From assembly GCA_030390025.1 (NCBI GenBank), contig CM059447.1, forward strand, positions 33,604,001 through 33,668,000: a DNA stretch of 64,000 nt, read 5' to 3'. The stretch is from Squalus acanthias. Taxonomy: Eukaryota. Position numbers and translations under genes: made by a program. The notes beneath the pieces are model-generated. The model was not told where the DNA came from and ran no database searches. It saw nothing but the letters and a program-made list of their open reading frames with translations. Shown in pieces: positions 1-64,000 of this stretch. Positions within the stretch are counted from its first letter, which is position 1; the number at the start of each line of letters is the position of its first letter.

Positions 1-93
1 GTCAATGCTCAGTATCCTGGCAGCAGTCATGATGCCTTCATTCTACAGCAATGCACTGTACCAGCCACTTTTCAGCCACCATGACAAACCAGA
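1..93 (+). pseudogene. Harbinger DDE transposase fragment (HARBI1-like)
   Basis: Frame 1 reads VNAQYPGSSHDAFILQQ. The C-terminal part is deleted and joined directly to the Myb 3' end at about 95. Confidence 0.85.
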
Positions 94-675
94 GGGTTGT
101 GCATTCCCTTAGCGCCTGTCTTCCGTGTGCCTTTGTGTGTCCTAGTGCTCCTACGCAGTGCTACCCCAGTGGCTGCAGCATGGCTGGTGGAAGGCTGCTG
201 ACTTTCAGTGGGGGAGATTGCAGATGGCCTTGCAGGATGACCTCAAGCAGCTCTGGGCCTAGAAGGCCCAGCTTTAGACTGGACCATCTCGGCATAGGCG
301 GCAGCAGTCTGGGCTGGCTGGCTGACAGGCAACAGCAAGGGCACTGGCGAGTGGCAGTGGTGGGAGGACGAATGCTGTCACTCAGAGAGGACAGCAGGTT
401 CGTGCTCCATGGAGCCACTGCCACTCCCCCGGGCCGGCGCCTCAGCAATTCTAGTAATCTGTTGGAGGACAGACTGCTGGACTGCTGTGACACCCTGCAA
501 GTCCTTTTCAATACTGGTAACCACACCCATGATGGCAACAGAGCTTGCATGATGTCAGTCTGAGTTTCCACTGCAGCACTCAGACATTGGGTGGCTTCTG
601 CTTGTGCTGCAATGGAAGCTGAGACATCGGCCATCAGACACTGCATCATGGTTGGGACCACATGTGCGCTAATGG

Positions 676-1119
676 CACGCTACAGCCCTCTGGACTGAAT
701 ATCGAGTTCAACAATTTTAGATCATAACCTCAGCCCCTATCACATTTATATTTTATTTTTTCGCCCCCCCCCCCCCTTTTTTTTCCCTCCTAGAAGCTGG
801 CAGCTGTCCTTCATTCTGCCAGTGCATTTCACACTTCTTTTAGCCTCAACCTGTCACATTAACACCACCTCTTGCCTTGATCATCTCTTAATGTCTCTTA
901 ATCTCTCCTTTTGTTCTTTCATCCCCTCCCCCTTTTCCCAGCTTTATCCTTGCCTTAAATCTATTTCATTTCCTGCTATTTCCAGTTCTGACGAAAGGTC
1001 TTCGACCTGAAACGTTAACTCTGTTTCTCTCTCCATGGATGCTGCCTGGCCTGCTGAGTTTTTCCAGCATTTTCTGTTGTTATTTCGGATTTCCAGCATC
1101 TGCAGTATTTTGCTATCGT
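676..1119 (+). mobile_element. Penelope-like retroelement 3' fragment with 14-bp target-site duplication
   Basis: Reads GTLQPSGLNIEF from 674, resembling the C-terminus of the PLE GIY-YIG domain. It has a pyrimidine-rich tract and a hammerhead core, and is flanked by ATGTGCGCTAATGG at 662-675 and 1120-1133. Confidence 0.8.
983..1020 (+). ncRNA. Minimal type I hammerhead ribozyme motif
   Basis: AGTT-CTGACGA-A-AGGTC-TTC-GACCT-GAAA-CGT-T-AACT. This has the conserved CUGANGA and GAAA boxes, stem II AGGTC/GACCT, stem I AGTT/AACT and a palindromic ACGT stem III. Confidence 0.75.
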
Positions 1120-3506
1120 ATGTGCGCTAATGGAGTTGCCCATCACTTCCATGCTGGAAAGGATGGGCTCCAAGCTCTGCTCAAAGCCCTGTGCAAGGTT
1201 GATGCCGGACTCCTCCATGCTACTTGACATTGCACTCAGGCTTTCTGGCAGGCCTGCCAATGCACCAAGCATTTCATTGTGCATACCCATCAGCCTTCTT
1301 CTGTAGGCTGCCTCTTCGAAGTCCTTATCTGAGTCCTGTGCAGTAGAACTTGCGTGCGATCTCGCCCTCCGGGGAGCTGGCACCTCCGCTACCCTTTCCC
1401 CCCTGCCCTGCGAGCATGAGGTGAAGCTATGAATCTGAGGTATGAGTCGTGTTTGATAGAGATTGTTGGTAGGTGAGTGATGGGGTGTGGTGCATTGAGC
1501 AGTGTGTGAGGCTACTGGTGCAGTTTGTGGGATACGGCTTTTGAAGATGAATTCACTGACCTTGACCACTCATGTGAGATCATTAAACTTCTACCTGCAT
1601 CCAGGTCCTTGGGGCTATACTGCTTGCATTGTCAGTGACGGCTATCTGCTCCCATTCCCTTCTCAGCGTGTGTCTGGAGGGTCTCCTGGGCCCCTGTGGA
1701 TAGAGGACATCTCTCCTCCTGTCCACCTCCTGCACCGGGGCCTTGAGTGCTGCATCCAAAAATCTGGTAGCCCTCTCTCTGCATGTTGCGGCATCTTCAC
1801 TCTTCCTGTCGGTCACTCCCTCCTCTACAACGATCGCCAGTACCTGCTGCAGCCAGAATGCACCTCCCTTTAAGAAGTGCAGGCTAGCTTTAATTGGTGC
1901 TAGCTTCGCACGAACCTGGGCCCCCTGCTGAGGCGTGCAGCCGCTCAACAGCACGTTTAGCGCTGGGCTGCACGCCGTTGTCATTTAAATTAACAGGCCG
2001 CATGAAGGTTGCGTGCTGCCTGCATCGGAAGGAACAGGCGCAGGGTAGGCGTGCATCATGATACCCGCGCCCGTTTTCAGGCCTTATCCAATTTCTAGGC
2101 CCTGATCTTTTAGTAATAGAGTGCTAGCTATACTTATACTGGTAATGCATTAATGCACAGCTCCAATTGTATTATAATTAGATTATGCAGTACATAATTC
2201 TTTGCATGCTACTTAATTGAGTTTGCTTTTGATAAAGTCCATTACATTTTTCATAAAATCTTCCAAACTTTGTAAATGTGCATATATGAGCATTTGATAC
2301 TGCTGTCAGATGCTCTCCCTTCCAGAGGCATTCATAAGCATCACGTTATTATATCCATAAACCGATCTTTCACAGAACGTAGTGCAAACTATGGATTAAT
2401 ATGGACTGAGTGATGTGTTATGTAAGAGAGTTTAGTACTAAAATGAGTACTATAGTGAGGCAGGAGCTGCCTCTCGTACAGATTAATTGAAGGCGGTAAA
2501 GAGGCTTTGCGTTTAATCTTGGCACTTTTCTATGGAACACATGTTGGAAGAGCTAAACTGGCATTTGGTTAGAGTATCAGGTACACCTATAAAGGCTTAA
2601 GTGCAGTACTTTACTGCCAAAAACATTGTTTTATTTATTTAAACAGTTACATTGAACTTTATATAAAAGCCAAAAGCTGTAATTCACTGCCGTAATACCT
2701 TCCAGGCAATTTATATACATATTTCAGTGACGAGGTGTGATGGCTATCGAACGATTTGGGGCAGGTTGGGCATTTGTATTTTTAGCTCCGTTTCTACTCC
2801 CTGCTGTTCGTTCCTCTTTCATCCACTGGCCCAGGGGATTGGATGTTCCGGAGTTCGCTATGGCCACTGTCCCATTAACAGCCAGCAGGAGGGGCAATTC
2901 AAACAGTTCAGTCATACGCTGTTCATTTCAAAACTGCCTGCCAGCTGGAATACTGTGGCCTGTTCTTGGACATTGAGTGATCTGGCCGAGAACTTACAAA
3001 ACTTACATTCGACTAAAGTAGCTAGGTTCAAGCGAGAGGCAGCACTGGGAGTGGAAATTTTCTGATGAAGATTTCACCTTTTGAAACATAAATCTACAGC
3101 TGCTGAAGATTGCGATGAATTCTCAGGCTACTGCCATCGCCGTGAATTTCCAGTCTACTGCCATCATGGATCCAAATTTTCCAAATCTGATTTTTCCAAG
3201 CTTATCTCACTTTGATACAGACACTGACTGAATCAAGTGCAGGTGCTAATATAACCCGAAACAGCAGTACAGAACGTTCAGGGGAACAGTTTCAAAACAG
3301 ATTTTTGTTGATTCAGAGAGCCAACAAAGTTCCGAACAATATAATCGACATGAAAGTTCATGCAGTATCGGCTGCAGCTCATTTAGTAAACATTAGGTCA
3401 TAGCCTATTTACAAAGCATTTTTTTTTATAAGGCAGAACACGGGATTATTTTTTCCACCACTTTAACTCCTTGAATGCAATATTGGATTAAAGAGACTAG
3501 ACTGCA

Positions 3507-3640
3507 GTGGGTATAATTTCTGCGGGCTTCTCCCGATTTCCCACCACAACTTCGGCAGAAGATGGCCGGGATCTTCAGGGACAAAGCGTAAAAGCCCGTT
3601 TACACCATTTCTCTGGGGTTTCTGCCACATACATTTTACC
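3507..3640. mobile_element. Short foldback MITE relic (family of 63652-63817)
   Basis: Shares CTCCCGAT...AACTTCGGCAGAAGAT...GCGTAAA...CGTTTACACCATTTCT with 63652-63817. Confidence 0.5.
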
Positions 3641-5627
3641 CCCTTTCTCGGAATTAAATGTTACCCCCAATCTCACAGTTCTGGGTCAAATAAGTACCCT
3701 TCATTGTTTAGAAGTGTTGGTAAATAGATTTATTTTTTTAAATGCCTTATTTTTTGGATCTCTAAATGTGATTGAGGATCTAATCCTGATTTCCTTAGCC
3801 CACAATAACATAGCTCCAAGGCACCGATAGTGTCACACTGGCTCGATTTACAGCCTCTGAGAAATACCTACAGAAGACGCGTACAATATCCGACATGGGC
3901 CTTGCTCATTTCAGTTCAGTGTCAGGTGCCCACTCACCCACGGTCAGTTAATGTCACTCATCCTGCTGTGAAGTCATTTCCTCAAACAGAGAAATAACTT
4001 CCTGTTCTTGCACCACAGTCAGTGTTAGCGTCATCCAGATTCATTTTTCACGGTCCTTGAATTTTTTTACTGCTCATTGGCGTGTCATTGCCCTTGCATC
4101 AGAGCAGTCAGAGTTATTGTAGAACAGTTGTTCGGGGCTGTCAGTTATGACCTTTTTCCAAATACTGGGCAGCGGTCCTTCGGAAAAAAACTTGGAATCA
4201 TGAAAGTGCAATCGGATATTTATAGACGGGGATAGCAGCTGCGGAAGCTGAGCGTGTGCATTTGGTTTGCAGTTGGCCACACTGACCCTGAAGTGGATAA
4301 GGTCAGATAAAAGCAAATATGGCACCCAGCTAACAATATATTGTTGAAAGTTCGTGCTGCAATAACAGGTGGTTTTGAAGCTTCAACAAAGTAATTTGCT
4401 GTTACAGAATGCAGCCGCGATCAAAAGTAAGACCTGTGAAAATGCCTGTGTTGCATCCTGAGTGTAGAATCCACCCCATCAATAGTAACAGCCCCCTTTT
4501 TCTGAACTTTTGGGATACTCACCTACGGTAATGTGCATATCATTAACAAAATTAATGGCATGCATCTCTCCTTTGTTCTTGCTGCATTGATGGGCCTCAG
4601 TTAAAAGTGAAGAACCAATAACTACTTTCAGAAGAGAAGCTGTCATTGAAAATTAACCCTAGATATGTGTGCAAAACTCTGGGACATCTGAGTGTCGAGG
4701 CTTAAGGCTCAAGTGCTGTAATGGCTCTGTCAAAGGAGCTGTGTCGTTGATACTGATACTATGTTTTAAAAAAAAGTAGGTAGTTTTGTCTCCCCACTGG
4801 ATACTTCCTTTGATGGCATTCTTCAATCGTAATGAAGGAATTTCCTAGAAGAAAGAGGCCAGAAAACTGCTGAAGGAGAGTGGGGATTCCTACCTCCAAC
4901 ATGTAATGAATAGAATGTAACATGTCTTACACACAACGCACGCTGGTTAATAAAGGATATTTCACATTGTCTCCAGACACATACTTGAGGTGTTAATTCT
5001 TATATAAATGCTAGACAATATGGTTTATTTTGTTGGCACTATATTCAGTGGATGTATAAATCTGTGACTAAAAACTATGCTCTCCTCATTTTTGTTTTGC
5101 TCCTATGTTCACAGTTTTGTATGGGCATTTAGTTATGTTTGTGTGGGTACTGTTCAAGATGGCACTAATACACTTTGGATAACGTTTTATTGCAGGCAGA
5201 TGCTATGGGCTTATTGCCAACCACAACTGTGGCCGCCGCCGCCACCACCACCACCACAGCCATTTTGCGTGGCTGGTAGTGACTCCCATTATTTTTCTAT
5301 TTAAAGTTTTAACACACAAGCCGCGAAATTCCCCTGCTTAGCGCCGGTGGTTAACGTCATTTTTGGCAAAAAAACATAGCGGCTGCCTCGCTTCCGCCCG
5401 CTTCTGGCTCGGGCCACGGCAGTCGTCATTTTGGGCAGGTCAGTAGGGCGGCCGTTGGCTACGTGTGGTGGAAGAATTCAAAGAAGGCAGATTGTGACGT
5501 CAATCAGGTTGCGACGCTAATTTGCCGCACAACCTACCATTTTGGACGTCGTCATTCCAATCAACGCCCTCTCCTAAACACGCACAGCTGAACGTGCGTT
5601 CTGCTGCACGAGGGACCCTCACCAGCG

Positions 5628-5662
5628 CTATTTAAAGAGATGCATCCAACTTTCAGGTAAGT
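5628..5662 (+). promoter_or_regulatory. Putative transposase promoter: TATTTAAAG box followed by splice donor CAG|GTAAGT of a non-coding first exon
   Basis: GCGCTATTTAAAG recurs at the same position in copy 4 (about 46652), and ATATTTAAAG occurs in copy 5 (about 55293). Confidence 0.45.
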
Positions 5663-5823
5663 TGATTTTTTTCTCTTGTGCTGGCTCTTGCAGAGTTTAT
5701 ATTGATACTGGCTTGCTGGAACACATTTATAAAGTTGGTAAAGTGTGCGGGGAGTGCTGCTGGACGTTGGGAAAGCGTTGGCCACAACTGAAAGGCCTTG
5801 GACTGCACCACTTGCTCCCAGTC

Positions 5824-7327
5824 ATGGGGCCTCTACTTACAGTGAGGCAGCAAAGACAAGCTGCTCACAGAGGGAGGGGAGGAGGGCTCTCAGCAGGAGG
5901 CCTTACCCCACTAGAGTCTTCAGGGAGCACTTCTCCTCCCTGCACTTAAGCCAGTAACGGTGTATTAAGAAGCTCCGGTTCACCAAGGAAGTGGTCACAG
6001 AACTCTGCCACCTCTTACAACCAGACCTGCAGCCTCAGAGCAGGGTGACGACGGTGCTGCCAGTGGCCCTCAAGCTGACCATAGCCCTGAACTATTTTGT
6101 CACCAGATCCTTCCAGTCCGGAGCAGGTGACACAGCTAACATCTCCCAGTTCGCCATTGATCACTGCATCCGGGAGAGTCACAGAGGCTCTGTACTCCAG
6201 GAGAAGGGACTTCATTGTCTCCTCTCTGAACAGAGAGAAGCAGGAGGAGCACGCATGTGGCTTTGCCAGGATATCAGTCTTCCCCATGGTGCAGGGCGGC
6301 ATCGACTGCACACACGTGGCTATGTGGGCGCCGCATATCAATCCTGAGATGTACCGCAACTGCAAAAGCTACCACTCTCTTAATGTGCAGTTGGTGTGCA
6401 ACCACGCCCAGCGCATCATGATGGTGAATGCCCTGGCAGCAGTCATAGAATCATAGAATGGTTACAGCACAGAAGGAGGCCATTTGGCCTGTCGATCCCA
6501 TGCCGGCTCACTGCAAGAGCACTTCAGCTAGTCCCACTCCCCCGTCCTTTCCATGTAGCCCTGCAAATTTTTTTCCTTCAGGTACTTATCCAATTCCCTT
6601 ATGAAAGCCACGATTGAATCTGCCTCCGCCACCCTTTCAGGCAGTGCATTCCAGATCATAACTACTCGCTGTGTAAAAAAGAACCATGTCGCCTTTGGTT
6701 CTTCTGCAAATCACCTTAAATCTGTTTCCTCTGGTTCTCGACCCTTCCACCAATGGGAACAGTTTCTCTCTATCTTCTCTGTCGAGACCCCTCATGATTT
6801 TGAACACCTCTATCAAATCTCCTCTCAACCTTCTCTGCTCTAAGGAGAACAACCCCAGCGTCTCCAGTCTATCCACGTAACTGAAGTCCCTCATCCCTGG
6901 AATCGTTCTCGTTAATGATGCCTTCATCCTGTGCCAGTCCGCTGTGCCAGCAATCTTCCAGCTCCCACGTCGAACCCGAGGGTGGCTGCTTGGAGACAGG
7001 GGGCTATCCACTCTACACCTGGCTGATGACTCCGCTCTGCAACCCCACCACTCATGGCCACCATTCATATAATGAGAGCCATGCTGCCAAGCAGACCATC
7101 GGGGTGCTCAAGCAATGGTTCTGTTGCCATGATTGCTCGGGAGGAGCCATCCAGCACACATCAGAGTGGCCTGCTGCATCCTCCACAACTTGGCTATCTT
7201 GAGGGTGCAGCCCTTGCCACCACGGGTTCCGTGACCACCAGAGGAGGAGGAAGGGAGGAGACAGGCAGCAAATCCTCATTCCGGACAGGCTGTCCGTGAG
7301 TGCCTCATCAGACTCCGATTCCCCTGA
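5824..7327 (+). pseudogene. Harbinger transposase (HARBI1-like DDE), frameshifted and interrupted by CR1
   Basis: RRPYPTRVFRE, LRFTKEVVTELCHLLQPDL, VALKLTIALNYF, FPMVQGGIDCTHV, YRNCKSYHSLNVQLVC, GSS/HDAF, GWLLGDRGYPL, acidic tail, then LIRLRFP*. Confidence 0.92.
6447..6914 (-). mobile_element. CR1 LINE 3' fragment inserted in the transposase
   Basis: SYVDRLETLGLFSLEQRRLRGDLIEVFKIM is the CR1 ORF2 C-terminus. It has an (ATTCTATG)n tail and splits GGCAGCAGTC|ATGATGCC. Confidence 0.92.
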
Positions 7328-7453
7328 ATGAAACCCCAGATCCCCATTGCTCAACTGTTCCCCTGCTTACCATCCCTTTGTCATGGAACATCACAGCGTT
7401 CTCTTGGGCACCACAAAAACAAACATTCCAAACATAATTTATAAATGATTATT

Positions 7454-9397
7454 TCAAATCTTACTTGACAAAGTCAACCAATCACCCTTGTGTATTCCCT
7501 TAGTGTCTGTCTTTCGTGTTCCTTTGCCTATTCTGGTACTCCTACGCAGTGCTATCCCAGTGGCTGCAGCATGGCTGGTGGAAAGCTGCTGACTTTCCGT
7601 AGGGGACACTGCAGATGGCCTTGCAGGACTATCTTGAACAGCTCTGGGCCTAGAAGCCTGCTGTGGACTGCAGCACCTCGGCCTGGGCGGCAGCAGTCTG
7701 AGCTGACTGGCTGACAGGCAACTGCAATGGCACTGGCAGAGTGGCAGGGATGGGAGTAAAGATGCTCTCATCCTGAGAGAGGACAGCAGGTTCTTGCTCC
7801 ACAGAGCCACTGCCACTCCCCCGGGACGGCGCCTCAGCATTCCTGGCCATCTGTTGGAGGACAGATTGCTGGCCTGCTGTAAGACACTGCAAGCCCCTTT
7901 CCACACTCGTAAACCCAGCCACGACGGCAGCCGTCTGAGATTGCATGACTTCAGTCCGAGCTTGCATGGCAGCAAGCTGAGCCTGCATGAAAGCAGTCTG
8001 AGCTTCCACTGCAGCACTCAGATGTGGGTCGCTTCTGCTTGTGCTGCAGTGGAAGCTACGACATTGCCCATCAGACCCTGCATCATGGTTGGGTCCACAA
8101 GTGCTCTAATGGAGTTGCCCATCACTTCCATCCTGGAAATTATGGGTTCCAAGCTCCACGCAAAGCCCCGTGCAATGTTGGAGCCAGACTCCCCCATGCT
8201 CCTTGACAGTGACAAGAGGCTCTCTGGCAGACCTGCCATTTCACCAAGCAGTTCTGTGTGCCTGCCCATCACCCTTCTTCTGAAAGCTGCCCCATTAAAG
8301 TCCTCATCTGTGTCCTGTGCAGCAGAACTCGTGTACGACCTCGCCCTCCAGGGAGCTGGCACCTGCGCTACCCTTTCCCCCTGGCCTGGCTGCAGCCCAC
8401 TCGCGCCCGATGACTCACCACGTGCAGATCCCACTTCTGTTTGCGCAGTGCCATTATCTGAGCTGGTGCCTGGAAGTGTCAGATCGAGTGACAGCGCCTC
8501 TTCTCCATCACTCTCCTCCTCTAGTTCTTCTTGCACTGGCTGGGCTGCTGGCAGTTCTTAGTTTATTTGAAAGGAGAAAGGCACAAGGGTCGGGTTGTGA
8601 TGAGGGGAGGGGAGGAAAGCAAGATGTGCATGCTGACACCATCAGCAGCTTGTAAGTGAGAAGAGACTGTACGACGAGGGGGAAGTGGGATGTGAGAAGG
8701 ATTAGGTATCAGCAGACCGTCATCATCAATGCTTTCAACCTCGCCGCTCACCACGGCTTCAGTGATGGTCCCTCCAATTGTCTCCAGCACATTCTTCTCC
8801 AGCACAGTAAGGTCGTGCAGCCGTGCTTACCCCCACCTGTCTGTTGCTGCTCGCACAGGTTGCGAGCCACCTTGGCTGCAAGAAAAAGGGAAGTGTGTCA
8901 GTGAGTGTGGTGCAACGTGTTTGGGTAATGTGCATTTCATGGGTGAATAGCTGGCATTGTGTGCAAGGTGTAAGATGTGAGTGTGAGACTTGTAGCAATG
9001 GTAAGTGTGTGAGGGTGAGGTGAAGCTATGATTGTGAGGTCTGAGTTGTAATTGCTAGAGATTGTTGGTAGGTGAGTGATGGTGATGTGATACATTGAGC
9101 AGTGTGTGAGGCTAGTGGTGCAGTTGGTGGGGTATGACATTTGAAGATGCATTCACTCACCAAGACCACTTATATGAGGTCATTGAACTTCTTCCGGCAT
9201 TGGATCCAGGTCCTGGCGGCAACACTGATGGCACTGATTGCTTGCGCAATCTCCTCCCACTGCCTTCTGACAGTGTGTCTTGAAGGCCTCCTGCTCCCCT
9301 GCAGGTAGCGGACCTGTCTCCTATATGCCTGCTGGACCAAGGCCTCCAGTGCTGCATCAGAGAAGCCAGGTGCCCTTTCTTTCCCCTGTTGTACCAT
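7454..9397 (-). pseudogene. Harbinger Myb/SANT-like gene, 3 exons (9397-9161; 8875 to about 8719; about 8567-7454)
   Basis: Exon 1 reads MVQQGKERAPGFSDAALEALV...WEEIA...RTWIQCRKKFNDL with donor GTGAGT. Exon 2 follows acceptor TTTTTCTTGCAG and reads AKVARNLCEQQQTGG. Exon 3 is acidic, then coiled-coil, then RRSTR. Stops and frameshifts are present. Confidence 0.9.
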
Positions 9398-10095
9398 TGC
9401 TGCAGCTACAGTAACAATGAGGTACTTCTGTAACAAAGCACCTCCCCTTTAAGAAGTGCAGACAGCCTTTCACTCTGCAGGCAAACTTTAATTGTTCAGC
9501 AGACTACACACGATATTGGTCCCCTGTTGAGCGCTGAGCTAACCAGCAGCGCATTTAGTGCTGGGCTCAGCGCTCCAATTATGTTAATGAGCAGGAAGCA
9601 CAAAATTTGCGTGCTGCCTGCACTACTATCAAAGGGCGCGGTCAGATCGCACATCGCGATCCCTGCACCAGTTCTCGGGCTTAATCCAATTTTGCCCCCA
9701 TTGTATTCATGTTTATGCCTGGAATTGTAAAAGCACAAGGAAGGGACATCCAGCCCAGCAATCATGTGCATTCTGAATGTAGCAGCATAAATAGTTATTT
9801 TTAAACTAAGCTAATCATGATTGCCATGGAAACTCACCATGAGTAAGTTGCTGTGTTTCTGTGCATAATTACCTTGCATGTAAATAAAAATCTGACTGTC
9901 AGATTTAGCCTGAAGGTTATGGGCTGGCAGTGTGGTGTTTACCCCCTCATGAAATAGGCAGGGGGAATGTGGTGGGCATCCCACGTAGTCTGTGGCGTAA
10001 TGTACCATGGTTAAGAGTCATTGTGACTTCCATCATATTCTGTTCCGCTCACAGCAGGCATAAGGCAGGAGGTTTCAGCTCATAGCAGATGTGCA

Positions 10096-10250
10096 CCGGG
10101 AATTTCCACCGTGGCTCTCCCCAATCAGTTACCGTAATTTTGGCAGCACAACCGCGGAAACGCTGTTTACGCAATTTACTCGGAGGGTTTCTACTGATCT
10201 TCCACTGAATTACTTGTGGCTGATCAGGAAAACCTCAGCCGAAGTAGATT
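10096..10250. mobile_element. Short foldback MITE relic
   Basis: GGGAATTTCC...ACCGTAATTTTGGC...CCGCGGAAAC...GTTTAC, similar to 63652-63817. Confidence 0.45.
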
Positions 10251-11453
10251 TGAAGAAAATGCATCAAATGTTCGTCATTCATATATAACAAAGGATAAAT
10301 TCTTGCCTCAGATGTCAAAACAGCTGTGGGTCACTGCTATGTAGGGTCTTTTCTATAAGAACTCACGGCGTTTTAGCAACTGCAAGTGAATAGTCTGTGG
10401 AGTTTCTGGATGGAAATTTTTTCGAAGTTTCTTTTTAATATTCTGAAGTAAAGCGAAAATAGCTCTTGTATAGTGGCTTATTGGCAACATAGGAAGATCA
10501 CTCAATCCCCAGTACAAAGCTGTCAGCCTTTTAAGTGTGATGGATTTTATCAGACCTCTTCCAGTCCATTAGGTAGTGTACCGAAGAATACCAAAGCTTT
10601 TTATCATGGGGGAAGGGAAAACCGGAATGCTTGTCTTAGCAGCATAGCAAACAGTTGTGGACAAGACCGTGCAGCCCGCTGCATCCATTGGCACGTGTAG
10701 TGTTTTCCATCTGAGGGCCAGGTGTGGAATCAGGAATTGGAACCAGATGGGGGCTGACAGAACATTTCAGGATCAGCATTACTTTCAGCCAGCATTGCTG
10801 AGCTGCATCGATGTTTGAATCTGAAGTCTTTAGTCTCCAGAGTACTGCAGATAATAGTAAATGAGAACTCCGATTACACTGGAGCAAAATCAAGAGGGGT
10901 GACAGCTAACCAACGCCCCAAATTGGAGGCGCCCTCCCTTCTTCTGGACACCCAATTGGATGAATCCCATCAGTACCACCACCATCACAATTTTTAAGTT
11001 TAGCAAGTGTGCCTGGTCTTTCTAAATCAGCAGACCTCTGTTGGATGCAGTTGGTTGATAGGGTCAGACAAAAATAATCTGCATATAGCTAAACTTACGC
11101 ACCATATGACTAACTACGTTCATGATTGAGGAGAAAGATTTGGACCTGCGTGTATCAGAACACTGCCTATAATTTGCCAATACTGTATCAGGATTGCACA
11201 TCTGTGGATCAACCTGGATGTGGTGGTTTTAGTTCTATTAAAGGAATGAAGCTTTTTAAGTTGCATCTCTGGTTGATTAAGTGACCAGAAGAACTAAACC
11301 TTTTAAACTAGTATGATTTTTGCGAACCTTGTGAGGCAGCAAAAGCCAGTTATACTGCCGTCTCGCAACACTATCATATCCTGAAAAATGTAAAGCTCTG
11401 TGCATATAGACTGAAACATTCACAGGGGCAACTTCTCAGAATCTTTCCCCCCA

Positions 11454-11498
<45 letters not shown>
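11454..11498 (+). repeat. (CA)n microsatellite
   Basis: Uninterrupted CA run of about 22 units. Confidence 0.98.
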
Positions 11499-11501
<3 letters not shown>

Positions 11502-14279
11502 TAGAAAGTTTAGAGTCCTTGATATGAACTAAATATAACTTTTAAAAAATAACAAACGTGTGTTATCAGATGTTTAAAAGCACAAGTGTTAGCATTTAAA
11601 GTACAGAGAATTGCTTGCACAGCGTAATTGTAAAAGATCTACAGGTAACTGCTGGTGGAATAATATCAGGGGATGCTTATTTTTAGTCATTCAAGAAAAA
11701 GTTTATCCAATCAGTTCCCACAATGGAATTTTAATCTTAGTCACTTGAGTTCATAATCAGATCAACAAAATTAATGGAAATAAATAAGTAAGTGCATTCC
11801 TTAATGATGCAATGCCAGATGTTATAGAGACGCAGCTTAGATACTTGTTCAAGATACAGAGCAGCATGTAGCTACTTTATTTATAACTATGCTCTCAAAA
11901 TTGTACTGCTTTAAAAGGTTTTGATTTTCTGGTTACTTTATTATCCAGAAATATAAATTTTAAAACTTTATTCCTTTAACATAAATTTACCAATTTCACA
12001 GATGTACAGTTCCTGTTGAGTATTAATAAATTGCTAGCAGTCTTCTGATAGAGGCAGATTCTTATCAGTCTTGTCCCTCGATCACTAATGTAATTAATCA
12101 TATGATCTATAAATTTGGTAATATGCAGTGTTTTTGGTTTTCAGTGCCAGCCTATTGCAATTAATCTAGCGCCAATATTGTATAAAAACTAGTCACGATT
12201 ATTAAAGTTAAAAGTTGTTGAGGTTCAGCCAATTTTCTACATGGGCCTTTTTAGAGTCAGAATTGGCCTATATAGCCAGTTCCTTGTCGGGAATTGCCTT
12301 TATTCCCTTAAAATTCTTATTCAAGCTGTTCAGGTGATTATCACTAATAAGGTTCAGCGCCCCCCCCCCCCACCACCCTATTTTCCTTCAAAATCCTTAA
12401 CATTGACCATTTGAAAGGAGTTCTTCCTCGGTTAATTTTGAAAGTATTTGAAAGAAAATAAGAGATGCAGAATTGTAATGATGTTTTAATCCTTTAAATT
12501 AGAATTGTAAGGATGATTTAATCACTGTGAAGATGGGCTATCTATTATGATGCTGTCCTTCAGATTTGAACACTAACTTGCCTATTTTATCACATCAAAA
12601 TGTTTGTATCCAAATGTCAAAAAAGATTCCCTTCTGCCAACTTTGATTTCTATCGATATTATATACCTATAAATGCTTATTACCTCTATCACTTAAAAAT
12701 CATGGATCTCGAGTAACTTCCTTTCCTCATTAACTATTGGCTCCTTTCAAAAGCAGGGACTCTCTTCAAAAAGTTAGTTTTTAAAACTGTCTGTTGAAAA
12801 TCAACCTACTGTGTACGCCATGTAACTGAATTAGGGCATATTTGGATTCAGTTTCAAAAGACCCCAAATCCATGTCTTCACAGAGTTTGAACCCCAAGAC
12901 AAGTCTCTTCCACCACATAAAGAGCCATTTTCTGAGTATGCAGCAGTGACAGGCACCTCAGTCACACCAGTGCATATCGGGGAGTTGCATGCCCTTGACT
13001 TTAAAACGCTCATCTGACCAGAATAATGGCAGACACATTGGGCCAAAATTCCACTTTGAATTCCTTCTGTTCGCATCATCTCTAAACTGGATTTATAGGT
13101 GTGTAGTCCAAGGTCCCGTAAGTATGCGGTAATCCCACTTTAATTGGATCGACTCCTTCAGTTATTCATTTTAATCAGGGTTTCACTGACAGGCTCGCCA
13201 ACCTGTTTTTTTAGTAAATGTCATAAATTCTAACCTCCAGTCCTGACAGCGCTACTATTTCCAGGTGCCATTCTGCTGCCAGCAACATTTCAGGCACCCA
13301 GATGCTTGGCCCCTTAACATCTATCCCTTTTTGGACATTAACTTCATTATTTAGGAGAACTAAGCCTCTTTCAGCAACTCACCGACTAAGCAGTTAACTC
13401 TAAGAAATAATTTCACCGATGGTTTTTGCCTAATATCACCCAATTTCCAATTAAGGCTTGATAGCTGATAAAGTTTCATTGATTGCAGAAGGTTGAAAGT
13501 ATTTTGGTCAGTTCCTTGTTTATTTAAGTATGCATTTTCAATTCAATCAAAATAAAGCTTTGAGTCCAATTAATTCATCGTAATGGATTTTGAATTTACG
13601 GTGGGATTTGCATGTCTCTGTGTATTTTTTTTTCTTATCACATCACGACTGCTTTAAGAATGATTTCCAAAGCCACCTCTATCATATGCAGCTCTCAGTA
13701 AGGTTTCAGTAATATATTTTGAATTGACAATAGCACTTGCATGCCTGTATGCACTTATCATCTCATCATATTTGGACTACTCTTGAATGAGTTCCAGAGC
13801 AGCCTCTTGTCAACACACTTTCACGTAGCTTTTTTGTGAGTGTTGCTCAGTTCTGACTTCCAGTGGAATTGCTAGACTTCTGTATGAGGTGTACCCCTGA
13901 ATTGTTAATGAATCTGTTGATTTAAATATAATTGCTTCAGTAAGAATTTTTGCTGTAATAAGTCTCACGGAAAGTGGCAAGCCATGTGGTGTTCAAGCTA
14001 TGCCCTACAGCAGTATTAAGATGAAAGCCTTTCTGTTGCTGTATATTGGGCCAAAATCTATAGCAAAAGGCACTGTTCCAACTATGTTATTTAGTGGTGC
14101 AAGTAAATAATTCATTTCATTTCCCATGTCCTTTCCTCGTTGGTTTGTTCAAATTTTGGAACAACATAGGAGGAGGAAAAGTGACCCGGCAGTTTGCAAC
14201 GGCGCTTATTCCCGAGGGGGGAACATTTTCTTTTGTAATAGTAAAATATATGTTTTGGGATGATTTGATTTTAAATTAA

Positions 14280-14716
14280 GCGCCGGCTTGGCTCAATGGT
14301 CGCACTCTTGCCTCTGAGTCAGAAGTTATGGCTTCAAGCCCCATTCCAGGAACTTGAGCACATAATCTAGCCTGACACCTGAGTGCAGTACTGAGGGAGT
14401 GCTGCATTATCAGGGGGTGTCGTGTTTCAGATGAGGTGTTAAACCGAGGTTCCGTCTGCCTGTTCAGCTAGAGGTAAAAGATCTGATGTCACTGTTTGAA
14501 GAAAAACAGGGGAGTTCTCCTGGTCTCCTGGCCAACACCAAAAAATAGATTAAACGGTAATTACCTCATTACTGTTTGTGAGACTTAAACTGTGTGCAAA
14601 TTGGTGGCCATATTTGCCTGCATAACAGCAGTTCCTACATTTCAAAAGTAATTTATTAGCTGTAAAGCGCATCGGGATGTCCTGCGGATGTAAAATGCAC
14701 TATATAAACACAATTT
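14280..14716 (+). mobile_element. tRNA-derived Deu-domain SINE (SacSINE1/DeuSINE-like)
   Basis: A box TGGCTCAATGG, B-box-like GCTTCAAGCC, Deu core GATGAGGTGTTAAACCGAGG...AAAGATC...CCTGGCCAA, and an L2-like tail CTATATAAA. Confidence 0.82.
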
Positions 14717-15339
14717 CTGAATTAAAAATTATATTTTCATTAGATGCCTGTCAATACTCCTCTGTACAGCAGGCCCAATGCACAGTATAATTGCCTTGCT
14801 GGTACCTGAATGCTAAATTAAATTACTCTTCTCCTCTTCTTCCACGGACCATCAAAGATTTGCAACGTAACAGCGAACACAATAACGAAAGTTATTCCTT
14901 ATGGTAAAATGCATTGAAACAAATGTATTTTAGTACACAATAAATGTGATCTGGTTCGGGGAGAATGATTCAAATGCAGTCATTTTTCAAATACTTTTTA
15001 CAATTTGTGTAGTGCATTGTGTTTCTAGATGGCACTAACTTCAGTACCATGTCCTGCCAATCCCAGTGCCAGGAAGTAGTGATGAAGAGCAGACATTAGT
15101 AAAGGTCATTAGTAAACCTTTATAAAGGTCGGCATATGGTACAAAAGTTAAAGCCTATTTTCATATTAAGGATACAAACTGCAGGGAACTGGTGCAATAA
15201 ATAACATACAAAAAAAGTCTGATAAGTGAAATATAGTTGATGGGACTGTGCTAATTATTTTAAATGTCTTGCATATAGCACGTGCTATCACACATTTCCT
15301 ATAACTTTTTTCAGCACTTCTTTACAGCCGCTGATGTTT

Positions 15340-15878
15340 AGTATTTGGAATACTGTGTGCTGTTCTGGTCGCCACACTATAGGAAGGATGTGATTGCATT
15401 GGAGAGGGTGCAGAGGAGATTCACCAGGATGTTACCTGGGCTGGAGCGCTTCAGCTATGAAGAGAGACTGGACAGGCTGGGGTTGTTTTCCTTAGAGCAG
15501 GGAAAGCTGAGGGGGGTCCTGATTGAGGTGTACAAAATTATGAGGGTAGATAGAAAGAAACTTTTCCCCTTAGTAGAGGGGTCAATAACCAGGGGGCATA
15601 GTTTCAAGGTAAGGGGCAGGAGGTTTAGAGGGGATTTGAGGAAAAACTTTTTCACCCAGAGGGTGGTTGGCATCTGGAACTCACTGCCTGAAAGGGTGGT
15701 AGAGGCAGGAACCCTCACAACATTCAAGAAGCATTTAGATGAGCACTTGAAACGCCATAGCATACAAGGCTATGGACCAAGTGCTGGAAAATGGGATTAG
15801 AATAGACGGGGCTTGATGGCCAGCGCAGACACGATGGGCCGAAGGGCCTCTTTCTGTGCTGTATAACTCTATGACTAT
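15340..15878 (+). mobile_element. CR1 LINE 3' fragment
   Basis: LEYCVLFWSPHYRKDVIALERVQRRFTRMLPGL...FFTQRVVGIWNSLP, with a CTATGA tail. Confidence 0.95.
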
Positions 15879-15879
15879 G

Positions 15880-16190
15880 AGATGCAGGCCATTCTGCCCT
15901 TTGTGTCTGTGCCGGCTCTTTGCTAGTGCAATCCAAAACTACTCTCACTGCTCCGCACACTTCTCGCAGTCCTTTCTCTTCCTCTGCTTCATCTAGTCCC
16001 TGTCGCAAAGCATTTCATGCTCCAGCAATCCGATGCATAAAGAAAATTCTCCCAACCTCTCTACTCACTCTTAATGTTATTTTTAAATAGATAATTCCTC
16101 ATCACTGTCTTCCCAATGAGAAGAAATATATTTCCCTATTGACCCTATTGAAACCCTGTTAAAACCTCTATTAAATCTCCTCTTATCTAT
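15880..16190 (-). mobile_element. Older CR1 3' fragment, tail-to-tail with the preceding copy
   Basis: GCAGGCCATTCTGCCC tail and AAAACCTCTATTAAATCTCCTCTT (reverse of RGDLIEVF). Confidence 0.55.
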
Positions 16191-16684
16191 GTAACACTTC
16201 TCAATTGCACTTCATCGTAGTCTGATTCATTCTACCAATTGGAACTTTAGTCAATCACATTTGATTAGTCATTCCTTCCACACAATTAACTTCCAGCCCC
16301 AGTCTCCCCAGAATTTACAGATTTTAGCGAGAGTAGCATCAGTAACTAGTAACCATGATGCAAGTTAGCAACTGTAACAGCATTTTGCCTTCAGTCTATC
16401 TCTGTCCCTTTCTCCACAAAACTTTCAGGATTTTTCCTTTTTTCCCCACCATGCCCCTCCCTTTCCCCCAGGGATGGAAGGAACCTCAACTCTGCCTTCA
16501 CACATCCTAGACCACCAGGATCATTACAGACTGAGCTAAAATATTTACAGTTGAAAATACATTCCATGAAATACTGCAGTTCTGGAAAAGTATATTTTTG
16601 TGAAATACTGCCATGAAAAAATGGCACTGTTTCTCAGATATTGTAAATTGTGCAGTAAGCTGAGCTTTCAAATATCCTGACCCT

Positions 16685-16812
16685 TAACATGGTTGACTCT
16701 TAACTGCCCTCTGAAATGGCCTAGCAAGCCTCTCAGTTCAAGACCCCTAGGGATGGGCATTAAATGCCGGCCATGCCAGTGATGCCCACATCCTGAGAAT
16801 AAATAAATAAAA
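16685..16812 (+). mobile_element. SINE 3' fragment (family of 32411-32778)
   Basis: TGGTTGACTCTTAACTGCCC...AGGGATGGGCA...GATGCCCACATCC and an A-rich tail. Confidence 0.7.
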
Positions 16813-17109
16813 TATTGACGTGGGCAGTGGATTTTATTGTAGCTTTTTTTTCTTTATTATAGTAAGGTTAGGATTAGAGAAGAATTTTGATTTATATCTT
16901 GCTCACCTTTAGAGCCATTCATTATTCAGTTAGTGTTGATGCATTCACTGTCAAGTGACAGAAAGTGCTACAAAACGTATTGAAAAACGTTTTCCGCTTT
17001 CAAAAATTTATAAGTGGGAGTAATAAACTGGCTACTTCAAGGTGCATTTATCTAGGCCTGACACTTCTCTCACCCATATCCGCCAGCCTGTCTCTCTCAG
17101 TCATATGTA

Positions 17110-17372
17110 GGGCCTGATTTTAACTCCAGGTGGATTCCCCGCTCAGGCCTGAGTTAAAATTACAGTTGAGTCTCAATGATGTCGTCAGGCCGCAACATGC
17201 TTATGTAAAGAAGGACCCTGTTGGCTCCGGGCCCGTGTCCTTGCTGCCTGCTCAGGAGAGCAGGTTAAAATTGCAGATGTTGCGATCATGGCGGCTTTTG
17301 GACAGGTAAGAGCCAGGGCAATTTTAACTGCCCACCCACCAGGTTTCTACTGAGCGAGTAGGGTTAAAACTG
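17110..17372. mobile_element. Harbinger-type MITE, degenerate
   Basis: GGGCCTGATTTTAAC ... GGGTTAAAAC ends; internal similarity to 22780-23012 and 38390-38840. Confidence 0.5.
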
Positions 17373-17489
17373 TAATGTCTTTAATCAAATTTTCTATGGT
17401 CATAATCCCAAGAATTTACCTATCTTGCTCCTTCAAAGATCCAAATACAACATCCTAAATGCTCTTCCTCCTTCCTCGTTCTTCATTGC

Positions 17490-18316
17490 GTTGTGTTTTC
17501 GGTCCCCGCCACAAACTCCGTTCCCTAGCCACTGACTCCATCCCTCTCCCTAACATCTGTCTGAGGCTGAACCACACTGTTCGCAACCTTGGTGTCATAT
17601 TTGACCTTGAAATGAGCTTCCGACCACATATTCGCAGCATAACAAAGAGCACCTACTTCCACCTCCGTAACATCGCCCGTCTCCGCCCTTGCCTCAGCTC
17701 ATCTGCTGCTGAAACCCTCATTATTGCCTTTGTAACCTCTAGACTTGACTATTCCAACACACTCCCGGCTGGCCTCCCACATTCCACCCTACGTAAACTT
17801 GAGGTCATCCAAAACTCAGCTGCCTGTGTCCTAACTCGCACCAAGTCCCGTTCGCCCATCTCTCCTGTGCTCGCTGACCTACATTGGCTCCCGGTTAAGC
17901 AGCGCCTCAATTTCAAAATTCTCATCCTTGTTTTCAAATCCCTCCATGGCCTCGCCCTTTTCTATCTCTGTAATCTCCTTCAGCCCCACAACCCCCCCGA
18001 GATATCTGTGCTCCTCTAATTCTGCCCTCTTGAGCATCCCTGATTATAATCGCTCAACCTTTGGTGGCCGTGCCTTCTGTTGCCTAGGCCCTAAGCTCTG
18101 GAATTCCCTGCCTAAACCTCTCCGCCTCGCTACCTCTCTTTCCTTCTTTAAGACACTCCTTAAAACCTACCTCTTTGACTAAGTTTTTGGTCACCTGCCC
18201 TAATTTATCCTTTTGTGGCTCGGTGTCAAATTTTTTGTTTTAAAATACTCCTGTGCAGCGCCTTGGGACGTTTTACTACGTTAAAGGCGCTATATAAATA
18301 CAAGTAGTTGTTGTTG
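17490..18316 (+). mobile_element. L2 LINE 3' fragment
   Basis: VRNLGVIFDLEMSFRPHI...YFHLRNIARLRP...AFVTSRLDYSN...LHWLPV...LWNSLP...FKTLLKTYLF, with tail GGCGCTATATAAAT..(GTT)n. Confidence 0.95.
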
Positions 18317-19689
18317 AAATCAAGATTCATTCCACCATCTCCTCATCTAACTGATGTCTTTCCAGGGCCCCAGTCAAACTGAGGGAACTCCTTACCTCCC
18401 TTAGCCATCACTTCCTCCTAGATACTTTTAAAACCCAAGCTTTATGCCTTCAGTGCGCTAATACTTGGTTTACCTCTCTTACTTCTTTCAGCTTTGGCGA
18501 TGTCCTACGGAATGGGCCTTGGCTTAGGTTTTTCAATTAAAAACAAAAGTGGTGTTTATCTCAGCATTGGTTCATCCATCATTATCATTTAATAATTGTA
18601 GCATTGTTTTGCTCTTCTAAAATAGCAGGGTTAAGTGTACAGGTGTGCATGCGCTGTATTGCGACCACAATGCCACTTATAACATTCCTGGCTCATAATC
18701 TTTAGAATTGTAAAAATGCCTCTTTGTATCCTTCACTTTAAAAAACAAATCTATTTATGTCTTGCTTTCATGTGTCACACTGAAGTAATGGTGCAATAAC
18801 TTCCTATATTACTAAGAGTTTGAGACAGTCATTTCTTTTACTTGACAATAAATGTTTCCTATCATAGATGCTAAAATTAGGAGGCAAAACAGACGTGAGT
18901 TTTGTTTTGGTTTCCACGTACCAGCTATATATCCTGGCAAGATTTAAAATGTTGCAAATGTCAGAAACAGGAAATTAATGCAACAGAAAATGAAAGATTT
19001 TAAAATAAGAACCATGAACTATTAGGTAAATATTGTAATGACTGGCCAGTGTTTATTAAATAATCAGCCTGCAGGCACAAAGTATTTGGTGGAAACCCAT
19101 GTTTATTTAAACCTCTCCAGCTTGAATGTAAACACTCACTGGCATGTGTAGTGTCTTAGTGCCACATATTCTTAAAGTACCGTGCTTCAGAGTGTCTGCA
19201 AACCCTTTTAGAAAGAAAAAAAATGCACTGGACCCACTTTGATTTTGCTTTGGGAACCATATAAAAAGTGTGTTCTAGTAAGTCCCTTTATGATCCATAC
19301 TTTTATATGGCTTTTTTATTCTAGGCCAGTTAAACTACACAGTGTGCATTGTTGCAAAGGGTTTGGCTTCACACGGATGCAAACTACGTGATGCAATTTT
19401 GAAAAAGTCAGGTTTAATAGGTTGAACTTAGTTTTTAATATTTTTGTTGTTAACTGGCCCATCCACTCTGTTGTAATATTGAAACTTTTCCAGCATTCGT
19501 GTGGGTGAGTGGAGTTCTAATTGTGGGTGCACGCAGCTCTATACAGGCGCCAATGTAGTGTAATAATGGTCTGAGTAAGAGAGTTACATTTACTACATGC
19601 TTTAAAAGAGAGCTTTACAGTAAGAGCTAGTGCATTGCATTATATATGAGTATGTACGCATAAAGAACAAAAATGGAGAATTGTGTAGT

Positions 19690-19995
19690 CCACTGTCTTA
19701 GACAGTGACCTTTCATCTCTGGAACCTGGGTTCAGATCCAGACCAGACTGATGGTAAAAGTCTCTTCTGTCTAATGGCTTTAAGCATCCGAATTGAAATG
19801 AGTTTGGGCATTCTCAATATATCTCCACAGCACAAAACTACCGTTAATTTGACCATGTCATGCAGACAGACGTAAGGATCATTAGAGTACAAAATGGGAA
19901 AAAAATTCATACTGGTACAGTAGGGGTACTTTAAGAAATTGGAACTGAGGCACATTGTTAGAGGGTACTTTACTCTGCATATACCTGACCTGGAA
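19690..19995 (+). mobile_element. Ancient LF-SINE-like relic
   Basis: CCTTTCATCTCTGGAACCTGGGTTCAGATCCAG, GAAATGAGTTTG and TCCACAGCACAAAACTACC resemble LF-SINE blocks as I recall them; no alignment was done. Confidence 0.5.
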
Positions 19996-20566
19996 ATATA
20001 TCTGAACTTATCTGAACATGACTATTTTTAAATAATGCGGTTCTTTATTTTAGACCTTCAATGTTTGTTTCCACATAAAAATGACGCAGTAGCGTTGCAG
20101 TTTGGGTATTCATTTTGTATCGCACAGGTTATATGTTTGAAAGTTGGCATTGTTTGGCACGGCAATCTGTCTTGCTTTGGTTCGTTGAGTTTCATCCTTT
20201 CAGCACATCTGTCTGTTTCAACTTCAGCACATCTGTCTCCCTTTAATGATACAACCATATAGGCTACAAATTTTTACCCAAGTATCTTCACTCACTGACT
20301 GTTAGTGACAGAAGACATGAAAAAAAGGTTGAATGATTCATTGCTTCGTGTTATTTTTTTTTTTGCAAATAGGCCATTTCACTCAAGGAAAAGGCTACCT
20401 CAAGTTACTACCCGCCTCCTTTTTTTAACTGCAGTGTATGACTGCTCTTCGTAGTGTAACATATTTCAGACGAACATACAAAATTGATGGGCAGGAAAAG
20501 ATCAGCTGGTCCATCAAGCCTGCCCCACACCTCCACGATGGCTGGAGCATCATGATTAAACACTTA

Positions 20567-21347
20567 GGGGGCGATTTTGCCAGCCCTGGGGAGGCGGGAC
20601 TGCCGGAAAAATGGAAGAATCTGGGAGCGGGTACCCATCCCGCCACCAACCCGCCTCCGTGCCATCTTCACCGGAGGCGGGTACCCGACCCGCGCTGGGA
20701 GCCGCCTCCCCGAGGCGGGAAGGGGATTAGTGCCAATTAACTCCCTATTTTCAGCCCTGAAGTGTGGGCTGCCCGACGGCTCCGAACCTCACCAGGGTCA
20801 GCGAGGCGGGCCGTCGGTCTGCGGGGGTCGGAGGGGCCGAGATGTCCCGTGTGCAGGTGAGTGATGGGTGCAAGTGTGGAGAGGTAAGTGTGTGAGGTGT
20901 GTGTAAAGTGTTTTAATAAGTTTGACTTACCTTTACTTCTTCCTGCAGGCTTCCTCCCTTCAGGTCTCTGGAGTCCCTCAGCTCACCGGCACAGAAAGCA
21001 GAATGGCCGCTGAACTGTCAAAAGCTGCAGCCTTCTGCTTTCTGCTCAGGAGAGCTCTTTAACTGAGCCTGTGTCCCAGGACTCAACTTCGAGGACAGAT
21101 TGTCAGTGTTGGACAGCTTCACAGAGCTCTCAAACAATGACATTTCATCTGTCAAAAGCTCTTGACAGATGAAACGTCACCTGTAACCGGCTTTCCCTTA
21201 ATTGGCCTGCTAAGCCCGCTGGGCGGGCTTAACAAGGTCAATCAAGGGAAAATAGCGTGAGTTGGCCACAAGTCGATGGAGGCGGGACTAAAACCCGACA
21301 AGTGGGAGTCCCGCCTCCAAAAGCTCCCCATTGAGAAAATCACCCCC
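20567..21347. mobile_element. Harbinger-type MITE with TTA TSD
   Basis: TIRs GGGGGCGATTTT / AAAATCACCCCC, with TTA at 20564-20566 and 21348-21350. Confidence 0.88.
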
Positions 21348-22779
21348 TTAGTTCCCGTCCTCCCGCCTCCCGCAGCCATGTAATCTCCTGAGAGCGGCAA
21401 AAAACCAGAGCGGCGTTGGAGAGGGTGGATTAGACCAGACCGCAAACTTTTTATTGGCCACTGTAAACGTTGTTCCATAAATGGCTGTCAGCAGACACAC
21501 ATTTTCTTTTTCTTTCTGGTCTCTTAAGATGGAAAGTTATTTTATTGTGAGGTGCATCACCAACCAAAAATGAACAAAACTCCTCAAAAACACCATTGCC
21601 AGATTATGCCAAACATGTAACCTTCGCCCAGCTATATAAAGACATTCTCAAACCAGTGCTTCTTCAGAGCCGGATTTCAGATCTGTTTTTTTTTTTCGAG
21701 GCAATCTCCTGCTTCTCCAGACACAGACCCTGTGGAGCTGGACTCGAGCACTTGCCTCTCTGGAACCAGTCTCCATCTCTGGCCTTCCCAAAGGCATTAA
21801 CTTGTCAGTATTCAAAATACTTTATTTCATTTAAGTTGCTCTCATATTACTATCTCAGTCATTCTGAACTATGCAGGGGCTGCAAGATAGCGAATCTGTA
21901 AACTCGCTGGCTCCCAGTCTGATTTGCAAACTGTGCAACTTCCCATATCTGGTTTCCTGTTGCCTTTGCTCACTCTTGCATAGAATGTATGAGGTTTATT
22001 AGATGTTGGAATACAATGCAAATGACGGTGTTATGATGAAGCCCTTGACTCTCTTTATTTCCGACCCATTGTTAAATCCATCCATTCAACATGGATGTTG
22101 AAGGCAAGCAAGATTCTCACTTTTTGGGGACGGGATCTCTTAAAGGTACGCCATCAATTATTTTTAACCTGCCTTTCTGTAGCAAGATAGGAGTATTGCC
22201 TTCAAAGTGTTCCACTGCAGGATTTCAAACATGACGACAAAGAAGAGAAAAAAGGCAGGCCAACTAGATCAGGTGGCACCAGAGGTGGACTACCTGTGAC
22301 CACCTTAATGCTGCCAGCCATATTTGAAGGCCCAGGCACAGCTACCTGGCAGTGACCAAAGGAAACTGCTTGCGTAGGCATTGATTCAGCACTTTAAGAG
22401 CTGAGCCATCTTCTGCACAAAGGCCTGTCGCCAATCCCCACCATAGGGGCATCACTGCCACTGATAGTCAAGCTCACCTCCTCCCTCAGTTTTTCTACCT
22501 CTGCCTCCTTCCTGACTAGCACAGAGATCATCTACCTTCTCAACCAATTTGTTCCCCATACGTGTATCAAACAAGCGATCAATGCATTGTCGAGTGGCAG
22601 TTTCATCTGCTTTCCCACTGAATAGCAACAGGAGCATGACAGAGCCACCCAATTTTACTGCATTGCTGGATTTACCAAGGTATAGGGGGGGTCATGGATG
22701 GGATCTGTGTAGCCACCTGGGTAGCAGATTCCTGCTCCTTGTCTGGCACCACCACCGTATTTATTATTGCGAATTTCCA

Positions 22780-23012
22780 TATTTTTCGTTCTCCCGCTCA
22801 GGTCTCAGGTTAAAATGGCAGGTCGGGCCCCAATGACGTCATGGGAGCCAACATGCATATTTAAAGAGGACCCCACCGGCTCCTTACCGCCTGCAATTTA
22901 AAATCGGAGTCGGACAGATAGAGGCGGAATGGAGTAGGTAAGTCCCCCACTCCATTTTAACTGTTCCCCCACCTGGTTTCCGCTAGGTTGGGGGGGAGTT
23001 AAAATCAAAGTC
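22780..23012. mobile_element. Harbinger-type MITE fragment
   Basis: GGTTAAAAT repeats, TGACGTCA, ATATTTAAAG, AGGTAAGT and end GTTAAAATC; resembles 17110-17372. Confidence 0.45.
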
Positions 23013-24679
23013 CATGAGTGCCATCTGTCAGCAATAAATAAAAGAGATTCCCTTTGCTGCTGCAGCCCTTTAAACAACTGCAGCAGCATTTACATTCCCT
23101 GCTTCATAAATGTGAGGTCCCACTGAGAGCCCACTGTTCAAGCAGGAGTTGACCAGCAATATTGAATTAGGAGGAAACCCATAAGTTCTGGCAGTAAGAG
23201 TCATGAGCTACAGGCCAGTGGGATCTTCTGCAGCTCACCAACCCTGCCACTAGCTCACTGAAAATTGAATTTTTATCCAGTGTATGTCTTCATCGAGACA
23301 GCTAAGGGGATCAGCTTGTGGCCCAGGCTTTAATTATCTCCTCGTCCTCTATTTCAACATAAGAAGCTTTTGCATTTAGATACAACAGCCATAATGTTAA
23401 AATGTGTTCCAGGCTTACAAACCCAAATAGCTGAACCACAAACAGTTCCATATGTGTAATGCTGATATTTGGATGAAGAAATAATTGGTTTAGAGCTTTT
23501 ACGGAGATCAGAATTTTTTTTTTAATGCATAATTAGCTTGTATTTCAAGTATAAGATTGCATTTCTTCCATTTTACAGTGTGCAATATTACTGGATCTCA
23601 GTCGGATTAATTCACTTTCATTATTAAACAAATCAGCTCATTTGTATTTGATTGTTAGACTGCCCCCTTGTAGCATTCCTTAGAACTATCAGTTATTTTA
23701 TTCCATGTTTTATTGTGTGTACCGCACATTAATTCTCAGACTTGAACTGTTTCCTTTCATTTTCTGCATTCAGCTAGACCGATTCAAGAAAATATGCAGT
23801 GATGTGTTGGTCTGGTTCAGTAAAGAGCATTCTTCCAATTTAACAATTGAGCTGTTATTGTGCCCACAAGAACATTTGAATATTTTCAAATCCACGGGGC
23901 TAATAAAAAACATGTTTTATATGCTGCAGTCACTTTCCTTTATTTTAGGAGATGCCTCAGTAATTTATTTTTAGAACAAGTGATATTTTTAATTCTTTTG
24001 TGGTTGCACACTATGAAGTAGAAGCATAAATATGTTGTTTAAGAGTAATGACGATAGCCAAATCTCCTTTCCCCCCCCCCTTCGGATTGTACTACACGTA
24101 CATGGGCACATTTTCAGCAATGTTCTTGGTGGAGATCCACTGTCCTGTAGAGTTGATTAGGAGTAACTAGGATTCACCAGGAAAAGAAATGCTGTTTAAA
24201 GCTACTCTTGTCAAGGCCGTATTCACTATTATGAATTAATCTGAAAATGAGTACATGGAGGTAAACAGTCCTCTTAAGTTGAGTAGTTTGTTAAATGCTG
24301 TATATTTTAAAAAAGGAACAAAGTAAACATTCTGATAGCTGACAGTTAAGCACCTCATGCAGGCTGCCATGGATACAGGCTGCTCTTGTTGAATAAATGA
24401 GCTTTTCCACATTTTAAGAGCAACTTGCTCTGAGGCTCCTGTTACATGATAATTGGTAACGAATGAAGCACTACAGGATGGGTTATGAGACAAGTGATGG
24501 GATAGGACAGGTTATGGAACAATAGCTACATTTAAATCACTGGAGCGCACATACTCAGAAAAATATGTTTGTACCAAACTGAACATCAGTGCGCAGATCT
24601 GACAGGAAGATTCTATGTACAGAATTACTTTTACATCCTGCATATACACAGCTATCTCTTCATATAGTCAGCCGTGCCT

Positions 24680-25337
24680 CATAAGAACATAAGAAATAGG
24701 AGCAGGAGTAGGCCATTCGGCCCCTCGAGCCTTCTCCGTCATTCAATAAGATCATGGCTGATCTTTTACCTCAACTCCTATTTCCTGCACTATCCCCATA
24801 TCCCTTGATTCCCCTAATAGCCAAAAATCTATCAATCTCCATCTTGAATATACTCGACGACTGATCCTCCACAGCCCTCTGGGGTAGAGAATTCCAAAGC
24901 TTCACCATCCTCTGATTGAAGAAATTTCTCCTCATCTCAGTCCTAAATGGCCGACCCCTTATTCTGAGAATGTGACCTCCGGTTCTAGACTCCCCAGCCA
25001 GGGGAAACATCCTCCCTGCATCTACCCTGTCAAGCCCTGTAAGAATTTTGTATGTTTCAATGAGATCACTCTTCTTCTAAACTCTAGAGAATATAAGCCT
25101 AGTCTACTCAATCTCTCCTCATAGGACAATTTCCCCATCCCAGGAATCAGTCTATGGCAAGTATATCCTTCCTTAGGTAAGGAGACCAAAACTGTACACA
25201 ATACTCCAGGTGTGGTCTCACCAGGGCCCTATATAATTGTAGTAACACGTCTTTGCTCTTATACTCAAATCCGCTTGTAATAAAGGCCAACATACCATTT
25301 GCTTTCCTAATTGCTTGCTGTACCTGCATGTTAACTT
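24680..25337 (-). mobile_element. CR1 LINE 3' fragment with internal deletion
   Basis: YRALVRPHLEYCVQFWSPYL and FRTEMRRNFFNQRMVKLWNSLP, with a (TTCTTATG)n tail. Confidence 0.93.
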
Positions 25338-25344
25338 TCTACCA

Positions 25345-25765
25345 AAGGCTCAGTTCATAGCATTCTCGCTTCTGAGTCCGAAGGTTGTGGGTTCAAGTCC
25401 CAAATCCCGAGACTTGAGCACAAACATCTGGGCTGACACTCCAGTGCAGTACTGCAGTCTTTTGGATGAGACGTTATACCGAGGCCCCATCTGCTCTCTC
25501 AGGTGGATGTAAAAGATGCCATAGCACTATTTTGAAGAAGAGCAAGGGAGTACTCCCCAGTGTCCTGGCCAATATTTATCCCTCAATCAACACCACTAAA
25601 ACAGATTATCTGGTCATTATCACATTGCTGTTTGTGGGACCTTACTGTGCGCAAATTGGCTGCCGTGTTTCCTACATTACAACAGTGACTACACTTCAAA
25701 AGTAATTCATTGGTTGTAAAGCACTTTGGACGACCTGAGGTTGTGAAAGGCAAGTCTTTCTTTTT
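25345..25765 (+). mobile_element. Deu-domain tRNA SINE
   Basis: GGCTCAG...GGGTTCAAGTCCC head and GGATGAGACGTTATACCGAGGCCCC...GTCCTGGCCAATATTTATCCCTC core. Confidence 0.85.
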
Positions 25766-26339
25766 ACTTTCTTTCTTTAGTACTGTTCTCAAGTCAAGGA
25801 AAAATAGCTTTGTATTGAGCAGCATGTTGTATGCATAGCCCATTTATTAGGGCACTCCTTATTGAGCATGCAAATCAATAAAACACCGATAAGCATTAAT
25901 TGGAAGATGAAAAGGCAACAGAAACAAAATGATGCCAAATCATGTAATGGATTTAGCTCATTTGAAACTGTACATCAAATCAGCTGTGTTGTTTGAAAGA
26001 TGTCGCAGACATGGGCCTGTTGATTATTGGCTGTTTTTTGTTCTATCAGCTCTAGAACAATGATTTTTAATCTCAAAAGACTGAAATAGACACGAGCAGA
26101 GTGGCTAATACCGGCCAGTCAATGAGTTCAGAACCCACCTGGGTTTCTAGGTTCAGTCTCATTATGTCTTGGGCCAGCTGCATGCATGAATCATGCGTCT
26201 GATTGGCAGCTTGCCCATTAGTGGCTGGGACATCACGTGTTGTTGCAATTTAAAGGGACATTATTTCAGGAATGGGGAAAGTTGAAGACGACAAGTATGT
26301 TACTCTGCAGCCATGTCAATCCCCAGTTGTGGAAGCAAC

Positions 26340-26545
26340 AAGGCGTCCCCGTTTTCTCAAGGGTCTGCGGAAATGCTATTGCATCACGTACGGCAGAGGA
26401 GAGAGGTCTTCCCTGCGAATGATCATGCGGTGTTGTGTCGGGTGGCTCAGAGTGCCTGGTAAAAGGCGGTGAATCATGGAACTACAAACAGCATTGGTTG
26501 TAGTGCTGGAAAAGGTTTCATGGCGTCACCAATCATGCCAAGGTA
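26340..26545 (+). pseudogene. Old Harbinger Myb/SANT exon-1 relic
   Basis: FSQGSAEMLLHHVRQRREVFP...AW*...WL*CWKRFHGVTNHAK|GTAGG parallels FSxxALExLV..RRxVL..W..QCRKKFNDLT. Confidence 0.55.
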
Positions 26546-27364
26546 GGAGACCTCACCAAAACCTTAGAATAATGCAATGTATGAAATATGAATGGCATGG
26601 CCAGTACCCTCCCACCCACAGTCCTACATGAATTTAAAAGCCTCCTATGGTTGCTCGTTATACATCAGGGAAGTCTTCCATTTTGCGCTAACAGATCCTT
26701 TCCTCATTACCTGAGCTAATGTTCTCTGACAAATCCTTCCATCTACTGAACCAGATACTTGTTCCTGTAATTATATCCACTGTGGACAGCAGGCTGATAC
26801 TTGGGTAGCCCTGATGAGGAGGATCATGGCAAGTTGTCGGGAATTGGTACAAACCATTTTGCTCTCTGATCATCGAGCACTTTCCGTAAAAATACATGTA
26901 GCATAGCACACCTCCTCTCACATGCCAGTGCAGGTCACCTCAGCCCAATCGGAATGTATTCATCCCTCCGCTCAAACCTCTGGTCCAGCCAATTAGGGAC
27001 ATGGCCCAGAAATTTGTTTGACTTCAGATTCTACCTCCATTCTGTTTTGAGCTTTAATGTAGACATCTGTGTACTATACTAACCCACCTCTTAAACCTAT
27101 AGGGGAGATTTACATGGGCCTTTGCCCAGACACACTGCATTACATGGGTGCAGGGAAAATCATAAAGTCAGATGGGTCAAGGCACATGGCTGTAAAGGAA
27201 CCTACCTAATTTTCTCTCAAAGTTACAGCGGTGGACCAGAAGAAGGCCTGAAGAAACCCGCGGCACAACAGTTTAAACTCTTGTCATGTGAACAAATCTT
27301 TCTAGCGGTGAATTTCCAGCAGGCAGTGCGGCAATCTAACTAGCTCATTAATTCCTTCTGGGAA

Positions 27365-27600
27365 TAGAACCTGCCACTTACCTCTGGGGCGGCCTACATG
27401 TGACTCCAGCCCCACACTATATATAGTTGACTCTTAAATGCTGTCTGAAGTAGCCTAGCAGCCACTGATTTGTTAAGCAATCACTCAGGCAGCGGTTCAA
27501 GAAGGCGGCCAGCCATCAGCCTCTTGGAGCAGCTAAGGATGGGCAATCAATCTGATGCTGTTAGTGTTGCCCTTAGCCCCGCAAGAGCAAATTAAAAAAA
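27365..27600 (+). mobile_element. SINE fragment (family of 32411-32778)
   Basis: GGCCTACATGTGACTCCAG...GTTGACTCTTAA...GTTCAAGAAGGCGGC...GGATGGGCAAT. Confidence 0.7.
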
Positions 27601-28969
27601 GATAAAGGCCGAGGTTGTCTGTCCATTAATCAGATCCTCGTGTTCCTACGAACTTTAAAACCACCACTAGTTCAGTTATCCCATATTCACGTTCCCTTTT
27701 CGACCTTGATGGTGGTCTGCAGTCTGTGCCTTGCCCAGCATCTGAGTCCCTCAATAAATAAAAAAAACACATGAAAAATGCCGGACTCCCAAAGATACAT
27801 ACAAAAATCCACCAGTGATCTGGGAAAAAGAAATGGGACTCTAGCCTGTTACTTCCAAGGCCCAAACACCAGAAAATTTACCTTCAAAGTCTAGCTTACC
27901 AGACGAACTACTGTAAGAAGATTAATTGTCTCTGGTCTAGTTGAAGTTTATCGCCTAAGCTTATGTTACATTGTCTCCTTGTGCTGATACGGCCAGTTGG
28001 AATCCATTTGCTTCTGCTTGGACCTATTATCTTATGGTACTCGTTGCTTTTTCTACCTCATTACACCCCTATTGTTTTTATTTCATATTGCTTGTAAAAA
28101 TACATCTGCTTTTCGCCTATTTTCAAATTTCTTAGTAATTATCGTAATGATAACCATCTGTAGAGTTTGTTTTCTTTCAGTTTAAAAGTTTCAAAGGAGA
28201 AAGTAGATCTTAAAAGGTTTGACAGCTGAAGTTGTTGTTTATGTGAACCAACAAATTTTGTTTAACATTTTATTTTATATATCTGTGAACTTTTGCAATG
28301 AGAACTATATTTTTTATTCTTGCATTTTGTCAAGTCTGATAGCCTCAGGGGGTTTCAGGTTTCAATTTTAATTGAATATATATATATACACACACACATA
28401 GGTATCGACACAATTAATATGGAGCAGATTATGAAAAGGAGATGGAAGCAGCGCTCAGTTTAAGGCTGCCAAACTGTCTTTTGAACATAAAGGTCAATAG
28501 CCCAAAGTGTGCCTGTATTCTCCGTATTAAAACATGCTGAATTGTAAGTGCTGCACAGGCCAAAGTGGCCATATTCTGTTCTTTTGAACCAATAGTCAAG
28601 TAAGTTAGATGTTTCTTAAATTGAATGTCACCTCTTTCACCCCTTCCTGCCCATCCTCCACCCCTCAACATCCCACATAAAAATGCTTGATTGGTGATAG
28701 ATGAGTTGTGACGATACACATTACCTTTCCAATCATTGTTTATGTGGTCTGCTTTATTTTGCAATGTGCTGTCTGTTATCTGCATGTCACTTGTTAACTG
28801 AGCTGTCAATCAACTGGAGAGCAAACTGTGTTTAAGTAGCAGTTAAACTTTGCAGCAGCTGATAAGAGCAGTGAATTCAAAATTGCCTTTAAAATATATA
28901 ACTTGGAAAAATCGTTTTAATTTTGTAAATTGCAGCCATCAAAGGCAGAATGGGATTTTTTTTTGTCTC

Positions 28970-30921
28970 CATTGAGGAGCACTTCACCTAAATCAGTTCT
29001 CCCATCCCCAATACAGCCAACAGTCCCACAATCCTTACCACTGTCCTTACTAGCACCATCCAAATGCCTTCCTTCAGTCCAGACTTATTGGTTTTGCCCT
29101 CATTTCACTACAGTGATAAACAGCAACACCAAATCCAAAGCAAAAAACAAGTTTATCAATCAACTCAATTGCATCTCTATCTAATAGTTTACACAAATAA
29201 TTAAGAATCACCCTTGTGCCAGTCTTAGTGCCTGTCTTGCATACTCCTTTCACTATTCGAGTGCTTTTATAAGCTGTTTCCCCAGTGGCTACAGCTCCGG
29301 AGGTGGAAGGCTGCTGAGGTTCCATTGAGGACACTTTAAATGGCCATGGTGGGCGACTTCGAGCAGCTCTGGGCCTAGAGGGCTTGGCTGCAGACTGCAG
29401 CCTCTCAGCGTGGGCCACAGCAGTCTGTCCCGGCTGGCTGCGTGACACTAACAAGGGCGCTGGCGGAGGAGGAGGTGTGCTGTCAGCCTGGAAGAGGACA
29501 GCAGGTGCTTCTCCCATGGAGCCAAGGCCATTTTCCTGGGACGGCGCTTCAGCACTCCAACGGCTCTGCATAACAACAGAGTGCAAGACTGCTGTGAGGC
29601 TTTGGAAGCCCATGTCAACATTGGCTCCCGGAGCCAAGATGGCAGCAGTCTGTGCTGCCATGGAAGCTGTCAGAGTAGGCTCCATCACAGTGGGTGCCAC
29701 TGTTATATTAATGGAACTGACCATGTTGGACAGATTGGTCTCCATACTCTGCGTGAAGCCATGAGACAGGTTGGAGGTGGACTCCTACATGCTCCGTGAC
29801 ATTGTGCACAAGCTCGCTGGCAGGCTGCCTGCCCAGTACACCGTACATTTCCTGCTGTATGCCCATGAGCCTTCTTCGATAGGCTGGGCTCTCAAAGTCA
29901 GCATCAGAGACCTCTGCAGCAAAACTAGTATCCTCACTAGTGTGAGAGGCGAGATAGAACTCAGAAGGGACAAAGAGATTATTTATGAAGAAACCCTGCG
30001 TGACATCTCCTCCAGCGTTGCCAGTCGCCACAGCCTCAACTCTGCCCCTGCCCATGATATCCAGCACGGGGGCGAGGGGGTGCATGCGGGCTCTTTCTCC
30101 TCCAGTGCCAGCCTGCTGTCTTGAATTGTGGGCAACCTGCTCCTGCAAGAAACAAAGGAGTTTGTTAGTGAAAGCCTTTTGAGATGTTTGGAGAATTTGC
30201 CTGTCATGGTAGAACAGCTGAGAGCCAGTGTGTGAGATGTGAGTTGTGGGTTAGTGAGGGTTGCAATAGTGGTGAGTGTGAGGAGAAGGGGGTGTAGTGA
30301 AGTGTGGTGCAGTGATTGGAGGAGAATGAAGGGACACGGAGCAAGGGCGTCTTGTGAGTACTGAGGTTGTAAGTGGTGGAGGTTTGAGCAGAGAGTAAGA
30401 GAGCAGTGTTCTTACCTTGATAACTCTAGTGAGACCATTGAACTTCTTCTGGCATTGCAGCCATGTCCTGGGTGCTAGACTCCTGACGTTGACATACTCT
30501 GCGACCTCTTCCTATTGCCGGCATAGTTGATGCCTGGAGGGCTTACTGCCAACTAGGGGGAAGAGGATGTTGCTCCTCCTGTCCACTGCCTGCACCTGGG
30601 CCTCCAAGACAGCCTCTGAGAACCTTGGTGCTCTCTCAGCGATTGTTTCAGCCTTACTTCTGCTTGCAAAAGTCTGTCTCTGGTGTTTGCAGCCAGAGTG
30701 CACTTCCCCTTTAAGAGGTGCTGGCAGCCTTTAAGTAGTATCATAGATGCCTGATTTCCACCCCACCCCCCGGCAGGCGTGCAGTCAATGAGTCGTGCAA
30801 ATAACGCTGGCTGCACACCGATGTGATTAAAATGATAAGGCAGCGTGAATATTGCGTGCTGCCTGAGTGAGTACCAACAGGCGCTTGCAGCATCCTTTGT
30901 GTGCGATCGGATTTCCAGGCC
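28970..30921. mobile_element. Harbinger copy 3 (Myb half only)
   Basis: Myb gene on -; right end GGATTTCCAGGCC followed by TTTA; only the extreme 3' flank of the transposase remains. Confidence 0.8.
29200..30650 (-). pseudogene. Harbinger Myb/SANT-like gene, decayed
   Basis: ERAPRFSEAVLEAQVQAVDRRSNILFP...RTWLQCQKKFN with donor AAG|GTAAGA at 30416. Exon 2 (from 30142) reads EQVAHNSRQQAGTGG, and exon 3 reads AYRRRLMG...QQPSTS...KSTR. Confidence 0.85.
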
Positions 30922-31450
30922 TTTATCACTGTGGATGGTCGCTTTAAAATTCTAGTAAGAGCCATAAGCCTAGATAGATAGAAACAGGAGTGGAAATGCC
31001 TGCATTAACCCATTCATTTTAAACTGACTAACACCGATTGGAAAATCCAGGCGAGAGGATTTTGAGCATAAAGTGAGAACCTGACCCTGGCGTTGCACGT
31101 TATTTACTATCTCGGGAATGGGAAGCAAGGTGTCATGGGTTCTGGAATGCTGATGGTGTACTGCCATCAACAACATGTTGCAAGCTCATTCCAGGAGCAT
31201 TCCAAGCTGCATAGGTCCTTGCTTGTGTTATTAAAACTTCCATACAGAGGTTCATGTTTTTGGTAAGTGACGTTTATTCAAAGGCATGTAATTAGCTGCG
31301 CTGATGCATATTAAGCTCGTAAACTTGGCAGAGGCCGCACTGCAGGCAGTAAAGTCAGTTGAGGGAGACAAGAAGAAATCACTGACTTTGCAGTCTTTAG
31401 GTGTCTAATTTTATGGCCCTGACTTTCCTCAGGGGCTCCCAGCAGGACCC

Positions 31451-31708
31451 AAGGGTTGCCAACTCTGGTTGGAAGTATTCCTGGAGGTTCCATCACATGA
31501 CCTCCAACTGTCCCGCCCAGTCCAACAGCCAATTTTCCCCCACCTTCAATACTTTTATAACTGATAAACGAAAGTGTTCAAAGAAAATGAGAGAATTTCT
31601 TTTTAACGCCCCTGTGATTTTTCTCCGAAGTTGCTCGCAGCAGTGCCCAGGATATTCATCTTTAATTCCTGGAGACTCCAGGGCAATCCAGGAGGGTTGG
31701 CAACACGA
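31451..31708. mobile_element. hAT (Blackjack-type) MITE with 8-bp TSD, nested in another MITE
   Basis: TIRs AGGGTTGCCAAC / GTTGGCAAC(ACGA). Flanks are CAGGACCC (31443-31450) and CAAGACCC (31709-31716). Confidence 0.75.
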
Positions 31709-32264
31709 CAAGACCCGCTGATTATCGGATTTCCCAGTCGGACTTGTAAGACCAGTGATGTTTTGGCCAGCCCCAGGGAGCGAAACTGGGAGGCAGGGAC
31801 TCCCTGTGCTGGGATTTCGCTCTCTCCCCCCCCACCCACCCCCCAGCACAGTCAGCATCTAGTGTATTACTGGAGGCCGGTACATGGAGTGAGATTAAAC
31901 ATACCTTCCTCCAGGTGGGTGCAGGTGGGCCCCACCGGAGGGGAGGGAGGGGCTGGGTGAGCGGAGCTGCCTGAATCCCCTGAAGAAACGGTCAGTAATT
32001 TTTGTTTATAAATTGGGATCGGCCCCCTTACACAGAGGGCTGAAGGGGGCAGCTGGGGAAACCCTCCCCCATTGGCGGGCATCACTAGATTGTCTTGGGG
32101 GGGCAGGTGGACGCCAGTTATGCACCCGCAGTGACGCAGGTGCCCCCTGACCCCATGTAAATGAGGTTCCCTCCTGCTGACTCCGCAATCGCCGGTGGGT
32201 CAGCACTGACGGGTACCAGCGGGCGCAAGTGTAAGAACCTGATAGGCGAGATCAGGAGAAACAA

Positions 32265-32880
32265 TTCCCTGTGGTGGGGGAGTCCAGAACAAGGGGCCAT
32301 AACCTTAAAATTAGAGCTAGGCCATTCAGGGGTGATGTCAGGAAACACTTCTTCACACAAAGGGTGAAATCTGGAACTCTACCCCCCCCCAAAAAAACCT
32401 GTTGAGACTAGCGGGTACGGTAGCATAGTGGCTATGTTACTGACCTAGTAATCCAGAGGCCTGGATTACTGATCCGGAGATGTGAGTTCAAATCCCACCA
32501 CAGGCAGCTGGGGATTTTAAATTCAATTAATTAAAATAAAATTAAAATCTGGAATTAAAAACTAGTATCATGAAGCTACCGGATTGTTGTAAAAACCCAT
32601 CTGGTTCACTAATGTCCTTACCCGGTCTGGCCTATCTGTGACTCCAGACCCGCAGCAATGTGGTTGACTCTTAACTGTGGTTCAAGAAGGCGGCTCACCA
32701 CCACCTTCTCGAGGACAATTAGGGATGGGCAATAAATGCCAGCGATGCCTACATCCCGTGAACGAATAAAAAAAAAAGTTGAAAATTGTTAGACAAAGGG
32801 TAGATGGAGTTAAGATACAGAGCAGCCATGATCTAATAAAATGGTGAAACAGGCTCGAGGGGCTCCTGTTCCTATGACTT
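32265..32880 (+). mobile_element. CR1 3' fragment split by a SINE
   Basis: GGGGAGTCCAGAACAAGGGGCCAT...CACTTCTTCACACAAAGGG...TGGAACTCT, resuming after 32778 with CAGCCATGATCT...CAGGCTCGAGGGG. Confidence 0.75.
32411..32778 (+). mobile_element. tRNA-derived SINE (second family), near complete
   Basis: A box TAGCATAGTGG, B box GAGTTCAAATCCC, LINE-like tail CACCACCACCTTCTC...AGGGATGGGCAATAAATG, and poly(A). Confidence 0.8.
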
Positions 32881-33089
32881 TCACTGTTGCTCCAAAAAAG
32901 CATTCATAGCAGCCGACACTTCTCCAAAATGGTCCACACACTGATGTAAAAATCATTTGATACTCTGCTATCGAATGTATCGATGGTGTTAAATGCACAT
33001 TTATTATTTGTCCAGCTGTTTTCAAATGTGTGTGAGAGCATTCCAATCTGATATTGTACGGGAAATGCTTTTTTTTTACATTTTCTTGC

Positions 33090-33432
33090 GGTTCCTTTGC
33101 GGCCCAGGGAGCAGGATTGCTCTTTGTTGCCCAACAAGGAATCCTTGGGCCTCCAGACCCCTGTGTTTTCTCTCCCACTTTCTCTGACCACATTCGGTCC
33201 AGACCCCACCCCCTCCCCCTCCCACTCACTTACCTTGGCGGGGACCATTTCCTTGGGTTCCCGGCTGTGTCAGTCTCTCGCCCGCCGGCTCTTGCGTCAT
33301 TCGGGTGGGAGACGGCCTAGAGTCCAGAGCAAGTGAATTCCTGGGAGTTAAAATGGCTCAGGCCTCTCGCCTAGCTGTCGGCGATATTTGTCCCTCCCCA
33401 GCTCTGAACTTACCCCAAGTTAAAATTGGGGC
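33090..33432. mobile_element. Harbinger-type MITE right-hand fragment
   Basis: GGAGCAGG..TGCTC block and internal ACTTACC shared with other MITEs; end GTTAAAATTGGGGC. Confidence 0.45.
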
Positions 33433-33436
33433 TTTA

Positions 33437-34126
33437 GGGGGAAAAATTGAGTCACGCCCTTTTTGGGGCGCTAACTTCGCTGAAAAAATTAGCGCCCCCG
33501 CGGCCAAAATTCATCGGTAGCGCCCCGAGAGGGAAGCAGGGTGCTACTGGAAGCGCCCCGCCTCCCTCTTGGGGCGCTGCGAGTGAATATCGTGGCACAT
33601 CGTGCGCGGCACGGCAGGCCTTCCTCCCCTTCTTAAAGGGGAGGGGCCTTACGCAGCACGACCCAGGGCCCAGCTGGGCCACCAGGGATCGGAGTGCTGG
33701 CAAAAGAGCCCGGCACTCAAGAGAAGCGCCGTGCTCATGGAGCGCAGCTGGCACTCCGCAGGGGGGCTGAAGAGGAGGCCGGGGCCGGCAGAGGGGACAG
33801 GTGCTGGCAGGTGGCCAGCAACAAAAATGGCCGCCCGGCACCTTCCCTTTAATTAGCGCCGCACGTAGGCCCCCTTGACCCCGTCGAACATAGCGTCCGG
33901 CGGTAAGTCAGGGGGCGCTACCGAAGATCGCGGCCAGGACGCTGCGCACGGTGATCACGTCATCGCCAGCGGCGCGGGGTGCTAACGGTTACCGCCGCCG
34001 CTAACCTCCCGCTGAATTTCGCGGGAGGTGTTGGCGGCGCCGCGCCTGGGCGCTAGTTGCTTTGCGCCCCGTTAGCGCCCTCTCAGGTCGCTAACTTGAG
34101 GCGCAAAGCAACCGAATTTTTAGGCC
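33437..34126. mobile_element. GC/CpG-rich Harbinger-type MITE with TTA TSD
   Basis: GGGGGAAAAATT ... AATTTTTAGGCC, with TTA on both sides and many TAGCGCC/GGCGCTA repeats. Confidence 0.78.
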
Positions 34127-34296
34127 TTAGTGTTCTGCCCGGCTCTTTCATCTAGAAAAAGGCGCACGTAAAGTATGCAAAGGAAGCAGGTGTACTGCTT
34201 CTTCTTAATAATCAATTCTTTGGTGTGCGACCTGGGAGAGCCCATTTCTAAAATGATTGTTACACTGCAAATGGTGCTGATTTCAGCAAACAAGAG

Positions 34297-34482
34297 CCTG
34301 GACTTTCCTCAGGGGGCTCTCCTGATCAACCCGTAACTGTGGCGGACGATCGACTGAAAATCCCAGAGAAATGGCGTGAGAAGCCATAGAATCCTAGAAT
34401 GGTTACAGCACAGAAGAAGGCCATTCGGCCCGTCGAGCCCGTGCCCATTTACGGCCTTTGTCTAGCGGAAGATCGGGAGAAC
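34297..34482. mobile_element. Foldback MITE interrupted by a ~60-bp CR1 tail (about 34385-34446, -)
   Basis: CCGTAACTGTGGCGGACGATC...CCCAGAGAAATGGCGT matches 63652-63817. The insert CATAGAATCCTAGAATGGTTACAGCACAG matches the tail at 6447. Confidence 0.65.
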
Positions 34483-34487
34483 TACTC

Positions 34488-35038
34488 CACACCTGGAGTA
34501 CTGTGAGCCATTCTGGGCACCACACCTTAGGAAGAATATATTGGCCTTGGCGGGAGTGCAGCGCAGGTTTACCAGAATGATACCCGGACTTCAAGGGTTA
34601 AGTTACAAGGAGAGATTACACAAATTAGGGTTGTATTCCCTAGAATTTAGAAGGTTAAGGGGTGATCTGATCGAAGTTTTCAAGATATTAAGGGGAACAG
34701 ATAGGTTACGTGGAGAGAAACTATTTCCACTGGTTGGGGATTCTAGGACTAGGGGGCATAGTCTAAAAATTAGAGCCTTTCAGGAGTGAAGTTAGGAAAC
34801 ACTTCTACACACAAAGGGTGGTAGAAGTTTGGAACTCTCTTCCGCAAATGGCAATAGATGCTAGATCAATTGTTAATTTTAAATCGGAGATTGATAACTT
34901 TTTGTTAACCAAAGGTATTGAGGGATGTGGGCCAAAGGCAGGCTATGGAGTTAGGTCACAGATCAGCCATGATCTCATTGAATGGCGGAGCAGGTTCGAG
35001 GGGCCGAATGGCCGACTCCTGTTCCTGTGTTCCTATGT
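34488..35038 (+). mobile_element. CR1 LINE 3' fragment
   Basis: HLEYCEPFWAPHL...VQRRFTRMIPGL...RRLRGDLIEVFKIL...VWNSLP, with a TTCCTATG tail. Confidence 0.93.
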
Positions 35039-36237
35039 ACCTAACTCCATGGAAATTCTAGCCACCGTCTTTGATCTTAGCCACTAAACTAATAATTGTA
35101 GGACGGGCCCTTACCTTTTGGGACATCTTCCACGTTAAGAACATTTTACTTCAATCACCCCCATGTCTCAAACCAGCTTATGGAACGTACTTGAATATTT
35201 GAGTAAGTAGTACATTAATACAGAAGGTAGTACATTTGATTTCTCAGTACTGTATATATGGGGGAGCTGCACACTTCTGTGCTCCAGAAGTAGGCTCTCT
35301 GCACATTGGTCGCATTTGAAATGGTAGCAGTTTTTCAATGCCTTCGAGAGCAAGATAACTGCAGTGAAATAATAAAACCAGTTGCGGTCTGATTATCGCA
35401 ACTTAAATACTAGTCAGTGTTTTGCAGTGACTAATACTCACAAATAGTGCAATGGAGTCTCACAAGGGCAACCTGTAACTGAATATGAGCAATGAAATAT
35501 GAGATCAAAAGACCATCTGCTATTCTGTGCCAGGAGCTGATGTGACCTTAAACAAATTTCTTACTCAGTAATTGGATTAGATTTACCCTTTTACCAGTAT
35601 TTTTATAGTTGCCGTACAATCAAAATAACATTGTGGGATTGCTTTTATGAAAAAGATCCTAATCTGTTTCTTTCTACTGGTATATATTCTGTAAGCAGAG
35701 AGAGAGACCTGTCGTCAGCAGTTTTCTGTTACCTCAGATCTTTGATGCAGGTTCCAAGGAGCCTCGTATTGGGAACAAGCGATTGCAAGATGATAGCTAA
35801 CGTCAAACAGGTCAAGAATCAGATCTGGTTACGTTTGATCCAGTAAGACATGGGAGAAACCAAGAATGGTTTTCACAAATCAATAAGGCAAATGTCTGAT
35901 GCTCTGAATCACAATCTTGACTTGTAATGTTAAACTCACACAAATGAGCGGATGGTTGCAACAAACCAATCTTTATGGAAGATTCACAAAATAATTTACA
36001 CCGCCAATTTATTTAGAAGTTTTTTTTCTCTCCCTCTTTTGAACACCCTGAACCATTTACCAAGGTTGACAAATAACTTTCTTCCAGCCCTCTGTTAATT
36101 TGGCCTTCTTACTCATTATTTGGTGGTGTGTTGGAATGGGCTGAGATAATCAAACTTTTGTGCCCTATTTTCAGGAACCACTTGCCCTGTGCTGACCACA
36201 TCCCCCTGACATCTCGGGTGCGATCGCAACTCGTGTC

Positions 36238-36666
36238 TCAGCCATGGCTCAGTGGTCGCGCTCGCACCTCCTGAGCCAGAAGGTCGTGGGTTCAAGTCCC
36301 ACTCCAGAGACTTGAGCACAAAAATCTAGGCTGGCACTCCAGTGCAATACTGAGGGAGTGCTGCACTGTCGGTGGTGCTGTCTTTCGGATGAGTCTTTAA
36401 ACTGAACCTGCCTTCTCAGATGGACGTAAAAGATCCCATGGCACTATTTTGAAGAAGAGCAGGGGAGTTATCCTCTGTGCTCTGGGCCAATATTTATCCC
36501 TCAATCAATATCACTAAAACAGATGATCTGATCATTATCATGTTGCTGTTTGTGGGATCTTGTTGTGCACAAATTGGCTGTCACGCTTCCTACATTACAG
36601 CAGTGACTACACTCCAAAAGGACTTAATTGGCTGTAAAGTGCTTTGGGATGTCCTGAGGTCGTGAA
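36238..36666 (+). mobile_element. Deu-domain tRNA SINE
   Basis: TGGCTCAGTGG A box, GGGTTCAAGTCCC B box, Deu core and L2-like tail. Confidence 0.88.
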
Positions 36667-37691
36667 CAACATGACACAACACATCATTACACTGACATAC
36701 TATGTTAATTTTCCTCCATATTTTTTTCATTTGATATACATACTTACTGTTCTTTTGCCAATTTTCTCCACTCTTCTAAAATGTTGACTTCTTGCTTCCG
36801 TGCACTTCCGCAGGTACCTTCTGATATGGCCAAACGATCATGATTCATGTGTGAGCCTTTGCAGTTAAGTAGCGGCTGGCTGATTAATTATTGTGGGCCG
36901 CCACAGCCTGATCCAATGTCCACATAACAAGCACACTTACTGAAGATTTGCAGGGCAGTGATCAAGAGCAGGAACCCCGGCCAATTTGCCCCGCCCCCCT
37001 CCCCCCGCCCCCCCATAAATAATGGACAATTGGGCAAGCTATTGGAAGTGATTAGCACCTGTGGAACTATACGGCAGAAATCAATCAACACCTTTGGGAA
37101 AGAAAGGGAAGGGGGAAAAAGCTGGCATGCAACTAACACAATTAAACCTGGAGGTGGCAAATTTAGTGTTTTGGAATACTGGGTTCTGTATTAAAGATTT
37201 GTGGAGACTTTTGCGTCCATTTTGACAGTGAGCCTTGCGAATTGTGCTGCAGAATTGTGATCTAATAGACCAACTGATTGTACCAAGCTAGAGAGAGTGT
37301 CAAAACTGCAATATCAAAGCACAGGTTTGAATCTGACTTTGTAAGCTACTTAGGAATGTTTAATTTGGGAGTAAATCGATTGCATCTATTAAGCACGCAG
37401 AGTGTGCGATGTGCTGTGAGCGCAATCAATCAGTATGTATGGAGGAGTTAACGATGGTTTCTCATGCAGGTAGAATTGATTTGTGTTTGGGAAGAAGTGA
37501 TGCATTGATTTGTAAAGATCGTCCCTGTGGGTCAAATTCTGTTTCTAAATGGAGTGTGGGCGCCCACACTGAACCAGCCCTCCTCCTCGTGCCTCGGGTA
37601 TTCTGTCACCCCACTGAATGGATATCCATCGCCTCGCTGAAATGAGCTTCCTGAGCGCTTTCTGGTCAGCTACCCAGAATTATCTCTCGTG

Positions 37692-37965
37692 GACATTTAG
37701 GACTGAGATGAGGAGAAATTTCTTCACTCAGAGGGTGGTGAACCTGTGGAATTCTCTGCCACAGAAGGCTGTGGAGGCCAAGTCACTGAATATATTTAAG
37801 AAGGAGATAGTTAGATTTCTAGACACAAAAGGCATCAAGGGGTATGGGGAGAGAGCAGGAATATGGTATTGAGATAGAGGATCAGCCATGATCATATTGA
37901 ATGGCAAAACAGGCTCGAAGGGCAGAATGACCTACTCCTGCTCCTATTTTTCTATGTTTCTATGA
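37692..37965 (+). mobile_element. CR1 LINE 3' fragment
   Basis: FRTEMRRNFFTQRVVNLWNSLPQKAVEA, with a TTCTATG tail. Confidence 0.92.
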
Positions 37966-38389
37966 TACATTACCCCCTCTCTCTTCCTGGAAGACGAGAT
38001 GCACAATCCATCTCAGCAAGTTTACGAAATGGTTTAACCATGATAAATATCTTTCAAGCGAATGAGCTGCAGGTACTCCACAGAGGAGCAAAGTATTTTA
38101 TAACCATAAAATGAACAGATCACACTTGAGTGCCACATTAATTCAGCCAGATACCTCGCTTCGAACTAACTCTGCACAGGGAGAGCTCCCCCGCTGCTAT
38201 ACCTCTCTCACCGGATTCGAACACACCAACTTGTAGGCAATGCACTGCGTAGATTCCAGAAGGTAAGCTTTTTCCCCCCCAGTATACAGTGACTGAATTA
38301 TGACTCGATATGACACAGACTGCATTTGTTTGTGATTGAGCAAAATAGCACCACAACTGATATTTTTCCATACTCTTTAGCCAGCACCA

Positions 38390-38840
38390 GGGAGTCGATT
38401 TTAACTCTACCCGCCCAGCGGAAACCAGGCAGTTAATAATGAGCAGGTTACTTACCCGCTCAGATCCTGACCAGTTCCGACCATTTACGATGTAAACCTG
38501 CAGGGTTTTTTCAGGTGGGTGCAATTGTAACCGGGGGGCCTGAGCGGGGGAAACCGCTGTGGCATTCGCTCTAGGCAGAAGCAGCTCTGCAGCTGGTCTG
38601 AAGACAGCAGTGGCCTTTCTGGTAAGTATAAAACTATCCTTTGCGGGGCCAGGAAGTGCAGGAGGTGCCTCGAAAGTCGCAGCCTCTGCTGCCCCAGATT
38701 CCCTCTTTCCCTCCTCCTCCCCCCCCCCCCCACCCCCACCAAACAAGACCCTCCCGAACTCTTCTCCCCGCCACTTACCTGGAAGCTGGCGAGGACGGCC
38801 GAGGAAAGGCCAATCTTCCGGACCGGCGGTTAAAATCGCC
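38390..38840. mobile_element. Harbinger-type MITE
   Basis: Imperfect TIRs GGGAGTCGATTTTAAC / GTTAAAATCGCC. Confidence 0.6.
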
Positions 38841-39555
38841 GTGGGCACCTGCTGCCTCTGCCGGGAGGGAAATCATCTCACCGGAGAGGTTTCCCACCAG
38901 AAACACGCTCCGAGTTGCAACATGCCCCTCGGTCATTAGTAGGCAGGCAGGTGTTTAAAGTTACACAGGACGAGTTTGATAAAAGACTAGCCGGGAGCTG
39001 GGAACACTGCACCATTCCCATCTGTTCTGTAGGTCACGGTGATAAAGAGAGGCATTATAGCAAATAGAGGAGCACAGCAAAAATGACAGGATCTGTTGAA
39101 AAGTGGAATATAAATATCTTTTGTCCTACTTTTTGTCGATTCGTTATCTTATATATGTTGCATTTATTGCAAGCAAATGGAAGCATCGTAGGGAGAATTA
39201 CTTTTAATAGAGCTTGCCAAAATGCTGCCCACGATATAAGCATATGTTCCCACCTGTAGGTCAGTTTAATAAATGGGCAGTGTTAAATGTTGTAATGTGG
39301 AGTCTGGGTACAAGGGATCTTAATTCTCAAATAGTTTTCACTCTGTTCACCCGCTGTAGCAATTTGTTGAATATATTATTCTGTGAGTACCACTGTTGTC
39401 TTACTGGTTACTGGCTGCTGGTTATTTGTGGTGTAAATGTGTCAGTTGGTGGTGTAGGAAATGCAACCTTCATACTGAGCGTTCACGATGATGCAGTTAA
39501 CACTCCGACTGTTGTTAGAACACCTAATGCATTTTACACTTGAAATTAAAATCAT

Positions 39556-40319
39556 GGGCCAGAAATTTGGCTCTCCACGGGTGAGTACGCGCTGTGTACT
39601 CACCCGTAGACCCAATGAAAGTGCCGGTTTCGCGCATGCACTGCGCATGCGCTGGAAACCGGAACTTCCGTTCCCTTGAAGGAAGGGGTTCGGAGGTCAA
39701 ACGCGTGCGCCGTTGAGACAGCGCGCACGCATCGGACTTCTGTTTTTTTTTCAGGTTTCTGTGTGAGGGTAAGTCCCCAGCAGCTGCGCGGGGAAAAAGC
39801 AGGCGCAAGGCCTGCTTTTAACAAGGTAAGTGATGAATTAACTAAAATTAAAACATTTTTTCCACAGGTTTATTATTTTTAAATACCTTAAAGAAAGGTA
39901 AGTTTATTTTTAGCCCTGTTAAAAACTGTAATTAATTTTTTCAAAAATTTAAATTATTGTTTAAAATAGTTATTTTGTGTAATTTATAGTTATTTTAAAA
40001 ATGTGATGTTTTTTTAAAATTTATTTGACGTTTTAGTGAGGTTTTGGGGCCGATCTCTATTCATAGATTTGACAGGTCTTCCTGTCAAATCTATGAATGG
40101 AGATTCCCTGCTCCGATTGGCTCTCCATGGCCCATGTGATCCCAGGGGATGCTTCGAACTAACTGCGCCCCTGGGATATGCAAGCCCTGCACACCGGCAG
40201 GTGGAGGAGGCCCAGAAGCCGAATTCAACGCGGGCCCAGAGCACAACGGCAGGCGCGGTAGGTAAGTGCAGGTTGGGGGCTTGCGCCCGCGGGAAGCCTC
40301 CGACCCGAATTTCTGGCCC
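39556..40319. mobile_element. MITE family X copy A (structured, Harbinger-like ends)
   Basis: Perfect 12-bp TIRs GGGCCAGAAATT / AATTTCTGGCCC, GC-rich arms and an AT-rich centre; colinear with 52163-52905. Confidence 0.88.
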
Positions 40320-40434
40320 AATATTTTCTGCCACATTGAGAAACAGAACATGCCTCTACTTTTTCCTTTTTATATAGTTACTAAAATTTCTTTGACATCA
40401 AGTTAAGCCTATTAATTTTCTACAATAAAGAAAA

Positions 40435-40824
40435 TAAAGAAAGACTTGTATGTATATAACACCTTTCATGACCACAGGACATCCCAAAGTGCTTTACAGC
40501 AAATTAAATACTTTTGAAGTGTAGTCACTGTTGTTATGCAGGAAATGTGGCACCCAATTTGTGCACAGCAAGGTCCCACAAACAGCGATGTGATAATGAC
40601 CAGATCATCTGTTTAGTGATGTTAGTTGAGGAATAAATATTGGCCCAGCTCTTCTTCAAAATAGTGCCATGGGATCTTTTACACGACCCGAGGGAAGACG
40701 GGCACATGGTTTAACGTCTCATCCAAAAGATGGCACCTCCGACAGTGCAGTACTCCCTCAGTACGGCATTGGAGTGTCATCCTAGATCTTGTGCTCAAAT
40801 CTCTGGAGTGAGACTTGAACCCAC

Positions 40825-40855
<31 letters not shown>

Positions 40856-40873
40856 AACTGAGCCACAGCTGAC
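40435..40873 (-). mobile_element. Deu-domain tRNA SINE
   Basis: Reverse complement of the 36238 family: TGGCTCAGTTGG head, GGGTTCAAGTC, Deu core and TCTT tail. Confidence 0.88.
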
Positions 40874-41271
40874 ACTATGTGCTGTTTCCCAGTGTGTTAT
40901 CTACAATACCATAAAATTTTTCTGACTAATATTTTACATGAAATACAATATGATATTAAATAGAACAAGTTTGTCTACACTTTCCAAAGTCTACCAAAGC
41001 ACTTTCCATCTAATCAAGGCCAAGTAACACATTATTGGTCCCTCATGTCATGCTAACAGCATTCTAAAAGAATGCAAGTCAGAACTTAAAAGAGTAATAT
41101 TTTTCAGAAATAAAAACTTATTTAGAAGAAAAATCAGCCAGCTCAAATAGCTGTAATTGCAATAAAATTTGCTTGCTTTTCCTGACCATTAAAATATATT
41201 GTACAATTGAAAGGTTTATGGTTTCCATCCTTTTAAGTAGATCGTGCGTGTATTTAATCAGGCAACACGTA

Positions 41272-43137
41272 GGGGTGGATTTTAACTCGGAGCGGGTTTA
41301 TGGCAGACTGCCGCTCCGTGTTAATATCCCGCCCGACACAGGCAGCAGGAGGCCTCGGCGATTTCAACCACTAGGCCTCGTTTAAATACCATCGGTCCAC
41401 TTCCCACCCAGAGGGGGGAATTATATGGGTGCGATCGGTGGCGGGCGGGGTGGGAAAATGGTTTTTTTTGACCGGGTCGAGACCCCACTGTCAACCCACC
41501 GCCACGCGCCTTTACCAAATGTCGGGTCTGTCAGCGCGGAACAGACCCGACACGCAGCGGCAGGGGAGGCAACTGAAATCATTAGTGGCTTGTTTACAGC
41601 CACTTAATGCTTTTTTCCCAGTTTCTTTAATTTGACAAGTTGCCCACCAGTTTCCCGCTGTGCCTAGACCTCGTCAGTGAAGCTGAGGTGGGAGGTCAGT
41701 GGCCATTGTTTCAGCTGATGAGTTGACAGCTTCAAATGTCAAGTCAAAGCTCCCAGCTGATTGAGAAATGTTCCCTTAGCCACTAGCTTCTCGAAACTGC
41801 AATTTCCATTACAGATTCACCATGCTGCAAGTCTTTACACAAATCTCCATCCAGTCTGACCTCATTACCTCTCCCACCATTGACAGATCGCTTCTGTCAT
41901 CTCTACTTCACCTGCCATCTATTCCATCAGAATCGATGCACTTTATACTCTCTCACCTTGGTCCTCAGAATCCCACCACAATCAGCCCAACACCAGCACC
42001 AACAACAACACCAACCTTCTCCGCAATCAACTGATGCTGTACAGGACAGAGGGCATCAGCACCTGACCACATTGCTGCCTGGGAGGCCAGGGATGGCCTC
42101 ACCATGGCCACATTTACTTCACTTGATGCTGTACACCTGGCTGCCACATGATGCACCAGGTTGGCACCACCCCACACCAACACCATAAAGCATCCCTACA
42201 ATGCCCAAGCCATTCCTTTCACATTCATGACCATTGCGGGGGGTTACGGTTATGTCTCACCATTCACTGCAACTCACTAAGCCACTTCCAAAAGTGCACA
42301 CAAATCTGTCCAAGAATGCAAAGTGTTGAAAATAAAGGTTTCAATGTTTGACGGCACGTTAACAGAAACTTTACATGAACATTGGATAAAACACCCAAGT
42401 GCCTACCCTTGTGTGCTGTTAGTTGGTATGATTGTATTAGGATGAGGATGAGTGTGGGGGGTGGCTAGTGAGATGGGAATGTGATAATGCAGATAGAGAG
42501 GGATGGGTGGAGGTGCAAGGTAAGTTGGTGTGAGTAAGGATGTGCAGGAGTAGGGTAGAGAAGGCAGAGTGATGGGGATGTGATGAGAGGCACAGCAGGA
42601 TGAGGTTGAGTGTGGCTTTGCAGTAACGTTTCGTGATCTACTGAAACATTGGCAGCACTGCACCTAGGTCCTCCTGACCACATCCCTGCTTGTGCCCACC
42701 TGTGCAATGTGCAACCAGGCTGTGTTGATCTCCTAGGGAGATCCTCTCCGCCCATGGGTAAGGAAGAGGACCTCCCTGTGTGCTCTGACTCTCTCCATAA
42801 GCATATGGAGGGAGTCATGGGAGAGCCTGGGTGCAGCCCTACACCTCTGTGCAGGGCTTGTCAGTGTTTGCAGCACCTCAATGCTGTAGAACACTGACAG
42901 CACAAATGTCAAAATAAATTTGCGCATGGTCCCTTTAAGGAAACCGGCTGATGATGCGTCATCAAATGACATCATCAGACCCACTTCCTTCAATTGACCG
43001 GGAAACTCGCTAGGCGGGCTTAACAAACCCAACACGGTAAATTCATTCTACACAGCGGGCTGGAGCCAGCAGCGGGGCGGGGAACCGCCACTGACGTTGC
43101 CCGCCACGGACCTGCCGAGGTTGGTAAAATCCAGCCC
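41272..43137. mobile_element. Non-autonomous Harbinger copy 6 with degenerate Myb exon (-)
   Basis: TIRs GGGGTGGATTTTA / TAAAATCCAGCCC. The minus strand at about 42850-42620 reads AAPRLSHDSLHMLMERVRAHREVLF...QCCQCF. Confidence 0.78.
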
Positions 43138-43567
43138 ATAGTGTCTCACAGCAGAGAAGGTAGGGTGGGGGAGGTGTAGGGCAGGGGAAGCCGTGACTTC
43201 CCTTTTGGGACCAGGAGAGGAATCCTGCTGCTCTGGGTCCCATAAAGGAATTTTTTTGACTTATGTGGAGGGCCTCTTCATCCTTCCCACCAGCTTCAGC
43301 TTGGTGGAAAAGATGTGGCAACTTCCCCATTCAAGCCTTGGTTAAAATGCCATTTGGGGTCTTATTGACGTAACAGTTGACAAACTCGCTGAGCCATCAA
43401 AGGACTCGATGATACACTTCTATTAACACCAACACGAATCATTTTGCATATGTTCAATAATTATGATACAGTATCAGTCTGATTGAGAAAATCATCATAA
43501 TTATATCTCTTTTGCAAGTTGGAAAGAAATATATGTCTTCATATTACAAATGATGATTGAATCTCAG

Positions 43568-44440
43568 GTGAAGAGTCACCCAAAGGATCTGTTCTTGGTT
43601 CCTCCTATTCCTCACCTATACGCTGCCCCTTGGTGACCTGATCTGAAGACACGGGACCAGCTTCCACATGTATGTGGACAATACCCGGCTGTATCTCTCC
43701 ACCACCTCTCTCGATCCCTCTGTGTTGTCAGACTGCTTATCAGATATCTAGTCTTGGATGAGCTGCAATTTCCTCCAGTTAAACATTGGCAAGACCAAAG
43801 CCGTCATATTTGGCTCCAGCTACAAACTCCATACACCGGCCACTTATTCCATCCCCTTTCCCAGCCATTGTCTCAGACTGAACCAGACTGTCCACAATCT
43901 CGGTGTCTGATTCGGCCCGGATCTGAGCTTCCAACCCCATACCCTCTCCATCACAAAGACCGCCTACTTCCACCTCTGTAACATTGCCCGCCTCAGCCCA
44001 TCTGCTGCTGAAACCCTCATGCATGCCTTTGTAAACCTCCAGCTCGACAAGTCAATGCTCTCCTGGTCAGCATCCCATCCTTCGTGCTCCGTTAACTTCA
44101 GCTCATTGAGAACTCTGCTGCACGTATCCCATCCCATACCAAGTCCCGCTAACCCATCACCCCTGTCTTTCCTGACCTACATTGGCTCCTGGTCCCCTTC
44201 AGGCACCGAGGTCCCACGCTCTGGAATTCCCTGCTTAAACCTCTCCTCCTCCCCACCTCTCTCTCTCCGCCTTTAAGACCTTCCTTAAAACCCAACTCTT
44301 TGACCAAGCTTTTGGTGACCCCTCCGAATATCTGCTTCGTTGGCTCGGCGACCAAATTTATTTCTGATTATGCTTCTGTAAAATGCCTCAGGACATTTTT
44401 CTATGTTAATGGTGCTATATAAATGCATGATGTTGTTGCG
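43568..44440 (+). mobile_element. L2 LINE fragment, degenerate (RT core to tail)
   Basis: PKGSVLG, YVDNTRLY (YADD region), WMSCNFLQLNIGKT, NLGV and LHWL, with tail GCTATATAAATG..GTTG. Confidence 0.85.
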
Positions 44441-44955
44441 TTAACTGAAAGATGAAGAAAAAACGGGTATAGTAGTTTTATGTACCTTACAGCGTGTTTC
44501 AGGAGCTATGATATTGCTACCACTTTTACTCTATTTCAAATTCATACGCTGAAGCTATCGTGCTCATCAAAAGAGCTCCTCAGCAACACTGAAAGCTCAT
44601 AACATACTGCATACCAGCTGTTTTCTCTTCAGTGGCCAAGGATTTTTGCCTGGACTCCACCAGCTGAAAATTGAACCAGTGATGTTTGGGTGCAAATGGA
44701 AGGAGAACATTAAATAAAAGACTGGATTAACAGCAGAGCACAGTGAAGTAGAGCTTAAGTGTGCACAGTGACCTTAAACTCTATCCACGGCACAGGGACT
44801 GGCATTTCTCAAAGGCAAAGAAAAATGAAAATACAGCAGTTTGGAATTAAAAGTGAAATGATGGCCTGGGGTCAGCTAATCACTGAACAAATAGTTTTAG
44901 ATTCATTTTGAACTTGCTGCTTGTTGGCCATCTTAAATAAACATGAGCACAGAAA

Positions 44956-45576
44956 GGGGCAGTTTTCAATTGCTTGGTCGTCTGTATCTCACTTGGAAAA
45001 TGGGCAGCCAGCAGTACAAAATCGGGGGGGGGGATACAGCGTTAATGCCCAAGGCCCACTTGATGCAATTTTCAGGCAAGCCTATAAATGGGCAAGCATG
45101 CCACCTGCCAGAAACAGGCAGATGTCTCCTTAAATATACAAATTGGAGTCCTACTTTATCCATTTATACCGGGCGGTGAATTGCCGAACCAGTGATCTTA
45201 AAGGGACCGCCCACAAAAAGGCCCAGGAAAAACTTGTCAATATTTTTGGTGGGCACAGGAGAAGCAGGAGTGCTCCTCTCGGGACCCCCAAAAAACTCCG
45301 ACCCATGGCCTGCCTGCTTGAGGCCCCCGGTGATCGCCTCACCCCGCCCCTCCCCCAGGCCTGACCTGCCAGCCAGGTTTAGCTGGGAGGCCGGCCTTTC
45401 ACCCACCCTTCCAGAACTGGCAAGCTGCAGTGGTCACCCGAGGCTCACCAGCGGCCTGCTAATGGGTCCGGGCCTGCAAATGGATCGGGCCTCCCACTGG
45501 CGGAAAAAGCGCACGGGCGGAGCCACTACTCTGCCAACTTCATGCCCATTCCGGCCCTACTTTAAAATCACCCCCC
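44956..45576. mobile_element. Harbinger-type MITE, degenerate
   Basis: Ends GGGGCAGTTTT / TAAAATCACCCCC; internal GGAGCAGGAGTGCTCC-like block shared with 33090-33432 and 43140-43360. Confidence 0.5.
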
Positions 45577-46849
45577 AGATACGTTGTTGAACTACCCTCG
45601 GCCGCCCGCTGGATTTCAGGGATGTGTTAGGGAGGAGGATTCGGGAGGGTCTCATAAGAGGGAATCTGGGGAAGGGGAGGCCACGACATTCCCTGTGGGG
45701 CCCAGAGGAAAACTCCCACTCCTCCTGGGCCCCACAAAGGAGAATTTTAGACTTAACAGAAGTAAATGTGTCGGTTAAAAGTACAATCTAACATCCATTA
45801 ACATTTCGCAGTCCCGCTACCAAAGGCACCTGACATCACAATTTCTGAGATTTATATCAGTAGTTCCATCCAATTAAGAATGTTCATTAAATAAAATTGC
45901 AACGGCAAAATGCTGCTCCGGAGAATGTATCAGAGCTCACGTCTGTGATTCTCCACAATATGCGCTCCTAACCTGGGCTGGATCATGAAGAGGGGAGGAG
46001 TCAGACAAGGGTAAAGGCCATGCACCTCCCTGCACACTCACCCACCCACCCCCCGCCTGATCTTTGACAGGATGTTACCCTTCATTGTAATCGTTAATGT
46101 TTACATTCGGCTGCAATTCAACTCTTCAACCTGATCTTATCCAACAAGCTATGTGGAGTGCGGAATTAGGAAAGAAGTGTAAGAGCATGAAGCGTTTTGA
46201 CGGACTGGAACATGTAAACTCTCGCACCGACAAGCAACAAATGTCTAATAACACTTACACAGACAGTGAATTTGCTCAGTTTGCCCTGTAAAATTCAACA
46301 AAAAACTTCGCTAATACTGATGATTTCAGCAGAAAATATGGGGCGAGAAATTGGGCTCGGTAACGCCCGTTTTTTTTTATGCTACAAGTGCCCTCCGAGT
46401 TCCACAATGGCGTCTGCGGTATGCGTGCACACTTTGATGCGAAGCACGTCGGACGCCATCTTGATGCAGGTGTTAGCGTGCATGCAGTGAACGTCCGCCA
46501 GAAGTATGCAGAGCAGACAGCACATGACATCAGCGTGCAATGTTGATTTGGCGCCAGTGCTGCCATTTTACAGCTCAACGGTCCAGCTAACGCCCTCTCT
46601 TAAGCTCGCATAGCTGAACACACATTAAGCAGCAGGAAGGACCCCCCACCAGCGCTATTTAAAGGGATCATCAACTACTCACAGGATAGTTGCTGGTTGA
46701 TTTCTTCTGGCTGTTGCTACAATTCTACACATTTTTGGTGCTTTCCATAGTTGTTTCAAGTTTCAAAAGTCCACAGGGAGCGGTGTGGCAAGTGTTGAAG
46801 TACTTTTTGCTGACTTCAAGGCTTCTGCACAAGCCAGTTGCTCCCAGAC

Positions 46850-47956
46850 ATGGGTGCACTAGTAGACATTCATCTTGAAATAGCGCATGACTGGGAGAAT
46901 TAGCTGAGGCCACGCTGCAAGAAGAGGCTGTAGGAGGAGGGGGAGAAGGGCTCTCAGCAGGAGGCCATATCTGCCTAGGATGTTCAGGGAGCAATTCTCC
47001 TACCTGAATCTCAGTGAGGAACAATGTGTGAGACGTCTGCATTTCACTGGCTGCAGCAGTTGGCAGATTTTAGAGCAAGGCAAGGACAGCATTGCCAGTG
47101 GCTGCAAAGGTGACCATGGCGATGAACTCATATGCGTCTGGCTCCTTCCAGGCTGGTGCTGGAGATATTAGCAGCATCTCGCAGTTTGCCGTCCACTGAT
47201 GCACAAGGGAGGTCATTGAGGCTCTCCATTCAAAGAGAGCTAACTGCATTTCATTCTCTCTTGCCAGAGACAAGCAGGCGGAGCGAGCACGAGGGTTTGC
47301 TCAGATTGCAGGCTGCCATTGACTGCAAGCACATTGCTTTGTGGGTGCCTCTGCCATGTACTGGAACCGAAAGGGATTCGACTCCCTCAGTGTCCAGCGG
47401 GTGTGTGACCATAAGCAGCGTATCATGCAGGTCAATGCCCGGCATCCTGGCAGCAGTCATGATGCCTTCATTCTGCGGCAGACCGTTGTGCCAGCTGCAT
47501 TTCAGCCATCACGGCAAGCGAAAGGGTGGTTACTGGGTGACGTGGGCTATCCGCTGACAACATGGCTCATGACGTCGGTGTGCAACCCATGCACACGTGC
47601 ACAGCATGTAAACAATGAGAGCCATGCTACCACAAGAAATGTGATAGAGCAGACCTTTGGCGTGCTGAAGCTACGATTCCACTGCCTGGATCGCTCTGGA
47701 GGATCCCTGCAGTACTTGGCTAAGCAGGTCTCAAGAATCGTGGTGGCGTGTTGCACAAACTTGCCATCATGAGGGGACAGCCTTTGCCATCATAAGCAGA
47801 AAGCCCTTGCCACCAGCTATCAGCCGAGAAGCTGAGGAGCAGGAGGATGAGGATGTGGAAGAGGAGGAGGCGGAAGAGGAAGGGAGGCGGCAACCTAGAT
47901 AACCCCTTTCTGCCTAGGCTGTACTTGAAGAACTAATTCGAGTGAGATGCCAATAA
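46850..47956 (+). pseudogene. Harbinger DDE transposase, frameshifted
   Basis: RRPYLPRMFREQFSYLNLSEEQCVRRLHFT, AIDCKHI, NRKGFDSLSVQRVCD, HPGSSHDAFIL, GWLLGDVGYPL, NESHATTRNVIEQTFGVLKLRFHCLD, and an acidic tail. Confidence 0.93.
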
Positions 47957-48154
47957 CTGCAACCCGAATTCCCCATTGTACAACAGTCCCACACTCCCTC
48001 TGTCACTGACCACCACATCGTCCCCTTGGCCACAATGCAAAAATAAAAGCCACCACAAAATAAACATTCCAAACCAAATTTATAAATGAAATCATGCCAT
48101 ATTGCATACAAATGTAAACTAGTCACCATTGTGCATTCCCTTAGTGCCTATCTT

Positions 48155-50050
48155 TCATGTGCCTTTGCCTGTCCTAGTGCTCCTACGCAGTGCTACCCCA
48201 GTGGCTGCGGCATGGCTGGTGGAAGGCTGCTGACTTTCAGTGGAGGAGACTGCAGATGGCCTTGGAGGATGACCTCGAGCAGCTCTGGGCCTAGAAGGCC
48301 CAGCTTCAGACTGCATCATCTCAGCATAGGCGGCGGCTGGCTGGCTGACAGGCAAGATCAAGGGCACTGGCAAAGTGGCAGAGGTGGGAGGACAAATGCT
48401 GTCATCCTGAGAGAGGACGTCAGGCTCGTGCTCCATGGAACCATTGCCACTACCCTGGATTGGCACCTCAGCAATCCTAGTAATCTGTTGGAGGACAGAT
48501 TGCTAAACTGCTGTGACACCCTGCAAGCCCCTTTGAACACTGGCATCCACAGCCATGCTGGTAGCAGTCTGAGCTTGCATGGCAGCAAGCTGAGCTTGCA
48601 TGAGAGCAGTCTGAGCTTGTATGACAACAAGCTTACCTTGCATGACAGAAGTCTGTTCTTCCACTGCAACACCCAGACTTTGGGTGGCTTCTGCTTGTGC
48701 TGCAATGGAAACTGAGACATCGGCCATCAGACGCTGCATCATGGTTGGGTCCAAAAGTCTGTTGATGGAGTTGGCCACCATTTCCATGCTGGAAAGGATT
48801 GGCTCCAAGCTCTGGGCAAAGCCTTGTGTCAAGTTGGTGCAGGATTCCTCCGTGCTCCTTGACATTGAATGCAGCTTTCTGGCAGGCTTCCAAATGCGTC
48901 AAGCATTTTGTTGTGTATACCCATCAGCCGCCTTCTGTAGCCTGCCCCATCGAAGTGCTCATCTGAGTGCTTTGCAGCAGAACTCATGTGCGACCTTGCC
49001 CTACAGCAAGCTGGCACCTATGCTATCCTTGCCCCCTGCCCTAGCTGCAGCGCACTTGTGCCCGGTGTCTCACCATGTGCCGATCCCACCTCTAATCTAT
49101 CCTCTAAGATATGCGCAGTGTCAGTATCTGTGCTGGTGGCTGCAAGCTTGAAATTAAGTGACTGTGTGTCTTCATCCTCACTCTATTCTTGGTCTTCCTC
49201 CACTACCTGGCCAGGTTGCACTTCTTGGGTATCTGAAAGGACAAAGGCACAAGGTTAAGGTTGTGGTGAGGGGAGTTGGGGGGTGGGGGTGGCGGAGAGC
49301 AATGTAAGAGGTGCGTGCTTACACCATCTGCAGCTTGTAAATCAGAAGATATTATGGGATGAGGAGGAAGTAGGATGTGAGAAGGAGGATTAGGTATGAG
49401 GATACAGTCATCTGCAATGGTTTCAGCCCTGCCGCTGACCACGGCCTCAGCAATGGCACTTCCGATAATGGCCAGCATCATCATCTCCATGGGGGTTAGA
49501 GCATGCAGATGCGCCTCTCCCCCTCCAGTTAGTTCCTGCTGCTTTAGTTGTGCGCCACCTTCTCCTGCAAGAGAGAGAGAAGCGTGTCAGTGAGTGCCGT
49601 GCAAGCAGTGAGACGTGGGTATGAGGCTTGCAACAGTGCTTGCAACAGTGCTAAGTGTGTGAGGGTGAAGTGAAGCATATGAATGTTAGGTATGAGTCGT
49701 GATTGATAGAGATTGCTGGGAGGTGAGCGATAGGTGTGTGGTGATTTGAGCAGTGGCTGAGGCTAGTGGTGCAGTTGGTCAGATATGGCATTTGAAGATG
49801 CATTCACTGACCTTGACCTCTCATGTGAGGTCATTAAACCTCTTGCAGCACTGCATCCAGGCCCTCAGGGCTAAACTCCTAGCATTGACCTCCGTGGCTA
49901 TCTGCTCCCATTGCCTTTTGACCGTGTGTCTGGAGGGACTCCTGGCCCCCTGCTGATACAGGACATCTCTCCTCATTTCCACCTCCTCCACCAAGACCTC
50001 CAGTGCAGCCTCAGAAACCTTGGTGCACGCTCTCTCCCATGGTCAGCCAT
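48155..50050 (-). pseudogene. Harbinger Myb/SANT-like gene, 3 exons (50050-49812; 49564-49406; 49232-48155)
   Basis: MADHGRERAPRF...WEQIA...WMQCCKRFNDL, with GT-AG introns at all junctions. Exon 2 reads EKVAHN..QQELTGG, and exon 3 ends ALRRSTRTGKGT. Premature stops are present. Confidence 0.9.
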
Positions 50051-50864
50051 TGTTGTTTGTTGCACAGCACTATTCCGAATGACGTCAGCACCTCCAGCAG
50101 CCACAATGCACCTTCTCTTTAACAGGTGAAGGCTAGCTTTAAGCAGTGCAGGCTAGCTTTAAGTAATGCTTGTGAGTATCAATTTTGGGCCCCCTGCTGA
50201 TGCGTGCAGCCAATCAACAGCACGGTTAGCGCTGGCTACACGGAGAAATCATGTAAATGAGCTGGCAGCACGAAGATGCTGTGCTGCCTACATTGCATCA
50301 AATGGGCGCAGGTTAATCGCGCATCGCGATTCCCGCGTCCGTTTTCGGGGACGATTCAATTTAGCCCCCTTGATTTCCAAATTAATCTTGTATTTCCTTT
50401 GAAGGGGTCAAGGTGTTTGCTAAGTACGTTATGGCATCTATATAGATGAAAGCAGGAGAAGCATCGCTTGCTTAGCCCTGGGTTTCATGCTGCCCTCATA
50501 TGCATAGCTGGCAAATTGAGCCAGCAGCCTTTTGCATTTCCAATCATTTTGAATGAAGATCACAGAACCTGCTAAAGGATTCGTGACCCAAATCCTGGAA
50601 CTTATCCAGAGCTTCTATAGCACTCTGTCTATAAAAGAAGCCGTTCTAATCCCACCAGTGTGAACCCTGACCTATGTGCCAATGGGTTCCTAAGGAAGCG
50701 ACGTGTGAACCGTTGCAAAATCCAAGGAAACACATTCATCACAAAGTGTACTAACTGACTAATTAATGTAGAACCTGCTCTTCTGAGAATGTTAAGAAAG
50801 ACCGTAGCAAATACAATGATGCATTTACATCATGCTTATACAATGTAGACAGCTTTTATATCTT

Positions 50865-50965
50865 CAGACATAACATTTCAAAAAGTAATTCATCGTCAGT
50901 GAAGTGCTTTGGGAAGTCCTCAGAGATGTGATCAGGCACACTATAAATGCAACTTTCTTTCTTCT
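50865..50965 (+). mobile_element. Deu-SINE 3' tail fragment
   Basis: ACATTTCAAAAAGTAATTCAT...GTGCTTTGGG...CTATAAATGCAA. Confidence 0.55.
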
Positions 50966-51439
50966 ATCTTTCTCATTTACTTTACACAAATACAGCAAAT
51001 GGTTTGGGAAATATACAGCATACAGATGATGTCCCTACAAGATAAAATCATCGAATAAATCGTATTAAAAAAAAACTACATCCATCCCGGGTCAGTGGCA
51101 GTGTTTCTGATAAGATGTGGTCAAAAGCCTGTTTTTCCAAGATGTAGTTCTGATTTTTCATGCTGATCTAACCTGCGCACACAGTGGGTCAACTTTCATG
51201 TGTGGCAAACATCGGACGGGCAGTGGGTGGGGCATCCACTCCGACCACCTGATAATGTCAGCAAGAGGCCCAGTTCATTGTTGTCATCGGGCCTCATTTA
51301 AATTTGAATGGTGAGCTGCCAGCACTAAACACACTGCTTTATATGTAGTTTGCCATTTGGGAGGGCAGGAAATCCAGTGGGCCTGATATTTCTTAAAATC
51401 AGCCTGCCTCTCTTAAAGGGGAAGAGGAGTTTTCATTAG

Positions 51440-51668
51440 GGCCAGGCCAGCCCAATTTTCGGATACTCTTGTGAAGGTGCTTATTGAACAAGTCAAGGCC
51501 CAGGAAGGAGGTTTTGTTTCCCTCAGATGGAAGACGGGCACCATGCCAAAAAAATCAGCATGTATGGAGGGAGGTAGCTCATTTGGTCAGTGCCAGCAGC
51601 ATCATTCCCAAGACATTGCCGCAGTGCTGTAAAAAATTTTATTGACCTTACCAGGACTGCCAAAATAA
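51440..51668 (+). pseudogene. Old Harbinger Myb/SANT exon-1 relic
   Basis: RPAQFSDTLVKVLIEQV..RKEVLFPSDGRR...VWREVAHLVSASSIIPKTLPQCCKKF.DLTRTAK, preceded by CTTAAAGGGGA as in the other Myb promoters. Confidence 0.7.
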
Positions 51669-51914
51669 GACTCTGTGCACATCTCTTTGAATACAACTCT
51701 GCAACACCACACTTTCCCCAGCACTACTAATCCTTACCTCCCTTGGTGCACAAGCAGCTCCTTTGAATCACAATGGGACACTTCACTACACCCACTTCTG
51801 CTTTTACCCTCACACACTCAACACCTGCTACAGCCCTCAAAACTGACACAACCAACATGCTTCCTTGACTTTGTTTGGACTTGGATTAATTCTCACATTT
51901 CAATGAAATTCTTT

Positions 51915-52090
51915 GGGGGAAAAATTCGTGTGGTTTGCGCCACACGTTAGCGCCACAAGATGGCGCTAAAATGCGGTTGACCGCTGTAATGACAGCTGAT
52001 GCCGGTTCCAGTACCGCACGCCATATCGGTATTGCTGGTAGCGCTGCCGGTAAACTCGATCGCCAGCGACCTCGCCATCATTGTGCAATG
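51915..52090. mobile_element. Harbinger-type left-end fragment
   Basis: GGGGGAAAAATT start and TTAGCGCC..GGCGCTAA palindrome, as in 33437-34126. Confidence 0.5.
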
Positions 52091-52162
52091 AGAAAGGGTT
52101 AATTCATAACTTTGTAGTAAAGGGGCCCTTAGGGAAGAGTGACCATAATATTATAGAATATT

Positions 52163-52905
52163 GGGCCGAAAATTGATCCCAGGACGCGAGAGTACGCACT
52201 GCGTACTCTCGCGTATTCCCACTCCAATTGCCGGTTTTCTGCATGCCCTGCGCATGCGCTGAAAACCGGCAATTGCTCTTCTGAAAAGGGGGCGGGGCCT
52301 GGGTGCATCGCGTGCGGCTACAGGCTGCGCGCACGCTGTGCACTTCATGCTTTGGACGCGCAGGTAAGTAGGGAAGATTTTGGAAATGTAAAAAGGAGGA
52401 GTAAGACCCGCTTTTAAGAAGGTAAGTAGTGAATTAAGTATTTTTTTGAATTTTTTTTTACAGGTATATCTTTTTGAGAGACTTTAAAGACAGGTAAGTT
52501 TATTTTTATAACTTTTTAAAAGATTTTAAATTTTTTCAAAAATTTAATTTTTTATTTAAAATGGTTAATTTAATTAACTATACTTATTTTATTAATGTGA
52601 TGGGTTTTTTTTTAAATTTAATTGAGGTTTAGCTGTTATTTTGGGGGGGTGTAAGATTCATAGATTTCACAGCCATGCTGTGAGACTTATGAATGGAAGA
52701 TGGTGTGCTGCCATTGGCTCTAACTGAGTCACGTGATCCCACAGCTCGCACGAATTCACTACGCCGCTGGGATACGCAAGCCCAGCACAGCTGATGTCTG
52801 GAACATCAAGTTCGTGCGAGCTGGATCTGAAAAAGCATAAGCGAGGTGAGACATCGCGGGGAAGGCTTACCCCCGCGGGAACAGAGCGAGATCAATTTCT
52901 GGGCC
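52163..52905. mobile_element. MITE family X copy B with ATT TSD
   Basis: GGGCCGAAAATTGAT / ATCAATTTCTGGGCC, with ATT at 52160-52162 and 52906-52908; colinear with 39556-40319. Confidence 0.85.
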
Positions 52906-52908
52906 ATT

Positions 52909-55128
52909 ATATTTAGTTTGAAAGTGATTTAGTTAAATCCGAAACTAGGGTCTTAAATCTAAACAAAGCAAACTACATAGGTATGAGGGGCGAGTTGGCT
53001 AAGGTAGATTGGGAAACTACTTTAAAAGGTATAACAGTAGACAAGCAATGGCTAGCATTTAAAGAATTAATACATAATTTACAACAAATATGCATTCCTT
53101 TAAGGTACAAAGACCCCACAGGAATAGTGGTCCAGCCATGGCTAACAAGAGAAGTTAAAGATAGTATTAGATCAAAGGAAGAGGCTTATAATGATGCCAA
53201 AAAGAGCAGTAAGCCTGAGGATTTTAGAATTCAGCAAAGGAGGACCAAGAAATTGATAAAGAAAGGGAAAATAGAATATGAGAGTAAACTAGTGAGAGAC
53301 ATAAAAAACAGACTGTAAAAGCTTCTATAGGTATGTAAAAAGGAAAAGATTAGCGAAGGTAAATGTGGGTCCCTTCCAATCTGAGACAGGAGAAATTATA
53401 ATGGGGAATAAGGAAATGGCAGAGAAATTAAATAAATACTTTGTTCTGTCTTCACGGAAAAAGATGCAAAACACCTCCCGGAAATAGGGGAGAACCAAGG
53501 GTCCAGCGAGAATGAGGAACTGAAAGAAGTTAGTATTAGCAAAAAAGTAGTACTGGAGAAATTAATGGGACTGAAAGCCGATGAATCCCCTGGACCTGAT
53601 GGCCTACATCCTAGGGTTTTGAAAGAGGTGGCTATGGAGATAGTGGATGCATTAGTTGTCATCTTCCAAAATTCCATTGATTCTAGAACGGATCCCGTGG
53701 ATTGGAAGGTAGCAAATGTAACCCCACTATTTAAGAAAGGAGGGAGAGAGAAAACGGGGAACTACAGACCAATTAGCCTGACATCAGTGGTAGGGAAAAT
53801 AATAGAATCTATTGTTAAGGACGTGGTAACAGGGCACTTAGAAAATAATAATAGGATTGAGCAGAGTCAACACAGATTTATGAAAGGGAAATCGTGTTTG
53901 ATAAATCTGTTAGAGTTTTTTGAGGTTGTAACTAGCAGAATAGATAAGGGGGAACCACTGGATGTGGTGTATTTGGATTTTCAGAAGGCATTCGATAAGA
54001 TGCCACACGAGGTTATTAATCGAAATTAGAGCTCATGGGATTGAGGATTGGTTAACGGACAGAAAACAGAGAGTAGGAATAAATGGGTCATTTTCGGGTT
54101 GGCAGTCTAACTAGTGGGGACTGCAAGGATCAGTGCTTGGGTCTCAGCTATTCACAATCTATATCAATGATTTGGATGAGGGGACCAAATGTAATATATC
54201 CAAGTTTGCTGATGATACAAAGCTAGGTGGGAATGTAAGTTGTGAGGAGGATGCAAAGAGGCTTCAAGGGGATATAGACAGGCTAAGTAAGTGGGTAAGA
54301 ACACGGCAAATGGAATATAATGTGGAGAAATATGAAGTTATCCACTTTGGTAGGATAAATAGAAAAGCAGAGTATTTTTTAAATGGTGAGAGATTGGGAA
54401 ATGTTGGTGTTCAGAGGGACCTGGGTGTCCTTGTACATGAATCACTGAAAGTTAACATGCAGGTACAGCAAGCAATTAGAAAGCAAATGGTATGTTGGCC
54501 TTTATAACAAGAGGATTTGAGTATAAGAGTAAAGACGTCTTACTGCAATTATATAGGGCCCTGCTGAGACCACACCTGGAGTATTGTGTACAGTTTTGGT
54601 CTGCTTACCTAAGGAAGAATATACTTGCCATAGAGGGAGTGCAACGAAGGTTCACCAGACTGATTCATGGGATGGGGGGATTGTCCTATGAGGAGAGATT
54701 GAGTAGACTAGGCCTATATTGTCTGGAGTTTAGAAGAATGAGAGGTGATCTCATTGAAACATACAAAATTCTTACAGGGCTTGACAGGGTAGATGCAGGG
54801 AGGATGTTTTCCCCTGGCTGGGGAGTCTAGAACCAGGGGTCATAGTCTCAGAATAAGGGGTCGGCTATTTAGGACTAAGATGAGGAGAAACTTCTTCACT
54901 CAGAGGGTGGTGAATCTTTGGAATTCTCTACCCCAGAGGGCTGTGGAAGCTCAGTCGTTGAGTATATTCAAGACAGAGATTGATAGATTTTTGGATATTA
55001 AGGGAATCAAGGGATATGGTGATAGTGCAAGAAAGTGGAGTTGAGGTAGAAGATCAGCCATGATCTTATTGAATGGCTGAGCAGGCTCGAGGGGCCGAAT
55101 GGTTTACTCTTGCTCATATTTCTTATGT
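52909..55128 (+). mobile_element. CR1 LINE, 5'-truncated ~2.2 kb, frameshifted ORF2 with reverse transcriptase
   Basis: SPGPDGLHPRVLKE, WKVANVTPLFKKG, NYRPISLTS, YLDFQKAFD, QGSVLG, SKFADDTKL, RDLGV, HLEYCVQFW and LWNSLP, with a TTCTTATG tail. Confidence 0.97.
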
Positions 55129-55129
55129 T

Positions 55130-56518
55130 ATCATGGAGATCGTGACATCAGGGAGATCGTGACATCAGTGAGTGTGCAATGCTCACTGGACGTCCGATCT
55201 CCCAACTTCATTATAGCCACTTACCTTAACAGCAGCACAGAACAACGACAGGGAGAGCTGGTGTCTACCAGCAGGAAGCAGGCTGCAGCAGCGATATTTA
55301 AAGGTACCATCCCCAATCAGCTCCACCTAACATGGTTCTGCAGTTTCAGTTCCTGTTTGCTACGTCCTGCAACTGAAACAGCTTTCTTTAGTTCGTTCAA
55401 GTTTTTTTGGTGATGGAGTGTTGATTCAAGTGCAGAAGTCACTCATTATTTGTTAAAGGCTTCTGCTCACAACACTTCCTCACAGTCATGGGGGCTGCAG
55501 GTTTGCGTGATTACCTCAGGAGGATGACGAGGCTGAGGAGGAGGACAAGGCAGATGAGGAGGAAGAGGAGGAGGAGAAGGAGGATGAGGCAGAGGAGGAT
55601 GACGAGGAGGAGCAGGAGGGAAGGCGGAGGCAGCAAGACAATCTGCCTTCTGGACGGGCTGTCCGTGACCGGCTCATCAGACTCGCATGAATGAAACCCC
55701 AGATCCCCGTAGCTCACCACATCCCCATCGTACAATCCCTGTCTCATGCCATATCACAGCATCCTCCTGGGCACAAAGGTGAAATGAAAGAGACCATGAA
55801 ATATTCCAAACACACTAAATAAATGTATCTGTAAACATATCACACATCATATGAATTCTAATAACTAATGACCCTTGTGCCTGCCATAGTTGAATAGCTG
55901 TCATTCTGTGCAAGGTGTGAGATGTGGGTGTTAGTGTTGCTCAGTAGAGATTGTTGGTGGGTGAGTGCTGGGGGTGTGGTGCATTGAGCTGTGTGTGAAG
56001 CTTGTGGTACAGATGGTGGTATGTAGAATTTGTTGAAGCCTTCACTCACCCTGACCACCTGTGTGAGCTCGTTAAACTTCCTCCTGCACTGTGTGTGGGT
56101 CCGGGGGACCACAGTGCTGCCCGTGACATGGTGTGCCACCTCCCTCCACATAGTCTGGCAGACTTGTGGCGAGGGTCTCCTGCCAGTTGGCGGGTGCAGG
56201 ACCGCCCGCCTTCTCTCCACCGCTAAAACCAATGCCTCCAAAGCTTTCTCGGAAAACCTCCGGGCTCTCTCCCTGGGCCGGCGATCTGCCATCAGGATTT
56301 GTAAATAAGTGCTCCTTCTCTGAGCCTTCTTTAACTATCCAATGCACAGAAGCATACTGTGAGGGTGGAATGGGTCTGGGGCAGTAGTGTGAAACAGATG
56401 ATAGTGAATCGGCTGCCCATTTTGCACTTTGCCCTATTTTCTGTTCCGTTGACTTCAATGGGCTGCGAGTTGCTATCGCCCATTTGACACTACCGCTCAA
56501 ACCCAAATTCCCCACCCC
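55130..56518. mobile_element. Harbinger copy 5, double internal deletion
   Basis: The transposase ATG (55488) is fused to the acidic tail (to about 55694), followed by the intergenic segment, Myb intron 1 and exon 1, and the end CAAATTCCCCACCCC. Confidence 0.82.
56050..56292 (-). CDS. Intact Myb/SANT-like DNA-binding exon 1 of Harbinger copy 5 (81 codons; downstream exons deleted)
   Basis: MADRRPRERARRFSEKALEALVLAVERRRAVLHP...MWREVA...RTHTQCRRKFNELTQVVR|GTGAGT, with no stops. The unspliced ORF runs to 55858 (144 aa). Expression is unknown. Confidence 0.55.
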
Positions 56519-59199
56519 ATGAGTCCATAAAATTACGTGCTGATCATGCCATCAATGTCGATATGCACCGATGGATTAAGCACAAAATTAATCACTGGAG
56601 GAAACCACATCCAAAGTCTATATCATAACGTTAGAAAATGTAAACTGTAGTAAACCAACATCAGCAGTGCAGTTGTCAGAGAGGAGGAGTACGGGCAGCT
56701 ATCTGTTTACAATACACTTGTTTCACCATCTATCCCAGACAGTGGGGATGCATTGATTTTTGACAGCTGTTGGAAGTTGTAACTTTGAGCTGTCTCAACC
56801 TTTCTTCCCCCGTGGACACATTCCACAGCACAAAAGTGTCTCAAAATCCGGCCAGAGCTCCAGCTTAATGTCTTAATTGTCTCCTAAGTGTATATTTTTT
56901 TTAGACTATGTATACAATTTTGATATTATTCATGAATGTTGTGAATTTCTGGTGACTTGCTGGTATTCAGATCTGCCTCACATCACTGTGATGTCAGTGA
57001 GTGCACATAACAAGGCTTTTTTGATGTGAACTAATGTGGTGACCAATAACTCACCAGGCTTAAGTGAGCAGCTAAAATGTGAATATTACTAATATTTGAT
57101 TATGAATCAGAGCGGAAGTACCAGCCAACTGGAATATGGTATTGGGTGTAACAAGTATACATCAGAAGTTATACAAGCATTCATCCCATAGCATATTTGA
57201 GGTAGATTTCAACGCCAGCTCCACTGATTAAAAATGGCGTCTAGGGCTATTGTTCCACCTGCCCCTGTACTGATCCCGCCAATCAAAGATACACATGAAT
57301 CGTGTATGACTGCGGCCTCAAACATGATTTCTAATTTGGTAATGGTTCTGAAAGCAGAACTGCTTGAGAAAATAAATGTGTGCCCATGTTCTGGCACATG
57401 TGAAACCTCACCATCCTTCTCATGCTCAATGTGACACTTATTGCAACAAGATGTATTTCTCTTTCTTATTTGTAATGTATTTTATTCTCCTCCAATTTTC
57501 TTTCTGAGCTTCTCTTCCCCCAATCCATACGCCCAAGCGGATGGGCTGGATACCTGCTCCCAGGGTTCCGCCAGTGTCATTCTATTGCTGCTAAGAGGGA
57601 TGTGCAAACAGCACTGGTGCCTGGTGCTCCGGCTTTCCTCTCGTCCTGTGGGGAAGCACCTCTGGCTTCCATTGACTCCCTTCCAATAATAGCATGTGTT
57701 GTAGCTGCAATGCACCCCCAAGAAGGATTTGCGTCAAACATGCAGTTTTTACAATGCTTTTCAGTACACATCCAATGTATGTATTGCTGTTCTTGTTAAA
57801 CTTTAAATGTAAATCAATAAAACATACAGCAGTGTGTTTAGCAGCCAAATTGCACACAGTTGCCCTCTGTGTCATGTTAAATGAGTTATTGCAACTTTTA
57901 GGATGTATAAAACTACAGCAAGTTAAAACTCCAGTCCGAAATGAAACCATTTGGAATTCCAAAAATCTTCCAGTTACATCAAAGAATTGTAGAAAATTAA
58001 CAATTTGTGACTGTGGATAATCCTGGCAGTGAAGGGGGGAAATGATCAGGGAAAGGCTTCCTTTTGGCATTAGTCACATACAACTCTTGATCGGTTGACC
58101 AAGGAGTGCTACTGCTGGTACCTACAATGTTTGCAGCCCATCCTGACAAAGAAAGAAGGCATGATTGGGCAGAGATGGTTCAAAATAGGGAGTAAATTAG
58201 AAAACAAGCATTGTGGAAAAGGAATGCAAGTTACAGTGCGACTGAAACCTCATTAATTTCACTGATTTCTTGCGAATTGAATAAGATATTCAAGCAAGCA
58301 CTTAGCAAAAGCTCAGAAGTTACAGAATGAGTTAGACAAAATGGGGTAGAGTTGCTGCTTTGGACGCAATCGGTGATCCGGGTGCAACTTGCGCTCAAAA
58401 TTGCGCTCGTTTTCTGTATTTATTTTTTTGCTTAAGTTTCCACTCAAATTCATTTGCATATCGCCAAATGTAAAATCTTCCATGAACCAGCACAATCAGA
58501 CAGCATTTTAGGACGTCATTTTTTGGGGGAAAAAGTTGCATTAAATAATATTCCTTGATGTATTTTAGAGTGGTAACCTGGTGCAGTTTTAATAATACAG
58601 CTGAAAATGGGTTTAATCACAAAAATAAGCATTTTTAATCAGTGTCTTGTCCACCACCTCTGAGTATGCCTACTTTAAATAACTGAAAATGACTTAAAAA
58701 ACTATACAAAACCATTTACTCATTTCATTGGTGTACAGTAGTCAATTTCTTAGTAAATTAAATATTTTTTAATACTTAAAAGCTTTTAAAAGGTGCCTAT
58801 TAGTGTCCTTGCATCTAAAAAAAAAGAAGCTTAATTTTAAGAACTTCCTCGAAGGGCCACAAACGGACGTAATTAGTGGAAACTCGCAAAGGTAATTAAT
58901 TTAATCTGGGGGCAGAGCCAGTTTTGTGGATGGGGCCGGCTTCTAGCGCGATGTTTTTTCAACCAGCACAGAAGATTGCGGAAACTCGATTTGCGCTGGA
59001 CGTATTTTGCACTTGCAATTCCTCGATTTTTTTTTTTTTTGCACTGGTTTGGCTGAATTTTGGGCAAATTGGGAAACTCTACCCCTCTATGTATGTGGGC
59101 AATGACAATGACAAAGTTAATTTAAAGCAGGCAAGTGCAAAGGAAGGCAAAATGGGCAACACACTTACTCCACGAATGGTGTTCAAATAGCTAAGGAAG

Positions 59200-59800
59200 A
59201 AATTGAAAAAGACCTAGACGTCTTCGTAGACTTATTGATCCAACATGTCCAACCAATGAAAGCAGCAATCAACAAAACCTATCGAATGTTGCCCTACATG
59301 GCCAAAAGAGTAGAATAAAAGTCAGAGGAAGTTGTAGTCAAACTGTACAGTGCTTTAGTGAGATGGCACTTTAAAAACTGTGTCCAGTTCTGATCTTTGA
59401 GAAACAAAGGAGACATTCAGGTGCTGGGAGCAGTGCAGAGAAGATCTCTAGTGTCAAGTGTCTGAGTAATGAGGAAAGACTGGAAAGACTTAGGCTTTTC
59501 AGCCTTGAAAGAAGATGTCTGAGAAGTGATCTTAAAGAGGTGTATAAAATAGTCAAGGGAGTGGAAAAGGTAAACTGGAACATGACTTTAAATTCAATTG
59601 CAGGAGTAGTAGAAGGGAAATTTCGGAATGATACCAGGAAGTTAGTTCTTCACACATCAACACATGGAATGGTCTTCCAGATAGAGTAGTGGAAGCAAAA
59701 ACCCTGGAATCATTTAAGAAACAATTAGATGCAGCAATGAGGGGACTTTAGGATCATTCTAAATGAATGAATTAAGATTTGCTTCCTCATCAGAGATTAT
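59200..59800 (+). mobile_element. Old degenerate CR1 3' fragment
   Basis: EKDLDV, KLYSALVR, EERLERLRLFSLERRCLRSDLKEVYKI and WNGLP. Confidence 0.75.
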
Positions 59801-60529
59801 CCTGTGTTCGGGTGACTCTCAAAGATTTTTCCTTTTAGATAGATACTAGATAATTGTACTGTTTCCAGTACATTGTAAAGTTATGCTAACCTGTGTTTAT
59901 CCACTGGATTTGGAATTTTCTCTGAGTAATCTTTCAGATGTTTTACATGGCTGGGCCCTAATCTACATTACCTCCTGGTGGAATGTCTGGAAGCAGCTGA
60001 CACCTGTCAAATGGATATCAGAAGCTGGGTCCCAGGCTGGGAGCCACTTGAAAATCTAAAATGTAACTGAGCAAATGGAGTAAATTATCTTTTATCAAAG
60101 GAGGGGGGTTGGGAAGATAGTTAGCTAAAGGTGTAAGAGGCTGTTCTATCTTATCAACTGTCAGACAGAAAGGCAATTAGCTACTGGGTTGAAAAATAGC
60201 CTAAAGCCTTATTTACCCTAAAGTTGTAAACATGTGTGGTCATTTACTTAAATGTGAATTTTAACTGTTCGACTGCCAACAGATTTAGGAAAATGCCCAT
60301 CTTCCTGAGTTGAGCGGTTTTGTAAGTCTTCGATTCACATGGAGATGCTGAAAATAACACTAATAATGTAGTCATTGTGACATTCCTAGTGTTTGAGTAG
60401 TTTTATTAATGGGATAGTAACCTTAAACTACTTTTAAAAAAAATGAAAATACAATTTCACAAAATCAATGCATCACTTTACCTGTTGTTTCTTTCTTCAT
60501 TTCTATTCTGTCTGTTTCTTCTATTTTTG

Positions 60530-60700
60530 GCATATGGGCAATACTGTCAAGGCCTCATTTATTACCCTACTTGCCCTGAGACTGTATTGTTAGAACTTCT
60601 CCTTGAACTGCTGCAGTCCTTGTGATGATAGTGCTTCCACAATGGTGTTAGGGAAGGAATTCTAGGATATTGACCCACCGATGGTGAAGGAGTAATGGTG
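60530..60700 (-). mobile_element. Degenerate LINE/SINE 3' tail (family of the 32411 tail)
   Basis: CATTTATTACCCTACTTGCCCTGAG...CTCCTTGAACTGCTGCAGTCC is the reverse of the tail at 32680-32740. Confidence 0.55.
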
Positions 60701-60970
60701 CAATCATTTCAGGTAAACACTTCTTGCATCTTGGAGTTCACTATTGTCACTTGGTAATATAAATTGGAAATCCTTTTTTTCCAAATCATCTAAAACATTG
60801 GCCTGGAAATTATGCTGATGGGATAGTAACATATCAATGGTTCATCTGAAATTCCTTTATCGGCTATTTTAACAGAAGCTTTAATTTGTTTATAATAAAT
60901 GGTTTAACGCCTCCAGTAAAACTGCAAACAAAAGCATTTGGGGCCAGTATGCTATACACTATTATTCCCT

Positions 60971-61008
60971 AGTGTAATTTCAGTGCCCGAGTGTAATTTC
61001 AGTGCCTA
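60971..61008 (+). repeat. 19-bp tandem duplication
   Basis: AGTGTAATTTCAGTGCCCG AGTGTAATTTCAGTGCCTA. Confidence 0.85.
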
Positions 61009-63651
61009 GTTAGTTTGATTGTGTCTCTTGCAAGTCCAGCCAACAGCTACCAACTCTTACATGGCTCCATTTTTACTCCTCCTTCATCTCTTGCTGTTTC
61101 TGGTCTCATTGTCTCCTGTGATCTCAAAAGGAACGTCCACAACTCATCCATTTCTGAAACTGCCTCAAAGAAACTCAGTTTCAAATTTTGTGCAACTGCG
61201 AGCTCTCGAGAAGGCCCAAAACTCTCAAAACTGAAATATTGCTCCCAAATCTGTCACACACACAGGATAGAAGACACAGATTATCATCTGACCAACGTTC
61301 CTTCTCTCACCACCAGATAATACTTCTCTCATAGTGTTTTCCAGCTTTAAAATGCCCATCCATTCAATGAATGAATAAGTGCTAGAATTGATAATGGCCC
61401 AGAATTTGCTGTAACGGCATTATTGACGATGATCGCCATAAGTACGACTGTTGTTCACCCCGATCCTCCAGCGCCAATCCAAAGCCAACATTTTGTGAGG
61501 AACTCATTATCATATACCACAGCGTTAATAGTAAGGATCCAAGGAGCTCTGAAGCGGTGCTACCATTAAATGGGGATCCTATTGCTGTTTATAAAATGGA
61601 GGAACCAGTAGACGTTTGAAATTACCATATATCAGACTGCCTTGTATATTGGATTAAACAGAACATTTGGCATACTACTGTTTTTCTTTGGCTCTCAAGC
61701 ATAGTGTTATATTGAGGGAGAAGGGGACAGTAATCTCCTGTTCATTCAAAAAATTATATTTAATTATTTTACAAAGTCCAAGGGGAACGTTACCCTTGGG
61801 AAGTACTTTGCGAAGTACTTTTTAAAACAAAGTCTGAAAGGAAAAAACACTGACAGTATCTTTTCTGAGATAGTCTTTATTTTCCTAGTCAAGCAGCTGT
61901 CTCAAGTGGTCCCCTGATGGGACACCTAACTGCAAAACAGCCACTCTAGCAATGTGTCAGATAGGCCCAATTCCTTCTGGCTAACAATGAATAGAGCATA
62001 GATCAGAATTCTTCTTGCTTCTACATGTAAATCCAGACATCTAAATACAAGACAGAGGTTCAGTACCACATGGGACTAAACAATGGAAGGTGAATCAAAA
62101 CAGTGCTCTAGTGAAGTTACCTCACCTGGCGAGTCAAAAATCACCTTCCAAGTTATTTTTTTCTTTTTCCCCAAAGGATGAAGTATAATCTCTGGGACAC
62201 TCTTGTCTAACTTCTTGTAATCAAATTGACCGCTGCACTGGATGTCATCTGCCTACAGATGGTGCATGGTATGCAAAGACCCAAAGGGAGTGTTGCCTTC
62301 TTTAACAAAAAGAGAGATGGAAATTAAAGGTTATGCTACCAGATTACAATAGCCAACACACTGTGAGCCCTGATCACAGCTTAAGCACACATGTACCTAT
62401 CTATAATTTTATATATATATATATATATCGAACTCACGCCCATCATATTTCAGATGGCATGCTCCAGATGTCACACTTTGTTGTAGATGCAAAGCAATCT
62501 TTTTTTTTAAGAAGAGAAGGAAAGCCAGCCTTAGACCTGCAGCCTGAAATCAACAAGCTGCTAAGAATTGCTCTCAGACCCCAGCAATTTGCAACAAACT
62601 ACAGTAAACCTGGATCTGCTTTTACCCAGTAGTCATTCCGCCTACCAGGAATTCAACAAAAAGAGTAAAGCACAACAAACTTACTATTTTCTTTCAGCCT
62701 ATTCTACCAAAAACCTCGTCGTTGGTAAACATCTGAAATTCTGTTATTTATACTTTGTAAGTATTGTGTTGCAGGTGCCCCTGTTTTACAGTGACCATTT
62801 CAGATATTTCCAGGGTCCAGGATCATTCGGGTAATTTGCTAGGGATCTGCCCTTTAAATTATATTTTATCATTGAGATCGACAGTCAAGACTCAAGTTAG
62901 CTGCAAGATGCACTTTATTTCAAGCTATCGGTAGAGTTAGCTTTCGCTGGAGTGTCAGTTTTCTCTGGAGACCTTGTGTACTCGTGAACGATCGTGTGCT
63001 TAAATCCAGAAGGGAACGCATGCCAAAACTCAATAACATGTTGCAGTTGCTTTGATGTACTGTCTCATTCTTCTTCTGATTCTTGGTTATTTTGGTAACT
63101 TTAATTAGAATGATAAAGGTTATAACAGTAACAAGGAGAGCTTGTAAAAACTAATTTTCATGGAATCTAAACAAGATTTTATTAGAATTGTGCAGTATGT
63201 TTATAAAATCTAGTCTGTAGATTTCAATTTTTGATAAGTTTATAGTACACCTAGAAAAGGAAAACGGGACATTGTCTGTAGAATGTGCTGACTTGCTTTT
63301 TAGTCTGTGTCTTATACATAAGTGAGCTGCACTAGTTTACATTAAAATGGATTAATTTATTTTTTCAGTTTTACTCACCCTGCCATGCGATATGTCATTA
63401 GTTTTTGAAGTGCAAAGCTAAAACTTCAGCATAAAAGCGAATACACGGATTAAGCATTGTGGCCCATAACGCAAACACTGTCAGCTCTTTGGGCATCGGA
63501 ATATTATTGCAGTCAATAAAATATCTTTATAAGGCTTGTCCTGTCAGGACAATCTATCCTGGGCTTTTGATATCTGCATCAAATCAAGAGATACTGGCGG
63601 GCGTCATTCAACACTTGTGATACCTGCAGATAATGCATGAAAAAATGACAT

Positions 63652-63817
63652 GGGGTTGAATTTCCATGGGAATTGTCTCGATCGTCCACCGTAACTTTGA
63701 CGGAAGATCCGCGGAAACCCCAGAGAAATGGCGTAAACGCCGTTTACATCATTTCTGCAGATCTTCTGCCAGAATTACAGCAGGCAGTCCGGAGAACCTT
63801 TGCCGAAATTCAACCCC
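63652..63817. mobile_element. 166-bp foldback MITE
   Basis: Perfect 13-bp TIRs GGGGTTGAATTTC / GAAATTCAACCCC; centre AGAAATGGCGTAAAC-GCC-GTTTACATCATTTCT. Confidence 0.8.
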
Positions 63818-64000
63818 TCTATCTTCAAAAATCTGCTAGTTACACCAAGCCTTCAGTCATTTTATTAAAATGAAGTTGAGATGGAGGGATAAATGTCTCA
63901 AGAAAATAACAAAATATAAACATAAAATTCAGGAGTTACACAGCAAGGTTAATCAGCATCTGCAGGAGAAAGAAAGATGCACATTGAGGTGTGAGACTTC

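Follow-up and report, generated by a model that had tools for sequence, protein, structure and literature searches.

Covarying palindromes of a Harbinger-type MITE as probable protein-binding sites re-matched during transposition

Family X is a non-autonomous, non-coding PIF/Harbinger (PHIS) transposon (MITE) of ~750 bp, for which an autonomous partner was identified. Two of its copies, A and B, lie in the window, i.e. the whole stretch of 64,000 nucleotides of Squalus acanthias DNA that was analysed, and both contain three internal palindromic stems whose arms have changed together between copies. As judged from the sequences, stems 1 and 2 are likely to be symmetric protein-binding sites, and their paired changes are likely to stem from arm-to-arm copying in transposition-linked DNA repair and not from RNA folding. 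An earlier note on this DNA had put forward a structured RNA or a cruciform function, and had listed candidate Myb-type dyad sites and template switching as alternatives; it is these alternatives that the data favour.

Family X and its copies in the window

Copy A occupies 39556..40319 on the + strand (764 bp), and its flanks, CAT (39553-39555) and AAT (40320-40322), are unlike. Its best 40 genomic matches, itself excluded, were 93-95% identical. Copy B (52163..52905, + strand, 743 bp) is flanked by ATT on both sides and belongs to the youngest subfamily, B1, its best 40 genomic matches being 99-100% identical. The two copies could be aligned over 627 bp with 70% identity, which bears out their earlier description as clearly diverged. 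Family X elements are 732-764 bp long, and no frame of at least 120 aa overlaps copy A or B. The terminal inverted repeats (TIRs) of A and B copies measure 12-18 bp with GGSCC..AATT ends. In the subfamily majority of A the left TIR (39556..39573, + strand) has 18 bp, and its positions 13-16 covary across subfamilies with the right TIR (40302..40319, - strand). The TIRs, the lack of long frames and the DDE/Myb partner described below confirmed the earlier assignment to non-coding Harbinger-type DNA transposons. In a genome search of 3.7 Gb, the 21-base core of stem 2 gave 15,998 exact matches (control 0), which corresponds to ~16,000 copies or more; the stem 1 pattern gave 15,731 matches and the stem 3 half-site 64,167 (control 43).

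The mismatched flanks prompted consideration of a Crypton or other tyrosine-recombinase identity, which was rejected on account of the TIRs, the 3-bp span of the insertion and the DDE partner. Flanking repeats of 4-9 bp were found around 0 of 60 copies. Cryptons, as characterised in the relevant passages of PMC3212892, have no TIRs, are bounded by terminal direct repeats of 4-6 bp and encode a YR gene.

Several further elements were recognised in copy A. The extra stems S5 (39702..39730) and S6 (39795..39819) lie downstream of stem 2, and the longest stretch without variation among 17 subfamilies, the splice-donor-like AGGTAAGTTTATTTTTA, is at 39896..39912 on the + strand, with similar motifs at 39767, 39824 and 40260. 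Invariant ATTGGCTC and CACGTGATCCCA motifs, together with stem S4 (40139-40177), fall in 40116..40177; the motifs are presumably CCAAT-box and E-box-like. No strand is assigned to these or any other of the stems. It was also observed that co-oriented splice-donor-like AGGTAAGT motifs with acceptor-like tracts occur at 39767, 39824, 39896 and 40260, and at 52362, 52420 and 52492. Their spacing of ~43 nt seems too short for an intron, and they could be protein sites.

Copy B directly precedes a LINE ORF2-like sequence (52917-55135; RVT_1 match 53436-54026). Other elements of ~700-780 bp with GG-ended TIRs and hairpins of their own were noticed at 20567-21347, 33437-34126 and 58343-59085, the first of which is flanked by TTA / TTA and has a TTGACA/TGTCAA hairpin resembling stem 3.

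Covariation of the stems and the structured-RNA reading

Stem 1 (39577..39607 in A, 12 bp; 52184..52214 in B, 14 bp) belongs to a left-end module common to the autonomous partners. Stem 2 (39619..39667 in A, with one G·A mismatch; 52225..52275 in B, 15 bp) forms the end of that module. Its inner invariant palindrome in A (39634-39650) contains TGCGCATGCGC, which we take to be NRF1-like. Stem 3 is specific to the MITE and absent from the autonomous partners examined; it is a perfect 18 bp in A (40059..40098) and has three mismatches, G·T, A·C and T·G, in B (52656..52694). The arms and coordinates were thus as first reported for all three stems, including the perfect and imperfect forms of stem 3. 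The three mismatches were fixed in 36 of 36 B1 copies, and in the sister subfamily B1b the left arm is matched to the right arm. In individual copies, the tips of stem 2 and stem 3 are where deletions of at least 8 bases are concentrated, and the tip of stem 3 was lost in most D copies.

For the subfamily analysis, 330 loci yielded 244 full-length copies, of which 222 fell into 17 groups with at least 3 members; the remaining 22 of 244, in smaller groups, were omitted. Over the 54 pairs of stems 1-3 in the 17 subfamilies, 16 additional Watson-Crick pair types, in excess of one per pair, were counted, compared with a mean of 4.2 and a maximum of 11 in 2000 runs of a tree-based null that preserves the number of changes per column. 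This margin is somewhat flattered, because only pairs that were Watson-Crick in at least 50% were admitted, a choice in favour of structure, and because the tree ignores mosaicism. In 17 real copies, both sides had changed in 6/35 pairs of stems 1-2 and in 4/17 pairs of stem 3, with far lower values in slid controls, and the covariation score was reached in 0/500 shuffles that ignore relatedness. The paired changes claimed for A and B therefore extend beyond two copies. S4-S6 and the TIRs, which had gone unremarked, covary like stems 1-3 (for the TIRs, 12 extra pair types vs 3.9 expected).

Significant covariation is the kind of evidence from which a structured RNA, e.g. a 5' leader or a small-RNA precursor, might be proposed. 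Several other observations point the same way: the co-oriented splice-donor-like motifs, one of which is the longest invariant run; the location of stems 1-2 in the partner, where they precede the transposase gene; the sequencing contigs, from three runs guessed to be RNA, that cover the 5' half of the element; and the somewhat better folding of the 3' part on the + strand with RNA parameters (z of -2.6 vs 0.4 in A and -3.6 vs -1.9 in B). Nevertheless, we regard an RNA carried by the element as most improbable. Whichever strand was folded, and whether RNA or DNA parameters were used, stems 1 and 2 gave z of -8 to -13 relative to dinucleotide shuffles and stem 3 gave -2.9 to -10, so that stems 1-3 fold equally well on either strand. 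No bias towards G-U substitutions, such as an RNA would be expected to leave, was seen among the masters or in the copies: the distinct mismatch states in the internal stems of subfamilies comprised 8 G·T, 12 A·C and 27 others, and single breaks in inserted copies comprised 62 G·T vs 49 A·C (p=0.25). The sole wobble-like feature is a G·T beside the stem 1 loop, which is kept in 10/17 subfamilies. The youngest subfamily, B1, has a broken stem 3, and stems 1-2 start so close to the end of the element (22 bp) that they are unlikely to be transcribed. An Rfam search with copy A gave no family at the gathering score, with 5 matches at E 0.24-0.96, all far below it. No splice joints were found in the 4/4 runs aligned, out of 17 listed, all as assembled contigs, which carry neither strand nor start position, and over the 5' half. 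Together with decay in inserted copies that is largely like that of the flanks (see below), these results speak against the structured-RNA proposal of the earlier note. They also call for caution in RNA discovery, as a DNA transposon that has no RNA signature can still show significant covariation; wobble bias and strand symmetry distinguish the two.

Jumps, steps and possible selection on DNA shape

The manner in which the arms change together was followed in stem 3. Between B1 and B1b the left arm differs at three of four adjacent bases, and the result is an exact mirror of the right arm. By hand count of the first 100 of 2551 matches to this arm, 76 had all three changes, 22 had none, 2 had one and 0 had two. 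A recombinant between the two arms with an unsampled symmetric ancestor could alternatively account for the B1/B1b jump. Some paired changes went through mismatched intermediates and were no single jump: for stem 1, at least in part, an A·A mismatch, carried by 5 of the first 100 of 15,731 matches (94 were symmetric), and for the C/G pair of stem 3 a G·G mismatch (2 copies). Selection on symmetry could complete such stepwise paths.

These observations bear on the reading that the fold-back shape of the DNA itself, a hairpin or cruciform aiding excision, synapsis or gap repair, has been selected among active masters, the paired changes being true compensatory DNA substitutions. Symmetry has been regained repeatedly: five different perfect states occur at positions 8-9 of stem 3, and in particular subfamilies stem 1 is extended without mismatch to 17-20 bp. 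Mismatched intermediates show that some paths were stepwise. The repeat S5, which is direct in A-type autonomous elements, is inverted in the MITE, and there is little conversion in dormant copies, as selection on masters alone would predict. However, mismatched states of every kind have founded large subfamilies, and very successful ones keep 1-3 mismatches over long stretches of the ladder, such as the T·C of stem 2 in 6/17 groups and the three mismatches of B1 stem 3. The three-base jump was made without two-step intermediates among the first 100 of 2551 matches, the cores do not vary in sequence, and stems 1-2 keep to the sequence of the partner. Selection for shape is thus considered unlikely, and arm-to-arm copying at protein-binding sites is preferred.

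An autonomous partner and the probable exchange of its end module with the MITE

A genome family search for the Harbinger transposase domain (DDE_Tnp_4) revealed the partner, whose complete elements measure 4.5-4.7 kb and carry, between X-type ends, a DDE frame of 384-391 aa and a convergent Myb/SANT gene. An X-type left end was present upstream in 27 of the 30 best DDE_Tnp_4 loci, and in part at one more. Complete elements with an open transposase frame and the Myb gene were found at L362:1263-5775, L363:1225-5726, L365:1190-5787, L368:1212-5883 and L369:1267-5792; at L362, L368 and others, the DDE domain matched PF13359 with E 2e-43 and the Myb/SANT domain PF13873 with E 4e-14. Since several partner loci have identical scores and 391-aa frames, the partner family may have been active recently. 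The decayed Harbingers of the window were considered as the partner and rejected, as X-type ends were absent from all 50 relatives of the 47323-47769 transposase. These decayed elements belong to other families and lie at 46340-50369, 5958-6453, 55861-56334 and 1586-1984, with DDE_Tnp_4 domains at 47323-47769 and 6091-6453 and Myb domains at 55861-56334 and 1586-1984. Besides these, L371-L373 and L376-L378 represent another young family of autonomous Harbingers, ~4.1 kb long, which has GGGGGAAAAATT ends and is flanked by either TAT or TTT.

The partners examined carry stems 1-2, in A-type and B-type forms, and have no stem 3. Between B-lineage MITEs and the partner, identity was 94-100% in stems 1 and 2 and only 41-50% in the next 32 bp. 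Trees were built from 17 MITE majorities and 17 autonomous ends, ends with stem deletions or duplicate sequence being omitted. In the tree of bases 1-113, MITEs and autonomous ends intermingle (D with L348, E2 with L349, B38 with L347/L337, B29 with L339/L341), and a single autonomous clade was rejected (p-AU 1e-7); in the tree of bases 114-262, the autonomous ends form one clade with a support of 99/100. This conflict indicates that the end module with stems 1-2 was repeatedly exchanged, or that it changed in parallel. The last ~45 bases of the MITEs likewise match particular partners, and in all sampled bursts from D onward the end module is 87-96% identical over 1-113 to that of an autonomous element. 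Such exchange would be the expected behaviour of a required cis-element, and passive conversion is possible as well.

The predicted recognition helix of the Myb protein, as translated from one A-type and one B-type partner, is identical, which fits the invariance of the stem cores. Stem 1 is broken in several of the youngest-looking autonomous copies, and one such copy has an arm deletion; this counts against binding sites re-matched by repair. Family X copies were also seen inserted into or beside related elements (L018:902-2626, L005, L374 and L363): an A copy interrupts an older relative, a MITE directly abuts an autonomous copy, and an autonomous copy lies within a MITE.

Active and dormant copies

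The groups can be ordered as a ladder of decreasing age (F, A, A2, C, D, E, E2, B38 ... B1). Their terminal branches are short (0-0.03), F being the exception, and several of them are mosaics of other groups. The median distance to the nearest majority, obtained from 109 copies chosen independently of similarity rank, was largest in F (0.08), followed by A, C and D (0.045-0.07), E (0.03) and B1 (0.005). The trunk changed by 0.54 subs/site from C to B1, compared with a divergence of 0.054 among C copies, and by 0.32 subs/site from E2 to B1, compared with 0.028 among E2 copies. Raw distances (C 0.27, E 0.20) put the trunk at 5-8x copy divergence. It was estimated that the active trunk lineage changes about 5-10x faster than its dormant copies, assuming a sequential ladder and with tree length inflated by mosaicism. 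Over half of the sampled words of B1-like sequence were also present in sequencing runs of six differently labelled organisms, so this young burst may be common to several species.

The earlier note held that symmetry rather than sequence is maintained. This was not what we found. Both sides vary in only 14/54 stem pairs among the 17 subfamilies, and since most pairs never change, sequence is conserved as well as symmetry. Stem columns changed half as often as columns elsewhere (0.54 vs 0.99 changes per column among subfamilies), the stem cores consist of invariant sequence, and stems 1-2 track the sequence of the autonomous lineage.

A different picture was obtained for dormant copies, where stems and flanks were compared in 118 copies of five older groups. 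Decay was alike at CpG (72/1402 in stems vs 357/7340 in flanks) and at other G/C sites (61/4061 vs 341/20974), an outcome that the earlier note had listed as refuting its proposal; at A/T sites, fewer changes occurred in stems (43/5608 vs 219/18793, p=0.010). The deficit at A/T sites counts against strict neutrality, and is compatible with a measure of repair between the arms or with weak selection in the copies. Only 6 mirrored double changes were found vs 453 single breaks. Inherited mismatches persisted in homogeneous groups of dormant copies (25/25, 28/29, 20/20 and 36/36), and among all inherited-mismatch cells 78/1386 were Watson-Crick vs 39 changed otherwise; the 78 cells were mostly clusters of 3-9 copies in mixed groups, which look like sub-subfamilies. 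As mirrored changes were rare and mismatches were kept in dormant copies, re-matching must be concentrated in the active lineage.

The near-neutral decay in dormant copies could suggest that the palindromes have no function at all, and are ancestral inverted repeats kept symmetric by template switching alone while the end module is passively exchanged. In agreement with this, the TIRs and the internal stems behave alike, and in yeast genomes the arms of inverted repeats are homogenised by template switching (PMC13100816, PMC3820800). Among masters, however, the halved rate of change in stem columns is hard to explain without function, as are the invariant runs in stem cores across subfamilies that are only 61-77% identical to F, and the autonomous-like end module of every sampled burst from D onward. 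A lack of function is accordingly judged quite unlikely, less so than a structured RNA.

Target sites and unlike flanks

The target of family X is AWT, the flanks being mostly AAT or ATT. The 3-bp flanks were identical in 112/195 copies and unlike in ~40%; the count omits 49/244 copies with unclear ends or outside the 17 groups. Among B1 copies, the flanks were identical in 17/34, compared with 33 expected from age, and the values for A and F were 6/24 and 13/17. AAT or ATT was present on at least one side in 73/83 unlike pairs. Comparison with empty sites showed that the insertion spans 3 bp and that both flanks equalled the empty site in 21/34 cases. In 10 unlike pairs with resolvable empty sites, the two flanks belong to a single host repeat and are in register; the empty site was matched by one flank in 6 and by neither in 4. 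A directional bias (AAT left, ATT right) appeared in B1 (6 vs 1) but was not significant across the groups as a whole (23 vs 15, p=0.26). The unlike flanks are likely donor bases carried with the ends into the new site. Carry-over of donor bases with the ends was reported for engineered insertions of Pong (PMC11254759, PMC4561436), and comparable carry-over at non-canonical sites for piggyBac (PMC8717057). The ~40% of unlike flanks would be genomic evidence of such carry-over by Harbinger ends.

A proposed cycle of binding, repair synthesis and amplification

The findings above could be brought together as follows. The invariant cores would be bound by a Myb-like protein, the transposase or host factors, and the palindromes would be kept on this account; according to PMC9710019, which cites the finding, the Myb protein of Harbinger3_DR was reported to bind a subterminal motif of 9 bp. 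Copies would be gained through gap-repair synthesis at the excision break, a process that would be error-prone and prone to template switching. Switching within a hairpin would re-match the arms and the TIRs, mirroring the variable positions between invariant cores, and switching between related elements would create mosaic subfamilies and swap end modules with the autonomous lineage. MITEs with the current partner's end module would then amplify, so that selection among masters would favour such ends. Stem 3, with its invariant outer half-site and freely mirrored inner part, is likely a host-factor site or a structural aid to mobility. Repair synthesis was proposed because one known process would give the fast change, the mosaics, the end exchange, the TIR matching and the palindrome perfection. 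In yeast, break repair was found to be 1000-fold more mutagenic, with quasipalindrome perfection and template switches (bioRxiv 10.1101/2023.08.09.552703).

A wider account is put forward here only tentatively. A vertebrate MITE lineage may have chased an autonomous transposon through many bursts by repeated capture of its current 113-bp end module, changing ~10x faster than the host genome, with palindromes that are selected DNA fold-backs or symmetric docking sites re-matched by the transposition cycle. This would amount to a self-correcting cis-element architecture in a parasite of a parasite.

In the literature searched, which did not extend to Repbase, Dfam and subscription journals, no report of family X or of covarying internal stems in Harbinger MITEs was found. 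New here are the autonomous partner, the tree conflict and an active lineage that changes ~5-10x faster than its dormant copies. Family X is a natural record of a MITE keeping pace with its transposase source. Since the partner frames (384-391 aa) are intact, the amplification of MITEs over their partners, a long-open question, becomes directly testable in a vertebrate Harbinger system.

Comparison with known systems

By analogy, family X would work like mPing or Harbinger3N_DR. With Harbinger3_DR and non-autonomous PHIS elements it has in common short GG-starting TIRs, a 3-bp target and a ~4.5 kb partner encoding DDE and Myb/SANT proteins (PMC9710019, PMC4482050), and both have subterminal sites near the end, those of family X being candidates (PMC9710019 for Harbinger3_DR). 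It differs in its target, which is AWT and not TWA or CWG, with flanks identical in only 112/195; in its long internal palindromes with paired changes; and in a MITE ladder whose ends follow the partner. As the PHIS groups are set out in the passages of PMC4482050 that concern them, the strict PIF/Harbinger group has a TWA target, whereas family X is flanked by AAT/ATT; the NuwaI group has a CWG target, from which AWT departs, although the GG(G/C) start and the Myb gene agree; and Pangu has an ANT target, which family X fits, but a second frame with no known motif, whereas that of the partner has Myb/SANT.

The rice Tourist MITE mPing is likewise moved by a two-gene Harbinger, and its internal regions affect mobility (PMC9921582, PMC4561436, PMC11254759). 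The cut is staggered within the triplet at the flank, and this triplet can be carried along by the element (PMC4561436, PMC11254759). The internal effects in mPing were judged not to be sequence-specific (PMC9921582), which counts against the binding-site reading; the internal motifs of family X, by contrast, are invariant over ~40% divergence. Covarying stems, a feature of family X, do not appear in the sections on mPing that served for this comparison (PMC9921582, PMC4561436, PMC11254759).

The re-matching of arms is reminiscent of quasipalindrome correction, in which imperfect arms are made identical in one multi-base step, which is raised in break repair and is accompanied by switches between related sequences (bioRxiv 10.1101/2023.08.09.552703, PMC13100816, PMC3820800). 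That process was demonstrated in yeast reporters and promoters in these sources, whereas for family X it is deduced from a vertebrate transposon lineage. Coral CMITEs also have an interior that is more conserved than expected, which was suggested to aid transposition; they are related to piggyBac, and paired stem changes, as seen in family X, do not feature in the abstract of that report (PMC2872659). For Galileo of Drosophila mojavensis, the ends of one subfamily were found around the interior of another, and exchange was proposed as a source of subfamilies (PMC3573991). Galileo, however, belongs to the P-superfamily and has long TIRs (PMC3573991), whereas in family X the exchange concerns ~113 bp and is repeated along the ladder of the MITE and its partner.
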